Shown: piece by piece, positions 1-64,000 of the stretch
How positions within the stretch are numbered: the stretch's first letter is position 1
Layout: each line of letters opens with the position of its first letter
Assembly: GCA_022844165.1 (NCBI GenBank)
Contig: JALHMH010000003.1
Location: 32,001 to 96,000 of the forward strand
DNA length: 64,000 bases
Source of the DNA: Lysobacterales bacterium
Lineage (GTDB): Bacteria; Pseudomonadota; Gammaproteobacteria; Xanthomonadales; SZUA-5
Reading direction: 5' to 3'
Notes under the pieces: generated by a model
What the model was told of the DNA's origin: nothing
Databases searched by the model: none
The model's input: only the letters and a program-made list of their open reading frames with translations
Made by a program: the position numbers and the translations under genes

Positions 1-38
1 GCGAGCAGTAACGGAGCGACGATCAGCAACTGGCGCAT
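1..38 (-). CDS. 5' end of a gene running off the window (signal-peptide-like N-terminus MRQLLIVAPLLL)
   Basis: Minus strand GAGGAG RBS then ATG at 38 and a hydrophobic N-terminus; divergent from the AraC gene. Confidence 0.55.
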   Translation of the reverse strand, partial: MRQLLIVAPLLL

Positions 39-129
39 ATGAGTCTCCTCGATTGACGGGCGCGCAGTTTGTGTGCAGCGTGGCGTGGCTGGATTGAACA
101 AATGCGCAAACGACAGAGGGAACATCGGC

Positions 130-1239
130 GTGAACTATGTTGAAGTCCCGCCGCCCGATGGTCTGCGGCGCCAGGTGCAATGTGTGTGGCGACTGACCGC
201 TGCGAACGCAGCGATGCCAGTCCAGACCGTTTATCCGGATGGCCGTTGCGAATTGATTGTGCACCTCGGTCAGCCGATGAGTCGCTACCGACTCGATGAG
301 GGCTGGCGCGTGCAGTCGCATTGTTTGTTCGCAGCGCAAATGCGTTCGGCCATACGTTTGGCGGCCAACGGCGCGGTCGACTGTTTGGGCGTGCGCCTCA
401 CACCTGTCGCCAGTCGCGCGCTGCTGGAGGACGCGTTGCCAACGCTTGCCGACGAGATCATCGACCTGACGCAGACTCAGCCCACATTCGCGCAATCCTT
501 GATCGCCGCCTGTCGGGCGTACGCGATCGACAGCAACGCCACGCACCTATGGCAGTGCATCGAAGCCTTAGTCGTGCACATTGAGTTGGACGATCAGATC
601 GAGCAGATCGTCGCGGCCATCGATGCCGCCAGTGGCGACATCGCCATAGCCGAACTGGCAAAGGCCGGGCGGATGAGCTTGCGCAGCCTGCAGGCGCGTT
701 TTCTGCGCAGCGTGGGGCTCACGGCGAAAGAGTACGCACGCGTGCAGCGTTTGCAGGCCACGATTCGCCAACTCGACGGGCAGGCGCCATCGTTGGCACA
801 AATGGCGGCAGACGCTGGATTCGCCGACCAGGCGCACGCGACTCGCGAAGTGGTTCGTCTCACAGGGCTGACGCCGGGCAAGCTGCGCCGCGCGCTGCAA
901 GCCGAGCGCGACGGCGACGCAACGCGCGCATGGCCGCTGCGTTTGTGCGCGGGCATGCGCGCCAGGCGACTGCGGAAAACGCGCTTTCTGGCAGCGCAGT
1001 TCAGTCCTGATAATCCGGCACGAATGGTCGGCAATCAGCCCGATAGTGCGGGCGCCGTGAATAGCGCCCCTACGCTCGCCGAGTCCTGCAGGGGCACTCT
1101 TGCGGTCCGTCAGTTCGCCACACTCGCTGCTGCGGCACTCAACTCCGCTGGCGTTTTCTGTTCGCTCGAATGCACCTTGGCATCGATCAGCTCGGGCTGC
1201 AGCGGATTGCGCCACGGCGCATCGACGCTATCGCGATAG
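130..1239 (+). CDS. AraC-family transcriptional regulator (DUF6597-like N-domain plus HTH); 3' end probably frameshifted, likely natural stop at 1010
   Basis: PDGRCELIVH N-domain, SLRSLQARF and GFADQAHATRE AraC HTH motifs; GTG at 130 after GAGGG. Confidence 0.85.
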   Translation: MNYVEVPPPDGLRRQVQCVWRLTAANAAMPVQTVYPDGRCELIVHLGQPMSRYRLDEGWRVQSHCLFAAQMRSAIRLAANGAVDCLGVRLTPVASRALLEDALPTLADEIIDLTQTQPTFAQSLIAACRAYAIDSNATHLWQCIEALVVHIELDDQIEQIVAAIDAASGDIAIAELAKAGRMSLRSLQARFLRSVGLTAKEYARVQRLQATIRQLDGQAPSLAQMAADAGFADQAHATREVVRLTGLTPGKLRRALQAERDGDATRAWPLRLCAGMRARRLRKTRFLAAQFSPDNPARMVGNQPDSAGAVNSAPTLAESCRGTLAVRQFATLAAAALNSAGVFCSLECTLASISSGCSGLRHGASTLSR

Positions 1240-1871
1240 ACGCGCGTGCGCAGCGTCAGCGTGGCCTGGCGCAGCGACTGGCTGGGCCAGTCGATATGCG
1301 GCGCGTCAACCAGATAATTGAAGGACACGGAGGTTGCATTGTGCCATTCGAAGTTGGGCGGCTCGGCCATGCGGAAATTCTGCGGCAAACCGCCCAGGCC
1401 AGCGGGCATGTAGTTGAGCTTCGCACTCTGCAGAATCTCTAGCAAATCGTCGCTGTCGGGATCGGGGATGCCTTCGTAGGTGTTCCAGGTCACGAGGTCG
1501 CGTTGGTAGCGCCAGCCGTTGCCGTCGAAAACCCACAGACTCAAGCCGCCAACTTCCAGTGTTGCGTCGTCGAAACCTTCGATGTTTGCCGGCCGTTTCA
1601 CGATGTAGCCGCGCTGGTAGTACCAGGTCAAGTCGCGACCGGACCAGACGATCTCGCCCGCGCCATCGCTGAGTTCGATCGAGTCCGCCCCGTTGATGCG
1701 GCCGCGCATTTCGCTGAGCACCGTAGCGTCGTCAGGAATGCCGGTGGTGCTTGGAGCGGGCGGGGCGTTGGGGTCGGCGGCCGATTGCACTGAGACCTCG
1801 TTGCCGCAGGCGACACAAGCGAGCACCAGTGATGTGATCAGCGCGATTCGGGTGGGCGATTTTCTGTGCAT
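1110..1871 (-). CDS. Hypothetical lipoprotein
   Basis: 253-aa ORF with GAAGGAG RBS, signal peptide ending in lipobox-like LACVAC, then a Pro-rich linker. Confidence 0.7.
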   Translation of the reverse strand: MHRKSPTRIALITSLVLACVACGNEVSVQSAADPNAPPAPSTTGIPDDATVLSEMRGRINGADSIELSDGAGEIVWSGRDLTWYYQRGYIVKRPANIEGFDDATLEVGGLSLWVFDGNGWRYQRDLVTWNTYEGIPDPDSDDLLEILQSAKLNYMPAGLGGLPQNFRMAEPPNFEWHNATSVSFNYLVDAPHIDWPSQSLRQATLTLRTRVYRDSVDAPWRNPLQPELIDAKVHSSEQKTPAELSAAAASVAN

Positions 1872-1895
1872 GGTCCGGCTCCTTCGTCAATCGAT

Positions 1896-2032
1896 CTAAA
1901 AGGCTGTTGAAGAACGCGCTTCCTGCGCATTTCTCAAGTTTCGAGTCCGAGGCAGCTACGGATTCGCTCATCGCAGATAAGCCACTTGCGCGCTCGATCC
2001 GAGTGCGAACCGTCCTTGGTTCGCAAATGCGC
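1896..2032 (+). repeat. MITE-like multi-hairpin dispersed repeat, copy A
   Basis: Starts CTAAAAGGCTGTTGAAGAA; four stem-loops align by eye with the reverse complement of 58598-58754. Confidence 0.75.
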
Positions 2033-4885
2033 CTATTCGAAGCCATTGGCAAACATCGAATCGGGCGAGTCGTTGTCGATGATGGTGATGGTCATCTGGT
2101 CAGGGGACCCGACCGTGGCGCCGCCGCTGGGTTGCACGATCTGCAGCGTCAGCGTCTCGTTGCCCTCGATCAGCGCGTCATCGACGATTTCGAACTCGAA
2201 ATTGGCCGGCGTGGTCTGGTTATCGGCAAACGTCGCGAACGTGCCAGGCGTGTTGAAATCGTTGCTTGAGGCGCTGATCGGAACGACGCTCGCGCCCACG
2301 CCCACAGCGCCTTCTGCGCCACCGCTGCGCACCACGGGAATCAGCAGCGTGCCGGCCCCTTCGGAGACGTTGAGCGTGGTTGAGGTCAGCGACAGGACGC
2401 CCGGATTGAGCGTGACCAGCATCAGATCGAAATCGTTGTTGCGATCGAACTCGCCCAGGGGTTGATCGGTACTCAACACCGCCATTGTGCTGGATGCCAC
2501 GCGCACCGCCACGATGTCATGCGGCGCGTTGTCGGTTGCATAGATGTTGCTGCTGGTGCGCAGCAACTCGCGCAGCGAAGCGGCAAAGACGTCGTAGCGA
2601 TAGGCGATGGAACTGCCGGCATCGTTGGCGATCAGGCTCAAGTAGCGCCCGTCGCGACCAAAGCGCGCGCCCAAGGTGTTGACGACAGTGCCCGAGGGCA
2701 AGCCAATCAAGCGGGTGGCCAAGGCGGTGCGATCGTAGAGGTAAATACCGCGCTCGTTGCCGCTGCCGTTGTAAAGGTAGGCCACGAAGCGACCATCGGG
2801 GCTGATCGCAGCCTGGGTGCTCGGCGAGGGGCGTTGCATGCCCGCACTATCCAAACTGACGCGCTCGGTGACGCCGCTGACGCGGTCGTGCACGAAGATG
2901 TCGATTGCGCTGTTGCTGTCGCCGGTCACCAGGTTGTTGGCGGCGGAGGAGAATGCGATCCATTGGCCGTTGTCGCTGATGTCCGGCGCGTCGCTGCTGG
3001 CGGTCGCTTGTGCGCCGCTGCTGCTCACGCTGACGCGGCGGATGCCGCTGACGCTATCCCACACGAAGACATCGGAAGCGCCATTGGTGTCGCCGGCCAC
3101 AAGATTGCTCGCAGTGCTCTGAAAAGCCACGCGTGCGCCGCTGCCATCGGCCACCGGGGCGGCGCTGCCGCCAGCGCCGAGATTGTCGATGCCCAGGCTG
3201 ACCAGCGTCGGCACGCCGTTGGGTAGCGTTTGTCGATAGACGTTAACGCCACTGGCGCGCGCGTCGAGGTTGGTGGCGCTTGTAGTGAACGCGACCACCG
3301 CACCGTCGGCCGACAGGCGCGCGGCGATGATGCCGGACGGCTGCGGCAGGCTGCCGTTTGCCGCCCGCCCGAGAAGACGGATGGCGCCTGTCGATGGCAC
3401 GAACTCAGGCAGTTGCGGTTCCGCCCCGCCGTTGCTTCGCACCAGCGCACCGAGCTCATTGAAGCTATCGGCATCCAGATCCACCGCACGGCTGACGGCG
3501 ATGGCGCGAGTTGCATCGCGCGACACATCCATGATGTTGGTGCGCCCGCTGCCATAGCCCACCGGCACCACGGCATTGGCGACGCTGATGCGGCTGGACG
3601 CGGCGCTGGTCAGATCGAGGCGGTACACATCGCGCTGCCAATTGCCGTCGGCGAGGTCGAGCGCGTCGGCGGTGACGATGCAGGCGGCGTCGCCCGCATC
3701 GCTGATTCGCGAGCGAAACACGCCGAACATCGTGGTGGTCAGGCGCGTGGTGGTGCTGGTATCGAAGTCGCGGACGAACAACTGCTGCGCTGTTCCGGAT
3801 CCGCCAATGTTGATGCCGACGGTGTCGAAGAACACATAGCGGCCGGCGGCGGTAACGCCGGCGGCATTGCTGTCGCTGCTGGATTCCTGTCCGGCCGACC
3901 CGATGCTGGCGCGCAGCAGCGTTGCGCTGGCGATTTCGTAGCGGAAAATGTCGGTGCGATTGTTGCCATCGCCGGCCACGAGATTGGTTGCGCCGCTCTC
4001 GAATATCACAAAGGCACCGTTGCTCGAGACCTCCGGATTTCGCGCGTCGCGATCTGCAGCGATGCCGGCGGCCGATTGCGACGCGCGAACCACCGCGCCG
4101 CTGCTGATGCGCTTGACGAACACGTCCACAAAGCCGTTGTTGTCGCCGGCGATCAAATCGCCGTCGGTCGCCGCGAAGGCAATCAAATCGCCGCTGTTGT
4201 CGATGGCGGCCAAACCCGACACGTTATTGCTCATCTGCCCGCCGCCGAGTTTGGTCGACACCCGCAGCAGCGTGCCGGTCTGCGTATCGAAGCGGAATAC
4301 GTCGGAGGTGCTGTTGCTGTCGCCCGCGACCAGATTCGCGTCGGCGCTGACAAAAAGCACATAGCGGCCATTGCCAGACACCCGCGGCCCATCGCTCACG
4401 GTCGCCGCCGTGCCGCTCAACGTCGTCGCGGCGCGCAGCAGCGTGCCGGTTTGCAGATCGCGATGAAACACCGTGTTCGGCTGCTCAACACCGCCGCCCG
4501 TCTCCAGAAGATCGTCGGCGCTGAGGAACGCCGCATATCGGCCGGTGTTGCTCAAGTCCACGCGCACCGCATTGCGTCGGCCTTCGCTGCCGCCGACGCG
4601 TCCGCTGATCCGTTGCAGTACGCCGGCCGCACCGACAAATGCATCCGACCGCCCGTTGCGATCGCCAGCCACCAGATTCACCGCAGCGCTCTCGAACCCG
4701 ACCACCAGACCGGATCCTGAGATCGCGCAGTTAAATGCGGGCTCGTTGGCGGACGTGCCCCAGATCAAGGGGTCTTCGATATTCGACAACGGCGTCGACG
4801 TCGCCGCGCTGGCAGCCAATGCCGACAGACACGACGACAACACGAAGCCACCGCGCAAAAATCGCAGCCAAACAGAACTATTCAT
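2033..4885 (-). CDS. Secreted TolB/PD40-like beta-propeller repeat protein with Calx-beta domain and C-terminal DSMFANGFE motif
   Basis: Signal peptide, repeated NLVxGDxNxxxDVF blades, Calx-beta (VSEGAG...IVDDALIEGNETLTL...IIDND). Confidence 0.85.
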   Translation of the reverse strand: MNSSVWLRFLRGGFVLSSCLSALAASAATSTPLSNIEDPLIWGTSANEPAFNCAISGSGLVVGFESAAVNLVAGDRNGRSDAFVGAAGVLQRISGRVGGSEGRRNAVRVDLSNTGRYAAFLSADDLLETGGGVEQPNTVFHRDLQTGTLLRAATTLSGTAATVSDGPRVSGNGRYVLFVSADANLVAGDSNSTSDVFRFDTQTGTLLRVSTKLGGGQMSNNVSGLAAIDNSGDLIAFAATDGDLIAGDNNGFVDVFVKRISSGAVVRASQSAAGIAADRDARNPEVSSNGAFVIFESGATNLVAGDGNNRTDIFRYEIASATLLRASIGSAGQESSSDSNAAGVTAAGRYVFFDTVGINIGGSGTAQQLFVRDFDTSTTTRLTTTMFGVFRSRISDAGDAACIVTADALDLADGNWQRDVYRLDLTSAASSRISVANAVVPVGYGSGRTNIMDVSRDATRAIAVSRAVDLDADSFNELGALVRSNGGAEPQLPEFVPSTGAIRLLGRAANGSLPQPSGIIAARLSADGAVVAFTTSATNLDARASGVNVYRQTLPNGVPTLVSLGIDNLGAGGSAAPVADGSGARVAFQSTASNLVAGDTNGASDVFVWDSVSGIRRVSVSSSGAQATASSDAPDISDNGQWIAFSSAANNLVTGDSNSAIDIFVHDRVSGVTERVSLDSAGMQRPSPSTQAAISPDGRFVAYLYNGSGNERGIYLYDRTALATRLIGLPSGTVVNTLGARFGRDGRYLSLIANDAGSSIAYRYDVFAASLRELLRTSSNIYATDNAPHDIVAVRVASSTMAVLSTDQPLGEFDRNNDFDLMLVTLNPGVLSLTSTTLNVSEGAGTLLIPVVRSGGAEGAVGVGASVVPISASSNDFNTPGTFATFADNQTTPANFEFEIVDDALIEGNETLTLQIVQPSGGATVGSPDQMTITIIDNDSPDSMFANGFE

Positions 4886-4889
4886 GGCC

Positions 4890-5378
4890 TCAGCTCCGGT
4901 CGATGGGCAATTGTGGATTGACCCGGCGCAGCGCCTGCAACAAGTCTTGGATTTGTTCGCCGCTGAATGCTGTGCTGGCGAACTGCGTGAGCAACTGGTC
5001 GCCAGCGCCGATCAATTGAACCCAGGTGCGGTTCTGCACCGTCCCGCCCACCTGCGCGCGCACCGTGTTGAAGGCGACACGCTGCAAGGCACCAGCAGCA
5101 AAGGTCTGGGTCTTGAACGGCAGCGTGACCACCAGCGATCCATCCTCGTGCACCGCCACCGCATACCGCCCCATCAACCGCTTCAGCCCCCACATCAGCG
5201 CCAACGGAAAACACGCCGCCAGATAGAGCAGTAACAACCACGGCGATTCAGGCACCGCGCGCAGCGTCATTGGAATGACGATGAGCGGAAAACTGAAGAC
5301 CACATACATGACGAACTGGATGACCTTAGGCACCGGCAACTCGCCGGGGTTCTGCATCACAAATAGCGGCTGGCTCAT
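4890..5378 (-). CDS. Hypothetical membrane protein (2 TM plus soluble C-domain)
   Basis: 162-aa ORF with two hydrophobic segments; ends 4 bp before the propeller gene starts, GGAG RBS. Confidence 0.7.
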   Translation of the reverse strand: MSQPLFVMQNPGELPVPKVIQFVMYVVFSFPLIVIPMTLRAVPESPWLLLLYLAACFPLALMWGLKRLMGRYAVAVHEDGSLVVTLPFKTQTFAAGALQRVAFNTVRAQVGGTVQNRTWVQLIGAGDQLLTQFASTAFSGEQIQDLLQALRRVNPQLPIDRS

Positions 5379-5498
5379 TGGGCGGCTCCGACGGATGGCG
5401 ACGCCAGCCTAGGAGTCAGGCGCAGCCGAAGTCCTCGCAAAGCCTTGAGCGAGTGTTGATATTTCTATGAAATCAGCGTGTTGGATACGCGGCCGGGG

Positions 5499-8111
5499 CT
5501 ATCGCGCCAGCGGAACGAGCTTGGTGAGTCCCGCAGCCTGCACTTGCGCCACTGCCAGCTGCCAGGCGCGCATCGCGTCGGCGCCATCGTCGTGAGCCAG
5601 CTCACCTTGCGCCTGCAGTGCGAGCAGCCGCAGCCCCTTCGCCTGCGCCTGGGCGGTGGCCCATTGCAGGCGTTCGCGGCGCGCGTTCTGGTTGCGATCG
5701 AGGCTGGCGCGCAGGAGCACCACGCGCAGCGCATCTTCGGCATCGGGTGCCTGGGCGAGAACGTGATCGACGGCGCTGAGCTCTGCTTCGGCCTCGTCGC
5801 GTCGGCCCTGAACGAGCAGCGTTTGAGCCAATAGTAGTTGTGCGTCGCGTTTGAGGGCTTGCGATTGTGCGGTTTCCGGGCGCTTGAGCAGTTCGCGCAG
5901 CTCTTCCTCGACCGCCACGCGCTCGTTCAACGCCAGGCGCGTGCGCAGTGCGTCGAGCTGCGCCTGACGGGCGGCGATCATCTCCTCGGCGTTCTGCAAG
6001 GCCTGCGCCTGCGCATCGAAGAGCGTCCGCGCATTCGGGAAATCGCCGCTGGTGAAGGCGATGGCGCCGGCCAGGCCGGCTTCTGCGGCCCGTGCCAGAG
6101 GTCCGGCATCACGCAAACCTTGGATGTCGACCAACTGCGCGCGTGCCCCTGCGAGATCGGCGAACTGCAGCCGCAAAAGGCCCAGCGTCGCGCGTGTCAT
6201 GGCTTCCTCTTTGCCGTTACCGACGCGCTTGAAGCCCTCTGCAGACTGCGCGGCGACATCGATCGCCTTGATCAAATCGCCGCGCGCGGCATGCACCCGC
6301 GCCAAACGCGACTGCGCATAGGCCTCGCCTGAAGGACTGTTCTGCGCCCTCTCCAGGACCACCGCCTGTTCGCTGTATTGCGCCGCTTCGTCCATACGTC
6401 CGCGCATCGCGGCGACTTCGCTCAAATTGCCCAACGCGGCCGCCTCGGCGCGCTTTTCGCCGCTGGCGCGAAAACTCTCCAGCGCGCGCATCAATTGGTC
6501 GTGTCCACGCTGCAAGTCGCCGCCGCGCACGTAGTGATTTCCCAGCGAGCCGTGCAGAAATCCGACGGTCGATAGCGCCTGGGCGCGGCTCGCCAGCTGC
6601 AGCGCGCGCTCAATCACCGCCGGTACTTCGCTGTTGCGGCCGAGCAGGTAGCGCGGTTCAACGGTGGAATTGAGCGCGTTGGCCGCGCCGCCGCCGTCGC
6701 CAATGGCTTCGTAATCGGCCGCCAATTGTGTGAAAGCGTCGATGGCGGCCGTGTGGTCGCCGCGGGCGGCGAACAGTTGCGCACGCAAGTGGCGCATGGT
6801 GATGACGCCGATCGGGTCGCGGCGGCCGTCGAGCAATTGTTGAATGCGCGCCAGGTGTTGCTCGGCAAGGTCGAGCTGGTCCTGTACGCGCGCGTTCCAT
6901 ACCGCGTCGCGCAGCGAGCGAACGGCGGGGCGGCTAAGGCCGAGCGTTTGCAGCGCTTCGCTGGCCCCGATGGCCAGCGCGGTCGCGCCGGGAGCGTCGC
7001 GCTGCAACTCCGCGGCACGCGCCAGTTCGCCCTTCGCAATTGCCGCCAGCGCCGGGTTGACGGCGCCGATTTGCGCAAGAAGGGACTGCGCGTGTTCGCG
7101 TTGCATGGCGCTATCGCGACGATCGCCAGCGATCTGCGCTGCCAGCAACAGGCGGCGCAAGGCCGGCACCGTGCCAGCGGACTCGAGTTCTGCCGCCAGC
7201 GCACGAAGGCGTTCGGCCGGGATCTTGCGGCGCAGATCCCAGGCGAGCAGCTTAAGGTCGAAGTCTTGCGGACGCAGCGCCAGCAGAGGATCGAGATTTG
7301 CCCAGGCTTCGATTTCGCGGCCCGCAGCTTGCGCCGCGACAGTATCGACCCACAAACGGCCGGGGCGATCGCCGGCGTCCAGATGCTCGCGCGCCACCGC
7401 GAGCGCGGTATCGATGCCGTCGCCATCGGCGCGCAGCATTGCGATCCGGGCTCGCAGCAACTGCGTTGCGACTTCATCTTGCGCCAATCCAGCGAGCGCG
7501 CGTTCCGCGGCGTCGATGCGGAATTCGTCGAAGGCAGTGTGCGCCGCGCGGTAGGCCGGATCGCTGCTGTAGGCGAAGGCATCCGCCGGCTGCGGCCACC
7601 AGGCATCGCGGAAGAACCAGAACACCAGCGCCTGCAGCAGCGCGACAAGCAGCAGCGCCGGGACAATCCAGCGCGCCAGCGGCGCTCGTGGCGCGCTCGC
7701 GGCGGTTTCGGATGCCTGCGGCGTCGGCTGCGCGACAGCCGATTCGACGTCAGTCTCCGTCGAAAGCGCGTTCGTGACGGCCTCGGGGGGCGATGCGGTC
7801 GCGATCGCTTCGACACTGGGTATCCAGCGATAACCCTGGCGATGGCGGGTTTCGATGTACGTCGACTCCTGCGCCTGATCGCCGAGCAGCCGCCGCAACT
7901 CGCGAATCGCCTGCGGCACCGCGCTCGGCGAAATTGCATGTCGCCCCCACACCGCATCGAGCAACTCGTCGGTGGACACCAGCGCCGGCGCGCGCGTCAG
8001 CAACACCAGCAGCGTCTGCGCCACCTGCTTGCGCAACGGTATGGCGCCGCTCGGGCCGTAAACGATGGCGGTGTCTACATCGAATTCGATGCCGCCCGAG
8101 CGATAGCGCAT
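5499..8111 (-). CDS. CadC/ToxR-like membrane-anchored regulator (OmpR-type winged helix, TM, periplasmic TPR repeats)
   Basis: DELLDAVWG...QAIRELRRLLGD...YIETRHRQGYRW wHTH, TM WIVPALLLVALLQALVFWFF, TPR helices (ALGNLSEV). Confidence 0.85.
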   Translation of the reverse strand: MRYRSGGIEFDVDTAIVYGPSGAIPLRKQVAQTLLVLLTRAPALVSTDELLDAVWGRHAISPSAVPQAIRELRRLLGDQAQESTYIETRHRQGYRWIPSVEAIATASPPEAVTNALSTETDVESAVAQPTPQASETAASAPRAPLARWIVPALLLVALLQALVFWFFRDAWWPQPADAFAYSSDPAYRAAHTAFDEFRIDAAERALAGLAQDEVATQLLRARIAMLRADGDGIDTALAVAREHLDAGDRPGRLWVDTVAAQAAGREIEAWANLDPLLALRPQDFDLKLLAWDLRRKIPAERLRALAAELESAGTVPALRRLLLAAQIAGDRRDSAMQREHAQSLLAQIGAVNPALAAIAKGELARAAELQRDAPGATALAIGASEALQTLGLSRPAVRSLRDAVWNARVQDQLDLAEQHLARIQQLLDGRRDPIGVITMRHLRAQLFAARGDHTAAIDAFTQLAADYEAIGDGGGAANALNSTVEPRYLLGRNSEVPAVIERALQLASRAQALSTVGFLHGSLGNHYVRGGDLQRGHDQLMRALESFRASGEKRAEAAALGNLSEVAAMRGRMDEAAQYSEQAVVLERAQNSPSGEAYAQSRLARVHAARGDLIKAIDVAAQSAEGFKRVGNGKEEAMTRATLGLLRLQFADLAGARAQLVDIQGLRDAGPLARAAEAGLAGAIAFTSGDFPNARTLFDAQAQALQNAEEMIAARQAQLDALRTRLALNERVAVEEELRELLKRPETAQSQALKRDAQLLLAQTLLVQGRRDEAEAELSAVDHVLAQAPDAEDALRVVLLRASLDRNQNARRERLQWATAQAQAKGLRLLALQAQGELAHDDGADAMRAWQLAVAQVQAAGLTKLVPLAR

Positions 8112-8311
8112 GCATGGTTCCGTTGTGGGAAGGGCGATAGCTTACCCTTGGTGCTGTTGATGCGGCACCAAGCAGGCATAGAAGTCCCGGCGCGCCCACG
8201 TTTTCCTGACGATCATCGACCCAACGTACAGATTTCGGTCCCGCCAGGAGGGACGCCCAACGCCGGTGACCGCAGGTATTCTGCGGCACTGCGGATTGAA
8301 TCCAGGCGGCA

Positions 8312-10189
8312 ATGAAAGCGGCATCGGAGACGAACGTCGAACTGCACCAACGTGCTCTGTTTATGGCGGCGCTTGCGCACGCCTTTCGAAGCCGCCTGAA
8401 CGCGGTTCTGGGCAGTTTGGAGTTGGTTCGTCAAACCGATCTCAATCGCGAGCAATCGGGTTTCGTGGCGACGGCTGTTGACGAGGGGCGCGAGTTGTTG
8501 ACGCTGCTTAACGATGCGCTCGACGTCAATCGCATTGAAGCCGGCGAGGTTCGTCTCGACGACTTGCCCACCGATCCGGTGGCCATTGCGGAGGGTGCTC
8601 TGGGTGCTGTGGCCGCAAGACTCCACGAACGCGGTGTGGCGGCAGCGAGCGTGATCGATCCGCAAACGCCAGTGACGCTACGCGGCGATCCGGCGCGGCT
8701 GCGTCAAGTGTTGACCAATCTTCTCGCGAATGCGGCGAATGCGACGGATCTGGGCAGCATCATGTTAAAACTGCGTCCGCTGGCTTCGGACGTACGTGGT
8801 GAGCATCTGCAGTTTGAGATCATCGATACCGGGCGTGGGGTGCCTGAAGGCTTAAGGGAGGGACTGTTCGCGCCTTTCGTTCCGCAGGGTGGCCGGGCGG
8901 ACTGGCGTTCGACGAGCCTGGGATTGGGTTTGGCCTTGTGCCGACACCTGGTTCGAATGATGGGCGGCGACATCGAATACGAAGCCCGTCGCGGCGGCGG
9001 CAGCATTTTTCGCTTCGACGTCTGGTTGCGCCGCGACGCCGAATTCGAGCGCCTGGCGGACGTTGTTGGCGAAGCCCACGATCGCCGCGTGTTGTTGGTT
9101 GACAGCGATCAGGTTCGACGGGTGAGCTTCGCCGAACAGGTGCGTCGCTGGGGAATCCGTGTAAAGGTCGTCGCAGACGGCGAAGCAGCGTCGGTGCTGA
9201 TTCGAAGCGGTCAACGCTTTGATTTGCTGTTGGTGCATCAAGACGCGAATGGCGCCGCCGATGCGGTGGCCTGCAGCGCGCCATTGCGGGTTTCGGTGCT
9301 GGTGCCCGTTGGCCAATCGCCCGCCCAGGCGTTGGTCCCGCGCGACCGATCCGTGAGCTGGCTGTCGGCACCGATGCGGCGGCGCGCATTCGTCGATGCG
9401 TTGATGGGTCGCCCGGTGCCACTGATCGATTCGCCCGACCTTCCCGAGGCGACGCGCAGCACTCGCGCCAGAATTCTGGTCGTCGAAGACAGCGATGCGA
9501 ATCGCCGTGTCATGAGCGCACAGCTGGAGCGTCTTTCCTGCGACGTGGACGCCGTTGCCAACGGATCCGATGCCATCCGCCAGGTGAGCCAGCGCCGTTA
9601 CGCGTTGGTCCTCACCGATCTGGCTTTGCCCGATATGAGTGGACTCGATGTCGCTGTTGGCATCCGGCAACTGGGTGGCGACGCGGCCCGCGTACCGATC
9701 GTTGCCGTCACAGGCGGCACCCATCCGCGCGATCGCGAACGCTGTCTTGCGGCCGGTATGAACGACTATCTCGCCAAACCTGTGGCACGCGATGACTTGC
9801 GCCGAGTGGTTGAACGCTTTGTACCGAGAGACGGCGCGGTGCCAGTTTGGTCCCCAGCGGCGGTCGCCGAGATGGCCAGCGACTTTGGTGCCGAACGCAC
9901 GTACGACCTGGTGGCAGCTTTCGCACGGGAACTGGCGCAGCGACTGGACCGCCTGGCGATCGGGACCAGCGCCCAGCAAATCGGCCATGAAGCGCACGCG
10001 CTCAAATCCGCCGCGTTGGTTTTCGGCGCCGAGTCCTTGGGAAAAGCGGCGCTGGCGCTGGAGCAAAATTGTCGCAACGGCCTGATGGCCGACGTGCAGC
10101 AAGAGACACAAGACGTCGTTGCGTTGGGCCGGCAGGTGTACGCTGCGGTCCAGTCGTGGCTGGTAGACCGATCGGAGCAGAACCCTTGA
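8312..10189 (+). CDS. Cytoplasmic hybrid histidine kinase (HisKA-HATPase-pseudoREC-REC-Hpt) with no sensor domain
   Basis: AHAFRSRLNAVLG, RLRQVLTNLLANA, DTGRG, GLGLAL; REC VVEDS/LTDL/AKP; Hpt AHALKSAA. Confidence 0.9.
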   Translation: MKAASETNVELHQRALFMAALAHAFRSRLNAVLGSLELVRQTDLNREQSGFVATAVDEGRELLTLLNDALDVNRIEAGEVRLDDLPTDPVAIAEGALGAVAARLHERGVAAASVIDPQTPVTLRGDPARLRQVLTNLLANAANATDLGSIMLKLRPLASDVRGEHLQFEIIDTGRGVPEGLREGLFAPFVPQGGRADWRSTSLGLGLALCRHLVRMMGGDIEYEARRGGGSIFRFDVWLRRDAEFERLADVVGEAHDRRVLLVDSDQVRRVSFAEQVRRWGIRVKVVADGEAASVLIRSGQRFDLLLVHQDANGAADAVACSAPLRVSVLVPVGQSPAQALVPRDRSVSWLSAPMRRRAFVDALMGRPVPLIDSPDLPEATRSTRARILVVEDSDANRRVMSAQLERLSCDVDAVANGSDAIRQVSQRRYALVLTDLALPDMSGLDVAVGIRQLGGDAARVPIVAVTGGTHPRDRERCLAAGMNDYLAKPVARDDLRRVVERFVPRDGAVPVWSPAAVAEMASDFGAERTYDLVAAFARELAQRLDRLAIGTSAQQIGHEAHALKSAALVFGAESLGKAALALEQNCRNGLMADVQQETQDVVALGRQVYAAVQSWLVDRSEQNP

Positions 10190-11589
10190 GCGAACGCATG
10201 CAGACTCTGCTGGCGCAGGCCAGCGTGCTGGTGGTGGAAGACAGCGAGAGTTTGCGCTCTTTGTACCTGGCGTATCTGCGCCAACAGCCTTGGCGCAGCA
10301 GCGGCGTGGGCAGCGCAATGGAGGCGGCGGCCGCAATCGAGGCCGACCCACCAACGCTGGTCCTGCTCGATTTGCAGCTCCCGGATGCCGATGAGCTGGA
10401 GTTTCTGCGACTGTTGCGATCCCAGGCGCCGCAGATCGGTGTGGTCGTCGCCACCGGTCACGGCAGCGTCGATCTGGCCGTCGACGCACTGCGGCTGGGC
10501 GCCAGCGACTTTCTCGAAAAGCCGGTCAACAAAGATCGCCTGATCCAGACTTTGCGTAATGCGCTCGAGCGGCTGGTGCTTGAACGACAAGTGACGCAGC
10601 TGTTGCAAACGGAACACCGCGAGCGCTTTCACGGATTCATCGGCCGCAGTCTGGCGATGCAAGCGGTGTACCGGACGATTGTTGCGGCGGCGCCCAGCCG
10701 GGCGACAGTCTTTATTACTGGCGAAAGTGGCACCGGCAAAGAAGTCACGGCACGTGCGATACACGCCGAAAGCCCGCGGCGGAGCGGCCCATTCGTCGCG
10801 CTCAACTGCGCGGCAATTCCTCGCGATCTGATGGAAAGCGAATTGTTCGGTCATCAAAAAGGGGCCTTCACCGGCGCTCAGCAGGCGCGCGAGGGTGCCG
10901 CCGAGCAGGCGGACGGCGGCACCCTGTTTCTCGACGAAATCGGCGAGATGAATCTGGAGCTGCAAAGCAAGCTGTTGCGCTTTCTGCAAACGGGCGAGGT
11001 CAAGCGTTTGGGCGCAAATCAGGAGCGCCGCGTGGATGTTCGTTTTTTGTGCGCAACCAATCGCGATCCCTGGGCCGAAGTGCAAGCCGGTCGTTTTCGC
11101 GAAGATCTGTACTTCCGCCTGCACGTGATCCCGCTGCATTTGCCGCCGCTGCGGGAACGCGAAGAGGACGTGGTGTTACTCGCCGAGGAGTTTCTGGCGC
11201 GTTTCGCCGCCGAAGAAGGTCGGCGCTTCAGCGGATTCAGCGCGGCCGCGCGGGAGGCATTGCTGCGCCACCCGTGGCCGGGCAACGTACGTGAACTGGA
11301 AAACGTCGTTCGCCAGGTCGTGGTCCTTAACAACGGGGGCGAAATCGATGCCGACCGGCTGTTGCTGGACTCGCGCCGCTGGTCGCGCGAGATGCAGCAA
11401 CCAGCGACGGCGCCGCTCGATGCCCAGCGAGCATCCGCTGGCCCCATCGAGCCGCTGGCGCTCACCGAACGCCGTGCCATCGAAAACGCCATCACACTTT
11501 GCCGCGGCAATGTTCCCGAGGCGGCGCGGCGACTTGAGGTTGCGCCTTCGACGTTGTATCGCAAACTTGCGCAATGGAGCGACGGTTGA
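10186..11589 (+). CDS. Sigma54-dependent response regulator, LuxO-like (REC-AAA+-Fis HTH)
   Basis: GESGTGKE, GAFTGA, WPGNVRELEN; LuxO-like GFIG linker, ATNRDPW and PSTLYRKLAQW; TTG start overlaps the kinase stop (alternative ATG 10198). Confidence 0.92.
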   Translation: MSERMQTLLAQASVLVVEDSESLRSLYLAYLRQQPWRSSGVGSAMEAAAAIEADPPTLVLLDLQLPDADELEFLRLLRSQAPQIGVVVATGHGSVDLAVDALRLGASDFLEKPVNKDRLIQTLRNALERLVLERQVTQLLQTEHRERFHGFIGRSLAMQAVYRTIVAAAPSRATVFITGESGTGKEVTARAIHAESPRRSGPFVALNCAAIPRDLMESELFGHQKGAFTGAQQAREGAAEQADGGTLFLDEIGEMNLELQSKLLRFLQTGEVKRLGANQERRVDVRFLCATNRDPWAEVQAGRFREDLYFRLHVIPLHLPPLREREEDVVLLAEEFLARFAAEEGRRFSGFSAAAREALLRHPWPGNVRELENVVRQVVVLNNGGEIDADRLLLDSRRWSREMQQPATAPLDAQRASAGPIEPLALTERRAIENAITLCRGNVPEAARRLEVAPSTLYRKLAQWSDG

Positions 11590-11596
11590 GCGCCAG

Positions 11597-12454
11597 TTAT
11601 TCGGCTGCTACTGTGAGCGTGAGCGTGTCTTCGTATCGCCCCGCAGCGCGCCGTTCCACCTCGCCGATCTGAATTTGCAGCTCGGCGCGCGACAGCGCAC
11701 CGCGACGATCCAACAACAGATTGGAGGCGCCGTTGATGCGGCGGCCATCGACGCTGAGCGCATAAGGAATGGTCCAGCCGCTGCGGTCGGGAATTCGCAG
11801 CTCGCCCCAGCGCTGTTCGATGCTGAGCTGAGCCGCGGCGTTGCCGCGGACCTCAACGGCCAGTCCATGAACGCTGCCGGTGCGCAATTCGCCCAGGTCG
11901 AAGTGGGTTTGCGTGCCGGCCAGGGGCGCACGCAATCCCGCCGCGACGATATCGACACTGAGAATGGCCGGCACCTGGACGGTCAGGTTCGTGTCCGCCT
12001 GTGCGAGCGGGCTAGCGATCAACGAGGCGCTATCGAACAAACGCCAGCGCAGGCGCAGGCGTGCCGGCCCCGCTTCGAAAGGCACGCCCTGAGCTGACCA
12101 TTGCAAGGTCGGCTGCAGCGTCGCGTTGCCTTGCGCGTCCGCGACCACCGGCAACAGCGCCAGCCCGCCACCCGGCACAAATCCGACCTCGGCACCATTG
12201 GGGCCAGTGCGGATGACTGCTGTTGAATCGGGATGGTCCAAAGGAGCGGCCTCCACGCCGAGCGACAGCGGTGGGCAACCCGTCATGCCGCTAATGCGCG
12301 CGCTCAACGTCTCTTGCAATCGCCCGCCTGCTGCAAGTTCAGCACCAAACCAGCTGGCAACCGGTTGATCTGCAGCGACTTGCAATCGCGGCTGACAAGT
12401 TGACGCGGTTTGCATGTTCAGCGCGGACAGCAGGGCGATCCATGCGGCATTCAT
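11597..12454 (-). CDS. Putative pilus tip adhesin/minor pilin (two-domain)
   Basis: Last gene of the pilus operon, signal peptide, pilin-type C-terminus AGRYEDTLTLTVAAE. Confidence 0.7.
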   Translation of the reverse strand: MNAAWIALLSALNMQTASTCQPRLQVAADQPVASWFGAELAAGGRLQETLSARISGMTGCPPLSLGVEAAPLDHPDSTAVIRTGPNGAEVGFVPGGGLALLPVVADAQGNATLQPTLQWSAQGVPFEAGPARLRLRWRLFDSASLIASPLAQADTNLTVQVPAILSVDIVAAGLRAPLAGTQTHFDLGELRTGSVHGLAVEVRGNAAAQLSIEQRWGELRIPDRSGWTIPYALSVDGRRINGASNLLLDRRGALSRAELQIQIGEVERRAAGRYEDTLTLTVAAE

Positions 12455-14844
12455 GGCGACAATGTTCCAAGGTCAATGGTGCCGCGCGCGTCCGCGGGTA
12501 TTTGCAGCAGGTGGCGGCGAACGGGCCGTGTTTGCAGCGTCAATTGCCAATCGCCTGCGATCAGTCCCTGCGCGCGCAATCGACCATCCCGCCCGACGAA
12601 TACCGGCATGGCGTCGCCGCCAGCCTGCGGTTGCAGCTGCCCGGCCACCATCGACAACGGCTCTCCGCTCGCATCGACGATTTGTAGCAAAAGCCCGATC
12701 GTCGGTCGACCACCGGCGGCGACCACAACGCCGCCCTTGTAACCAGGGCGAACCACCGGAAACAAATTGCCCGGATCGCGATCGGCAGGCAACTCAGGCA
12801 ACGACAGCGCCAGTGCCCGCGGCTCGTATGCGCGCAGGTTGGCCACCACCGCAGGCCCCGGCCCCAGACTGCTGGCGAGATAATCATCTTCCACCGGATT
12901 GACATAGACCGGCCCGGAGGCGCGCGAATCCCAGGGGTCGATGACGGCAAAACCACCCTGGACTTGTTCGGTCATCCCAAAGACGCCATCGGCGAATACC
13001 AGCGCTGTGCGGACTGCGAGCCGGGTATCGCGACTCGACGTTCCGTCCGGCGCCGACAATTGTGCGATCGCCAGATCGGCGCCAACGCGTTCGTGCCGCC
13101 AGCCGACGGCGCCATCACGAACTGCGCCGAGATCGCTGCGCGATTCGCCGAGGTTGGCGACGTATCCGCCGCGCTGGTTCTGCCGATTGAATTGCCATCG
13201 GGCACCATATCGCGAGAGCTCCGATTCTGCCTCGACTTGCAGCGCCTGCCGCGCCTCGTCGAACAACCAGTTGAAACTGACGTTGATTCGCCTGTCGACG
13301 GTGCCAGAAACATCCGCTTGCTCGATTCCGATCCGCAACCCCAGACCACGCCCGAAACGACTGGCCCACTGAGCGCTGAAAGCGTACTCGTTCGATGGAT
13401 CGCCTGACCATCGTGCGCGAGCACCAAGGGTCAACTGGTGGCGATCGCGTAGGGTCCGGCTGCTGCGCCACTGCGCTTGCAGCGTTCGGGCGCCTGGCGT
13501 TGAGGCACTCAGCAGCTCGGCGTAACCGGCCTGGCGCCATCCCAGCGCGCCCTCGTGTTGCCAACCCGGCATGGCGTCGGCACCATCGGTCAGACGCCAG
13601 CGCAGATCGGCGCGGCAGCCCTGCGCGTCGGCATGGGCACACGCCACAGCCGCGCCCGTCAGCCACCGTCCCCACGCCTGAGTCAGGCTGATCTCAAGGC
13701 TGTGCTGCTGAAGTTCTGGAATGCTTGCCACGCCAAGTCCCAATGTTGTGCGCGGACCCAGGCCGCGGCCGTAATCGGCAGCGAGTACCCAAGGCCGGAC
13801 GATCGCGTTGTCGAGCAATGCCGGCAAGGCCATCTGCCCGACGCTGATGCTCTGCCGCACGCGACCGGCATGGAGCAACGCGAGATCTACGAAAGCCTCA
13901 ATGAACCGACTCTGGGTGCGCCCCGCCGCATCCGTGATGCGCAGCTCAGCGGCATTCGGGCCGAACCCCAGCGGAAAATCGGAAAGCCGATAGCGCCCGG
14001 CCGGCAAGTCGTAACTCTGCACAATCCGCCCATTGACCAACACCTCCACCTGCGCCGGTTGTTGCAGTTCCAGCGGCGCATCGAGATTCGGCGCAAAACT
14101 TTCGTTTGGCGCAAGCTCGAACGAGGTACCCACACTCAACCCGCGCAAGGCAGGCAAAAAAAGCCCCCCTGCGCGCGCCTCCGACAGATCGCCCAGACGC
14201 CAGCGACGCAGTTCATCTGGGCGGTCGTAGACCAGGGAGCGAAGCCCCGGAAGGCAGCGCCCCTCAGTGCACAAACCATCGAACTCCAGGGTCTTGCCGA
14301 ACGCGCGTACCGCGCCATCGAAACCCAAACCGCGATCCTCAAAACGCCCGGCATCCTGCGAACTGCGACGTACGGCAGCACTGAGATTCAGATAGGCCGA
14401 GACCGCTGCGTCGCCAGCCACCGTCGTGGCCGCCTGGCGGGGACGCAACTGCAAACTTTGGACGCGCCTCAGGCTCGGTTCGATACTTGCGAAGACGAGC
14501 AGCATTCCTGGGTCGTAGCGCAGGGCGATGCCACATCGTTGCGCCAAGGCCAGCGGGTTCTCGTGTGGCGGCTGCAAACAGTCGAGCGCCGATTGCTCCA
14601 GCACATCGGCCAGGCGATCCCGCAGCTGGCTGAGATTGACGCCGATCAGCCGATGGCCCTTGACCTTGACCTCGACAGGATCGAGGCGTTGTCCATTCAA
14701 ATCCAGGTCCGCGGACAACGCTTGCTCCCGCTCCGCACGTTTCCCGAACACCTGTTCGCGCAAAGACTCGTTAGTCGTCTGCGCCGCGAGGCCGGTGCAA
14801 ACCGCCAGGAAAATGACAGCAACAAGCGTCTGGTTGAGGGACAT
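12451..14844 (-). CDS. Fimbrial outer-membrane usher
   Basis: ~800 aa; RRWRLGDL, LRGLSVG, QVEVLVNG...LPAGRYRLSDFPLGFG usher motifs; alternative TTG start at 14880. Confidence 0.88.
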   Translation of the reverse strand: MSLNQTLVAVIFLAVCTGLAAQTTNESLREQVFGKRAEREQALSADLDLNGQRLDPVEVKVKGHRLIGVNLSQLRDRLADVLEQSALDCLQPPHENPLALAQRCGIALRYDPGMLLVFASIEPSLRRVQSLQLRPRQAATTVAGDAAVSAYLNLSAAVRRSSQDAGRFEDRGLGFDGAVRAFGKTLEFDGLCTEGRCLPGLRSLVYDRPDELRRWRLGDLSEARAGGLFLPALRGLSVGTSFELAPNESFAPNLDAPLELQQPAQVEVLVNGRIVQSYDLPAGRYRLSDFPLGFGPNAAELRITDAAGRTQSRFIEAFVDLALLHAGRVRQSISVGQMALPALLDNAIVRPWVLAADYGRGLGPRTTLGLGVASIPELQQHSLEISLTQAWGRWLTGAAVACAHADAQGCRADLRWRLTDGADAMPGWQHEGALGWRQAGYAELLSASTPGARTLQAQWRSSRTLRDRHQLTLGARARWSGDPSNEYAFSAQWASRFGRGLGLRIGIEQADVSGTVDRRINVSFNWLFDEARQALQVEAESELSRYGARWQFNRQNQRGGYVANLGESRSDLGAVRDGAVGWRHERVGADLAIAQLSAPDGTSSRDTRLAVRTALVFADGVFGMTEQVQGGFAVIDPWDSRASGPVYVNPVEDDYLASSLGPGPAVVANLRAYEPRALALSLPELPADRDPGNLFPVVRPGYKGGVVVAAGGRPTIGLLLQIVDASGEPLSMVAGQLQPQAGGDAMPVFVGRDGRLRAQGLIAGDWQLTLQTRPVRRHLLQIPADARGTIDLGTLSP

Positions 14845-14876
14845 GCCTGATCCTGGTCGGTGCTGCGCACCTCTGA

Positions 14877-15599
14877 TCAATCGCCCGGTGGCAACCGCAA
14901 TTCGATCGCCAGCGGTCCGCCATCGAGCGCTTCGCTCCAGGGGACCCTGAGCTCACGCTCGGCGCCTGCAAGAACATTCTTGCCATGCACTGCCTCGCGC
15001 TGCTCGGCGTTGAATTCGAGAACGCGCTCGCCAGCGCTGATAACGAACATTGGCGCTTGCACGATCGCATGCGCGTTGCCGTCGTTCTTCAAACGTACCA
15101 GCGCGTAGCGAGTGTCGGCGGCCTCTTCCCGGCTGATCTGTGCACTGACCCGCGCGTCGGGCTCCGCGGGCCGCACATACAATGCCGCAAGGTATTTGAC
15201 CATCAGGCGCAAGCCACTGCGCTCCGCGCCGTCGCCAAGATCGATGGGCAGTTGTTCGGCCATGAGCCGATAGGCGATTTCCGTTGCTGGCTGTTCGCTG
15301 CCGGTCCATTGCACACGCACGCTCTGCGTTTCGCCGGGCTGCAGAACAATTTGATCCGGATAGATGTTGAAGTCGTCCGGTGCTGCTGTCAGCACATCGC
15401 TGCCATCGATGGCCATGTTGCGACGATGCACGGACAACTCGATCGCTGCCGGCAAAGCGCCGCCGTTCTCGACCTTGAACGTTTGTACGGCCAGGCGGGA
15501 GGGCCCGAATTCCGCCTCAATCGGCGTGAGTTTGAACGCATGGGCCGGAAGAGCTGCCGCCAATACGACCAGGCTTAGGTAGCGGATGAGCGAAGTCAT
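14877..15599 (-). CDS. Fimbrial assembly chaperone (PapD-like)
   Basis: Signal peptide, YPDQIVLQPGETQSVRV, AYRLMAEQLP, LKNDGNAH; GGAGG RBS before ATG 15599. Confidence 0.88.
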   Translation of the reverse strand: MTSLIRYLSLVVLAAALPAHAFKLTPIEAEFGPSRLAVQTFKVENGGALPAAIELSVHRRNMAIDGSDVLTAAPDDFNIYPDQIVLQPGETQSVRVQWTGSEQPATEIAYRLMAEQLPIDLGDGAERSGLRLMVKYLAALYVRPAEPDARVSAQISREEAADTRYALVRLKNDGNAHAIVQAPMFVISAGERVLEFNAEQREAVHGKNVLAGAERELRVPWSEALDGGPLAIELRLPPGD

Positions 15600-15619
15600 A
15601 GAGTTCCTCCAAGAGCTGA

Positions 15620-15680
15620 GCCCGGCGTTGCCGGGCAAGGTTAGGATCGCTCGACGCGGCCGGCAATGGGCGCCGGCCGC
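15620..15680 (-). terminator. Two GC-rich hairpins after the major pilin gene (mRNA stabiliser or partial terminator)
   Basis: GCCCGGC-gtt-GCCGGGC (15620-15636) and GCGGCCGGC-aatgggc-GCCGGCCGC (15656-15680). Confidence 0.5.
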
Positions 15681-15694
15681 ATCATTCGTGGTCA

Positions 15695-16162
15695 TCAGCT
15701 GGCAGCGATGGTGACCGTTACGGTGTCGCTGTAGCTGCCGGCCGGCAATTGGTCCTGACCGTCGACATTCACCGTCAACTCGTAGGCAGCGTTCCACTGC
15801 GGATCGGGGCGCGGGAGCAATGCGTCTGCGGCGAGGCTGTGGTTGCCGATCGAATCGTAGTTGATGCGATACGCGCTCTCTGCATCGCGTGGTCCAATCA
15901 TCTTGCCGCCGCGGTCGCTGGTGAAACTGACCGAGTAGCCATCCGGATCGTTGCAGGTTTCCGTGACCTTGCCGACCGCACGGTTGGTTTCGCCGGTCAC
16001 CAGATCCAGGTTGGTGCCGTAGTCGACAACACCAATCTCGCACAGGTCGCCGACGGTGCCTTTGATGATGATCTGACCGCTGGTCGAGCTGGCTGCGAAT
16101 GCCGAGTTGCCGAACGCCAGTGCGGCGACCAAAGCGGAAGCGGAGAGAAGACGTGTGTTCAT
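15695..16162 (-). CDS. Major pilin subunit (chaperone-usher)
   Basis: AAGGAG RBS, signal peptide MNTRLLSASALVAALAFGNSAFA, two Cys, C-terminal AGSYSDTVTVTIAAS. Confidence 0.85.
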   Translation of the reverse strand: MNTRLLSASALVAALAFGNSAFAASSTSGQIIIKGTVGDLCEIGVVDYGTNLDLVTGETNRAVGKVTETCNDPDGYSVSFTSDRGGKMIGPRDAESAYRINYDSIGNHSLAADALLPRPDPQWNAAYELTVNVDGQDQLPAGSYSDTVTVTIAAS

Positions 16163-16219
16163 GGTAAAGCTCCTTAGTGAGGTTGTTTGGGCCCCGGTGG
16201 ATCCGGGCACGGACCTCTT

Positions 16220-16236
16220 ATCAAATCGCGTGCCAA
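16220..16236 (-). promoter_or_regulatory. Sigma54 (-24/-12) promoter of the pilus operon
   Basis: TTGGCACGCGATTTGAT: TGGCAC-N5-TTGA, correct GG-N10 spacing, with A instead of C at -12. Confidence 0.7.
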
Positions 16237-16251
16237 CCTTCTGACATCGCA

Positions 16252-16264
16252 TAAAATATTGATA
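16252..16264 (-). promoter_or_regulatory. IHF binding site
   Basis: TATCAATATTTTA matches WATCAANNNNTTR; lies in an AT-rich patch between enhancer and sigma54 promoter. Confidence 0.65.
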
Positions 16265-16321
16265 TATAAGCACTTTTTTCGAAAATCCTCGAACCGCCTT
16301 CTCCCGAAAACGCCGCAGTCA

Positions 16322-16355
16322 TTGCAAAATGCAAAACGCGCGACGCAGATTGCGA
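16322..16355. promoter_or_regulatory. Tandem LuxO-type enhancer boxes
   Basis: TTGCAAAATGCAA (16322-16334, equals TTGCA-W3-TGCAA) and degenerate ACGCAGATTGCGA (16343-16355), 21 bp apart. Confidence 0.7.
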
Positions 16356-16396
16356 AGCGGCGATACACTGGTTACCCCAACGCGCAGGAGACCGCT

Positions 16397-17518
16397 ATGT
16401 CGATGGATCGCCGCTCATTTCTTTGGACCAGCGCTGCGCTCGCCGCGATGGCGTCCAGCCGCGCCGAGGCGGCCATGGGCAAGGGCCTGGCCGAACACGC
16501 GCAGCGGGCGGATGGCTCGTATGCCGTTGTGGATCTGAAAAAGCCGGTGATCACGCTCGGTGTGGTGCAGTCGCGAATCAAAGCGATCGATGCGGCGAAG
16601 AATCGGCATGCCAAAGAAATGCGCGCCAATCTCGATCACATGTTGAGCTTGATCGACGCCGCGTTCTATTACGGTGCGCCACCCGATGTGCTGTTCTTCC
16701 ACGAATTCCCGCTGTCCGGCTGGAAGAAATGGACTCGCGAGGAAATTCTGCGTTTTGCGATCGAAATTCCAGGGCCGCAGACCGAGGAGATCGCGAAGAA
16801 AGCCAAACAATATGGTTGTTACATCGTATTCGGCGCCTACGCCCAGGACGCCGCCTGGAAGAACCATGTGCTGAGCATCACCACGATCATCGGGCCCGAT
16901 GGCAATATCGTCGACAAACACTGGAAAGCGCGCAACATCAAGGGTGTGTTCCCAGGCTTCGAACTGTTCACGACCACGATTTACGATGTGCTCGATCAGT
17001 ACATCGAAATGTATGGCGTCGATGCGGTGATCCCGGTCACGCGCACGCCGCTCGGGAACTTTGCAACCAGTTCCGTGCAGCGCGAACCGGAGCTGTTCCG
17101 GGCGATGGCGCTCAAGGGCGCAGAGATCATGTTGCGCACGGCATCGGGCGGATTCACGCCGCTCGATATCCAGGCCACGAGCCTCTACAACGATGTGTAC
17201 ACGGCCATCGTCAACAACGCCGCCTCACCCGGCAACTGGCCGTTTTTCGAAGATTCCGGCAGCGGTGGCACGGCGGTGTATGGGCCAGACAGCAAGGCCA
17301 TCGCGGAAGCGAACGGCAAGCTGGAGCAGCTGGTGACAGCGCGTATCCCGATGGCCGAGTTTCGCGCCCGCCACCGCCAGCCGATCGTGCACTGGGAGAT
17401 GTTTGCGCCGGTGTTCGCCGGCTATCGAAGCAAGTACGGGCCAAATTTGTTTAGTGACTACCAACCGACGGATTTGCTCGATGCCGCACGTCATCTTAAA
17501 GATAAATCGCGCTGGTAA
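16397..17518 (+). CDS. Tat-exported nitrilase/carbon-nitrogen hydrolase-fold protein
   Basis: DRRSFL twin-Arg signal; FFHEFP, KHWK, EPELFRAMALKGAEIML; CAGGAG RBS. Confidence 0.8.
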   Translation: MSMDRRSFLWTSAALAAMASSRAEAAMGKGLAEHAQRADGSYAVVDLKKPVITLGVVQSRIKAIDAAKNRHAKEMRANLDHMLSLIDAAFYYGAPPDVLFFHEFPLSGWKKWTREEILRFAIEIPGPQTEEIAKKAKQYGCYIVFGAYAQDAAWKNHVLSITTIIGPDGNIVDKHWKARNIKGVFPGFELFTTTIYDVLDQYIEMYGVDAVIPVTRTPLGNFATSSVQREPELFRAMALKGAEIMLRTASGGFTPLDIQATSLYNDVYTAIVNNAASPGNWPFFEDSGSGGTAVYGPDSKAIAEANGKLEQLVTARIPMAEFRARHRQPIVHWEMFAPVFAGYRSKYGPNLFSDYQPTDLLDAARHLKDKSRW

Positions 17519-17575
17519 GCTGGCACCCGCATTTGCGCCAGCGCGTTTGTCGAGCCTGAAAACAGAGAGAAACCC

Positions 17576-20395
17576 ATGCGTCCCATCTGGCCATTGATTG
17601 CGGTGTTTTCTGCGCCCTTGTTGGCATCGGCGCAGTCACTGGAAACCGACCGCGCGATCGCCGAAATGCTGCGCGAAAAAACCTCGCGATCGAGCGCAGA
17701 TCTGGTGCAAACCACTGACCCGGACGGCGGCGTGTCGCTCAATCTGGGGCCCGGGTTCAAACACGTTTATCTGGCGCGGCTGGATCAAAACGGACTGCAG
17801 GCCAGTTGTGTCGCCAGTGTGCCGGAGGCCAACCAGTTTTTTGGCCGCAATCTGGAGACCGGCAAGAAGCTGCCGCGGTATCTGCCGCCGGCGCCGACGG
17901 CCGATGCCCAAGCCGCGCAATTGCACGGTCTGACGCTCGAGCAATATCAGTTTTACTGGAACTTGATCGAGCAGGCCAAGGTCGACAAGGCGGCCAAAGC
18001 CGTGAGCATTTCGATCCAGAACAACGATGGCCCCGGCGAGGGATTCAACGACAACACGCTCGTTTCGCCTGAGGGTGGAAACAACGGCGCAACGCGCGGT
18101 CAGCAGCGACTGAACGTGTTCGACGAGGCCGCGTCGATCTGGGAGGCGTTTTTGGATAGCAACGTGCCGATTGTGGTCGCTGCCACTTTCGATTCCTTTC
18201 CGGGTCAATGTGGTCCGGGTGGCGGGGTGCTTGGTTTTGCTGGCGCCACCACATTGCACCGCGATTTCCCGAACGCCGAGGTGCCTGGTACATGGTATTT
18301 CCAGGCGCTGGCCAACAAAATGCGACGCAGCGATAACAGTGCGGCACAGCCCGATATCGTGTCGGCATTCAATAGTGATATCGACACCGGATGTCTGGGC
18401 GGTGGGTCGCGGTTCTATTACGGGCTGGACAACGCAACGCCGGCCAATCGCATCAATCTGCTGGTCACCGTGCTGCACGAAATCGGCCACGGTGTCGGCT
18501 CAGCGAGCGCAACCGACGAAAGCACCGGCGCATTCCCTGGCAGTCCACCGTTCCCGGATATTTGGGCGCGCTTTCAGTTCGACACAGACGCCAATCAGTT
18601 GTGGGCCGCGATGACGCCCGGCCAGCGTGTCACGTCAGCAATCAACAGCAACGATTTGGTGTGGAACGGCCCGAGCACCCGAATCGCTTCGGGATTCTTG
18701 GTGGCCGGGCGTGAAGCCGATGGCAGCGTTCAGCTGTTCACCCCGAATCCGGTGCAACCCGGATCGTCGGTCTCGCACTGGAATGACGTAGCGTCGCCGA
18801 ATCTGCTGATGGAACCCGCCATCAACCCGGGCCTGCCGCTGACGCTGGATTTAACGCGCCAACAGATGCGCGACATCGGCTGGTTCCGCGATACCAATAC
18901 TGCCGACAGCACACGCGACAGCATCACCGGCGTTACACCAACCAATGGCACCAGTGTGACGCCGGGTAGCAACGTCAACATCAGCTGGACGAATGTCGGT
19001 GGCTTCAATCGCAACGTGACCATCGAGTTGTCCACGGATGCCGGACTGACGTTCCCCACGACCATCGCCAGCAATGTGGCGAACAGCGGATCGCGCAGCT
19101 GGATCGTTCCCAGCAGCCCCACGGCGACGGCACGAATTCGCGTCCGCGAGCACGATTTTGCTGCTCCATCGGGCGTTTCCAGCGAGAATTTCACCATCGG
19201 CACCGCCAACAGTGCGCCGACATTCACGCCGGGCAGCGCCATTACGCGCGTGCAGGGAAGTGCACCTGGCGCAGCGGTCACGATCGGCACGATCACTGAT
19301 CCGGAATCGTCGGTTGGCAGTTTGACCGTGACGGCCGTGTCTGGCGGCACGGCGAGCGGTTTGACGGTGACGAACATCAATAACCCGGGATCGGGCTCGG
19401 TCAGCGCCAATATCGCCGCGTCCTGCACGGCCGGTCCTGGCACACAGCGATTTCGGGTTTCGGATGGATCGTTGAACGACGAGGGCGACTTACAGGTCAA
19501 CATCACGTCGAACCCGCTGCCAACGTTGAGCTATAGCAACCAGACGGTCAACGGTGGTTCACCGCTGAACGTCAATCCCACGATGGGGCCGAGCGACAAC
19601 GGCAGTGTCGCGTCAGTTGCGGTGCAAAGCGTTGGCACCTACACCGGCACGATCAGTGTGAACGCGGCGGGCGTGATTGCGTTGAGCAACACCGCGCCGG
19701 TGGGGGCGCACACCATCACCATCCGCGCAACAGACAACTGCGGCGCCATTCGCAACGCGAGTTTTACGCTCACCGTGAATAACACCGCACCCAATTTCGT
19801 CCCTGCTGGCAGCATCACACGACAGGAAGGCAGCCCGGCTGGCCCAGCGGTGGTGATTGGGGCCGTCAGCGATCCGCAGCAAAGTGCCGGTTCCTTGCTG
19901 GTCAGCGCGGTCGCCGGTGGCACGGCGACCAACATCAATGTCGGTGCGATCGTCAACAATGCAGGTGCCATCAGTGCGCCGCTCGCAGCGGCGTGCGGCG
20001 CCGCTGTTGGTGTCCGCACCCAGCGTTTCCAGGTCTCCGATGGCAACTTGGCGAATACTGGGGACCTTGCCCTGAATGTCCTCGCCAATGAAGCGCCGAT
20101 TCTTTCGGCCTGGCCGAATGCACAGGTTGCGAATGGCGGCAGCGCCAATGTAACCCCCGCAGCCGCCCCAACCGACAATGGCTCGATTGTCTCAGCGACA
20201 GCATCGGCCAACCCAGGTTCGTTTACTGGAACGCTGAACGTCAATCCCAGCAGCGGCGTTGTGGGTGTGGTCAACGCCGGACCCGATGGCGTTTATGTCG
20301 TGACGGTGCAAGTCACCGACAACTGCGGATCGGCCAACACCACCAGTTTCAATCTCACTGTGGGCGACGGCGTGTTCGCCAACGGCTTCGAATAG
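17576..20395 (+). CDS. Secreted zinc metalloprotease with Ig-like repeats and C-terminal GDGVFANGFE motif
   Basis: Signal peptide, propeptide-like region, LHEIGHGVG, GSSVSHW...LLMEP, duplicated beta-sandwich pairs. Confidence 0.85.
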   Translation: MRPIWPLIAVFSAPLLASAQSLETDRAIAEMLREKTSRSSADLVQTTDPDGGVSLNLGPGFKHVYLARLDQNGLQASCVASVPEANQFFGRNLETGKKLPRYLPPAPTADAQAAQLHGLTLEQYQFYWNLIEQAKVDKAAKAVSISIQNNDGPGEGFNDNTLVSPEGGNNGATRGQQRLNVFDEAASIWEAFLDSNVPIVVAATFDSFPGQCGPGGGVLGFAGATTLHRDFPNAEVPGTWYFQALANKMRRSDNSAAQPDIVSAFNSDIDTGCLGGGSRFYYGLDNATPANRINLLVTVLHEIGHGVGSASATDESTGAFPGSPPFPDIWARFQFDTDANQLWAAMTPGQRVTSAINSNDLVWNGPSTRIASGFLVAGREADGSVQLFTPNPVQPGSSVSHWNDVASPNLLMEPAINPGLPLTLDLTRQQMRDIGWFRDTNTADSTRDSITGVTPTNGTSVTPGSNVNISWTNVGGFNRNVTIELSTDAGLTFPTTIASNVANSGSRSWIVPSSPTATARIRVREHDFAAPSGVSSENFTIGTANSAPTFTPGSAITRVQGSAPGAAVTIGTITDPESSVGSLTVTAVSGGTASGLTVTNINNPGSGSVSANIAASCTAGPGTQRFRVSDGSLNDEGDLQVNITSNPLPTLSYSNQTVNGGSPLNVNPTMGPSDNGSVASVAVQSVGTYTGTISVNAAGVIALSNTAPVGAHTITIRATDNCGAIRNASFTLTVNNTAPNFVPAGSITRQEGSPAGPAVVIGAVSDPQQSAGSLLVSAVAGGTATNINVGAIVNNAGAISAPLAAACGAAVGVRTQRFQVSDGNLANTGDLALNVLANEAPILSAWPNAQVANGGSANVTPAAAPTDNGSIVSATASANPGSFTGTLNVNPSSGVVGVVNAGPDGVYVVTVQVTDNCGSANTTSFNLTVGDGVFANGFE
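19205..20360 (+). repeat. Internal tandem duplication of a two-domain unit in the metalloprotease (boundaries approximate)
   Basis: APTFTPGSAITRVQGS..QRFRVSDG..PSDNGSV..TDNCG repeats as APNFVPAGSITRQEGS..QRFQVSDG..PTDNGSI..TDNCG. Confidence 0.75.
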
Positions 20396-20406
20396 GGTCA
20401 CTGAAC

Positions 20407-20997
20407 ATGCAAACTCGGATTGTCGTGCTGCTGTTGGCGGCCCATGCTGGGAACGCGGCCTCGAACGATGGTTGGCGCGGAATCGCGCACGATGATCACG
20501 AGCCGATGATCGATTTCGCCGTGCCTCGGGCGAAAGCACTGCTGGATCGCCTCGCGCCGGACGCGTACGGCCTTGAGGAGGTGCCGAGTGTGCGGGCCAT
20601 ACTGGATGCGCCGAGCGATCAAAAAGGGCATCAAGCTATCCTCGGTCAATGGCGCTGCGCATCCACGCAAATCGATCCCAATGGTGTGTTCGCCTACCCG
20701 CCATTCAAGTGCGAGATCGCGTTCACCGAGGACGGGACACTGACGTTTCGCAAGACCAGCGGCTCGCAGCGGCGCAATGGGCAACTTTGGCCGGCGGATG
20801 GTGGCTTGGTCCTGCTGGGCGGTTCCTCGGTCAACGACGATCCGTATCGAAGCTACAGCGCTACCTACGAATACGCCGATGGCGAAGATGCGGAAGTCGA
20901 TACCGTGGGACTGCTGCAAACGCTCCGCGACGGTCGCATGCGCATGATCCTCGATGCCGACGAAGAACGTGTAGAGCTGTACACGTTGACCCGCTGA
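20407..20997 (+). CDS. DUF4893-like secreted protein
   Basis: GQWRC...YPPFKCEI...KTSGSQRRNGQL...LLG pattern; signal peptide. Confidence 0.7.
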   Translation: MQTRIVVLLLAAHAGNAASNDGWRGIAHDDHEPMIDFAVPRAKALLDRLAPDAYGLEEVPSVRAILDAPSDQKGHQAILGQWRCASTQIDPNGVFAYPPFKCEIAFTEDGTLTFRKTSGSQRRNGQLWPADGGLVLLGGSSVNDDPYRSYSATYEYADGEDAEVDTVGLLQTLRDGRMRMILDADEERVELYTLTR

Positions 20998-21077
20998 CGC
21001 ATCTGTCGATCGCCGTTACGCACTGGTGAACCGCCGCCGCTTTCGATGGCAGGCCTTGGCCGCGAGACATCAAAAAC

Positions 21078-21105
21078 GGAACTTGCGCACGGAATCACCG
21101 TCTGA
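21078..21105 (+). promoter_or_regulatory. ECF sigmaE (RpoE/AlgU)-type promoter
   Basis: GGAACTT-N16-TCTGA, ~28 bp upstream of the 21133 ORF. Confidence 0.7.
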
Positions 21106-21132
21106 TGGTGCGTTGTCATCAGAGCACTTCCG

Positions 21133-22110
21133 ATGTGGCGTCTTCCCCGAATGCTGTTTCGCCAATCTGAATCGCCAGTTTTACTGCTCGCTGGAAATCG
21201 TCTGGAGGCCTGGCGGCTTGTGCCGGTGTTACGCGCACTGCGCGCGGCGGAAGGTGGCGGCGCGCTGCTGGTCGATGCGGGCTGTGGCGATGAAGTGAGC
21301 GCCGCGCTGCGCGAGTTGGGCATGTCGGCCGACATCAAGCTGCCTGCATGTCGCGCGCTCACACTTGCGTTGTACCGACTCGGCGCGAAGATTTCACCAG
21401 CCATGTTCGTTGCCGGCGGTGCATCGAAGAGCGCCATCGCAGCCGGTTTGGCGGCGCGCAGTCTCGGAGTTCAAAGCGCGTTATTGGGTTCACCGATCGA
21501 TCAGAGCTCACCCTGGAGATGGCGCACCCTCGGCGCGTTGTTTACGTGGTCTTTTGCTGGCGCAGAGGCACCGAAGATTGGCCGGCGCACGCTTCAAGTT
21601 GGCGATCCATTCTTCGACTTGTGCCGGGAACAGGCAGCGGCGACCGATGGCGCGCAACAGGCGCAGCGCGTCTTTTGGCACGAGCGTTCCCTCGCCAATG
21701 CGGCGGTTGCGATGCGCGAGTATCTGTCGCAACACAGCGCTTGCATTGACTGGATGGGTGCATGCGGAGCGTCGCTGGATGGCGTTCGTCAATACGGCGC
21801 CATACCGCACTGGCGGCGTCTGGCTTTGTTGCGTCGCGCCCAGGTGGTCGTCACCGACGATACCCTCACCGCGTTTGAGGCGCGCTTTATGGCGCGTCCC
21901 GTGCTCTGGATCGGACCATCGCCACCGCGCGGCTGCGTCGCTGCGGGCGACGATCTGCCGCGTGCGCTCTGGCAAGCGCAGACCGGCGCAATCGCTGCAC
22001 GACCGCTGATCGAAGATGGCCGCGCAGCCACGCGTATCGCTGCACATGTATGCGAACGAATCGACAACCTGGCGCTCGCAGGTTTGCTCAGCAGAGCCGC
22101 TTCGTCCTGA
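21133..22110 (+). CDS. Divergent UDP-GlcNAc 2-epimerase/GT-B-fold-like protein
   Basis: AGNRLEAWRLVPV, VGDPFFD, LLRRAQVVVTDD, EDGRAATRIA resemble degenerate WecB motifs. Confidence 0.5.
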   Translation: MWRLPRMLFRQSESPVLLLAGNRLEAWRLVPVLRALRAAEGGGALLVDAGCGDEVSAALRELGMSADIKLPACRALTLALYRLGAKISPAMFVAGGASKSAIAAGLAARSLGVQSALLGSPIDQSSPWRWRTLGALFTWSFAGAEAPKIGRRTLQVGDPFFDLCREQAAATDGAQQAQRVFWHERSLANAAVAMREYLSQHSACIDWMGACGASLDGVRQYGAIPHWRRLALLRRAQVVVTDDTLTAFEARFMARPVLWIGPSPPRGCVAAGDDLPRALWQAQTGAIAARPLIEDGRAATRIAAHVCERIDNLALAGLLSRAASS

Positions 22111-22321
22111 CCTCGATCACGAACCGCCGGTGCGTCCTCACTGTGATCCCCGACCTGGCGCGCAGCGGTCAAACCATTCTCGTCCGATCGCCGATTCTTG
22201 AAATCGACCAGGGCGCCATAGCGTTTCGCGGCGGCGCAACAAATGACCCTGGCCTCCGTGCCGACACACAGAGGACTTCGGGTCTGCTTCCGAGGCCCGC
22301 GAGCGCGCCTCGGGGGCTTTG

Positions 22322-23530
22322 TCAATCCGCCTGGCGACGCAAAAACGCCGGAATATCGAGATAGTCGATATCGGGGTTGCTGGGCTCCGTTACCGTGGCG
22401 GTCGGCGCGCCGAAACGGCGAACCGCCGGCTGCGGCTGCGCGGCAGGACGCTGCGTGGGCTGATGCGGCGGCGCCGGCAGTTCGCCATCGGGGCGCACGA
22501 CCCGGAAGCTGTTGCGCTGCCCCTGCGCTTGATGCACCGCCGGATTGAAGGTGTCGACCGGCTGCCGCGCGGTTTGCCGATTCAACCCGGTGGCCACCAC
22601 TGTGACGCGGATCTCGTCTTCCAGGTCCATATCGAGCACGGTGCCGATCTTGATGTTGGCGTCTTCAGCAGCGAACTCCGCCACCGTTTGACCGACATCG
22701 TTGTACTCGCGCATCGACAGATTGGGTCCTGCCGTGATGTTCACCAGAATGCCGCAGGCGCCCTTCAGGTTGATATCTTCCAGCAGCGGATTGCCGATGG
22801 CGGCTTCTGTGGCTGCGACGGCCCGATCATCGCCTTTGGCGCGGCCTGAACCCATCATGGCGAGGCCCATTTCGCTCATCACGGTGCGCACGTCGGCAAA
22901 ATCGACGTTAATCAGACCAGGACGTGTAATCAAGTCGGCGATGCCTTGCACGGCGCCGAGCAACACATCGTTAGCTTCCTTGAATGCATTCAGCAGCGAG
23001 ACCTCGCGGCCCAGCACCGACAGCAGCTTTTCATTCGGGATGGTGATCAGCGAATCGACATGTTGTGCGAGCTCGTCGATGCCCTTCATCGCCACTGCCA
23101 TGCGCCGCTTGCCTTCAAACGGAAAGGGCTTGGTGACCACGGCGACGGTCAAAATATCGAGATCCTTGGCGATCTGCGCGATCACCGGTGCGGCGCCTGT
23201 GCCTGTACCGCCGCCCATGCCGGCGGTAATAAACACCATATCCGAGCCGCGCAACGCTTCGCTGATGCGCTCGCGATCTTCGATGGCGGCCTGCCGGCCG
23301 ATTTCCGGATTCGCGCCGGCGCCGAGTCCCTTGGTGACGTTGCTGCCCAGATGCAACAAGGTAATCCCCTCAGCGCGCTTGAGCGCCTGGGCGTCGGTGT
23401 TGGCGACGATGAACTCAACGCCCTCGATACTGCCGCCGAGCATGTGAGTGACTGCATTGCCACCGCCGCCGCCGACGCCGATGACTTTAATGACCGCATT
23501 CGGTGTTGCACTTTCCATCAAGTGGAACAT
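22322..23530 (-). CDS. ftsZ: Cell division protein FtsZ
   Basis: VIGVGGGGGNAV, GGGTGTG, DIPAFLRRQAD. Confidence 0.98.
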   Translation of the reverse strand: MFHLMESATPNAVIKVIGVGGGGGNAVTHMLGGSIEGVEFIVANTDAQALKRAEGITLLHLGSNVTKGLGAGANPEIGRQAAIEDRERISEALRGSDMVFITAGMGGGTGTGAAPVIAQIAKDLDILTVAVVTKPFPFEGKRRMAVAMKGIDELAQHVDSLITIPNEKLLSVLGREVSLLNAFKEANDVLLGAVQGIADLITRPGLINVDFADVRTVMSEMGLAMMGSGRAKGDDRAVAATEAAIGNPLLEDINLKGACGILVNITAGPNLSMREYNDVGQTVAEFAAEDANIKIGTVLDMDLEDEIRVTVVATGLNRQTARQPVDTFNPAVHQAQGQRNSFRVVRPDGELPAPPHQPTQRPAAQPQPAVRRFGAPTATVTEPSNPDIDYLDIPAFLRRQAD

Positions 23531-23605
23531 GGTCTGACCCTCGCAATGAAGTACCGCTGTTGTTGTTTCGGCTCTGCGCTTCCTGCGTCTGGCCGATTGT
23601 CTTTT

Positions 23606-23707
23606 GGGGCACGGGCCACGCGACGCGGGGCACGGGAGTTGCGCAGCGCCGAATGCTCTTCGGCTTCTCCCGTGCCCCGTGCCCCGTGTCGCGTGTCCCG
23701 TGTCCCG
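23606..23707. repeat. Inverted heptamer (GGGGCAC)n/(GTGCCCC)n repeat, ftsA-ftsZ spacer
   Basis: Left arm GGGGCAC GGGCCAC GCGACGC GGGGCAC; right arm GTGCCCC GTGCCCC GTGTCGC GTGTCCC GTGTCCC. Confidence 0.85.
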
Positions 23708-23711
23708 TCCA

Positions 23712-24950
23712 TCAAAACTCCCCACCCACCCACTTCTTGACCTTTTCCCAGGCACTCAGCACGCCCGCTGTCGGCCCACTGCGCACTGGCGTGCGCGGCC
23801 GTTCGACTTGCGTGCCGTAAACCAACAAACCGACGCCCGCTGCATGTATCGGGTTACCCACGACATCGACCAGACCGGTGACATGTTGCGGTATCCCCAA
23901 TCGCACAGGCATATGAAAAATTTCTTCCGCGAGTTCCACTGCGCCTTCCATCCGGGCTGCGCCGCCGGTGAGCACCACGCCCGCGGCGATCAAGTCCTCG
24001 AAGCCGCTGCGACGCAGCTCGGCCTGCGCCAGGGTGAAGAGCTCCTCGTATCGCGGCTGCACCACCTCGGCGAGCGTTTGTCGCGCCAGGCGACGTGGCG
24101 CACGCTCGCCGACGCTGGGCACTGAGATGCTCTCTTCCGCAGTCGCAAGCTGTGCCAGCGCACATGCGTATTTGAGCTTGATCTCTTCGGCATGTTGCGT
24201 GGGGGTGCGAAGTGCAACGGCGATGTCGTTGGTGACCTGATCGCCAGCGATCGGCAACACCGCAGTGTGGCGGATCGCGCCTTGCGCAAAAATCACGATG
24301 TCGGTGGTACCGGCGCCGATGTCGATCAACGCCACGCCCAGTTCGCGCTCGTCGTCGGTCAACACGGCATGGCTGGCCGCCAGCGGCTGCAAGATCAAAT
24401 CGTCGACCGACAGCCCGCAGCGCGCAATGCACTTGGTGATGTTCTGCGCAGCGCTCGCCGCTGCAGTCACCAGGTGCGCGCGTACCTCCAGGCGGATGCC
24501 GCTCATACCGATGGGATGACGTATGCCGTCCTGTTCGTCAATCACATACTCCTGGCTGAGCACGTGGAGAATTTTCTGATCGGCCGGTATCGGCATTGCG
24601 CGTGCCGCGTCCAGCGCGCGGTCGACGTCGAAGTCGGTGACCTCTTTGTCGCGGATCGCGACGATGCCGTGCGAATTCAGGCTCTTGATGTGGCTACCGC
24701 TGATGCCGGCGTAAACCGAGCGAATCTCGCAGCCGCTCATGGCCTCGGCTTCCTCCACCGCACGCTGGATCGACTGCACGGTCGATTCGATATCGACCAC
24801 GACGCCGCGCTTGATGCCACGCGAGGCGTGGCTGCCCAGACCGATGATATCGACCGCTTCGCCAGGCGCGTACTCGCCGACCATCGCCACCACTTTGCTG
24901 GTGCCGATATCGAGGCCAACGATCAGCGATTTGTCACTCTTTCGGGTCAT
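23712..24950 (-). CDS. ftsA: Cell division protein FtsA
   Basis: GLDIGTSKV, IDIGAGTTD, VLTGGAA. Confidence 0.98.
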   Translation of the reverse strand: MTRKSDKSLIVGLDIGTSKVVAMVGEYAPGEAVDIIGLGSHASRGIKRGVVVDIESTVQSIQRAVEEAEAMSGCEIRSVYAGISGSHIKSLNSHGIVAIRDKEVTDFDVDRALDAARAMPIPADQKILHVLSQEYVIDEQDGIRHPIGMSGIRLEVRAHLVTAAASAAQNITKCIARCGLSVDDLILQPLAASHAVLTDDERELGVALIDIGAGTTDIVIFAQGAIRHTAVLPIAGDQVTNDIAVALRTPTQHAEEIKLKYACALAQLATAEESISVPSVGERAPRRLARQTLAEVVQPRYEELFTLAQAELRRSGFEDLIAAGVVLTGGAARMEGAVELAEEIFHMPVRLGIPQHVTGLVDVVGNPIHAAGVGLLVYGTQVERPRTPVRSGPTAGVLSAWEKVKKWVGGEF

Positions 24951-25687
24951 GGATTTGCAGTACTCAAGACGGGAATCGCCGGCACAGCCGGGTCGGCATA
25001 ACGCACGGCGAAGCCATGGGTGTAACGCAGATCGGCGCGAGTGATCGGGCGCGGATCGGATTGTTGCAACGCATCCAGGCTGGCCACGAAACGCGCGTAG
25101 CGGGCGAACTGTTCGCGGCTGCCCAGACGCACCAGTACGCCGGTGTTCAACCGCAGTTCAATGGCGCCGCGTGCGCTCATCGTCAGGCTTTCGATTGGGT
25201 TGTCGTCGGTTGCCGAGAGCGCGCGTTGATAGAACGCGACCAAGGCCGGCATTTGTTCGGGACGTGCATCGAATCGCGGCAGGCCCGTCAGTTCGCCGCT
25301 GCCACGCGCCGGAAACAGTGCGCCGGCAACATCGACGAGTGCATCGTTGCCGCTCCGTCCAAGCACCTTACGCTCGGTAGCGCGCACGCTCAGCACATTC
25401 GGCCAGTGTTTGCGCACTTCGGCCGATTCGACCCAGGGCAGCATCAGCACGCGCGACCGGGCGTCTTCCAGGTCGACGAACAAGAAACCGCGCGCGGCCG
25501 CCGGTGCGATGGCATCACGAATCTGCGCATCGCTGACGCGTTGGAACGGCGCCGTAACATCGATAAAACTGATCGGCAAGAAGCCAACGCCGCCGGTTCT
25601 CGCGAAGTACGCGCCGATCAGCAGCAAACCGATTGCGAACACTGCCAGGAGCGTCAGCGCTTGCGCCAGGAAGGGCCGGGTGGTCAT
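24947..25687 (-). CDS. ftsQ: Cell division protein FtsQ
   Basis: TM, POTRA ([14 protein letters not shown]), [10 protein letters not shown]; position in dcw. Confidence 0.92.
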
Positions 25688-26598
25688 CGCCGGTCCTCCA
25701 GGCTGGTGCGCAAAATGCGTACACACAGCTCGTCGAATTCGATACCCGCCTGGCGTGCGGCTTTTGGCACGAGACTGTGACTCGTCATGCCTGGTGTAGT
25801 GTTGACCTCGAGCAAGAAGCACGTGCCGTGAGCGTCTTGCATGACGTCGATTCGACCCCAGCCGAATGCGCCGACGGCATCGAACGCGCGCTCGCAGAGG
25901 CGTTGCAAGTCCGACTCCTGAGCGCCGCTCAAACCCGGGCAGAAGTACTGGGTGTCGTCGGAGATGTATTTCGCGTGGTAGTCGTAGTACTCGCCCGGTG
26001 GCACGATGCGGATACTCGGTAGCGCTTGTCCATCGAGGATGCCGACCGTCAATTCGGGCCCTGCGATCAGCTGTTCGACCAGCAGCTCGCCATCGTAGCG
26101 CGCCGCCAGAGCGACGGCCGCCTGGATGTCGTTCGCCTGGAAAACGCGGGTCACACCGACGCTCGAACCCTCGCGCGAGGGTTTGACGATGGCCGGTAAC
26201 CCCACCGCTGCCAGCGCCGCCTCGACATCGTCGCCGGGATGCAAAACGGCAAAGTCAGGTGTCGGAATGCCGAGCGACTGCCAGATGCGTTTGGTTCGCA
26301 CCTTGTCCATCGTCAAGGCCGATCCCAGAACTCGCGAGCCGGTGTACGGTACGCCGAGAGATTCGAGAGCGCCTTGCAGCATCCCATCCTCGCCGCCGCG
26401 GCCGTGCAGGATGTTGAAGACGCGATCGACGGCGCCGGCGCGAACCGCATCGAGCAACGCCGGAATGCCGTCGATGGCCACCGCATCGATCCCGCGACGC
26501 TGCAACGCCGCCAGCACATTGGCACCGCTGTTGAGCGACACCTCGCGCTCCGATGAAGTGCCGCCGAGGACAACGGCGACGCGGCCAAAGGTGGTCAT
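25684..26598 (-). CDS. ddl: D-alanine-D-alanine ligase
   Basis: [35 protein letters not shown]. Confidence 0.97.
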
Positions 26599-26608
26599 CC
26601 TCGGCCTC

Positions 26609-26852
26609 CGGGGGCGGGGGGCGGGGCACGGGGCACGGGGCATGGGGCGCCTGCGCAGGTGAAGCGGGGCACGGGGCGCGGGGCACGGGGCACGGGAGCG
26701 CCCCAATGCTGGGGCATCGATCGGCCGAAAATGCGTCTTCTCGCGCCTGCCGACCACCCGCTTTTCCCGTGCCCCGTGCCCCGCGCCCGGTGCCCCGTGC
26801 CCCGCTTCACCTGCGCAGGCGCCCGTGCCCCGTGCCCCGCGCCCCGCTTCAC
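26609..26852. repeat. Long inverted heptamer repeat (~80-bp arms), murC-ddl spacer
   Basis: (GGGGCAC)n-CGCCTGCGCAGGTGAAGC-(GGGGCAC)n followed by its near-exact reverse complement. Confidence 0.9.
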
Positions 26853-26863
26853 TTGCGGCCCAC

Positions 26864-28300
26864 TCATCGCGCCCCTCCGACCAAGCCGTTCGCTTCCAGC
26901 TCATTCGCTGCCGCACCGATGTCTCCCGCGCCCTGCAACAGCAGCAGATCGCCGTCGCGCAAAAGATCGGGCAGCACCGAGCGCAGTTCGCGCGGGTGTG
27001 CAATGAATACCGGGTCGACACGACCGCGTGCACGGACTGCGCGCGCCAGGGCGCGACCATCCGCGCCGGCGATGGGCGTCTCTCCCGCGGCGTACACGTC
27101 GGTCAGCACCAGCACGTCGACCTGGCTCAATACATCCGCGAAGTCGTCGAACAAATCCCGGGTGCGCGTGTAACGATGCGGTTGAAAGGCGAGCACCAGG
27201 CGACGCTCTGGCCAGCCGCCGCGTGCCGCCTCGATGACCGCCCGCACTTCGCGCGGATGATGGCCATAGTCGTCGACGAACATCGCCTCGCCGGTCTGCA
27301 ATGTCACTGGCGGGTGTAAGTGGAAACGTCGTCCGACACCGCCGAAGCGCTCCAAACCCTGCACGATGGCATCGGCCGACACGCCGATTTCGACTGCGAT
27401 TGCCGCCGCCGCGCAGGCGTTTTGAACGTTGTGCCTGCCAGGAAGCCTGAGGCACACCGTGCGCGGCGTTTCTTCCGGCAGATGCAGCGTAAAGTGCATT
27501 TCGCCGCCGCGCTGTATCACGTCGCTGGCGCGTACATCGGCGTCCGCGGCGAAGCCGTAAGTGCGCACGGCACGCGGCGAGCGTTCGCCCAACGATCTGG
27601 TCTCCGCGTCGTCGGCGCAGAGCACCGCGAGGCCATAAAAGGGCAGGCGATGAATGAATTGATCGAACGCGTGCTTCAACGTCTGGAAGCTGTTGCCGAA
27701 GTTCTCCAGGTGATCGGCATCGATGTTGGTCACCACGGCCATCAGCGGCTGCAGCAACAAGAACGAACCATCGCTTTCGTCGGCTTCTGCTACCAGATAC
27801 TCGCCGGCACCCAGGCGCGCGTGCGTGCCGGCGCTATTGAGCAATCCGCCGATGACAAACGTTGGGTCCAGGCCATCGGCCGCCAGTACGCTTGCGATGA
27901 GGCTGGTCGTGGTTGTCTTGCCATGCGTGCCGGCCACCGCGATGCCGCGGCGAAACCGCATCAACTCGCCGAGCATTTCGGCGCGCGGCACGATTGGCAA
28001 ACGCCGTTCGCGCGCCGCAGTGAGTTCGGGATTGTCGGCGGCGATTGCGCTTGAGACCACCAACACGTCTACGTCATCGACATGGCTTGCGGCGTGACCG
28101 AGGAAAACGCGCGCGCCCAGTTGTGCGAGGCGGCGCGTGGTTTTGTTGTCGGCCTGATCAGAGCCGGAGATTGTGTATCCCAGATTGAGCATCACTTCGG
28201 CAATGCCGCTCATGCCGGCGCCGCCGATACCAATGAAGTGCACACGGCGGAACGCGCGCATCGAATCTTGTCCAGGACGAAATCGGGCGGCGAGGCTCAT
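26864..28300 (-). CDS. murC: UDP-N-acetylmuramate--L-alanine ligase
   Basis: [35 protein letters not shown]. Confidence 0.98.
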
Positions 28301-29361
28301 GCCGATACCTCAATGCATGCCGCCGCAACCCGTTCCGCGGCATCCGGGACCGCCAGTGCGCGCGCGCGTTCGGCCATGACCCGAAGGGCATGACGATCAC
28401 TCAGCGTTTGTAGTTTTCTTGCCAGCGACCCGGCGCTGAGCGTCGCCTCCGGCAACATCTCCGCGGCGCCGGCAGCGACCAACCAGCCCGCATTCGCGGT
28501 TTGATGATCGTCGACCGCGTATGGATACGGCACCAACCACGCACCGAGCCCGGCCGCTGTTAATTCGGCCAGCGTCAATGCGCCAGCGCGGCAAATAGCC
28601 AGATCGGCCCACGCGTAGGCCGCCGCCATGTCGTCGACGAAAGCGCTCACTTTTGCCGCCACGCCGGCCTTCTCGTAGGCGGCCACTGTCGCTTCCAAAC
28701 CTGCTTGTCCGCACTGATGCCAAACTGTTGGCCGGTGCGCCGCGTCGACCAGTGCCAGCGCCGACGGCAGCGTTTGATTCAAGACGCGTGCGCCCTGGCT
28801 GCCACCGAGAACCAGCAGATTCACGGCACCCTGACGTGCGCCGAAACGCTCCTGAGGCGTGGGCAGTGCGGCGATTTCCGCGCGCACCGGGTTGCCGACC
28901 CATTCCCCGGCAGCGAATACATCCGGAAAGCCGCTGAGTACGCGCCTGGCGAGTTTCGCCAGCACGCGATTGGTTAAACCCGGTATGCGATTCTGCTCGT
29001 GCACGACAAGCGGTTTGCGCGAGATCAGCGCCGCCAGACCGCCGGGACCTGCGGCGAACCCGCCGAAACTGACAACGCATCGCGGCGCGGTACGTTGCAG
29101 TACGCGTCGCGCTTGCCAAACGGCGCGCAACAGATCGATTGGCAACATCAGCTTGCGCATCGCGCCCTTGCCGCGCAGTCCGCGCACGGCGATGCCTTCG
29201 AATGCAACACCACGGCCTAGCACCAATCGCTCTTCCAAACCACCGCGAGCGCCAAGCCAAACCACCGGCACCGCGCGGCGCTGTAACGCCGCGGCAACCG
29301 CCAGCCCCGGAAAGATATGCCCACCGGTGCCGCCGGCCATGACCATCACGGGCGCGCTCAT
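28297..29361 (-). CDS. murG: Undecaprenyl-PP-MurNAc-pentapeptide GlcNAc transferase
   Basis: [31 protein letters not shown]. Confidence 0.98.
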
Positions 29362-30533
29362 TTGGCGCCTCCCGATACACCCTCGTGGGCGCCGACCGCG
29401 CGCGGCTCTCGCAAACTGCCGCTGACGCGCAACAACAGCCCGACGGCGCAGCAGCACATCAGAGTGCTCGAACCTCCGGAGCTGATCAACGGCAGCGTCA
29501 GTCCTTTGGTCGGCAGTGCGCCGATGTTGACACCAATACTGATCGCCGCCTGCAGCGCAAACCAAAGACCAATGCCGTAAGCAAGATGCGCTTCAAAGGC
29601 ACGACCTTGGCGCAGCCCTTCGATGCCCAGATAAAACGCGCGAGCAACAAAAACGGCAAACAACCCGATCACCATCAGCACGCCCAGAAAGCCGAGCTCT
29701 TCGGCAATCACCGCGAAGATAAAGTCGGTATGCGCTTCCGGCAGATAGTAGAGTTTCTGCACGCTGTCCCCGAGGCCCACGCCGAGCCACTCGCCGCGGC
29801 CGACGGCGATCAGCGCCTGGGTCAGCTGGAAACCATCGTTGAACGGATCCGCCCAGGGATCGGTGAAAGACAGCAGGCGCCGTACGCGATACTCCTTGCT
29901 CAACGCGGCGAATGCGACCACCGGCATTGCGACCAGAGCCGCGCCGGCAAGGTGGCGTGCGGATCCACCTGCTAACCACACCATGCCGCCAACGATCGAC
30001 ATTAACAACAAGGCACTGCCGAAATCCGGCTGCGCCAGCAATAGCCCAAGCAGCGCGCCAGCTACGATCAACGGCTTCATCACACCCAACAACTGATGTT
30101 GCAACGCCTCCTGATGGCGGACGAAATAGCCGGCGAGGTACACGATCATCAGTACTTTCACCGCCTCGACCGCCTGGAACGTGGAGACGCCCAGGTTGAT
30201 CCAGCGTTTGGCGCCTTTGACTTCAACGCCCAGGCCCGGTACGAAAACGACGAGCAACAACGCGAAGGCGGCTAAAATCAACAGCTGCGAGTAGGTCTTC
30301 AGCCACTCAAGATCGACGCGATAAGCGATAGACCCGAGCACAGCGCCCGCCGCCAGGAACACAAGGTGTTTCTGGACAAAGTAGAACGGACCGACGCTCA
30401 GTCCTTCGGCGATAGCGATTGAGCTCGACGTCACCATGATGATGCCGAACGCCACCAGACCGAGCACGCTCACGGCGATGTACGGGTCGAGCACAACGCC
30501 CGGCGCTGGGGGTAATTTGCGGGCCTGAATCAT
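29358..30533 (-). CDS. ftsW: SEDS peptidoglycan polymerase FtsW
   Basis: [31 protein letters not shown]. Confidence 0.97.
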
Positions 30534-30575
30534 GGTGTGGCTCCCGCTGTGCTTGCGTGCTCGATCGACGAGGCC

Positions 30576-30635
30576 GGGGCGCGGGGCACGGGGCACGGGG
30601 TGGGAAACAGCCCGTGCCCCATGCCCCGTGCCCCG
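30576..30635. repeat. Inverted heptamer repeat, mraY-ftsW spacer
   Basis: GGGGCGC GGGGCAC GGGGCAC GGGG ... CCCGTGCCCC ATGCCCC GTGCCCC. Confidence 0.85.
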
Positions 30636-30657
30636 CCTTTTGCCCGCGATCCGTCCA

Positions 30658-31740
30658 TCACCGCACCTTCAACGTAGCAAGACCCATCAGCACCAGCACC
30701 ACGCTGATGATCCAGAAGCGCACGATGACGCGCGGCTCGGGCCAGCCTTTGAGCTCGAAGTGGTGGTGCAGCGGCGCCATGCGGAAAATTCGTTTGCCGG
30801 TGAGCTTGAACGAAGCCACCTGCAACATCACGCTCAAGGTCTCCAGCACAAAGATGCCGCCCATGATGACCAGCACGACCTCCTGGCGGACGATGACCGC
30901 GATGCAACCCAACACGGCGCCAACGGCGAGCGCGCCGATATCGCCCATAAAGACCTGCGCTGGATAGGTGTTGAACCACAAAAAGCCCAAACCTGCGCCG
31001 GCCAACGCGCCACAAATGATCGTGAGTTCGCCTGCGCCAGGGATGCGCGGAATGCCCAGGTACTTTGCGAATTCCGCGTGACCCGAGGCATAGGCGAAGA
31101 TGCCAAGCGCTCCTGCGACCAACACTGTCGGCATGATTGCCAATCCATCCAGACCGTCGGTGAGATTGACGGCGTTGGAAAAGCCGACGATCCAGAAGTA
31201 CGCAATGATCAAGTACGCCATCCCGAGCGGAATGGCGATCTGTTTGAAAAACGGCACATACAACTGCGTTGCTGCCGGCGTATCGGCGGTGACGTACAAC
31301 ACAACCGCCGCGGTGGCGCCGAAAATCGATTGCAACAAGTATTTGTAGCGTGCCGCCAGACCTTTGCTGTCCTTGAGCACCAGCTTGCGGTAATCGTCGA
31401 TCCAGCCAATGAAACCAAACGAGAGCAGTACGCCGAGCACAATCCACACGTACCGGCTTTCGAGGTTGCACCAAAGCAAAGTCGCGATCGCCACGGCAAG
31501 CAGGATCAGCATGCCGCCCATCGTCGGCGTACCGGCCTTGGACAGATGCGATTGCGGGCCGTCCTTGCGTATCGTTTGTCCGATCTGTTTTTCCGTCAGC
31601 GAACGGATCAGCTTGGGGCCGAGCCACAGCGAAAGGCCGAGTGCTGTCAGCGTGGCCAGAATGGCGCGCAGGGTGATGTAGCCCACCGCATTAAAGGCAC
31701 TGAAGTACTGTTCCAAGTGGTCGGCGAGCCAGAACAACAT
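30658..31740 (-). CDS. mraY: Phospho-N-acetylmuramoyl-pentapeptide transferase
   Basis: [32 protein letters not shown]. Confidence 0.98.
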
Positions 31741-33083
31741 CAATGAACTCCCTGGCCGGCACCGAGTCCAGCGAGTACGCGCTCCATGCGCGACGAACGC
31801 GAACCTTTGATCAGCGCTGTTGATCCGGGGCGCCACGCCAGGCGCAGCGCCGCAAGCAACGGTTCCAGCTCATCGAAGGCGTATCCCCCGGCGCCAAATC
31901 CGCGTGCTGCCTCGCGGCTCAGGGGCCCGAGTGCGAATAGCGCATCAATACCCGCCACGCGAGCCGCCATGCCGCTGGCGTAGTGCATCGAAGCGCCGTC
32001 TGGTCCAAGTTCCTTCATGTCGCCAAGCACCAGAAAGCGAGGCGCAGGTTCGAGAGCCAGCGTATCGAGCGCGGCGGCCAGTGAACCCGGGTTGGCGTTG
32101 TAGCTATCGTCGTAAAGCACGCCGTCATTCCAGTCGATGCGTTTCAAACGACCGCTGACGCCATGGGCCGCATTCAAGCCAGCTTCGATGGCATCAATGT
32201 TGGCGCCGACCGCGAGCGCGAGGCTGGCGGCTGCGAGCGCGTTCATCACGTTATGGCGCCCAGGCAGTGGCAAGTCGATCTTTGCGCTCCCGACGGGCGT
32301 GGTCAGTGTGAAGCGCGAATGGGCGCCGAGCTCGATATCCATGGCGCGAACATCCGCCTCGTGATCGATACCAAACCGCAACACGCGGTGTTCGCCGATG
32401 TCACGCTCGAATGTGGCCACAAAAGGCTCGTCGGCGTTGAGTACCGCAACACCGCCTGACTTCAAGCCGCGATAGATTCCGCCTTTGGTTGCCGCTACGC
32501 CCTCCAGGCTGCCCAGACGCTCCAGATGCGCCGGACCGACATTAGTGACCACTGCGGCATCGGGTGGTGCGATGGTCGCCAGCGCCTGGATGTCGTTCGG
32601 TTTGCCGGCGCCCATTTCGATCACCGCGAATCGGTGGTTTGCGCCCAGGCCCAGTACCGTCAACGGCACTCCGATTTCGTTGTTGTAGTTGCCCGGCGTC
32701 GCCAGCGTGTGGCCGACGCGCTGCAGGATGCTCGCGGTCAGTTCCTTGGTGGTTGTCTTACCGTTACTGCCGGTCAGCGCCAGCACCTTTGAGTTCAACG
32801 TCGAGAGCCAGGCGCGGGCCAGTCGTTGCAGTGCAAGCAGCGTATCCGGCACGACAATTTGCGGCAGGCGAGCGTCTGTCTCACGTTCGACCAGCGCCGC
32901 TGCCGCATGGTCAACCAACGCCGCAATGAAGCTGTGTCCATCGACACGTTCGCCCTTCAGCGCCACAAACAGCGCGCCCGGCGGCAATGCTCGAGAGTCG
33001 TGCGCAACGCCGACCGCCAGCGCATCAGCGCCGATGAGGCGACCGCCGGTCCATGTCGCTATTTGGCTGGCGAGGGCATTCAT
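31740..33083 (-). CDS. murF: UDP-MurNAc-tripeptide--D-Ala-D-Ala ligase
   Basis: [30 protein letters not shown]. Confidence 0.97.
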
Positions 33084-34603
33084 GCGGCCTTCCCCAGCGC
33101 CTCGCGCGCCACGTGCGCATCATCGAACGGCAGCTTCTGTCCGGCAATCTCCTGGTAAGGCTCATGCCCTTTGCCGGCGATCAGGACCATATCGTTCGCT
33201 GCGGCCTCGGCGATTGCCCGATGGATCGCGCGGCGACGGTCGCGTTCGACAATCGGGCGGGTTTGCGGCGGAATCCCAGCGAGGATCTCGGCGACGATGG
33301 CATCGCCGTCTTCGCTGCGCGGATTGTCGTCGGTAATGTAGAGCCGATCGGCGGCGGACGCGGCCTGTGCCATCAATGGCCGCTTGCCGCGGTCGCGATC
33401 GCCGCCGCAACCAAAGACAATGCTCAGCGCGTTTGGCTGGTGTGCGCGCAATGCGCTGACTGCAACGCTGATAGCGTCCGGCGTATGTGCGTAGTCGACA
33501 ACCACCGTCGGCGCATTGGGCATCGCGATGCGATTCATTCGGCCAGGTACAGGTTGCAGCTGCGCCAGTGTGGCCGCGATCGCATCGGTTCGAAAGCCGA
33601 GCGCCAACAGCGCGCCGCAGGCCGCCAGGACATTGTCGACGTTGAATCTGCCAAGCAACGAGGTCTGCACTGGTAGCGCCACAGCTTCGTGCCTTGGCTC
33701 ATTCCCACGCGAACGGCATCCGGTCTCGCCGTCATCGTCGGCGAGACGTGCAATGTGCAGATCGAAAGCGATGCCGCGGCTGTCGAGGCGGATATTGCGC
33801 GCACTCAAATCGGCGTTCTGGCCGATTGCGCTATAGGTGACGGCGCGCACGTTGCCTGCGAGCCGTGGCAGCAGCTGGCGACCGTACGGGCAGTCGACAT
33901 TGATCACCGCAACGCGCAGCTTCGGCCACTCGAACAACTTTGCCTTTGCCGCAAAATAGGCTTCCATTGTGCTGTGGTAGTCCAAATGGTCGCGCGTCAG
34001 CTGTGTGAACACGGCGACTTCGAACGGCACGCCATCGACTCGCCCCTGGTCGAGTGCATGTGAGCTGACTTCCATTGCCGTGACGGCAATGTTCTGTGCC
34101 GCCATTTCAGCGAGGAACCGATGCGTCGCACAGACGTCCGGTGTCGTGCGTTCGCCAGGAATCAGCGCGCCGACCGGTCCGGCGCCGAGAGTGCCTTGCG
34201 TGGCAGCAGGTTGCCCGAGCATGACGGCTGCTTGCGCGATGAACTGGGCAATAGACGTCTTGCCGTTAGTGCCGGTGATGCCGACGATGCGCATCGAACT
34301 GACACCGTAGAGCCGCTGTGCGAGTGCGCCGACGAACGCACGCACGTGCGGCATCAGAATCAGTGGCACGTCGATCGATGGTGCATGGTCTGGCGTCTCG
34401 CCCAGTACCGCCACAGCGCCGCGCGCCACCGCCTGTTGGACGTGGCGCAAACCGTGTTGAGTGCCGCCGCGCAGCGCCAGGAATAAGTCTCCGGGGCGCA
34501 CTTCACGGCTGTCGAGGGCCAGGCCATGAATGGGCACAGATGGCACGTCTTGTGCAGGCACCAGGTTTGCCAGCAACACGTCTAATGTGAGAGGCGTATT
34601 CAT
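33080..34603 (-). CDS. murE: UDP-MurNAc-dipeptide--meso-DAP ligase (with internal insertion)
   Basis: TGTNGKT, MEVSSH, DYAHTPD, DNPR, AGKGHE. Confidence 0.97.
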   Translation of the reverse strand: MNTPLTLDVLLANLVPAQDVPSVPIHGLALDSREVRPGDLFLALRGGTQHGLRHVQQAVARGAVAVLGETPDHAPSIDVPLILMPHVRAFVGALAQRLYGVSSMRIVGITGTNGKTSIAQFIAQAAVMLGQPAATQGTLGAGPVGALIPGERTTPDVCATHRFLAEMAAQNIAVTAMEVSSHALDQGRVDGVPFEVAVFTQLTRDHLDYHSTMEAYFAAKAKLFEWPKLRVAVINVDCPYGRQLLPRLAGNVRAVTYSAIGQNADLSARNIRLDSRGIAFDLHIARLADDDGETGCRSRGNEPRHEAVALPVQTSLLGRFNVDNVLAACGALLALGFRTDAIAATLAQLQPVPGRMNRIAMPNAPTVVVDYAHTPDAISVAVSALRAHQPNALSIVFGCGGDRDRGKRPLMAQAASAADRLYITDDNPRSEDGDAIVAEILAGIPPQTRPIVERDRRRAIHRAIAEAAANDMVLIAGKGHEPYQEIAGQKLPFDDAHVAREALGKAA

Positions 34604-36351
34604 GGCAGCGTCGCCTCTCCCACAACTTCGGCGACAGCTTCGAGTTCTTCTTCCCGGCTCAGTTGCTGTGCAACGATCAGTGGCGAATCGGGTGCGATGT
34701 TCATCAGCCGCAACGAACCGCCGACGATATTGCCGAACGCAGGCGCGGCGACGAGGCCGCCGTAGTACTGGCCCGCGGTCGGATCGTTGATCACGACGAC
34801 CACAGCGAGGCGGGGGTTGGAGACAGGCGCCATTCCAGCAAACACGGAGATGTAACGTGCTTCGGTGTATCCACCAATACCGGCTTTGATCGACGTTCCG
34901 GTTTTGCCGGCGACGCGGTAGTAGGGCACGGCCGCCTTTGTGGCCGTGCCTGTTGGGCCCGTCACGGTTTCCAGCATCTGCAGCACCGTTTGCGCGAGCG
35001 TCGGGTCGATGACGGCGGTGTCGGGATTCGCGCCACCCTTGACGAACGTCGGCGCGCGCATGCGACCGGAATTGGCCAATGCAGCGTAAGCATTGGCCAT
35101 CTGCAGCGCGGTGACACTCATGCCATAGCCGTAACTGAGCGTGACCTTTTCGATCGGCCGCCAACGCTTGTAATCTGGCAGCACGCCTGGGCTCTCGCCG
35201 GGAAACATCGAGCCGGTCACCGAGCCGAAACCGAAGCGATGGAACATGTCGTAAAGGAACTCACTGTCGATCGCCTGCGCCAACTTGGTGGCGCCGACAT
35301 TGCTCGATTTGGTTAAAACGCCGGTCACGTCCAGGGTACCGAAGTTGCGCACATCCTTGACCACAAATCCGCCACTCACCGGCAGCTGTCCAGGGGCGGT
35401 TTCGATCTTGCTGTCCGGCGTGAACTTGCCCGTTTCCAAAGCCGCGGCAGCGGTGAATGCCTTAATCACCGACCCCGGTTCGAAGACGTCGGTCGCGGCG
35501 CGATTGCGAACGCTGCCGCCGCGATCGCGCGTGCGTGCGTTCGGGTTGTAGCTGGGTTGATTGACCATCGCCAGGATTTCGCCGGTGGGCACGTCGAGTA
35601 CCACAACCGATCCGCTGGTCGCTTTGTTCTCCACCAACGCGTTCTTGAGCTCGCGATACGCCAGGTACTGGATGCGGCGATCGATGCTGAGCGTCAGATC
35701 TTTGCCTGGCTCGGCAGCGCTGATCAGATCGACGTCTTCGACGCGGCGCCCACGGCGATCCTGAATCACCTTCTTCCTTCCCGGTTTGCCGGCAAGCCAA
35801 CTTTCGAAGGCCAGTTCCATACCTTCCTGACCATGATCGTCGATGTCGGAATAACCGATGACATGCGCCAACACTTCGCCGGCCGGGTAGTAGCGTCGGA
35901 ACTCGCGCTGCGCGTGAACGCCCGGAATATCCAGATCGAGTACGCCGTTGGCCTCATCGGGGCTGATATGGCGCTTCAGATACACAAACTCCTTGTCGCT
36001 GCGCTGCACCAGCCTTTGCATTAAAGCGCCGTCGTCGCTCTCCAGTGCAGATGCAAGTTCTGGCACGCGCTCGGCCGCTTCGGCCAGCAGCTGCCTGGGA
36101 TTCGCCCACAGCGACATCACAGGGGTGGACACGGCCAGCGGCTCGCCATTGCGATCCACGATCATGCCGCGATAGGCCGGAATGGCGACTTCGCGCAAGT
36201 GCCGCGCATCGCCTTGGGCCTGGTAAAACTCCTTGCCCAATACCTGCACAGCGATGGCTTTGCCGACCAGCCCCGTGGTTGCGAGCACCAACACCATGAC
36301 CACCGTGTACAGGCGCAGACGGTAATTGGGTGGGCGTAGGCGCGGTTTCAT
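34600..36351 (-). CDS. ftsI: Penicillin-binding protein 3
   Basis: RGMIVDRNG, SVIK, SSN, KTGT. Confidence 0.97.
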   Translation of the reverse strand: MKPRLRPPNYRLRLYTVVMVLVLATTGLVGKAIAVQVLGKEFYQAQGDARHLREVAIPAYRGMIVDRNGEPLAVSTPVMSLWANPRQLLAEAAERVPELASALESDDGALMQRLVQRSDKEFVYLKRHISPDEANGVLDLDIPGVHAQREFRRYYPAGEVLAHVIGYSDIDDHGQEGMELAFESWLAGKPGRKKVIQDRRGRRVEDVDLISAAEPGKDLTLSIDRRIQYLAYRELKNALVENKATSGSVVVLDVPTGEILAMVNQPSYNPNARTRDRGGSVRNRAATDVFEPGSVIKAFTAAAALETGKFTPDSKIETAPGQLPVSGGFVVKDVRNFGTLDVTGVLTKSSNVGATKLAQAIDSEFLYDMFHRFGFGSVTGSMFPGESPGVLPDYKRWRPIEKVTLSYGYGMSVTALQMANAYAALANSGRMRAPTFVKGGANPDTAVIDPTLAQTVLQMLETVTGPTGTATKAAVPYYRVAGKTGTSIKAGIGGYTEARYISVFAGMAPVSNPRLAVVVVINDPTAGQYYGGLVAAPAFGNIVGGSLRLMNIAPDSPLIVAQQLSREEELEAVAEVVGEATLP

Positions 36352-36374
36352 GCGTGCCTCCAACAGCTGCAAAC

Positions 36375-36521
36375 GCGGCGCACGGGGCACGGGTCACGGG
36401 GCGCGAGTTTGCCGAAACCGGATGGGAAACGAGCTGGCAAGGCAGACGCATCGAAGGAACGGCCTGCAACGTACCGGCAGGACGCACAACGTCGTCCCGT
36501 ATCCCGTGCCCCATGTCCCGC
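36375..36521. repeat. Degenerate inverted heptamer repeat, ftsL-ftsI spacer
   Basis: GGCGCAC GGGGCAC GGGTCAC GGGGCGC ... CCCGTAT CCCGTGC CCCATGT CCCG. Confidence 0.75.
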
Positions 36522-36541
36522 TTCTCTCGCAATCAAAACGC

Positions 36542-36811
36542 TCATGGCGCAATCACCACGATGTCGCGTGGCGCGACGAAGCTCATGCCCAATTCGCGCG
36601 TAGCGATTTGTTCGACACGATTGGCGTCGGCCCAGGTCGATTGCTCCAACTGCAATTGACCCCATTCGATATTCAGCTCATCGCGTTCTGCGTGCAGACG
36701 CTCGATGGCAAAGAACTTCTGGCGCGCCTCATGGCGCGCGTAGACCAGAGCCACGGCGCTGCCGATCACCGCCGCGACCATCAATCCCAATAGCACGCTG
36801 CGCGCGGTCAT
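36542..36811 (-). CDS. ftsL: Cell division protein FtsL
   Basis: TM plus EWGQLQLEQSTW coiled coil; position in dcw. Confidence 0.95.
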   Translation of the reverse strand: MTARSVLLGLMVAAVIGSAVALVYARHEARQKFFAIERLHAERDELNIEWGQLQLEQSTWADANRVEQIATRELGMSFVAPRDIVVIAP

Positions 36812-37731
36812 AGGCGCCTCTCGGCAATGCGCAACACGGCACTTCGGGCGCGGGGATTGGCAGCGATTTCCGCCGCGCTCGGCAAAAACTTGTCGCGATC
36901 GATGAGCGTCAAGTGGCTGGCGTCCGGCGGTGGCAACCGGCGCGAAACCACCGGTGGCCGGCTTCGGGTTTGAACAAACTGTTTGACGCGTCGGTCTTCA
37001 AGCGAATGGAAGCTGATGGCTGCCAGCCGGCCGCCCGGCTTAAGGCACTTTTCCGCGGCAAGCAACCCGCGGTCAATCGCGCCGAGCTCATCGTTGACTG
37101 CGATCCGAATCGCCTGGAACGAACGTGTCGCCGGATGTTGAGCTCCGGTTTTGGGCACAAGGCCTGCGATGAACTCTGCCAATTCGGCCGTTCGCGTAAA
37201 CGGCTTTTCGTGAACGCGTGCTTTCAGCGCCCGTGCCAGGCGCCGCGCGTGCTTTTCTTCGCCGAAATCGAAAAGTGCGTTCGCTAACACAGCCTCATCC
37301 ACCTGTTCCAGCCACTGCCCGGCGCTCACGCCGTGAGCCGGGTCCATTCGCATGTCGAGCGGGCCGTCGCGCAAAAAACTAAAGCCGCGCTCCGGCTCGT
37401 CCAACTGGGGCGATGACACCCCGAAATCGAACAAAATGCCGTCCCAGCCCTGCGCTGGGACGACAAGATCAAGCTCGGCGAAATTCGCGTGGTGAATTGC
37501 GAAACGCCGATCCTCCGCCGCCAGTGCCTTCCCAGCCTCAACCGCGCTAGGATCGCGATCTAGTGCCTGCAACTGGCCCATCGATGACAGCCGTGCCAAC
37601 AACGCACGGCTGTGCCCACCGCGACCGAACGTGGCGTCGATGTAGCGCCCGTCCGGCTTGATGCTCAGTCCATTGAGCGTTTCTTCTAACAGCACCGGTG
37701 TATGCCCGGTTTGCACTCCCTCAGACTTCAA
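36808..37731 (-). CDS. rsmH: 16S rRNA m4C1402 methyltransferase
   Basis: HTPVLL, DATFGRGGHS, DFGVSSPQLD, FHSLEDR, NPRARSA. Confidence 0.97.
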   Translation of the reverse strand: MKSEGVQTGHTPVLLEETLNGLSIKPDGRYIDATFGRGGHSRALLARLSSMGQLQALDRDPSAVEAGKALAAEDRRFAIHHANFAELDLVVPAQGWDGILFDFGVSSPQLDEPERGFSFLRDGPLDMRMDPAHGVSAGQWLEQVDEAVLANALFDFGEEKHARRLARALKARVHEKPFTRTAELAEFIAGLVPKTGAQHPATRSFQAIRIAVNDELGAIDRGLLAAEKCLKPGGRLAAISFHSLEDRRVKQFVQTRSRPPVVSRRLPPPDASHLTLIDRDKFLPSAAEIAANPRARSAVLRIAERRL

Positions 37732-38180
37732 AACCGCAGCGCTCGCATCGCATCGGTAATCGCACTTTCTGTGATCGGCTGCTCCAGGCGCGCCTGCTGC
37801 GCGCTATCGCTCCAGAGCTCGAATTTCTCACCCATGCCGAGCAGCACCGCACTCTTGCTCAGGCCGGCCGCATGTCGCGCGCTGTGGGGCAGCAAAAAGC
37901 GCCCGTTCGAATCCAGCGACACGTGCGCCGCCGCTCCGATCAGCTTGCGCTGCAGCTCGCGGTGCGCGGCGTCGAAACTCCCCAGACTCACCACTTGATC
38001 GCGCACCCGTTCCCACTCGAGGAGTGGGAAAATCCACAGGCACTCGCGCTCAAACGGGTTGTAGGTGATGACCAATCGGTTCTGGCATAGCGTCGACAAG
38101 GCGTCGCGATACGACGTCGGTACGCTCAAGCGCCCCTTGTCGTCGATCGAAACCGAGTTTTCGCCGTAGAAGAGGCTCAT
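37728..38180 (-). CDS. mraZ: Division/cell wall cluster repressor MraZ
   Basis: IDDKGRLSVP and LDSNGRF AbrB repeats. Confidence 0.96.
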   Translation of the reverse strand: MSLFYGENSVSIDDKGRLSVPTSYRDALSTLCQNRLVITYNPFERECLWIFPLLEWERVRDQVVSLGSFDAAHRELQRKLIGAAAHVSLDSNGRFLLPHSARHAAGLSKSAVLLGMGEKFELWSDSAQQARLEQPITESAITDAMRALRF

Positions 38181-38183
38181 GAG

Positions 38184-38246
38184 CCCACAAAAATCCACTT
38201 TTCACCATGATTTCCCACTCTACGCCCGCACATTGCATTCGGTCAA
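38184..38246 (-). promoter_or_regulatory. mra promoter with four MraZ boxes
   Basis: TTGACC-N18-TAGAGT, then GTGGG/ATGGT/GTGGA/GTGGG at exact 10-bp period. Confidence 0.8.
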
Positions 38247-38415
38247 GGAAAAATCCTTGCGTAACAATGACTTAACGGATCTTAGTTGGTTTCGAGAAAG
38301 TCAGCGTAAGTGGTTGAATTTCAACTGATCATTCTCAGTAGTCGTTCGCGTCGCTGACGCGACGCGGCAACTTTCGTGAACGGCGTCAGGAAATTGCCAC
38401 GGTTTGCACCGGGTG

Positions 38416-40332
38416 CTACGGCCCGGCGACCGCAACCGGACAGGCGATGGCCGCCACTTCGTCGCCTCGCGGCATACCGGGTACGAGTGCGGCCACACGT
38501 TTCGGACTGCCGTCGATGCGCCAATCGTAGAGCACAGAAAACGCCATCACTCGCGCGACATACTCGCGAGTTTCTTTGTACGGAATGGTCTCGACCCAAA
38601 GATCCCACGGTGGCAGCGGTTCGCCGAGCCAGCGTTTGACGGCGCCAATTCCTGCGTTGTAAGCGGCCGTGGCAAGCACCGGGTTGCCCTCCAGATCGGC
38701 CAGCCGCCGGGCCAGATATGTGGTGCCCAGACGGATGTTGTGATCGCCGTCGTCGAGTGGCTCAACACGGACATTCAGACTCTTTGCGACGGCAGCAGCA
38801 GTGGCCGGCATCAGCTGCATCAAACCGCGTGCGCCGACAGGCGAACGTGCGCCTGCATTCCATGCGCTCTCAGCGCGAATGAGGCCCAAAATCCAGGGTT
38901 TGGAAAGACCCGTGCGAACCGCTGCCCCTGCCACCGTGCGCTGATGTAGCAGCGGAAAACGCGCATCGTACTGGCGCAGATCCGCTTCGCCATTGAGCGT
39001 GAATATCGCCCATTCGTGCAAACCCTCGCGGCTGGCAACGAGTCCCGCTTCGCGCTTCAACTCCGCTGGAAACTTCTGCAGTTGCCAGAACCACTCTGCC
39101 CTGGCGCGGGTGCGATCGCCCAGCGCCAGCCATTCCAGCGAGCGTTGTACGCCGCCTGCACCAAGCACCTTCAGCGCCCGCTCTGTGTCCAGAAGTGGGC
39201 TTAGCGGACAGATCGCATACGGTGTACCAAGTTGATCTGCGGCCAGGAAGCCGTGGAAGTTCGCTTGCGCAGCGGCTTGTTTGAAAGCGGCCTCGGCGGC
39301 CGCCGAATCCCCGAGCAATTGTTGTACGCGCCCTTTGGCGTAAGCCCATCGGGCTTGCCCTGCGAGCGCGGGTGTCATGCCCTCCAGCGCTTCGAGTGCT
39401 GCCGCATAGTCGGTGCGGCGCAGTGCATAGCGGACTTGCCACTCGCGTAGACCGTCGTCCACGGCAGCCTTGGGCACCTTTCGCGACAGGACCAGGGCAT
39501 TGTCGAGCCGCTCGACGAAGGCATAACGTGCGATCTCTGCCAGCGCCAGACCCTTGTCCGCCTCGGTCAACGGGAATCGTGCAGCGATCCGCAGATAACG
39601 CTCGTAGGCCGATGCCGCGCTGCTGCGCGCGAGGCGCGAAACCGCCATCGCAGCGGCGCGCGAATGCGCGGCGTCGGTCGGCCATTTGTTCGCCGCATTC
39701 AGGGCCACCTGGGGGTCGCGCCGCGCCAGGACCAGGCGTTGCGCGCCCAATTTTTCTGCGGCGGGCAATCGTTCTGCCCACAACGCCGCGAGCGGCAGGC
39801 GGTCAGTCTTGATCGCGTCATCGAAGCGCGCACGTATGTCTTGGGGTGCCAGGGCCGCCTGCCGAAGCGGGGGGTCGCAGGCTGCGATGGCACGATCGAT
39901 TCGCGACAGGATGCGCGGTATCAGTGCCGCCGGTGGTTTGCGCTTCAAAGCGCCAAGCGCATTGAATGCCTGGCAATCGGCCTCGACGCTGGCGTTGTCT
40001 TCGCGATAAATCGCGATCAGGTCGGCGTGCCGGTGGACGCGCGCCAACGCGCTGATAAGATCGGCGCGCAGTCGCTCGCCGGGAAGCGTATCGCCATACT
40101 CTGACAGATAGGCTTCGATGCGCTTGAATGGCTTTTTCAGTGGGTCGCGACGCAGGAATTCGTATTGCAAATAGGGAGTGAGTGGATAGCTGACCAGCTC
40201 AGCTCTCGCGCCCACATCGACGCCGCTCTGCGCCTGGCGCCATGCAGCCGTAAAGGCCTTGCGCTCGGGCGTTCGGTCGGCAGCCAGCAACCCACCCGGT
40301 ATCAACAAGAGCAGCATCAAAAAAACGCGCAT
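38416..40332 (-). CDS. slt: Soluble lytic murein transglycosylase (Slt70-like)
   Basis: YPLTPYL N-terminus, IRAESAW, GARGLMQLMP, AYNAG, ETREYV. Confidence 0.9.
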   Translation of the reverse strand: MRVFLMLLLLIPGGLLAADRTPERKAFTAAWRQAQSGVDVGARAELVSYPLTPYLQYEFLRRDPLKKPFKRIEAYLSEYGDTLPGERLRADLISALARVHRHADLIAIYREDNASVEADCQAFNALGALKRKPPAALIPRILSRIDRAIAACDPPLRQAALAPQDIRARFDDAIKTDRLPLAALWAERLPAAEKLGAQRLVLARRDPQVALNAANKWPTDAAHSRAAAMAVSRLARSSAASAYERYLRIAARFPLTEADKGLALAEIARYAFVERLDNALVLSRKVPKAAVDDGLREWQVRYALRRTDYAAALEALEGMTPALAGQARWAYAKGRVQQLLGDSAAAEAAFKQAAAQANFHGFLAADQLGTPYAICPLSPLLDTERALKVLGAGGVQRSLEWLALGDRTRARAEWFWQLQKFPAELKREAGLVASREGLHEWAIFTLNGEADLRQYDARFPLLHQRTVAGAAVRTGLSKPWILGLIRAESAWNAGARSPVGARGLMQLMPATAAAVAKSLNVRVEPLDDGDHNIRLGTTYLARRLADLEGNPVLATAAYNAGIGAVKRWLGEPLPPWDLWVETIPYKETREYVARVMAFSVLYDWRIDGSPKRVAALVPGMPRGDEVAAIACPVAVAGP

Positions 40333-40401
40333 TTCAGGATTTTTTGGGAACGACCGCGCAACACTACCCAAATCCTGCTCAGAATCGCCGATCATCCAAA
40401 C

Positions 40402-40857
40402 ATGAACGTCGCAACGGTTCATCAACACTTTCCACCGCCATCCGGGTTCCCGGAAAAAACTCTGACGGCGTACTTACGCACCCAATACCGGGTTGAGCTG
40501 CCAGGCGGCAGCGCGATTCTGAAGATTGCGCAACCGAACGCGGCGCTGCTGGCAGCCATGCACGAATGGGAATTTGCCGAAGCCTTTTTGATGACCGCGC
40601 ACAACCCTTACAGTCGCCCAACCGCGGCGGCAGAGAATGTGCGGCGACAAAACGCGTTGCTGGCAACCTTGCAAGCGCGCGCCGCCCGATGTTGGTATGG
40701 CACGACCCAGGCACCGGATGCCTGGCCCACCGAACCGTTGGTCATGGTGGCGGGCGTTGAGATCGGTATCGGAATAGATCTGGCGAGACAATTCGAACAG
40801 AATGCGATCGTTGCGGTCGGCCCGACCGCTGTATCACAGCTGGCGTTTGCTGTTTGA
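40402..40857 (+). CDS. DUF3293 domain protein
   Basis: AYLRTQYRV, MTAHNPYS, LARQFEQNAI. Confidence 0.8.
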   Translation: MNVATVHQHFPPPSGFPEKTLTAYLRTQYRVELPGGSAILKIAQPNAALLAAMHEWEFAEAFLMTAHNPYSRPTAAAENVRRQNALLATLQARAARCWYGTTQAPDAWPTEPLVMVAGVEIGIGIDLARQFEQNAIVAVGPTAVSQLAFAV

Positions 40858-40862
40858 ACGTC

Positions 40863-40903
40863 GAAGTCTTGCTCCCGTCCAATCGGGAGCAGCCGGAGAC
40901 TTC
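40863..40903. terminator. Hairpin between convergent genes
   Basis: GAAGTCT..GCTCCCG-tccaat-CGGGAGC..AGACTTC. Confidence 0.5.
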
Positions 40904-40910
40904 GCAGAGA

Positions 40911-41513
40911 TCACGGATCGGCGGGTTCCACTGACACTCTTACACGGAGCTTTTCGCCCGGATCGTATCCGAGGCGCGAAAAGAACACCTCGCCGCGATA
41001 GCGGTATTCGACATCGTAGCCGATGATGCGCCGCTCGTCGTAACCGGATTCCACAACGCGGCAGCGCGTTTCGACCTCGCGATAACTGCTCGGGCGGTTG
41101 TTATTGGCATCCACTTCGCGGCCGACCGCACCGCCAATGACCGCACCGGCAACCGTAGCCGCGCGGCGACCGTCGCCACTGCCCACCGTGTTGCCCAGCG
41201 CGCCGCCGACGATGGCACCGACGATCGTACCCGTCGTGGTGTTCTCGTAGCGACCGCCGGAACGACGCACTTCCGAGTCGTAACACTCCTCGCGTGGTTC
41301 GCTGACGCGCACGGTTTCGTAGATCGGATCGACGCGCAGCACATCGGCATAAACCGTGCGCACATTTTCGTCGGGATATGCCGGCGGCGGGCCATAGTCT
41401 CGCGGTTGTGCCATGGCGCTCGTGGCAAGTCCCAACGACAGCGCAACGGCGAGTCCAGCTTTGCAGCCAGGCCGACATGGAAGAGCTCGATTCATGGAAA
41501 GGAATGAACGCAT
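40911..41513 (-). CDS. Glycine-zipper 2TM protein (YcfJ-like)
   Basis: GTIVGAIVGGALGNTVGSGDGRRAATVAGAVIGG; GYDVEYRY...DPG. Confidence 0.9.
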   Translation of the reverse strand: MRSFLSMNRALPCRPGCKAGLAVALSLGLATSAMAQPRDYGPPPAYPDENVRTVYADVLRVDPIYETVRVSEPREECYDSEVRRSGGRYENTTTGTIVGAIVGGALGNTVGSGDGRRAATVAGAVIGGAVGREVDANNNRPSSYREVETRCRVVESGYDERRIIGYDVEYRYRGEVFFSRLGYDPGEKLRVRVSVEPADP

Positions 41514-41619
41514 CGCGATCTCCGAGGAGCACTTAACAGGCCCATTACATCAGCGGGGGGCTGAATGCATTCTGATGCCCTTCGGTTGTCGTCCGGTACA
41601 GGTCGACGGGTGAATCCAT

Positions 41620-41667
41620 CAGGCTGTGGAGAAACGCACAGTAAGTGCGTTTCTCAACAACCTGCTA
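41620..41667. repeat. Short form (ends plus first hairpin) of the MITE-like repeat, copy C; includes the hutF stop
   Basis: CAGGCTGTGGAGAAACGCAC-agtaa-GTGCGTTTCTCAACAACCTGCTA. Confidence 0.7.
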
Positions 41668-43014
41668 TGGGTTGCGCAGTGTTTCGCAATACGCGGCTTC
41701 GAAAACCTCGCGTTGCGCATGTCGACCATTTTTGATGACACTTCGGCCAGCAACAATCACTGTCTTGAGCGGGCGCCGCGCGGTGGCGAATATCCAGGCC
41801 GGCAGCACATTGTGATCGGTCATGGCGGCAAACGCCGCATCGTCCGGATCGAGTTCGAGGAAATCGGCATCGGCGCCGACCGCGATTCCACCAGCCCCAG
41901 CGCCGCACGCCTGCGCGCCGCCCAGTACCGCCTCCGACCATAGATTAGTGGCGACATCGGGTTTGTCCGCACTCGCCAACTCGTTGCGCCGCCCCGACGC
42001 CAGGCGCGCTTGATATTCGAGCCATCGCAGCTCTTCGCGCGGGTCTAAGCCGACATGGCTATCGGAACCGATGCCAAAACGCCCGCCGAGCCGGCGAAAT
42101 TCACCGATCTCAAACAGACCATCGCCGAGATTGGCTTCGGTAGTCGGGCACAATCCAACCACAGCGCCGCAACGCGATATCGCCTCCAATTCGGTGGATG
42201 ACGCATGCGTGGCGTGCACCAGACAGAAGCGCCGATCGACGGGCGCGATGTCCATCAATCGATCGATCGGATAACGGCCATGCATCACCAGGCAGTCTTC
42301 CAATTCGCGGCGTTGCTCGGCGATGTGGATATGGATCGGGCGATTGCTCAGCTCATCGTGCGCGCACAACGTGGCAATGATCTGGGCATCGACGGCGCGC
42401 AAACTGTGGATGGCGGCGCCCAGGCGGAAACCTTCGTCCCTTGCTGCAAGCGAATCCAGCAAATACAGGTAATCGTCGAGAGCGAAGGCAAAGCGTTGCT
42501 GCCGAGGCGCCAGCGGTTCGTCGCGAAAGCCACCGCGTTGATACAACGTTGGCAGCAGCGTCAATCCAATACCGGCCTCCTGAGCGGCGGCGATGAGCGC
42601 ATCGCTCATGGCACTCATCGGCGCGTAATGATTGCCGTTGGCGCGATGGTGCACATAGTGGAATTCGCACACACGTGTGTAACCGGCCTCCAGCATATCC
42701 GCGTACAACAACCGGGCAATCACGAACAGTCGATCCGGATCGAGTGTCGCGGCCTCGCGGTACATCGCCTCGCGCCAGGTCCAGAAGCTATCGTCGGGCT
42801 TTTCGAAACACTCGGCGCGTCCGGCCATCGCGCGCTGAAACGCATGTGAATGCAGATTCGGCATGCCGGGCAGTACATAACGCCCGAGATGGTCGGCCCC
42901 GGCTCGCGGCGCAGCAGTTTGCACGTCGACGATCACCCCGCGATCGACACCGATTTGCACGTCGCTCTGCCATCGCCCCTGCACCAGCGCAAAATCGGCG
43001 AACCATCGACGCAT
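41665..43014 (-). CDS. hutF: Formimidoylglutamate deiminase
   Basis: PGMPNLHSHAFQR, DSFWTWRE, HSLRAV, HIHIAEQ, CPTTEANLGDG, GSDS. Confidence 0.96.
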   Translation of the reverse strand: MRRWFADFALVQGRWQSDVQIGVDRGVIVDVQTAAPRAGADHLGRYVLPGMPNLHSHAFQRAMAGRAECFEKPDDSFWTWREAMYREAATLDPDRLFVIARLLYADMLEAGYTRVCEFHYVHHRANGNHYAPMSAMSDALIAAAQEAGIGLTLLPTLYQRGGFRDEPLAPRQQRFAFALDDYLYLLDSLAARDEGFRLGAAIHSLRAVDAQIIATLCAHDELSNRPIHIHIAEQRRELEDCLVMHGRYPIDRLMDIAPVDRRFCLVHATHASSTELEAISRCGAVVGLCPTTEANLGDGLFEIGEFRRLGGRFGIGSDSHVGLDPREELRWLEYQARLASGRRNELASADKPDVATNLWSEAVLGGAQACGAGAGGIAVGADADFLELDPDDAAFAAMTDHNVLPAWIFATARRPLKTVIVAGRSVIKNGRHAQREVFEAAYCETLRNP

Positions 43015-43068
43015 AGGTCTTCGCTTGCGAGTTTCGTTGGCCATAATCCTACGCCGAAGGAGGTGACC

Positions 43069-44286
43069 ATGTGGGATCGTTTGATACTCGCGCCAAATGT
43101 CTGGACCGGCGGCGCCAACGCGCGACTTCTGAGTCAGGCAGCGCTCGGGATCGATGCCGGGCGAATCCGTTATGTGGGTCCGGCGAAAGATCTGCCGAAT
43201 GAACCTCAGCGTCTCGCACGCCAGGTCGAACAGCATCGCCAGGGGCTGCTGACGCCGAGTCTGGTCGATTGCCACACGCATCTGGTGTTCGCTGGCGATC
43301 GCAGCGATGAATTCGCGCAGCGTCAGGCCGGTGCCAGTTATGCACAAATTGCGGCGCGCGGTGGCGGCATCCTGGCAACGGTGCGCGCGACACGCGCGGC
43401 GAGCGTCGAACAACTGGTCGAAACTGCCGCCCCGCGCATGCAACAGCTGATTGCCGATGGCGTGGCCGCATTCGACATCAAATCCGGATATGGCCTGGAT
43501 CTGGACAGCGAACGGCGCATGCTGCAAGCGGCACGCGCACTGGGGCGCCGCTTCGGCGTTACTGTTCGCACCAGCTATCTGGCGCTGCACGCGGTGCCGA
43601 ATGATGTGGATCGCGGCCGATACATCGATGCCGCCATCGACTGGCTGCCGACGTTGCATGCGGAAGCGCTGATCGATGCGGTCGATGCTTATCACGAGCA
43701 CCTGGCATTCACCAGCGCAGAAGTCGCCAAGCTGTTCGAATGTGCGGCCTCGTTGGGCGTGCCAGTGCGCCTGCACGCCGATCAGCTCAGTGCGCAGGGT
43801 GGTGCATCCCTGGCAGCGCAGTTCCGGGCGCTATCGGCCGATCATCTGGAATACACCGATGACGCCGGCATCGCCGCGATGGCGGGCGCGGGGACGGTGG
43901 CCGTCATTCTGCCAGCGGCTTTTCTCGTGCTCCGCGAAAAGCAGGCGCCGCCGATCGCGGCCCTGCGCGCGGCGGGCGTACCCATGGCGATCGCCAGCGA
44001 TCTCAATCCTGGCACCTCACCGCTGTTATCGGTGCGTTTGGCGATGGGATTGGCCGTCAATTTGTTCGGCATGACGGTTGATGAGGCCCTGTTGGGCGCA
44101 ACCGCGCACGCATCGCGGGCGCTCGGGCTGGGCACTGACGCCGGCGTTCTGGACGTCGGCGCCCGCGCCGACATCGCTCGCTGGGCGGTCGACCGTCCAG
44201 ATGCACTCGCATATTGGTTGGGCGGCGAACTTTGCCAGGAGACCATCGCTGGCGGCCTGACGGTGTTTCGGCGCAAGGCGCGTTGA
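43069..44286 (+). CDS. hutI: Imidazolonepropionase
   Basis: DCHTHLVF, GGGILATV, IKSGYGL, HADQL, DHLE, DLNPGTSP; GGAGG RBS. Confidence 0.97.
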   Translation: MWDRLILAPNVWTGGANARLLSQAALGIDAGRIRYVGPAKDLPNEPQRLARQVEQHRQGLLTPSLVDCHTHLVFAGDRSDEFAQRQAGASYAQIAARGGGILATVRATRAASVEQLVETAAPRMQQLIADGVAAFDIKSGYGLDLDSERRMLQAARALGRRFGVTVRTSYLALHAVPNDVDRGRYIDAAIDWLPTLHAEALIDAVDAYHEHLAFTSAEVAKLFECAASLGVPVRLHADQLSAQGGASLAAQFRALSADHLEYTDDAGIAAMAGAGTVAVILPAAFLVLREKQAPPIAALRAAGVPMAIASDLNPGTSPLLSVRLAMGLAVNLFGMTVDEALLGATAHASRALGLGTDAGVLDVGARADIARWAVDRPDALAYWLGGELCQETIAGGLTVFRRKAR

Positions 44287-44287
44287 A

Positions 44288-44317
44288 TGACGGGGGCCTG
44301 CGCCTTCTGGCCCGTCA
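44288..44317 (+). terminator. Hairpin directly after hutI
   Basis: TGACGGG...CCCGTCA inverted repeat. Confidence 0.45.
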
Positions 44318-44430
44318 GCGCCGCTGCGGCAGAAAAGGTGCGACACTGCGATGCTCGTCGCATTCGGTCATGAAGTGTGCAGCATCGTCCAACAATTGTA
44401 CGCTATCCTTCCAACTCTTAACGTAATCAG

Positions 44431-44865
44431 TTGCGAAATCGCAACGGATGTGACGTGCTGTTTCATCAAGCCTGTCTGCGAGCGGGGTATCAATTGAAGG
44501 AAGAGACTTGGTCCGGCGAAGGCGAATTATTCCTTCACGGCAGTGGCGTCCGACTCATTGCAATCTCAGGCAGCAACGATGTAAGCATCACCTGCGCTGG
44601 GTCCGTACACGTGATTCTCAAAGGCAGCGTGGACACCGCCGTCTTCGACGTGAACGGTTCGTGCATGCTGGATGCACGACGTCTTCAGGCAAAACGGGTC
44701 AATATCGAAATCGGCGGTAGCGCTGCCGCCCGCGTAAACGCCAGCGAGGAGTTGCGGGTGTGGGCTTTCGGGTCCTCCCGGGTGACCCAGTATGGGGCTG
44801 GGAAAATCGTCAGTTCGCGCACGGAAGGCAGCGCTCGCGTGTTGTCCAGGGATCTTCCCGAATAG
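44431..44865 (+). CDS. GIN (DUF2807) domain fragment, possibly 5'-truncated
   Basis: Repeated V-x-I-x-G-S strands (LKGSVD..VNGSCMLDARRLQA..IGGSAAARVNA..GSSRV); no signal peptide. Confidence 0.5.
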   Translation: MRNRNGCDVLFHQACLRAGYQLKEETWSGEGELFLHGSGVRLIAISGSNDVSITCAGSVHVILKGSVDTAVFDVNGSCMLDARRLQAKRVNIEIGGSAAARVNASEELRVWAFGSSRVTQYGAGKIVSSRTEGSARVLSRDLPE

Positions 44866-45001
44866 CCGTGATTGAAGGGCACCGACTGAATGCCAGCCTG
44901 GCCCGAGACGATGAGACCGCGAAGCACTCGATCACCGATCGAATGGCCAAAGCAGCCAGTATGGCTGCGTAGAACCAACCTACAAAATCTCTGAGGCAGG
45001 A

Positions 45002-47449
45002 ATGGAATCGGCTTTGGCGGTCTTCAGTTTTGCGGCGCGTCGCTTACGGAAAAGGTGGGGAATTACTCTGGTTGTAGTGTTGTCGATCAGCATCGGCGTC
45101 GCCGCCAGCACAACGACACTTGGGTGGGTTCAATCCATTCTTGTCAATCCCCTTCCGACCGTCCCAGACCAGGACCGCATCCTGGCACTCGTCAGCAAGA
45201 CGAATTCCGGTGAGCGTCTGGCCACATCCAACGCCGACTTCCGCGACTTGAAAGAGTCAATGTCGACCCTGACCGGACTTGCCGCCTTTCGCGAAGACTC
45301 TCTGAGCTTTGAGAGAAACGGAAACAGCAGGCGAATCTGGGCGATGTCCGTATCGGGGGGATTCTTCGATGTGCTTGAGATCAGGCCAGTGATCGGCACC
45401 TTCTTCGGATCCGACCCCGCGTCCGTCGACACCACCGGTGGCGCACGCCTTGCGGTCATCAGCTATCGGTTATGGGAGGACGAATTTCTGAGGGATCCAT
45501 CCGTCATCGGGTCAAAGCTATTGCTCAACGGACAAGCGTACACCGTGTCGGGTGTCGCGCCAGCGGGCTTCGATGGGACGGTGGTAGGCCTTGCCTTTGA
45601 TCTTTGGGTTCCGTTGATGCAACGCGACGCATTGCTTGGAGGCGACAACCAATGGCAGGAGGAACGGCGACACCGTTCGCTCAACGTCATCGGCAAGCGA
45701 AGTGGGCTAAGTTCGCTCGAGGATGTTCAAGTGGAACTGGGGGTGGTTGCCGCCAGGCTGGCCCGTGATTATCCAGAACAAAACGTCGGTATCAGCTTTC
45801 AGGCCCTAAAGTTCGCGGATGCGCCATTCGGTGCTCAATCGCTGCTCGCCGATCGGTTGAAACTGATGTATGTCGCCAGCGGTCTTGTGCTTTTGATCGT
45901 CTGCGTCAACCTGATCACGCTCCTTCTGGTACTCACAACGGAACGTCAGCGCGAGTTCGGCGTGCGTTCGGCGCTCGGCGCTACACGCAGCACGATTTTC
46001 CTGCAGGTCCTCGCGGAGGGCGTACTCTTGGGTCTGCTGGCGGCCGCATTGAGCATTCTGGCGGCGCACTATCTTTCGGGTCTGTTGCGCTTTTTTGTAC
46101 CGGATCTGGATCTTCCGATCGCCCTCGAACCCAGGACAGATCGAGTCACCTTGGTCTATGCCCTCGGCGCATCGGTCTGCACTGCCGTGCTCGCCAATTT
46201 TCTGCCAGCAATTCGCGCTTCCAGCATCGATCTCACTCGCGCGCTAACCGACATCACCCGAAGTCAGTCCGTCAGCCGGACTGAGCAACATGTGCAAACG
46301 ACTTTGGTCGTAGCGCAAATTGCCCTTGCTTACATAGCACTCTCCAGTGCCGCGCTGTTCTTAAACGGATACAAATCGCTCACAGAAAGAGATTTGGGAT
46401 TCGAGGCGTCGGGCGTAACGCTCATGGCAACCGCGGCGACTCGTCCCGGACTTGACGCGGCAGCGGTGATTGCATACGCCAACCGGTTACAGACTGGACT
46501 CGTTGAAACGCCCGGCGTTCGATCTGCGGCCTTTGCGGAGTGGGTCCCGATGGGCCTGCACGGTGGCTCCTGGGAGGAGTTGCAGGTGCAAGGGTATTCG
46601 CCAGCGCAGGACGAGAACATGAGGATCCTCAGAAACCTCGTGAGTCCCGCCTATTTCGAGACGATCGGAGTCCCAATTTTGTCGGGACGAGACTTTAGCT
46701 CTCGCGACGTCGGCGAGGCGCCGGCCGTAGCCATCATCAACGAGGAGTTTGCCCGGCGGTTTTTCCGCGGGCGGGATCCGCTGGGTATGCGCCTGATCGG
46801 GTGGGGCCGAGAACTCACGGTGGTGGGGATCGCCCGCGACAGCCGATACACGAAAGCCAATGAACCGCCTCGTCCGTACTTTTATGTCCCGTTTGCGCAA
46901 TTTGCCAATCCTGGGATGTACCCCGTGTTTCACATCTCGTCAGCGATTTCAGCGCGCGAAGCGTCCGAAATGGCCATGTCTGCGTCCCGAAATGCCGGCT
47001 CGGAGATCTATGCCATTTGGACCAAACCGATGTCGAAGTACATCCAGGCTTCGCTTTTCGGCGAAAGAGTAACCGCCATCATCCTTGGCGCACTGGGTGC
47101 TGCGGCCATCTTCATCGCCGCACTGGGCATCTACGGAATGATGGCTTACTCCGTTGCACAAAGAGTGTCCGAAATGGGCACGCGAATGGCACTGGGCGCT
47201 TCGTCGAGGATCGTCCTGGGACTCGTTGCGCGGCGCGGAGCCAGGTTGACCGTGGCAGGCATTGCTACTGGTTTGCTCGGAGCGATCGTAGCCGGGGAAA
47301 AACTGCGAGCACTGATTGGCGGCGTCGTGTCGGAGTTGTGGATTCACGCTGCGGTTGTAACGGCCCTGGCGCTTGTCGCGATGCTCGCGTGCCTGGTGCC
47401 GGGACTGAGAATCGCCCGCCTGCAGCCGGTGGACAGCTTGAAGGGCTGA
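45002..47449 (+). CDS. Duplicated MacB/FtsX ABC permease (ADOP-type)
   Basis: Two FtsX units (RQREFGVRSALGA, RVSEMGTRMALGA), VSGGFFDVL and VSPAYFETIG periplasmic motifs. Confidence 0.9.
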   Translation: MESALAVFSFAARRLRKRWGITLVVVLSISIGVAASTTTLGWVQSILVNPLPTVPDQDRILALVSKTNSGERLATSNADFRDLKESMSTLTGLAAFREDSLSFERNGNSRRIWAMSVSGGFFDVLEIRPVIGTFFGSDPASVDTTGGARLAVISYRLWEDEFLRDPSVIGSKLLLNGQAYTVSGVAPAGFDGTVVGLAFDLWVPLMQRDALLGGDNQWQEERRHRSLNVIGKRSGLSSLEDVQVELGVVAARLARDYPEQNVGISFQALKFADAPFGAQSLLADRLKLMYVASGLVLLIVCVNLITLLLVLTTERQREFGVRSALGATRSTIFLQVLAEGVLLGLLAAALSILAAHYLSGLLRFFVPDLDLPIALEPRTDRVTLVYALGASVCTAVLANFLPAIRASSIDLTRALTDITRSQSVSRTEQHVQTTLVVAQIALAYIALSSAALFLNGYKSLTERDLGFEASGVTLMATAATRPGLDAAAVIAYANRLQTGLVETPGVRSAAFAEWVPMGLHGGSWEELQVQGYSPAQDENMRILRNLVSPAYFETIGVPILSGRDFSSRDVGEAPAVAIINEEFARRFFRGRDPLGMRLIGWGRELTVVGIARDSRYTKANEPPRPYFYVPFAQFANPGMYPVFHISSAISAREASEMAMSASRNAGSEIYAIWTKPMSKYIQASLFGERVTAIILGALGAAAIFIAALGIYGMMAYSVAQRVSEMGTRMALGASSRIVLGLVARRGARLTVAGIATGLLGAIVAGEKLRALIGGVVSELWIHAAVVTALALVAMLACLVPGLRIARLQPVDSLKG

Positions 47450-47509
47450 CTTGTGGCGAATCGTGTCCTAAGCATCGGCATCTCAAAAATCGACACTCAA
47501 GGATCTCCA

Positions 47510-50500
47510 ATGCGCAACGACCTATCGGCATTCACATCTATCGTTGACATCGTAAGAATGCGTGCCCGGGCGGAGCCGAAAAGCGTTGCCTTTCGTTTCT
47601 TAAAGTACCGGCCCAAAGAGGAATCGCTCGTCCTGACGTCCGAAGCTCTGGATGCACGGGCGAAGTCCATCGCTGCCGCTTTGCAACAACACGCTCAGCG
47701 CGGCGATCGGGTGCTGCTGCTTTTTCGGCCAGGCACGGACTTCGTTTGCGCCTTTCTGGGTTGCTTGTATGCGGGAATGGTGGCAGTCCCGTCGAGCGTC
47801 CCTCGATTCGGGCACGGCACGGAACGTCTGCGACGAATCGCCGCGAATGCCGGTGCTTCGATTGCATTGTCCTCATCAGGCGTCTTTGCAGCCATTCGCG
47901 CCGAAGCCAGCCATATAGCGCCCCGCTGGATTGAAATGGAGGACATCGCCGAGACTGATACGAGCGATTCTCTGCAACTTTCTTCAGACGATATCGCGTT
48001 TCTCCAGTACAGCTCGGGTTCCACTGGAGACCCGAAAGGCGTGGTGGTGACGCATGCCAACCTGATGCATCAACTGGCGCTTTTCGCCACCGCCAGCGCT
48101 GCCACGCGGGATAGTTGCATGGTGTCCTGGTTGCCTGTGTTTCACGACCTTGGATTGATCGCAGGGGTTCTTCACCCACTCTATAGCGGCTTTCCCGGCG
48201 TCTTGCTGGCACCGGAGTCGTTTGTCGAAAAACCTGAGCGCTGGCTGCGGGCGATTGCCTCTTTTCGGGCCGATATGACGGCAGCTCCGAATTTTGCGTA
48301 CCAACTTTGCGCTCGGGCCATTTCCGATCAGGAGATGAAGGGTATCGATCTCGCATCGCTGCGTTTCGCATTGAACGGCGCCGAGCCGATCCGCCCATCG
48401 ACGCTGGAGCGATTCGCACAGCGTTTTTCTGCCTGGGGGTTTGATCCTTCTGCCTTCTACCCGGCCTACGGATTGGCGGAAGCCACGCTGCTGGTGACGG
48501 GTGGTGGCGCTCAGGGGGCGAGACCGACGGTCAAGTCCTTCAATTCGCAGTCGTTGGATGACGGCTTTGCGGTACCGGTATTGGACGGTACACCCGGTGC
48601 AAGATGCCTCGCCGCGTCAGGGATGACCATCGAAGGCCAATCTGTGCGCATCGTGGACCCAGAAAAAACCACGGATCTGGGCGCTATGCAAGTCGGCGAG
48701 ATCTGGGTTTCTGGTCAGAGCGTTTGTCGCGGCTATTGGCAGCGCTCTGCAACAACGGAAGAGACCTTCGGGCAGGTGGTGGCGGGGCAGCAACATCCTT
48801 GCTGGCTGCGGACGGGGGATCTGGGATTCCTGTGCGATGGCGAACTCTTCGTTTGCGGCCGCCTGAAAGACCTCCTCCTGATCCGCGGCAGGAACCTTCA
48901 TGCGCCGGATATTGAGGCGACCGTCGAGACGGTTCACGACGGCCTGCGCCCCAATTGCGGTGTCGCGTTTCCGGTGGATATTGAGGGCGAGGAGCGTCTC
49001 GTCGTTGCCCACGAAGTAGACCGGGAGGCCAAATTCGACGATGAGCGACTACTGGAACTCGCGCAAAGCGTTGCAAAGGCCATCGCGCTGCATCATGAGG
49101 TCATGGTTCACGCCGTCGTCCTTCTAAGGCACGGCACAGTGCCGAAAACTTCGAGCGGTAAGCTCCAGCGAAGAGAGGCGCGTCAGCGTTTTCTACAAGG
49201 GAACTTAAAGTCGGTGTTTTCCTGGTCGCCCCCGGCACCAGACCTTGGCGCACCCCAGACACCGGATGCCGCAATCGATGCTCCCACGGATCAAACCCGG
49301 TTGCAGCATCTGCTCGTAGAGGGTCTGGCGGCGATCCTTGGCGTACCCGGAAGCGAAGTCGACATCGATCGGCCGTTCGCCCAATACGCTTTGGATGCGG
49401 CGGGAAAACTCAGGGTCGTCCGCCTGCTGGAGTCAAAGCTGCAACGACCGCTTCCTGCCACTTTGCTTGACGACTTCAAGAACATCAAAGAGCTATGCGA
49501 GACCGGGCAGATTTCCTTCGCCGGAAATGGAGACGGCCTATCGTCCGATGAGCTGGTCAAGGCCGCAGCGGGTGCAATCGCCGCCAGGCCCGCTGGAATG
49601 GTCGAGGACAAAATTGCGATCGTTGGTATCGGCTGCCGATTTCCGGGAGCCGCGAATCCCAGAGACTTCTGGAAGCTGCTGATCGAAGGCGTCGATGCCG
49701 TTACCGAGGTGCCGGCGGATCGTTGGGACATCGACGAGGTATACGACGCTAACCCGCTTGCGTCGAGGAAAATGAACACGCGGTGGGGTGGGTTCGTCGA
49801 AGATATCGATAAGCTCGACCGCAACTTCTTCGGACTGTCCATCCGTGAAGCCGTGCGCATGGATCCGCAGCATCGGTTGATGCTCGAGGTCGCCTGGGAA
49901 GCGCTGGAAGACGCAGGCATTGATCCCGCTACGCTGGCAAACACACAGTCCGGTGTGTTCGTCGGGATCTCGGGTAGTGATTACGCTCAAATGCAGTTTG
50001 GCGACGCATCGTTGGTCGACGCCTACGCGGGACTCGGCTGCGCATTGACCATCGCAGCAAGCAGGATTTCGCACTTCTTGAACCTGCGTGGGCCTGCGAT
50101 CGCGGTCGACACAGCGTGTTCCTCGTCATTGAGTGCGCTTCATCTCGCCTGCGTCAGCTTGCGTCGCGGCGAATGCGAAACCGCTCTGGTTGGCGGCGTG
50201 AACATCTTGCTTTCGCCTGTCGTCACGATGTGCTTGACCAAGGCGGGAATGATGTCGGCCGACGGCCGCTGCAAGGCTTTCGATAGCAGAGCCAATGGCT
50301 ATGTCCGCGCCGAAGGCGCTGGCATTGTCGTGTTGAAGCCACTTTCAAGGGCAATTGCCGATGGGAACGAGATCTATGCGGTCGTTCGCGGTACCGCGTC
50401 GAATCAGGATGGAAGAAGCAGCGGCATCGCGGCACCCAATGGCGAAGCGCAGCAACGCGTTGTTCTAGCCGCTTGCGCAGATGCGGGAATTGCCCCTGGC

Positions 50501-53500
50501 CAGCTGGACTATGTTGAAGCGCACGGAACCGGCACCAGCGTCGGCGATCCAATCGAAGTGAAGGCACTGGGTGCGGTGCTGTCTATGAGCCGTGAAAACG
50601 GGCGCATTTGCCCGATCGGATCGGTGAAGACCAATATTGGTCACGCCGAATCGGCCGCCGGTATTGCCAGTGTCATCAAAGTGGCTTTGATGCTTAAGCA
50701 TCGAATGCTGCCGCCAAGCTTGCATTTCGTGACGCCGAATCCTCTGATCCCGTTCGACGATTTGCCCTTGCGTGTGCAGAGAACCGCAGAGCAGTTCCCA
50801 GATGATCGAGCTCCCCTCCTGGCGGGCGTCAACGGCTTCGGAGTTGGTGGTACGAACGTGCATGCAGTGCTCGAAGAAGCACCTTCGAGTTCGACGTCCG
50901 AGTTGCCAGGCAACACCGGCGCCGGCAATGCACTGCGCCCCTATTTGTTGCTGCTCAGTGCGCGTAGCGCGGCTTCGTTAAGGGGAGCAGCAAGACGGCT
51001 GGCGCAGTATCTGGGCGCGGACGGAGTCGATCGGCCGCTTGCAGGCGTGGCGCATACGTTGGCCGTCAGGCGCAGCGCGATGAACCATAGCCTCGGGATC
51101 ATCGGCGAAGGGCGTGAGGAGCTCATGGCGGCGCTTTCCGCTTATGCAGAGGGTCTTCGTCACCCAGGCGTCCTGCTTGCGCCGACGTCAATATCTGAGT
51201 CTTCGCCCAAACTGGCGTTCGTATTTTCAGGGCAGGGTTCCCAATGGTGGGGAATGGGCCGGAAACTGTTGCAATGCGAACCCGTGTTTCAGTCTGTTAT
51301 TGCGCGTTGCGACCAGCTTCTAAGCTCCATGGTGGGCTGGTCGTTGTTGGATGTGCTGCATGCCAACCAGAGCGATTCCCGCCTGACCGAGACGGCGTTT
51401 GCCCAACCGGCCCTGTTCGCTTTGCAGGCCGCTACCGTCGCGCTGTGGAAATCCTGGGGCGTTACGCCGGATGCAGTCGTCGGTCACAGCGTGGGGGAAA
51501 TCGCAGCGGCGCATGCCGCCGGTGCGCTGACGCTGGACGATTCCATCGCGCTGGTGGCTCATCGGGCGGCATTGATGCAGCAAGCCACCGGGTTGGGCAG
51601 CATGGTGAGTGTTGAGACTTCGCTGGAAGAGGCCGAAGCGGCCATAGACAGGTATCGCGACCGCCTTGCTGTCGCCGCCGTCAACAGTCCGGGATCGATT
51701 GTGCTGTCAGGCGACACTATTGCGCTTGACGAAGTGATATCGCAGTTCAAAGCGAAAGGGACAGTGACCGTCAAGCTGCCGGTGAACTACGCGTTTCACA
51801 GCCCACAAGTCGAGCCGTTCAAGGAAGCACTTTGTCGGGCTGTGGCAGATCTGCGACCGGGCGCCAGCAGTATCCCGATGATGTCGACCGTGACCGGCGA
51901 CTGGTGCAGCGGCGAAACGCTCGTTGCCGGGTACTGGGGCGAGAACATGCGCGGCCGCGTGAACTTCGCTCAAGCCATCGCCAGGCTCGCCGAAGAGGGA
52001 TTCTCACAGTTTGTCGAAGTTGGCCCTCATCCCGTGCTCTGCGGCTCGATATCCCGCACACTGAAGTCCGTTGCGCGTGCCGGCTCCGCGATTCCGAGCT
52101 TGATACGGGACAAAGACGATCAAACGTCCATGCTGTCGGCCTGGTTTGAACTACGATCTGGCCGGCGAAACATGGAGACGTGCCAGTTGTTCGGAAACTG
52201 GCCCGTCGAACGCAGCGTTCCAGGTTACGCCTGGGATCGGCAGCGCTATTGGCTCGACCTGCCCAATAAGGAGGTCTCTCGCTCGGCAATCAGGCATCCG
52301 CTGGTGACATCGCGCCTGCAAACTGCCCAGCCCGCTTGGCAGAGTTTGATCGACGCGCACCAATTCCCGGGCTTGCGTGGTCCCCGCCGTGCTGGAGACG
52401 CCTATCTGTCTCGCGGCGTTTTTGTCGAACTGGCGATGGCCGCAGCGACGGCCATGGTGGGAGAGAAAATTCGTGTTGTCAAAGACCTTGTCTTTGACGA
52501 GCAGCTCATGCTCCCAATGACGGACGCCTACCCTGAACTCCAAACCACACTTCTGAATGTCGGTCCTGACGAAGCAGTGGTCACGGTGCATGTCAGAACG
52601 ACATCTGCTCAGGGCGGCGGTTGGCACCGACAAGCAGAACTCAGGACACCGCTGACACGCGAGGCACCAACGAATCCTGCACGGATCGCCATCGATCAGC
52701 TGAAATCAGGCGGGCTCCGCCGCATAGAGGGCGACGAAATTTACCGGTTGTTCGGCCAGCTCGGACTTGAGTATCCGAATGAGATCCGGTTAGCGAAAAC
52801 TGCCTGGGTGGGAAATGACGAGTCACTGCTGCAGTTGGCCATGCTCGATAGCCAGTTGGAAGGGGCAGAGCGGTATTGCCTGCATCCGATCGTGTTTGAG
52901 GCCATGGAGCAGACGCTGCGTATCGCACTGGGTGCGCGAGGAGCGCGCGCCGAGATGAGATCCGCCAGGCGTTTCCAGGTTGTGGCGACGGGATCGAGTG
53001 CCTGGGTCCACGCAAAATTGCGCAGTGAGCCCGATGCCGATGGGTTACCACGGGTTGACCTTTGCGTATGCGACAACGATGGCAATGTGATCGCAGTCGC
53101 CGAAGGCGTATCCGCAACCAACACCACACTCAACGAAGTGGCAGAGGGCGTACCCACCGATCCAGGCGCCTGGTTGTACCAGGTCGATTGGGTCCAAACC
53201 CTGCCGCTGCGGCAAACGAGCGATAGCGATGCCGGAGCCTGGCTGATTCTCGCCGACGAAAGGGGCGTCGCCAGGCGAATTGCCAAGCGCCTTACGGCTG
53301 CCGGTCAACGCTGTATCAGTGTGCGCCGAGGAGCGTGCCAGTCGCCGGCTGCAGATGATGAGATCGGAGTGCTGGACGATAGTGCGGATTCACTGCGGGA
53401 GGCATTTGTTGCGGCACTCGGATCCGACGAATGCCGCGGCGTGATACACCTGTGGTGCCTTGACCACGCCGAGGCTCCGCCGACATTCGACACCGTGCTA

Positions 53501-56137
53501 TCGGCGCAGAAGTCAGGCGCCCTAAGCGTCATGCATCTAGTCCAGGCACTCGCGCAGCTCCCGTTCCGAAAGCCACCGCGGTTGTGGATTGTGACCTCGG
53601 GAGTGCAGCGCATTCAGCTCGACAGCGCCGACGTCCGTCCGACCCACGCGACCGTCTGGGGTTTGGGCAAGTCAATTTCTATTGAGCATCCCGAATTGCG
53701 CTGCACGCGCGTCGACTTGGGACATGCAATGAACGACGTGCGCGAAATCTCGGCTCTGGCGGCCGAGCTACTCGCGGACGAAGAGGAGGACCAGCTCGCG
53801 TTTCGGGAGGAGCATCGCTACGTCGCGCGGCTGGCACGCTATCGACCCGCAACAGGGGACGCGAGTGCGGAGGCCCAAGCGGGTTCCGATGCCATTCCTG
53901 CGACAGGCAGTTATCGAGTGGATTGGCCAATCGATGCACAAACGCCAATGATCTCCACTGGCAGGTCGAACGCCCTTGCGCCGCACGAAGTCGAAATTGA
54001 AGTGGAAGCGATCGCCGCCGAAGGGGATGCGTTGGTTCGCGGTTTGGGCGTATCCCTCTCGGAATTCGGCGTATCTCACTTTGGTTGCGCCGGACGAATA
54101 AAACGAGTTGGTCATGAGGTGAATGGCTGGGCCGCTGGAGATCGCGTAGCTGCTTTCGCGCATGGGGGAATGGCATCGCAATTGTGCGTACCCGAATCTG
54201 CGCTCGCCCGTCTGCCGGAGAACACGCCAGCGGCGGTCGTGGTCGGCCGATTGCGTCCCGCACTGGCCGCGTCGATCGCACTGCGGGAACTCTCGACGCT
54301 GACGCCAGGGGACCGGGTGTTAATACACGGTGCCGACACGGAAGCTGGCGCGATTGCGGTCGCAATGGCCGTCTCGCTGGGCGGGCGCGTCGTCGCCACG
54401 GCTGCCGATCCGTTGGTCCGCGAGCACCTGACGAATCTCGGCGCCAGCGTATGCCTGGACAGCGCCTCAATCAGTTTTTATTCGGCGTTGCACTCGGCAC
54501 TTGGGCGCGCGGGTGCACGTGTGTGCCTGAATTTGTCGGATCGCGGCGGTCTTGGTGAATTGCAGGCGATGGTGTCGCCGTTTGGCCATTGCATCGATCT
54601 TAGCGGGTGTCTCGGCCGAAAGACTGCCGGCACCAGGCATGTTCGTGTGATCGCCAATGCCTCACTACACGTCGTTGACCTGGAGTGTCTGTTCGACCGC
54701 GGTTCCGCGCTGACCGCACGCATCATGCAGGATGCAACCGACTGGCTTTACGCTGTGCATATGCGGCTAGGTCCTCCTTCCGAAGTCTGTCTTGCCAATG
54801 AGTGGAACCCGATAAGGCAGGCGGCGCGAGAGGCAGTCGCTATCGCTCCGCTGGTCGTGAAGCTTCCCGATCGATCCGGCGAGCAGTCTCCCACCGCCGT
54901 GTCGAGTCAGTTGCTGCGCGACGACGGTACCTATCTGGTCACGGGCGGCTTGGGAGGACTTGGCCTGAGCATTGCGCTGCGACTCACGTCCTCCGGCGCC
55001 AAACATCTGGTGCTGATGGGACGCAAGGCGCCAACACAAATGGCCAGCGAGGTGATTTCGGAGATCGAGCGTCGCGGCGTCGAGGTGCGAACGGTGGCGG
55101 CAGACGTGGCCGACCGCGAGGCGATGATCCGACTGCTATCGACAATACGCAGCGAGATGCCACCGTTGCGCGGGATAGTGCACGCTGCCGGAAGCCTGGA
55201 CAATGCTCTGATGGTTGGAATGTCAGATGCTCAGTTCATGAGTCCGCTGCCATCGAAGGTCCTGGGCGCCTATCTGTTGGATACGCTGACGGCAGACGAT
55301 CCACTCGACTTCTTCGTGATGTTTTCTTCGCTTGCGTCTTTGATCGGATCGCCAGGCCAGGGCAACTATGGAGCTGCGAACGCTTATCTGGACGCGCTGG
55401 CCTGCATGCGTTCGGCGCGCGGGCAGCCAGGACTGGCGATTTGTTGGGGTCCATGGGCGGAAATCGGTATGGCCGCCGACGCGCACAACGCCTCGCTGCT
55501 GGAGCAGTATGGCATGGGCATGTTGGCCCCCGAGAAGTGTCTTGATTTGTTCGAGAACTTTCTCCTGACTGGCACAGGTGTACTTGGTGCGATCGCGATG
55601 GACTGGTCGCTTTGGAGCAAGTCATTTCCTGCACTCTCCGAGAAGCCGTTCATGTCGCTCCAAGTGCCGGGCAAAGACGGGAAGTCGTTAACGGCCGGTG
55701 GGCGCTTGACGGCCGCCGCAATCGCCGCCGTGCAACCAGACGAGCAAATGGCGGCTCTGATCTCCGCAATTCATGGCGCGGTCTGCCGCGCACTTCAACT
55801 CGCCCCGGAGCAACTGACGACCGACATAGGCCTGACTGCCGTTGGCCTGGATTCGATTGTCGCCCTTGAACTCAAGAACCGTATCGAGTCCAGCATCGAT
55901 GTTGTGGTTCAAACCCCAATGCTGCTCAAGGGGCCGACCATCGAGGAACTTGCCGTGCAGTTTCGATCGCAGTTGTTGGGCAACAATTCTGGCGATGCGA
56001 GCAAATCCGGCCGATCCAACAAACGGTCGGTGACCAGGCGCCAGGCGGTCGACTTGCTGGAACGATTGGACGAACTCTCCGACGAGGAGGTCAACGCCAT
56101 TCTTACCGATCTATCCGATGGTGTACTTGCATCGTGA
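47510..56137 (+). CDS. Type I PKS: FAAL-ACP*-KS-AT-DH*-ER*-KR-ACP (* = catalytic motif missing)
   Basis: FLQYSSGSTGDPKG, PKTSSGK (FAAL); DTACSSS, HGTGT (KS); GHSVG, YAFHS (AT); TGGLGGLG, YGAAN (KR); GLDS (ACP2); AAGGA RBS before ATG 47510. Confidence 0.96.
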   Translation: MRNDLSAFTSIVDIVRMRARAEPKSVAFRFLKYRPKEESLVLTSEALDARAKSIAAALQQHAQRGDRVLLLFRPGTDFVCAFLGCLYAGMVAVPSSVPRFGHGTERLRRIAANAGASIALSSSGVFAAIRAEASHIAPRWIEMEDIAETDTSDSLQLSSDDIAFLQYSSGSTGDPKGVVVTHANLMHQLALFATASAATRDSCMVSWLPVFHDLGLIAGVLHPLYSGFPGVLLAPESFVEKPERWLRAIASFRADMTAAPNFAYQLCARAISDQEMKGIDLASLRFALNGAEPIRPSTLERFAQRFSAWGFDPSAFYPAYGLAEATLLVTGGGAQGARPTVKSFNSQSLDDGFAVPVLDGTPGARCLAASGMTIEGQSVRIVDPEKTTDLGAMQVGEIWVSGQSVCRGYWQRSATTEETFGQVVAGQQHPCWLRTGDLGFLCDGELFVCGRLKDLLLIRGRNLHAPDIEATVETVHDGLRPNCGVAFPVDIEGEERLVVAHEVDREAKFDDERLLELAQSVAKAIALHHEVMVHAVVLLRHGTVPKTSSGKLQRREARQRFLQGNLKSVFSWSPPAPDLGAPQTPDAAIDAPTDQTRLQHLLVEGLAAILGVPGSEVDIDRPFAQYALDAAGKLRVVRLLESKLQRPLPATLLDDFKNIKELCETGQISFAGNGDGLSSDELVKAAAGAIAARPAGMVEDKIAIVGIGCRFPGAANPRDFWKLLIEGVDAVTEVPADRWDIDEVYDANPLASRKMNTRWGGFVEDIDKLDRNFFGLSIREAVRMDPQHRLMLEVAWEALEDAGIDPATLANTQSGVFVGISGSDYAQMQFGDASLVDAYAGLGCALTIAASRISHFLNLRGPAIAVDTACSSSLSALHLACVSLRRGECETALVGGVNILLSPVVTMCLTKAGMMSADGRCKAFDSRANGYVRAEGAGIVVLKPLSRAIADGNEIYAVVRGTASNQDGRSSGIAAPNGEAQQRVVLAACADAGIAPGQLDYVEAHGTGTSVGDPIEVKALGAVLSMSRENGRICPIGSVKTNIGHAESAAGIASVIKVALMLKHRMLPPSLHFVTPNPLIPFDDLPLRVQRTAEQFPDDRAPLLAGVNGFGVGGTNVHAVLEEAPSSSTSELPGNTGAGNALRPYLLLLSARSAASLRGAARRLAQYLGADGVDRPLAGVAHTLAVRRSAMNHSLGIIGEGREELMAALSAYAEGLRHPGVLLAPTSISESSPKLAFVFSGQGSQWWGMGRKLLQCEPVFQSVIARCDQLLSSMVGWSLLDVLHANQSDSRLTETAFAQPALFALQAATVALWKSWGVTPDAVVGHSVGEIAAAHAAGALTLDDSIALVAHRAALMQQATGLGSMVSVETSLEEAEAAIDRYRDRLAVAAVNSPGSIVLSGDTIALDEVISQFKAKGTVTVKLPVNYAFHSPQVEPFKEALCRAVADLRPGASSIPMMSTVTGDWCSGETLVAGYWGENMRGRVNFAQAIARLAEEGFSQFVEVGPHPVLCGSISRTLKSVARAGSAIPSLIRDKDDQTSMLSAWFELRSGRRNMETCQLFGNWPVERSVPGYAWDRQRYWLDLPNKEVSRSAIRHPLVTSRLQTAQPAWQSLIDAHQFPGLRGPRRAGDAYLSRGVFVELAMAAATAMVGEKIRVVKDLVFDEQLMLPMTDAYPELQTTLLNVGPDEAVVTVHVRTTSAQGGGWHRQAELRTPLTREAPTNPARIAIDQLKSGGLRRIEGDEIYRLFGQLGLEYPNEIRLAKTAWVGNDESLLQLAMLDSQLEGAERYCLHPIVFEAMEQTLRIALGARGARAEMRSARRFQVVATGSSAWVHAKLRSEPDADGLPRVDLCVCDNDGNVIAVAEGVSATNTTLNEVAEGVPTDPGAWLYQVDWVQTLPLRQTSDSDAGAWLILADERGVARRIAKRLTAAGQRCISVRRGACQSPAADDEIGVLDDSADSLREAFVAALGSDECRGVIHLWCLDHAEAPPTFDTVLSAQKSGALSVMHLVQALAQLPFRKPPRLWIVTSGVQRIQLDSADVRPTHATVWGLGKSISIEHPELRCTRVDLGHAMNDVREISALAAELLADEEEDQLAFREEHRYVARLARYRPATGDASAEAQAGSDAIPATGSYRVDWPIDAQTPMISTGRSNALAPHEVEIEVEAIAAEGDALVRGLGVSLSEFGVSHFGCAGRIKRVGHEVNGWAAGDRVAAFAHGGMASQLCVPESALARLPENTPAAVVVGRLRPALAASIALRELSTLTPGDRVLIHGADTEAGAIAVAMAVSLGGRVVATAADPLVREHLTNLGASVCLDSASISFYSALHSALGRAGARVCLNLSDRGGLGELQAMVSPFGHCIDLSGCLGRKTAGTRHVRVIANASLHVVDLECLFDRGSALTARIMQDATDWLYAVHMRLGPPSEVCLANEWNPIRQAAREAVAIAPLVVKLPDRSGEQSPTAVSSQLLRDDGTYLVTGGLGGLGLSIALRLTSSGAKHLVLMGRKAPTQMASEVISEIERRGVEVRTVAADVADREAMIRLLSTIRSEMPPLRGIVHAAGSLDNALMVGMSDAQFMSPLPSKVLGAYLLDTLTADDPLDFFVMFSSLASLIGSPGQGNYGAANAYLDALACMRSARGQPGLAICWGPWAEIGMAADAHNASLLEQYGMGMLAPEKCLDLFENFLLTGTGVLGAIAMDWSLWSKSFPALSEKPFMSLQVPGKDGKSLTAGGRLTAAAIAAVQPDEQMAALISAIHGAVCRALQLAPEQLTTDIGLTAVGLDSIVALELKNRIESSIDVVVQTPMLLKGPTIEELAVQFRSQLLGNNSGDASKSGRSNKRSVTRRQAVDLLERLDELSDEEVNAILTDLSDGVLAS

Positions 56138-56183
56138 GCGAATGCGCTCAACCTCCCTTCACTATCCGATAGGCTGAATCGAC

Positions 56184-57854
56184 ATGGAGCTGTTCCGATT
56201 CCTCGTCAAGTACTCGCCAGGACTACTGACGATCGCGGTTCTTGTCGGAGTGATGAGTGGCGTCGCCAGCGCGGCGGTCATGGTGGTCATCAATCTCACT
56301 TTGGCGAGAACCGATTTCGCGACCCCACGGGAGTTGGCCCTGGCTTTCGCCGGGGCTACCACCACGGTGTTGATCGCGAGTCTGGGCGCGCGATGGTTGT
56401 TGCTGCATATGTCGACCAACGCTGTAAAGCGAATGCGGATAAGTCTCTGCTCTCAGATTCTCTGCTCTCCGCTTCGGGATGTAGAGGCGCTCGGGGCACC
56501 GACGTTGATCGCCACGCTGACAGAGGACGTTCTGGCTGTCTCCGATACGCTCGCTGAGATCCCGGTGGTGTGCATCAATATCGCCATCCTAAGCGCTTGT
56601 TTCACCTATCTCGTATGGTTGTCCTGGCCGCTCGCCGTGATTTACTTCGCGGTCTTTTTCGTGGGCGTAGTCATTCATGAAGCCATCGCTACGCGTACCC
56701 GCCCGCACCTCGCAAAGGGCCGCGAGAAGTGGGATGAGTTGATTGCGTACTATCAAGCGCTCATTTTGGGAAACAAAGAACTCAAGCTTCACATGCGTCG
56801 GCGTCAGGCCTTCATGAAAGAGGCGCTGGTACCCACTGCTGAGGAGATGCGCGCGCTTTCATTGCGCTGGCACAAGATCTTCGCGTTTGCCGCTTCCTTT
56901 GGGCAATCTTTCTATTTCATCGTGGTCGGCGCCATCCTCTTTTTGACGCCAGTGCTTGGTGGTTTCGAGCCTGTTGTCGTGACTGGGTTCGTACTCATTA
57001 CGATCTTCATGAATGGCCCGCTATCCGGCCTCGTGGGCGCGATACCGACGTTGCAAAGAGCCGGAGTGTCACTTCGGAAGATCGAGTCTCTTGGCCTGAG
57101 CCTATCCAGACCAGAGCCCCCAGTTTGGGAAAAGGAAGTTCTTGCGCCAGAACGATTCGAAGCGCTTTCGATGCGCGGCGTTCGGTACCAGTACGGCGAA
57201 GACGAAGGTTCGCGGAGCTTCGCCCTGGGGCCGATCGATCTCGACCTCGTACCTGGGGAGATCGTATTTGTGACTGGCGGCAATGGCAGCGGCAAGAGCA
57301 GCTTTGCACGGGTTCTGACCGGACTGTATTTGCCGACCGCGGGTACCATCTCGATAAACGGGATGTCGGTTGACGACAACAACCGCGACGCCTATCGCCA
57401 GAACTTCTCCGCGGTGTTCTCTGACTATTTTCTTTTCACGCGGCTCTACGGTCTGGTCGATGAGCGACTGGCGGCTTTGGTCGACGAATATCTGCGCGAA
57501 CTAGAGCTGTCGGATAAGGTCTCGTTGCGTGATGGCGGCTTTTCCACGACTAACCTGTCGCAGGGGCAACGCAAGCGGCTCGCGCTCCTGACTGCATTCG
57601 TCGAGAATCGCCATATCTACCTGTTCGACGAGTGGGCAGCGGATCAAGACCCGGCATTCAAAGACGTCTTTTACCGCCGAATCGTGCCGCAGCTCAAGGC
57701 CCGCGGCAAGACCGTAGTCGTGATCAGTCACGACAGTCACTACTATCAATATTGCGACCGACTGATTCGATTCGAATGCGGAGAATTGGTCGAAGATAGA
57801 ACGGTAAAGCGAATCACTGGCTCCTGCGAAGTTGCGTCAGATGAACTCGCATAA
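56184..57854 (+). CDS. Cyclic peptide export ABC transporter (SyrD/PvdE/YojI family)
   Basis: GNKELKL, GGNGSGKS, LSQGQRKRLAL, DEWAADQDP. Confidence 0.95.
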   Translation: MELFRFLVKYSPGLLTIAVLVGVMSGVASAAVMVVINLTLARTDFATPRELALAFAGATTTVLIASLGARWLLLHMSTNAVKRMRISLCSQILCSPLRDVEALGAPTLIATLTEDVLAVSDTLAEIPVVCINIAILSACFTYLVWLSWPLAVIYFAVFFVGVVIHEAIATRTRPHLAKGREKWDELIAYYQALILGNKELKLHMRRRQAFMKEALVPTAEEMRALSLRWHKIFAFAASFGQSFYFIVVGAILFLTPVLGGFEPVVVTGFVLITIFMNGPLSGLVGAIPTLQRAGVSLRKIESLGLSLSRPEPPVWEKEVLAPERFEALSMRGVRYQYGEDEGSRSFALGPIDLDLVPGEIVFVTGGNGSGKSSFARVLTGLYLPTAGTISINGMSVDDNNRDAYRQNFSAVFSDYFLFTRLYGLVDERLAALVDEYLRELELSDKVSLRDGGFSTTNLSQGQRKRLALLTAFVENRHIYLFDEWAADQDPAFKDVFYRRIVPQLKARGKTVVVISHDSHYYQYCDRLIRFECGELVEDRTVKRITGSCEVASDELA

Positions 57855-58611
57855 GCCGCTGGTTGAAACCATGGATTCGCCCTGGTTCCGTACCCTCGGC
57901 GTTTCGCACGCATCTGCCATGCGGTTGTTTTGCTTTCCGTATGCGGGAGCAGGGGCTTCGGCCTTCGTCGCATGGTCCGCCGCAGTTGGTCCTGAGATCC
58001 AGGTAGTTGCCGTCGTGTATCCAGGCCGCGAAACGCGGACTCACGAAAAGCCGCTGGTGCGGCTCGCAGATTTCATCGCGCCATTGGCCTCTGCAATCCG
58101 AACCTGGTCGGATCGGCCGTTCGCATTTTTCGGACATAGCATGGGCGGAAGGATCTGCTTCGAACTTGCCAGGACGCTGGAGGCGTCAGCCGGTCCGGTC
58201 CCAGAGCATGTTTTCGTCTCCGCAGTCGGCGCACCGCATTTGCGCGAGCCGAGGCCTTTGCATGCACTCTCAAATGCTGCATTGCTGCGAGCGCTGGTGC
58301 AGTTGAACGGGATTCCGAACGAAGTCAAGAGGCGTCCTGAGATGTTGGCCCAGGCGCTCCCGGTTCTTCGAGCAGATTTTGAGGTCTGCGAAGCGAGCGA
58401 GTTGGAGTTGGGCAGTCCTCTGATGGCACCTCTGACCGCATATCTTGCGGAAGATGATTGCCGCGTCGAGCCCGAGCGGATTTCGGCTTGGCGAGATCTG
58501 GCAGGGGTCGCCTTTAGACAGCGGAAATTTCCTGGCGACCACTTTTATCTGCGCGCGCAAAGGAATGCCCTGATTGCAGATATCCGTGGTCAGCTTCTCG
58601 CGGGCTGTTGA
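57841..58611 (+). CDS. Type II thioesterase
   Basis: LFCFPYAG, YPGRE, GHSMG, LRADF, GDHFY; start 57832/57841/57871 uncertain. Confidence 0.93.
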   Translation: MNSHKPLVETMDSPWFRTLGVSHASAMRLFCFPYAGAGASAFVAWSAAVGPEIQVVAVVYPGRETRTHEKPLVRLADFIAPLASAIRTWSDRPFAFFGHSMGGRICFELARTLEASAGPVPEHVFVSAVGAPHLREPRPLHALSNAALLRALVQLNGIPNEVKRRPEMLAQALPVLRADFEVCEASELELGSPLMAPLTAYLAEDDCRVEPERISAWRDLAGVAFRQRKFPGDHFYLRAQRNALIADIRGQLLAGC

Positions 58612-58754
58612 AAAACAGCCTGCTGGCGCGAACCAGGGATGGTTCGCGGTTGATCGAGCTTGCAAGTGCTTGATCCATTCAGAGCGAGTCTGGACCTGCG
58701 CCGGACTCGCGACGTTGAGAAAGTGCACGAAGGCACTTTCTCTACATCGTGCTA
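58598..58754 (-). repeat. MITE-like multi-hairpin dispersed repeat, copy B (both ends present); includes the thioesterase stop
   Basis: Ends GGGCTGTTGAAAAA / TTTCTCTACATCGTGCTA; internal hairpins homologous to 1896-2032. Confidence 0.75.
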
Positions 58755-58800
58755 AAGCACGCGAAGAGGCCGTGTTTCTAATTTGGTTTTTGGAGCAATC

Positions 58801-61800
58801 ATGAGTGTTGACGGCGCAGCAAGTACGCCACCGGATCGAACCAAACAACGTGAGGTTCTGGCGAATCTCTTGCGGGCGCGCGCAGGTTGTGCAACGGAAT
58901 TCCCTTTGTCCCGATCGCAAGAGATCATCTGGCTTCATAGCGCCACGTTTCCGGATAGCAGCGCCTACAACATCCCACTGGCGTTCCGCATCAAATCGGC
59001 TCTGGATGCATCAGTGGTTCGCGCCAGCCTTGCCAACGTCATCGAGCGTCATCCGGTGATGAGAAGTGTCGTGTTCGAGCGAGATGGCGTGCCATTTCAG
59101 CGAATCACGACGCCGGAATCGCTCAAGCTTGAAGAGTCATATGAGGCTGCCTGCGAAAACATCGATGCTTTGATTGGGCGACTAACCCAGGAACATGCCC
59201 GCGAGCCGTTCGACCTTTCGGTCGGCCCTCTTTACAGATTCCACCTCATTCACTTTTCCGATAGCGACCATCTGCTGTTGGCGACGATCCACCACCTGGT
59301 TCTGGACGGATGGTCAATCGGCGTCTTCTTGAACGATTTCACTGAATGCTATCTTGCGCTCGCAGCTGGCAGGAGACCTGCGCTCCCGCCAATCCGCGAG
59401 GGATTTCTCGAACACCTGTCGGCTCAACCCCAGGGGACGGTTGGGACCGATAACGAGTATTGGGTGGAGCGCTTCAAGGGGTATTCCGGCGTTCTACCCT
59501 TGCCGTATGACCGGCTTCCAACTGCTCAGACTTCCCACCGCGGCAGTAGTTGCTCGATCGATATACCCACCGATGTGCTGGCCGGGCTGCGCAATCTGGC
59601 CAGGCGCGAAGGCGTTACGCTGTTCATGGTCATGCTGACCGCGTACTACTTGCTCATCGGTCGTATGACTGGCCGCACCGATATTGTGTTAGCCGTATCG
59701 ATCGCGGGACGCGAAAAAAGCGAACATTGGTCAGCCATTGGCCCGTTTTCACACATTTTGCCGATGCGAGCTGATTTAACGGGCTGTTCGCGAGTCGTAG
59801 ATTTCTTGCGACGAGTCCGGGACTCGGCCATCGAAGACTATGCTCATTCCGACCTGTCTCTAATATCTCTTGCAGAAACGATCGCAGCGGTTCGCAACGG
59901 GCGGCGCGAGGCGCTCTTTCAGCTTGGATTCGACTTTCAAAATACGCCATGGCCTACCGTGGCGGGAGAGGAGGAAATCAACGTAGCTGATTACGTGACG
60001 TTACTGGTCGGGGATTCGAGTTCCGCCAAAATCGATCTGAATCTGGACATTCGCGAAGAATTGGGTCGATTGCGATGCACATTCGAGTTTGCGACCGACC
60101 TCTTTGATCTGGAAACCGTAACAAGTATCGCCGAGAGCTACGCTGAGCTTGCGCGGTCCTTTCAGGAGCAAGCGAGCGTAGCGCTTGAGTCAATCGAACT
60201 GGTTGGATCAAGACGGAGGGCGCTGTTGCGAGAGTGGAGTCACGCCTTGCCCGCTCGCGAACGCGAATTGAATTGCTGTACTCAACGCATACTGCAGATT
60301 GCCAAAGACCACCCGCATCGGATCGCTTTCGAAGGGCCGTCTGGTCTTTGTACCTATGGCGAGTTCGCATATCTCGTTCGCCGGATAGCCCACGGTCTGT
60401 TGGCAGCGGGGACGGAGAGCGAAGAGCGCATCGGTTTATGCATGCCTCGCTCTATCGAGCAGTGGATCTCGGTGTTCGGAATCATGGCATCGGGCGGGTG
60501 TTTTGTACCTTTGGATCCCGACTTGCCGTTATCCAGGATTGCCGAAATCGTGGCATCTTCTGGCATCCGTTTGGTACTGGTCGACAGCCCAGATCGAGTG
60601 CTGTTGCCATCAGAGACGCGACACCTGAGCTATCAGAACCTGATCGCAAACGCCCCGGACGGCGAGCTTGCGATACCGTCGGCTAATCAACTTGCATACG
60701 TTACGCATACCTCTGGCACGACAGGACGGCCAAAGGGTGTGCCCATTTGCCGAGGCGCTTTGCTGGACTTCGCCGTGGCGGCCGCAGAGGCCTTTGGTCT
60801 AACGGCGGATGATCGCGTGCTTCAGTTTGCCTCGCTGGCATTCGATGCGAGTGTGGAGGAGGTCTTTCCTGCCTTGGTTTCCGGCGCCACGGTAGTCCTG
60901 CGGCGCGAGGACATGTTCGGCAGCGCTCAGAGATTTGCCAAAGCATGCGATGACCTGCGACTCAGCGTCATGAACCTCCCAACTGCTTTTTGGCGCGAGT
61001 GGGTATCTGGGTTGGCTGATGAGCCTGTCTGCCCTTGTCCCAGTCTGCGAGCCATGATCATCGGTGGCGAGGCGGCGCAGGGTGCCAGCGTTGTCGAGTG
61101 GCAGCGGATTTTCAAGCAAGCGCGTCTCTTGAACACTTACGGTCCATCCGAGGCGACGGTCACCGTCACCTGTGCGGAATTGGACACGCCTCCAGAAGAT
61201 GGACGTCCGGTCAGTATTGGCCGACCGTTTGGCGTCGCGCGGGTATATGTGTTGGACGCTCACCTGAACCCAGTCGCTCCCGGAATGGAGGGCGAGATTT
61301 TCATTGGAGGCCCTTGCCTGGCGCGAGGTTATTGGGACGACCCGGTACTGACGGCGAAGTGCTTCCTGCCCGACCCATTGAACGATGAGCCCGGCGCACG
61401 GATGTACAGAACCGGCGATCTCGGTCGTTTCCGCGCGGATGGAAGTCTCGAGTTCCGAGGACGGCGCGATAGCCAACAGGTGAAGGTCCGTGGCTTTCGC
61501 ATAGAACTTGGCGAGATCGAAGTCGTACTCTGTTCGCATCCGCACGTAAAGAGTGCCGCTGTCGTCGTCGACAAGGACACCGGCGAACAAGGAGACGGTT
61601 TGATTGCCGTTGCAGTTACAGAGCCTGGGCATCGGCTCTCGCCGAAAACGATCGTCGAATGGCTCTCGGAGCGTCTGCCAAAGTACATGGTGCCCTGGAG
61701 AGTTTTGCTGCTCGACCGCATTCCGTTGACGATCAGCGGAAAAGTGGATCGCCGTGCACTATTGGCGAATCTGCCCGAGCTCGACCGACCCACCGCGTCG

Positions 61801-64000
61801 GCGACCGCACCGCGCACGCCCACCGAATCTGTGCTCGCACAGATATGGGCCGAAGTGCTGGGTCTCGATAGCGTGCAATTAGACGATGATTTCTTTCAGC
61901 TGGGAGGGCACTCGTTGATGATGACGAGGGTGCTGGCACGGGTCAATCGAGCATTTCGCGTCGATGTTCCTGTACAGCGCTTCTTTGCGGCTTCGAAGCT
62001 GGCGGCATTCGCCAGCATCGTCGAGCGCGAGCGAGTTGCGGCCACATACACTGAGAAGTTGCCGATCGAGCGAACCTTGACGGATGGTTCTTGGCCGCAA
62101 TCATTCGAGCAGCGCCGACTTTGGTTCCTCGAACGACTGTCGCCAGGCGACACGTACAACCAGAGTTCTGCGACCCGACTTCGCGGCAACGTTGACGTCG
62201 ACGCGATGTCCAAAGCTATCGCCGGCATTGTGGAGCGACACGAGATCTTGCGCACCGCTTTTCTTGAGATAGACGGCGAGCCGATTCAGCAGCTGACATC
62301 TTGCGAGACACCCGAACTGCGAAGAGTCGATCTTTCGCATCTTCCTGTGCCCCAGCGCCAAACTCAGCTGGCGGCTACCTTATCCACGATGGCTTCGGAA
62401 CCGTTCGACTTGACCATGCCACCGCTGTTACGCATGTGTCTGATTCAGATCGATGCGGAGGAGTTCTTGCTGCAAACGTGCTTGCACCATATCGTGTCGG
62501 ATGCCTGGTCGGCCGGGATTCTGGCTCGTGAGTTCGCGGAATTGTATGCAGCGCACGTCCAAGGCCTGAACGCCGAACTTCCGGATTTGGCACTGCGCTA
62601 CGCAGACTATGCCAGCTGGCAACAGGCTTATTTCATTGGAGCCAACGCAGCTCGCCTGACCTCGTACTGGTCCGAGAAATTAGCCAACCTGCCCGATCCG
62701 CCGCTTTTGCCAGAGCGTCCAGGGGCTCATCGGGTCAGCAACGCGGGTCAATCTTGCTGGTACTTGCTTGAGCCGAGCGTCGCTAAAGCCATTCAAGGCT
62801 ATTGCAGATCGCGCGCAACTACGCCGTACATGTTCTTCCTGACGGCTTTCTATGCGCTGCTCAGCAAATACAGCGGCCAGACCGACCTGGCGATTGGCAC
62901 CCCATTTACGACGCGTGATAGCGAAGAACTAGAACGCCTGGTCGGTTTCTTCGTCAACATGGTGGTACTTCGATCGGATGTATCGGGTGATCCCAGTTTC
63001 GAAGGGCTCCTTGAGCGAGTTCGCGATGTCGTAATTGACGCTCATGCTTATCGAGCACACCCATTCGATAAGCTGGTTGGGGAAATTCGGGCAACGACAG
63101 GTCGAGGCGCCGATTCGTTAGTCAAGGTGGTGTTCTCGTTCCACGACCAGGCACCTCTACCGCCGGCGCTCTTTGGTGTCGAGGCAAACCAGATCGATAT
63201 ACCTGTTCGTTCCGTGAAGTTCGACTTAACCCTTGAAGTCGTCCCGCGGCATGGCACCTGGCTGCTCGTTTTCTACTACAGCAGCGACCTGTTCGAAACA
63301 TCAACGATCACACGGATGCTGTCGCACTATCAAGGACTGGTCGCCGCGGTATTGGAGGACCCGAGTCGGCGATTGTCGCAACTTAGGTTGTTGTCTTCCT
63401 CGGAACACGACGATTTGCGGCAGTGGGGAGAAGGCAGGAAGGGCGAAGTCGTTGGGACAGTGTTGTCCTGGTTCGATGCGTTGGTGTTATCGGATGCAGG
63501 CTCACCGGCGCTGGTTGAGGATGGTGAGACGGTGAGCTATGGCTCGTTGCACACCCGGTCTTTGCGTTTAGCGCAGACGCTGGCGGCGCGCGGGGTTGGG
63601 GAGTCAGGCATCGTAGGTTTGGCGTTGTCAGGTTTAGTCGATCGTGTAACGGCGATGTTGGCGTCGTGGCGCTTGGGGGCGGCCTTTTTGCCGTTGGATT
63701 TATCCCACCCGCAAGCACGGTTGCATTGGATGCTGGAGGATGCTGGTGCGGTGATGGTGCTGGCGCGTGGCGATATTGGGTGGGACAAGAGCCGAACGCT
63801 GGACCTGTATGGAATCCAATGGCCCGAGGGTGCTATGGCAGTAGTGCCTGCTGTGGATCTGCCGGCCGGGTTGCTCGCCTATGTGATCTACACGTCCGGG
63901 TCCAGCGGTCGACCCAAATGCGTGGAGATCGACCATAGTGGCCTGGCGAATTTGGTGGTCTGGCACAACAGGACATTCGCGGTAGACAAGACCAGTATGG
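58801..64000 (+). CDS. NRPS, partial: docking-C-A-T-C-A..., runs off the window (absent from the ORF track because it has no stop)
   Basis: TGGAG RBS; in-frame HHLVLDG, THTSGTTGRPKG, NTYGPSE, YRTGD, FFQLGGHS, HHIVSDAW, YTSGSSGRPK. Confidence 0.95.
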   Translation, partial: MSVDGAASTPPDRTKQREVLANLLRARAGCATEFPLSRSQEIIWLHSATFPDSSAYNIPLAFRIKSALDASVVRASLANVIERHPVMRSVVFERDGVPFQRITTPESLKLEESYEAACENIDALIGRLTQEHAREPFDLSVGPLYRFHLIHFSDSDHLLLATIHHLVLDGWSIGVFLNDFTECYLALAAGRRPALPPIREGFLEHLSAQPQGTVGTDNEYWVERFKGYSGVLPLPYDRLPTAQTSHRGSSCSIDIPTDVLAGLRNLARREGVTLFMVMLTAYYLLIGRMTGRTDIVLAVSIAGREKSEHWSAIGPFSHILPMRADLTGCSRVVDFLRRVRDSAIEDYAHSDLSLISLAETIAAVRNGRREALFQLGFDFQNTPWPTVAGEEEINVADYVTLLVGDSSSAKIDLNLDIREELGRLRCTFEFATDLFDLETVTSIAESYAELARSFQEQASVALESIELVGSRRRALLREWSHALPARERELNCCTQRILQIAKDHPHRIAFEGPSGLCTYGEFAYLVRRIAHGLLAAGTESEERIGLCMPRSIEQWISVFGIMASGGCFVPLDPDLPLSRIAEIVASSGIRLVLVDSPDRVLLPSETRHLSYQNLIANAPDGELAIPSANQLAYVTHTSGTTGRPKGVPICRGALLDFAVAAAEAFGLTADDRVLQFASLAFDASVEEVFPALVSGATVVLRREDMFGSAQRFAKACDDLRLSVMNLPTAFWREWVSGLADEPVCPCPSLRAMIIGGEAAQGASVVEWQRIFKQARLLNTYGPSEATVTVTCAELDTPPEDGRPVSIGRPFGVARVYVLDAHLNPVAPGMEGEIFIGGPCLARGYWDDPVLTAKCFLPDPLNDEPGARMYRTGDLGRFRADGSLEFRGRRDSQQVKVRGFRIELGEIEVVLCSHPHVKSAAVVVDKDTGEQGDGLIAVAVTEPGHRLSPKTIVEWLSERLPKYMVPWRVLLLDRIPLTISGKVDRRALLANLPELDRPTASATAPRTPTESVLAQIWAEVLGLDSVQLDDDFFQLGGHSLMMTRVLARVNRAFRVDVPVQRFFAASKLAAFASIVERERVAATYTEKLPIERTLTDGSWPQSFEQRRLWFLERLSPGDTYNQSSATRLRGNVDVDAMSKAIAGIVERHEILRTAFLEIDGEPIQQLTSCETPELRRVDLSHLPVPQRQTQLAATLSTMASEPFDLTMPPLLRMCLIQIDAEEFLLQTCLHHIVSDAWSAGILAREFAELYAAHVQGLNAELPDLALRYADYASWQQAYFIGANAARLTSYWSEKLANLPDPPLLPERPGAHRVSNAGQSCWYLLEPSVAKAIQGYCRSRATTPYMFFLTAFYALLSKYSGQTDLAIGTPFTTRDSEELERLVGFFVNMVVLRSDVSGDPSFEGLLERVRDVVIDAHAYRAHPFDKLVGEIRATTGRGADSLVKVVFSFHDQAPLPPALFGVEANQIDIPVRSVKFDLTLEVVPRHGTWLLVFYYSSDLFETSTITRMLSHYQGLVAAVLEDPSRRLSQLRLLSSSEHDDLRQWGEGRKGEVVGTVLSWFDALVLSDAGSPALVEDGETVSYGSLHTRSLRLAQTLAARGVGESGIVGLALSGLVDRVTAMLASWRLGAAFLPLDLSHPQARLHWMLEDAGAVMVLARGDIGWDKSRTLDLYGIQWPEGAMAVVPAVDLPAGLLAYVIYTSGSSGRPKCVEIDHSGLANLVVWHNRTFAVDKTSM

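Follow-up and report, generated by a model that had tools for sequence, protein, structure and literature searches.

A LuxO/SypG-superclade activator and a soluble hybrid kinase are predicted to control an archaic chaperone-usher pilus operon in a freshwater bacterium of the order Lysobacterales

The window analysed here, a stretch of 64,000 nucleotides from a Lysobacterales genome, contains a hybrid histidine kinase gene and a gene for a sigma-54 activator of the LuxO/SypG superclade that run convergently with a chaperone-usher pilus operon on the minus strand (Table 1). We consider it probable that the two proteins act as a phosphorelay switch dedicated to this locus, which would control an archaic chaperone-usher pilus in a freshwater bacterium. 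In the mechanism that we propose, phosphate would pass from H23 to the receiver Asp and then the Hpt His of the soluble hybrid kinase, and from there to D62 of the activator. The phosphorylated activator would assemble on a pair of boxes of the TTGCA-N3-TGCAA type, centred near -119 and -140, IHF would bend the DNA at about -49, and the AAA+ ring would open the sigma-54 promoter, so that the pilin mRNA starts near 16209. A strong stem-loop past the pilin gene would then reduce read-through into the genes for the chaperone, usher and tip subunit. That the activator binds these boxes, that phosphate flows in this direction and that RpoN and IHF are needed are deductions from sequence, as would be any input signal.

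Table 1. Positions in the window of the kinase-activator pair, the pilus operon and the predicted promoter elements
Feature	Position	Strand	Basis or remark
Soluble hybrid histidine kinase, 625 aa	8312..10189	+	HisKA, HATPase, REC, Hpt (Pfam)
LuxO/SypG-superclade sigma-54 activator (bEBP), 467 aa	10186..11589	+	REC, Sigma54_activat, HTH_8 (Pfam)
Secreted subunit, 285 aa, last operon gene	11597..12454	-	Signal peptide, position and size; no Pfam family
Outer-membrane usher, 809 aa	12451..14880	-	Pfam Usher 25.6 bits (cut-off 27.1), E 7e-6; position and size fit
PapD-like periplasmic chaperone, 241 aa	14877..15602	-	Pfam PapD_N 32.6 bits (cut-off 23)
Stable stem-loops between pilin and chaperone genes	15603..15700	-	Main stem ~15656-15680
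Major pilin, 155 aa, SCPU domain	15695..16162	-	Pfam SCPU 25.1 bits (cut-off 22.4)
Predicted sigma-54 -24/-12 promoter TGGCACGCGATTTGA	16221..16235	-	Predicted start near 16209
IHF-like site TATCAATATTTTA	16252..16264	-	Fits WATCAANNNNTTR; centre ~-49
Proximal LuxO-type box TTGCAAAATGCAA, towards pilin TTGCATTTTGCAA	16322..16334	.	Exact match; centre ~-119
Distal degenerate box TCGCAATCTGCGT	16343..16355	-	Centre ~-140

The activator comprises a receiver with acceptor D62, an AAA+ domain with GAFTGA and a Fis-type HTH. Its best curated family is LuxO (NCBIfam NF041946, 572.5 bits, against 407 for NtrC) and its best PDB match is LuxO 5ep0 (435 bits, against 340 for NtrC1); it aligns over its full length with Photobacterium LuxO at 51% identity. 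The earlier note on this DNA had read LuxO-like features beyond generic bEBP motifs from six motifs, all of which are present. Judged against E. coli NtrC, AtoC, ZraR and GlrR and the consensus of 13 distant bEBPs, the LuxO clade is distinguished by GFIG, MQAVYR, CATNRDPW, RLHVIP and (S/A)PST(I/L)YRK, while PPLRER and VVL are generic. The recognition helix APSTLYRKL fits the clade consensus. According to PMC11407668, residues G409, N410, I411, L418, V420, S423, I425, Y426, R427, K428 and L429 are critical for DNA binding by V. cholerae LuxO; mapped by alignment, 9 of these 11 are identical in the activator, the remaining two being the substitutions I->V and I->L (GNVPEAARRLEVAPSTLYRKL). In V. 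angustum LuxO, Gly141 in the linker between receiver and catalytic domain plugs the ATP site and the receiver packs on the AAA+ domain, as PMC4878744 describes. The linker glycine is kept in the activator as G150 (within GFIG), and alignment places an Ala at the equivalent of G329 and a Glu at that of Q363, two further residues named there. The AlphaFold model of the activator (pTM 0.60) has one long helix at 116-143, and its domain packing fits neither 5ep0 nor 1ny5 (rmsd ~17 A).

In two quick trees the LuxO/SypG superclade, including the activator, received an SH-aLRT support of 100, with the four E. coli references outside it. By both profiles and trees, then, the protein belongs with LuxO and does not cluster with NtrC/AtoC, and the likeness beyond generic motifs proposed at the outset is upheld. 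The name LuxO module holds only at the level of this superclade. LuxO orthology was ruled out, since 573 bits lie below the equivalog cut-off of 800, which the Photobacterium LuxO used as control exceeds at 881.5 (the orthologues of the activator in two related genomes, G003 and G016, score 587 and 584), and since in both trees the activator falls in a separate subclade (support 99 and 98), outside the Vibrionaceae LuxO clade (support 100) and outside the SypG-like paralogues (99). Nor is an occurrence outside Vibrionaceae special in itself, as had been suggested, because LuxO-clade proteins of 50-60% identity are found in many Alpha- and Gammaproteobacteria.

The start of the activator gene overlaps the stop of the kinase gene (ATGA) and the two are translationally coupled, which confirms the claimed coupling to a hybrid kinase that has an Hpt domain fused to it. 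The kinase consists of HisKA (residues 14-78), HATPase (125-239), REC (388-500) and Hpt (533-600) domains, and residues ~254-364 form a degenerate receiver in which His replaces the acceptor Asp (a weak receiver match covers 245-385). A Pfam domain search revealed no sensor, ligand-binding or membrane segment. Position 8312 is the first start codon following a stop, and alignment to a SypF-like kinase begins at residue 241 of that kinase.

By its domain content the operon encodes an archaic (SCPU/Csu-type) chaperone-usher pilus. The chaperone and the usher gave no sequence match in the PDB, and the 285-aa subunit had no Pfam match even at an E of 5. It carries a C-terminal motif, AGxYxDTLTLTV, that is similar to the C-terminus of the pilin, and its orthologues come after the usher in four other genomes (G001, G016, G243 and G091); it is probably a two-domain tip subunit or adhesin. 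The intergenic region behind the pilin gene folds as RNA at -48.4 kcal/mol (z -4.05), none of 200 shuffled sequences being as stable, and its stem-loops likely act as a partial terminator or processing site. Separately, we note as a weak observation that one metatranscriptome contig ends at 15649, in this region.

Upstream of the pilin gene, the two LuxO-type boxes lie 21 bp apart, centre to centre, and the proximal one is identical over its 13 nt to a box in the qrr1 promoter of Photobacterium that is centred at ~-117. The comparison locus is a genuine qrr1-luxO-luxU locus, in which GG lies 92 nt from the box centre, against 94 nt at the pilin promoter. The start was predicted by a rule (C(-12) plus 12 nt) which, checked on Photobacterium qrr1, gives the Rfam 5' end. 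The pilin start codon follows 46 nt past the promoter. The predicted sigma-54 promoter has the spacing GG-N10 given in the earlier note as correct, but its -12 dinucleotide is GA both here and in a genome of the same genus, G001 (GG-N10-GA), instead of the consensus GC; only the orthologous promoter in G016 is canonical (GG-N10-GC, TGGCACGCTCCCTGCA). An rpoN gene is present in the source genome, and a simple scan found no sigma-70-like promoter facing the pilin gene.

The promoter blocks and their spacing are kept in G001 and G016, with diverged DNA in between and a different divergent gene upstream of the operon in each genome. The blocks invariant in all three genomes are the two boxes, the CAATA..TT core of the IHF-like site, GTTGGCACGC and the ribosome-binding site. 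The proximal box corresponds to TCGCATTTTGCAA in G001 and TCGCATTCTGCGA in G016, and the distal box, at the same 21-bp spacing, to TCGCAAACCGCGT and TCGCATTCTGCAA, respectively; G001 further has TGGCACGCTACTTGA as its sigma-54 promoter and AATCAATAACTTG as its IHF-like site. The proposed arrangement of boxes, bend site and sigma-54 promoter is found in qrr1 geometry and conserved between relatives, and the predicted site TTGCAWWWTGCAA is present, conserved and correctly placed upstream of the putative sigma-54 promoter.

Each of these elements alone is unremarkable, and it is their combination that is remarkable. Exact LuxO-type boxes occur 3 times in the genome, equal to the reversed control, and the IHF pattern has 2 matches in the window where 0.67 are expected. 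However, when the 154 sigma-54-like motifs of the genome were screened for a box (at most one mismatch) lying 50-220 nt upstream, the pilin promoter alone qualified; it is the only such composite site in 4.68 Mb and, by this pattern, the only predicted target in the source genome. When 399 genomes of the order were searched, 13 of them had the composite pattern, at 16 sites in total, and the reversed control had none. Composite sites were present in 3 of the 6 genomes with a LuxO-clade protein (6 sites) versus 10 of the 393 others (10 sites, with ~4 expected by an estimate from base composition), and are thus ~40 times denser per genome where such a protein is present. In 10 of 48 sources scanned we found box-bearing promoters of this kind; LuxO-type boxes ahead of sigma-54 promoters of protein-coding genes for surface structures or polysaccharides adjoin LuxO-clade genes in L020, L023, L029, L036, L090 and G154. 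Gene identities, family, motifs, conservation, genome uniqueness and qrr1-like geometry were all obtained by computation.

The genomes of relatives bear on an alternative that we regard as unlikely, namely that the adjacency is incidental, with another enhancer-binding protein or factor reading the palindromes and the LuxO-like pair controlling something else. The whole kinase-activator-pilus cassette is syntenic in G016. In G001 (99% complete) the operon is retained along with its boxes and promoter, and no kinase or activator gene was detected anywhere in its assembly, as incidental adjacency would have it; but the contig ends right at the junction, within a repeat present in at least 40 copies, so the pair may simply be unassembled. 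G003 (84% complete) has the pair with a YadA-type adhesin in the place of the operon, and we found neither pilus operon nor composite site in that assembly. In G243, with a more distantly related operon, the sigma-54 promoter is canonical, with no box at it and no bEBP within ~10 kb. These last two cases, and the composite sites in 10 of the 393 genomes that lack a LuxO-clade protein, also favour incidental adjacency. Against it stand the synteny in G016, the density of sites in genomes with LuxO-clade proteins, the DNA-reading residues of the activator, which match those listed for LuxO in PMC11407668, the box being the LuxO site, and the fact that the source genome offers the pair no other composite site.

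A switch that is decaying or negative, in which the kinase could not autophosphorylate, the activator would be locked off or serve only as a repressor on the DNA, and the pilus would as a rule be silent, seems to us less likely still. The kinase H-box HAFRSR has an Ala in place of the acidic residue beside the phospho-His, and an H-box of this kind may impair autophosphorylation. The His for Asp in the first receiver, the non-canonical -12 element and three apparent frameshifts in the G016 cassette (in the pilin, usher and kinase genes) point the same way, although the frameshifts may be assembly errors. On the other side, the kinase orthologue in G003 has the same H-box (HAFRSRLN) and pseudo-receiver at 65% overall identity, and this conservation argues that both are functional. 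Moreover, the ATP-binding boxes of the kinase are intact, as are the acceptor Asp, Walker motifs and GAFTGA of the activator, and RNA-library contigs from four runs cover the pilin gene (contigs from relatives, 88-97% alike). The contigs of three runs end between 16194 and 16204, a short way inside the predicted start, and none covers the DNA upstream of 16346. We take these ends as a weak hint in favour of the sigma-54 promoter, given that contigs derived from relatives 88-97% alike cannot prove a 5' end.

A genuine quorum-sensing circuit, in which autoinducer receptors signal through a LuxU-like Hpt and LuxO to a Qrr-type small RNA and the pilus is secondary, would agree with the best NCBIfam and PDB matches of the activator and with the sequence and position of the box, but is highly improbable in view of the sub-threshold LuxO score, the subclade outside Vibrionaceae LuxO, the kinase without ligand-binding or membrane domain, the pilin start codon so close behind the promoter and the absence of any Qrr (RF00378) match in the source genome, G001, G003 and G016. 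The same search matched Photobacterium (G399) at 87.4 bits, and no Rfam family matched in the window, in accord with the proposal that the output is not Qrr sRNAs.

LuxO is among the best-studied bacterial signal integrators. To our knowledge it is known almost only as an activator of Qrr RNAs in vibrios, SypG being its single studied relative. The locus-dedicated switch that we favour provides a compact case of a distant family member that keeps the DNA-reading residues and the site of LuxO and is predicted to drive a pilus operon. Taken with the polysaccharide-linked sites beside other non-Vibrio members, it hints at the role of the family outside vibrios and at a possible origin of the quorum-sensing circuit. 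We tentatively extend this to a wider reading, to which we give somewhat less than an even chance: the LuxO DNA code (paired TTGCA-N3-TGCAA boxes at about -120 and -140, a bend site and a sigma-54 promoter) would be an ancient principle shared by a proteobacterial superclade and not an invention of Vibrio quorum sensing. Its usual job would be the direct control of adjacent adhesion or matrix loci, the Qrr output would be a late derivative, and the present cassette would be a minimal form with one sensorless relay kinase, one activator and one promoter. Support for the branching order of the subclades is weak (83 to 97 SH-aLRT), and an ancestral origin of the cassette, as the earlier note suggested, is at most possible.

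Archaic Csu-type pili matter for biofilm formation on abiotic surfaces. Like Acinetobacter Csu, Pseudomonas CupE and Myxococcus spore coat protein U, the cassette combines an SCPU pilin, chaperone, usher and larger terminal subunit in one operon; its proteins have diverged so far that none has a sequence match in the PDB. Csu is under BfmRS and CupE under PprAB, neither of which is known to be a sigma-54 activator. In our literature searches, none of 8 papers naming both LuxO and chaperone-usher systems dealt, by title or start of abstract, with a link between the two; the only match for SCPU with RpoN was unrelated by its title, and the only one for sigma-54 enhancer-binding protein, fimbriae and usher concerns FleQ. 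As far as this literature goes, no sigma-54/bEBP control has been proposed before for an archaic pilus of the Csu type.

With the LuxO relay the cassette shares, besides the 51% identity, the clade motifs including the linker glycine and the DNA-binding residues (the last as given in PMC11407668), the same 13-bp site, equally far from a sigma-54 promoter, and an Hpt step before the activator. However, the cassette has its Hpt within the upstream kinase, whereas in Photobacterium luxU directly follows luxO; downstream of the cassette activator lies the convergent pilus operon, and the target is protein-coding. Unlike for LuxO-LuxU-Qrr, neither an autoinducer receptor nor a Qrr RNA was found for the cassette.

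The closest working analogue is SypF-SypG of Vibrio fischeri, and not quorum sensing. According to PMC10162802 this is a hybrid kinase with Hpt and a LuxO-like sigma-54 activator in the syp polysaccharide locus, and the SypG enhancer overlaps the LuxO motif. The self-contained LuxO module of the earlier note is supported as to the pair, its predicted pilus target and the lack of a Qrr match, but a LuxO-like activator with a hybrid kinase-Hpt that directly controls neighbouring surface-structure genes has a studied precedent there. The syp locus differs in encoding a polysaccharide from several promoters instead of a chaperone-usher pilus from a single one. The cassette kinase lacks the ~240-residue sensor part and has an extra pseudo-receiver, and the activator falls in a different subclade from SypG-like proteins, with boxes that fit the LuxO consensus and not the published SypG motif TTCTCANNNTGMDWN. 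What the two systems have in common (PMC10162802) is a HisKA-HATPase-REC-Hpt kinase directly upstream of a LuxO-superclade activator, beside sigma-54-driven surface genes, a layout that we also found in a syp-like locus of Vibrionaceae (L228).

The region from 8.3 to 16.4 kb of the window consists of two convergent units. A hybrid kinase gene and a sigma-54 activator gene, the stop of the former overlapping the start of the latter as ATGA, converge on an archaic SCPU/Csu-type chaperone-usher pilus operon whose end lies 8 nt from the activator stop. Searched by sequence, the PDB contained no real match to the chaperone, the usher or the pilin. An upstream TPR/winged-helix gene and a divergent carbon-nitrogen (CN) hydrolase gene were considered as parts of the system and left out because they are not kept in related loci. 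The former (5499-8111) encodes an 870-aa winged-helix (Trans_reg_C) and TPR regulator. The latter (16394-17518) carries a twin-arginine-type signal (MSMDRRSFLW...), and the periplasmic location that this predicts is unusual for the family. Further along, at 17576-20395, a 939-aa secreted protein combines a HEIGH zinc-protease-like motif with repeated Ig-like domains and is likewise not conserved in related loci. The assembly amounts to 4.68 Mb in 59 contigs, and its genome-taxonomy family also includes a MAG labelled Rhodanobacteraceae by NCBI.

Features of the kinase-activator pair, the pilus operon and the pilin promoter (window coordinates)
Feature	Position	Strand or reading	Remarks
Hybrid kinase, 625 aa	8312-10189	+	HisKA, HATPase, REC and Hpt domains
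Sigma-54 activator, 467 aa	10186-11589	+	REC, AAA+ and Fis-type HTH domains
Secreted subunit, 285 aa	11597-12454	-	without any Pfam family
Usher, 809 aa	12451-14880	-	Pfam Usher E 7e-6, slightly under the curated cut-off
PapD-like chaperone	14877-15602	-	
SCPU-domain pilin	15695-16162	-	
Ribosome-binding site, then pilin ATG	ATG at 16162		
Sigma-54 -24/-12 element TGGCACGCGATTTGA	16235-16221	towards pilin	
IHF-like site TATCAATATTTTA	16264-16252	towards pilin	fits IHF consensus
Proximal box TTGCATTTTGCAA	16334-16322	towards pilin	21 bp from distal box, centre to centre
Distal box TCGCAATCTGCGT	16355-16343	towards pilin	

Among 18,950 NCBIfam models the activator was best matched by Vibrio LuxO (572.5 bits, under the 800-bit equivalog cut-off), followed by NtrC (407) and AtoC (381), and its best solved structure was LuxO 5ep0 (435 bits; NtrC1, 340 bits). 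Our yardstick from the Vibrionaceae was the Photobacterium chitinilyticum locus L037, which carries uvrB, a Qrr gene (Rfam, 87 bits), luxO (881.5 bits with the LuxO model) and, where luxU would be expected, an Hpt gene of 119 aa; the activator is 51% identical to this LuxO over its full length. We then placed it in a 95-row quick maximum-likelihood tree with SH-aLRT supports, the rows including E. coli NtrC, AtoC, ZraR and GlrR, 13 distant bEBPs, 10 Vibrionaceae LuxO and 10 representatives of a second Vibrionaceae paralogue (present in 15 of 41 genomes searched). A LuxO/SypG superclade of 78 rows stood on a long branch (1.02, support 100) with all four E. coli references outside, so that the clustering with LuxO rather than NtrC/AtoC, named as a test in an earlier note on this DNA, was borne out. 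The activator's own subclade (11 rows, support 99), which includes orthologues from two related genomes, G003 and G016, as well as metagenomic relatives, belonged neither to the Vibrionaceae LuxO clade (100) nor to that of the second paralogue. When repeated with 45 rows, the analysis recovered the same groups (activator's own 98, LuxO 100, second paralogue 99, superclade 100), and the branch uniting all other members against the activator's subclade fell to 83 in this quick tree. The activator is thus not a LuxO orthologue and, judged by its sequence, is LuxO-like at the superfamily level. Its close homologues formed 27 clusters (P0002-P0028), and a metagenome search for close relatives gave none above 54% identity.

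The six LuxO-like motifs quoted in the earlier note were all found in the activator. GFIG, MQAVYR, CATNRDPW, RLHVIP and (S/A)PST(I/L)YRK occur superclade-wide, and neither the E. coli references nor the outgroup consensus has them; the motifs PPLRER and VVL are generic. By alignment, the first Gly of GFIG maps to Gly141 of V. angustum LuxO, described in PMC4878744 as a linker residue that plugs the ATP site. Eleven residues are listed as critical in the V. cholerae LuxO DNA-binding domain in PMC11407668, and nine of them are identical in the activator, the other two being conservative. In an AlphaFold model (mean pLDDT 90, pTM 0.60; domains confident, packing uncertain) the AAA+ domain superposes on LuxO-C at 1.4-1.5 A, and the receiver, within this uncertain packing, is placed unlike that of both LuxO and NtrC1 (rmsd about 17 A).

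The kinase begins directly at HisKA, an upstream start being impossible, and its G003 orthologue is equally short. A degenerate receiver, in which His occupies the acceptor position, separates the HATPase from the true receiver, and the H-box (HAFRSRLN) is without the acidic residue usual after the phospho-His; G003 shares both features. Input could come via the pseudo-receiver or from another kinase.

Upstream of the pilin, the box, second box, IHF site and sigma-54 promoter that the earlier note had described were all present with a spacing near that of qrr1, the -12 dinucleotide being GA, not GC. The 13-mer of the proximal box is identical in the Photobacterium qrr1 promoter, where the box centre lies 92 nt from the GG of TGGCACGATGCCTGCA; the corresponding distance in the window is 94 nt. 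For Photobacterium qrr1, the Rfam 5' end of Qrr falls exactly 12 nt from the C of the -12 GC; by this rule the pilin transcript is predicted to start at about 16209, which would place the boxes at around -119 and -140, and the IHF-like site at around -49. Metatranscriptome contigs 88-97% like the pilin gene came from four runs of at least two studies. Those of three runs terminate at 16194-16204, slightly inside the start predicted above, and one of 549 nt covers 15649-16196, reaching just past an unusually stable stem-loop behind the pilin gene (-48.4 kcal/mol, z -4.05). Contigs cannot prove ends, and we take their support for the predicted start as a weak hint; stretches without RNA cover are no sign of silence. 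Short RNA pieces on 10906-10950 and 11265-11309 were rejected as activator expression, being conserved bEBP motifs of other organisms.

Taken singly, the promoter elements are not above chance: the genome has three exact boxes, as does the reversed control, and the IHF pattern matched twice in the window against 0.67 expected. Jointly they are above chance. The genome has 154 relaxed sigma-54 motifs, and a box with no more than one mismatch precedes just one of them by 50-220 nt, the one in the pilin promoter. We searched 399 genomes of the order for the composite pattern (box, 70-100 nt, TGGCAY-N5-YTG) and obtained 16 sites in 13 genomes, with none in the reversed control. Six of the 399 contain a LuxO-clade protein (E <= 1e-140), and three of these six hold six sites (one in the window's genome, one in G016 and four in another genome of the order, G154); the remaining 393 hold ten, where about four are expected by chance as estimated from base composition.

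The entire cassette is kept in the same arrangement in G016, whose activator is 77% identical. Before its pilin gene, TCGCATTCTGCAA and TCGCATTCTGCGA are spaced by 21 bp and accompanied by an AT-rich block (CAATA..TT) and by TGGCACGCTCCCTGCA, which is fully canonical. By tblastn its pilin, usher and kinase genes (locus L008, about 5335, 7260 and 12711-12753) are each split over two frames, which reflects either indel errors in the assembly or decay of the cassette. The same-genus genome G001 has the operon at 90% nucleotide identity, BLAST similarity ending at the -24 element; in its diverged upstream DNA, TCGCAAACCGCGT and TCGCATTTTGCAA are again spaced by 21 bp, and AATCAATAACTTG and TGGCACGCTACTTGA are present too. 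When the three genomes are aligned, the blocks that do not vary are precisely both boxes, the core of the bend site, GTTGGCACGC and the ribosome-binding site. Across the intergenic region from the pilin, each genome has a different gene, which indicates that the promoter elements travel with the pilin.

The kinase and activator genes were not found anywhere in the G001 assembly, where contig C31 ends 110 nt past the operon in a repeat with at least 40 copies; the genome may have lost the pair, or the assembly may simply have missed it. This 110-nt element (L175:1-110, the C31 start), in the place of the window's pair, resembles a MITE or insertion-sequence end, its copies being near-identical (95-100%) and often at contig ends. 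G003 (84% complete) has the pair, with no operon and no composite site. In the operon's place, a gene for a YadA-type trimeric autotransporter adhesin of 618 aa (L007:7622-9478) converges with that of the activator, and no LuxO box or -24/-12 element was seen by eye upstream of it. Of 39 relatives, 3 have the activator, as do 3 of 25 genomes of the family, and the chaperone is present in 6 of 399 order genomes; the rarity of both pair and operon suggests an accessory, mobile cassette. Two further genomes hold operon relatives. In G243 a canonical TGGCATGGAATATGCA (L237:9638-9653) lies about 240 nt before a chaperone gene whose product is 42% identical to the window's, with no pilin gene between promoter and chaperone, no LuxO box and no bEBP within about 10 kb. 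In G091 a 5354-nt contig (C9, locus L238) has the same pilin gene (67% identity to the window pilin) at both ends, with the genes for chaperone, usher and tip subunit in between; the layout is either tandem or circular, or else an artefact of assembly.

Searching 80 genome contig loci plus those of G003 and G016 by tblastn with the pilus proteins gave matches in the G016 locus only; the other LuxO-clade loci covered lack the operon. We scanned 48 sources (the window, three close loci and 44 LuxO-clade loci) for boxes, and in ten of them a LuxO-type box precedes a sigma-54 motif by 40-260 nt. Except for Photobacterium qrr1, the genes behind these promoters are protein-coding: an Hpt-luxO operon and a response regulator in an Oceanospirillaceae genome, and probable polysaccharide targets, named from translations without a family scan, in Arenicella, Kangiellaceae and one metagenome contig. 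In a Marinomonas MAG (L036, about 9272-9440) four LuxO-like boxes in a row precede the sigma-54-type promoter of a 415-aa lipoprotein gene, in a locus adjoining a deep-branching LuxO-clade gene. G154 (loci L240, L243, L244 and L245) has a LuxO-clade activator and four composite promoters, one of which, 6.6 kb from the LuxO-clade gene, precedes an apparent STAS-domain gene (translation only) that we take to be of the kind heading the syp locus, in parallel with SypA; G154 may thus hold a syp-like regulon outside the Vibrionaceae.

The mechanism proposed in the earlier note, in which a LuxO-family relay acts on the pilus promoter, is probably right, judged by promoter geometry, conservation and family; the identification with LuxO itself fails on the model score and the separate subclade. 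Nor is the position outside the Vibrionaceae novel, since LuxO-clade proteins are common there and SypF-SypG, the Vibrio fischeri kinase-activator pair of the syp locus, shows the same principle. What is new is the output class, an archaic chaperone-usher pilus, together with the activator's separate subclade, a LuxO site geometry that is reused exactly and a kinase without a sensor; our literature searches found no report of a LuxO-family relay wired to such a pilus. The principle of a LuxO-like activator wired to surface genes is already known from SypF-SypG. Given the protein-coding surface-structure targets in relatives, direct control of such genes looks like the general habit of the LuxO family, SypG being its studied example. 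The one second-paralogue locus that we annotated is syp-like, with a Wza-like exporter, a HisKA-HATPase-REC-Hpt hybrid kinase and the activator, followed by three glycosyltransferases, a layout matching the SypF-SypG arrangement described in PMC10162802.
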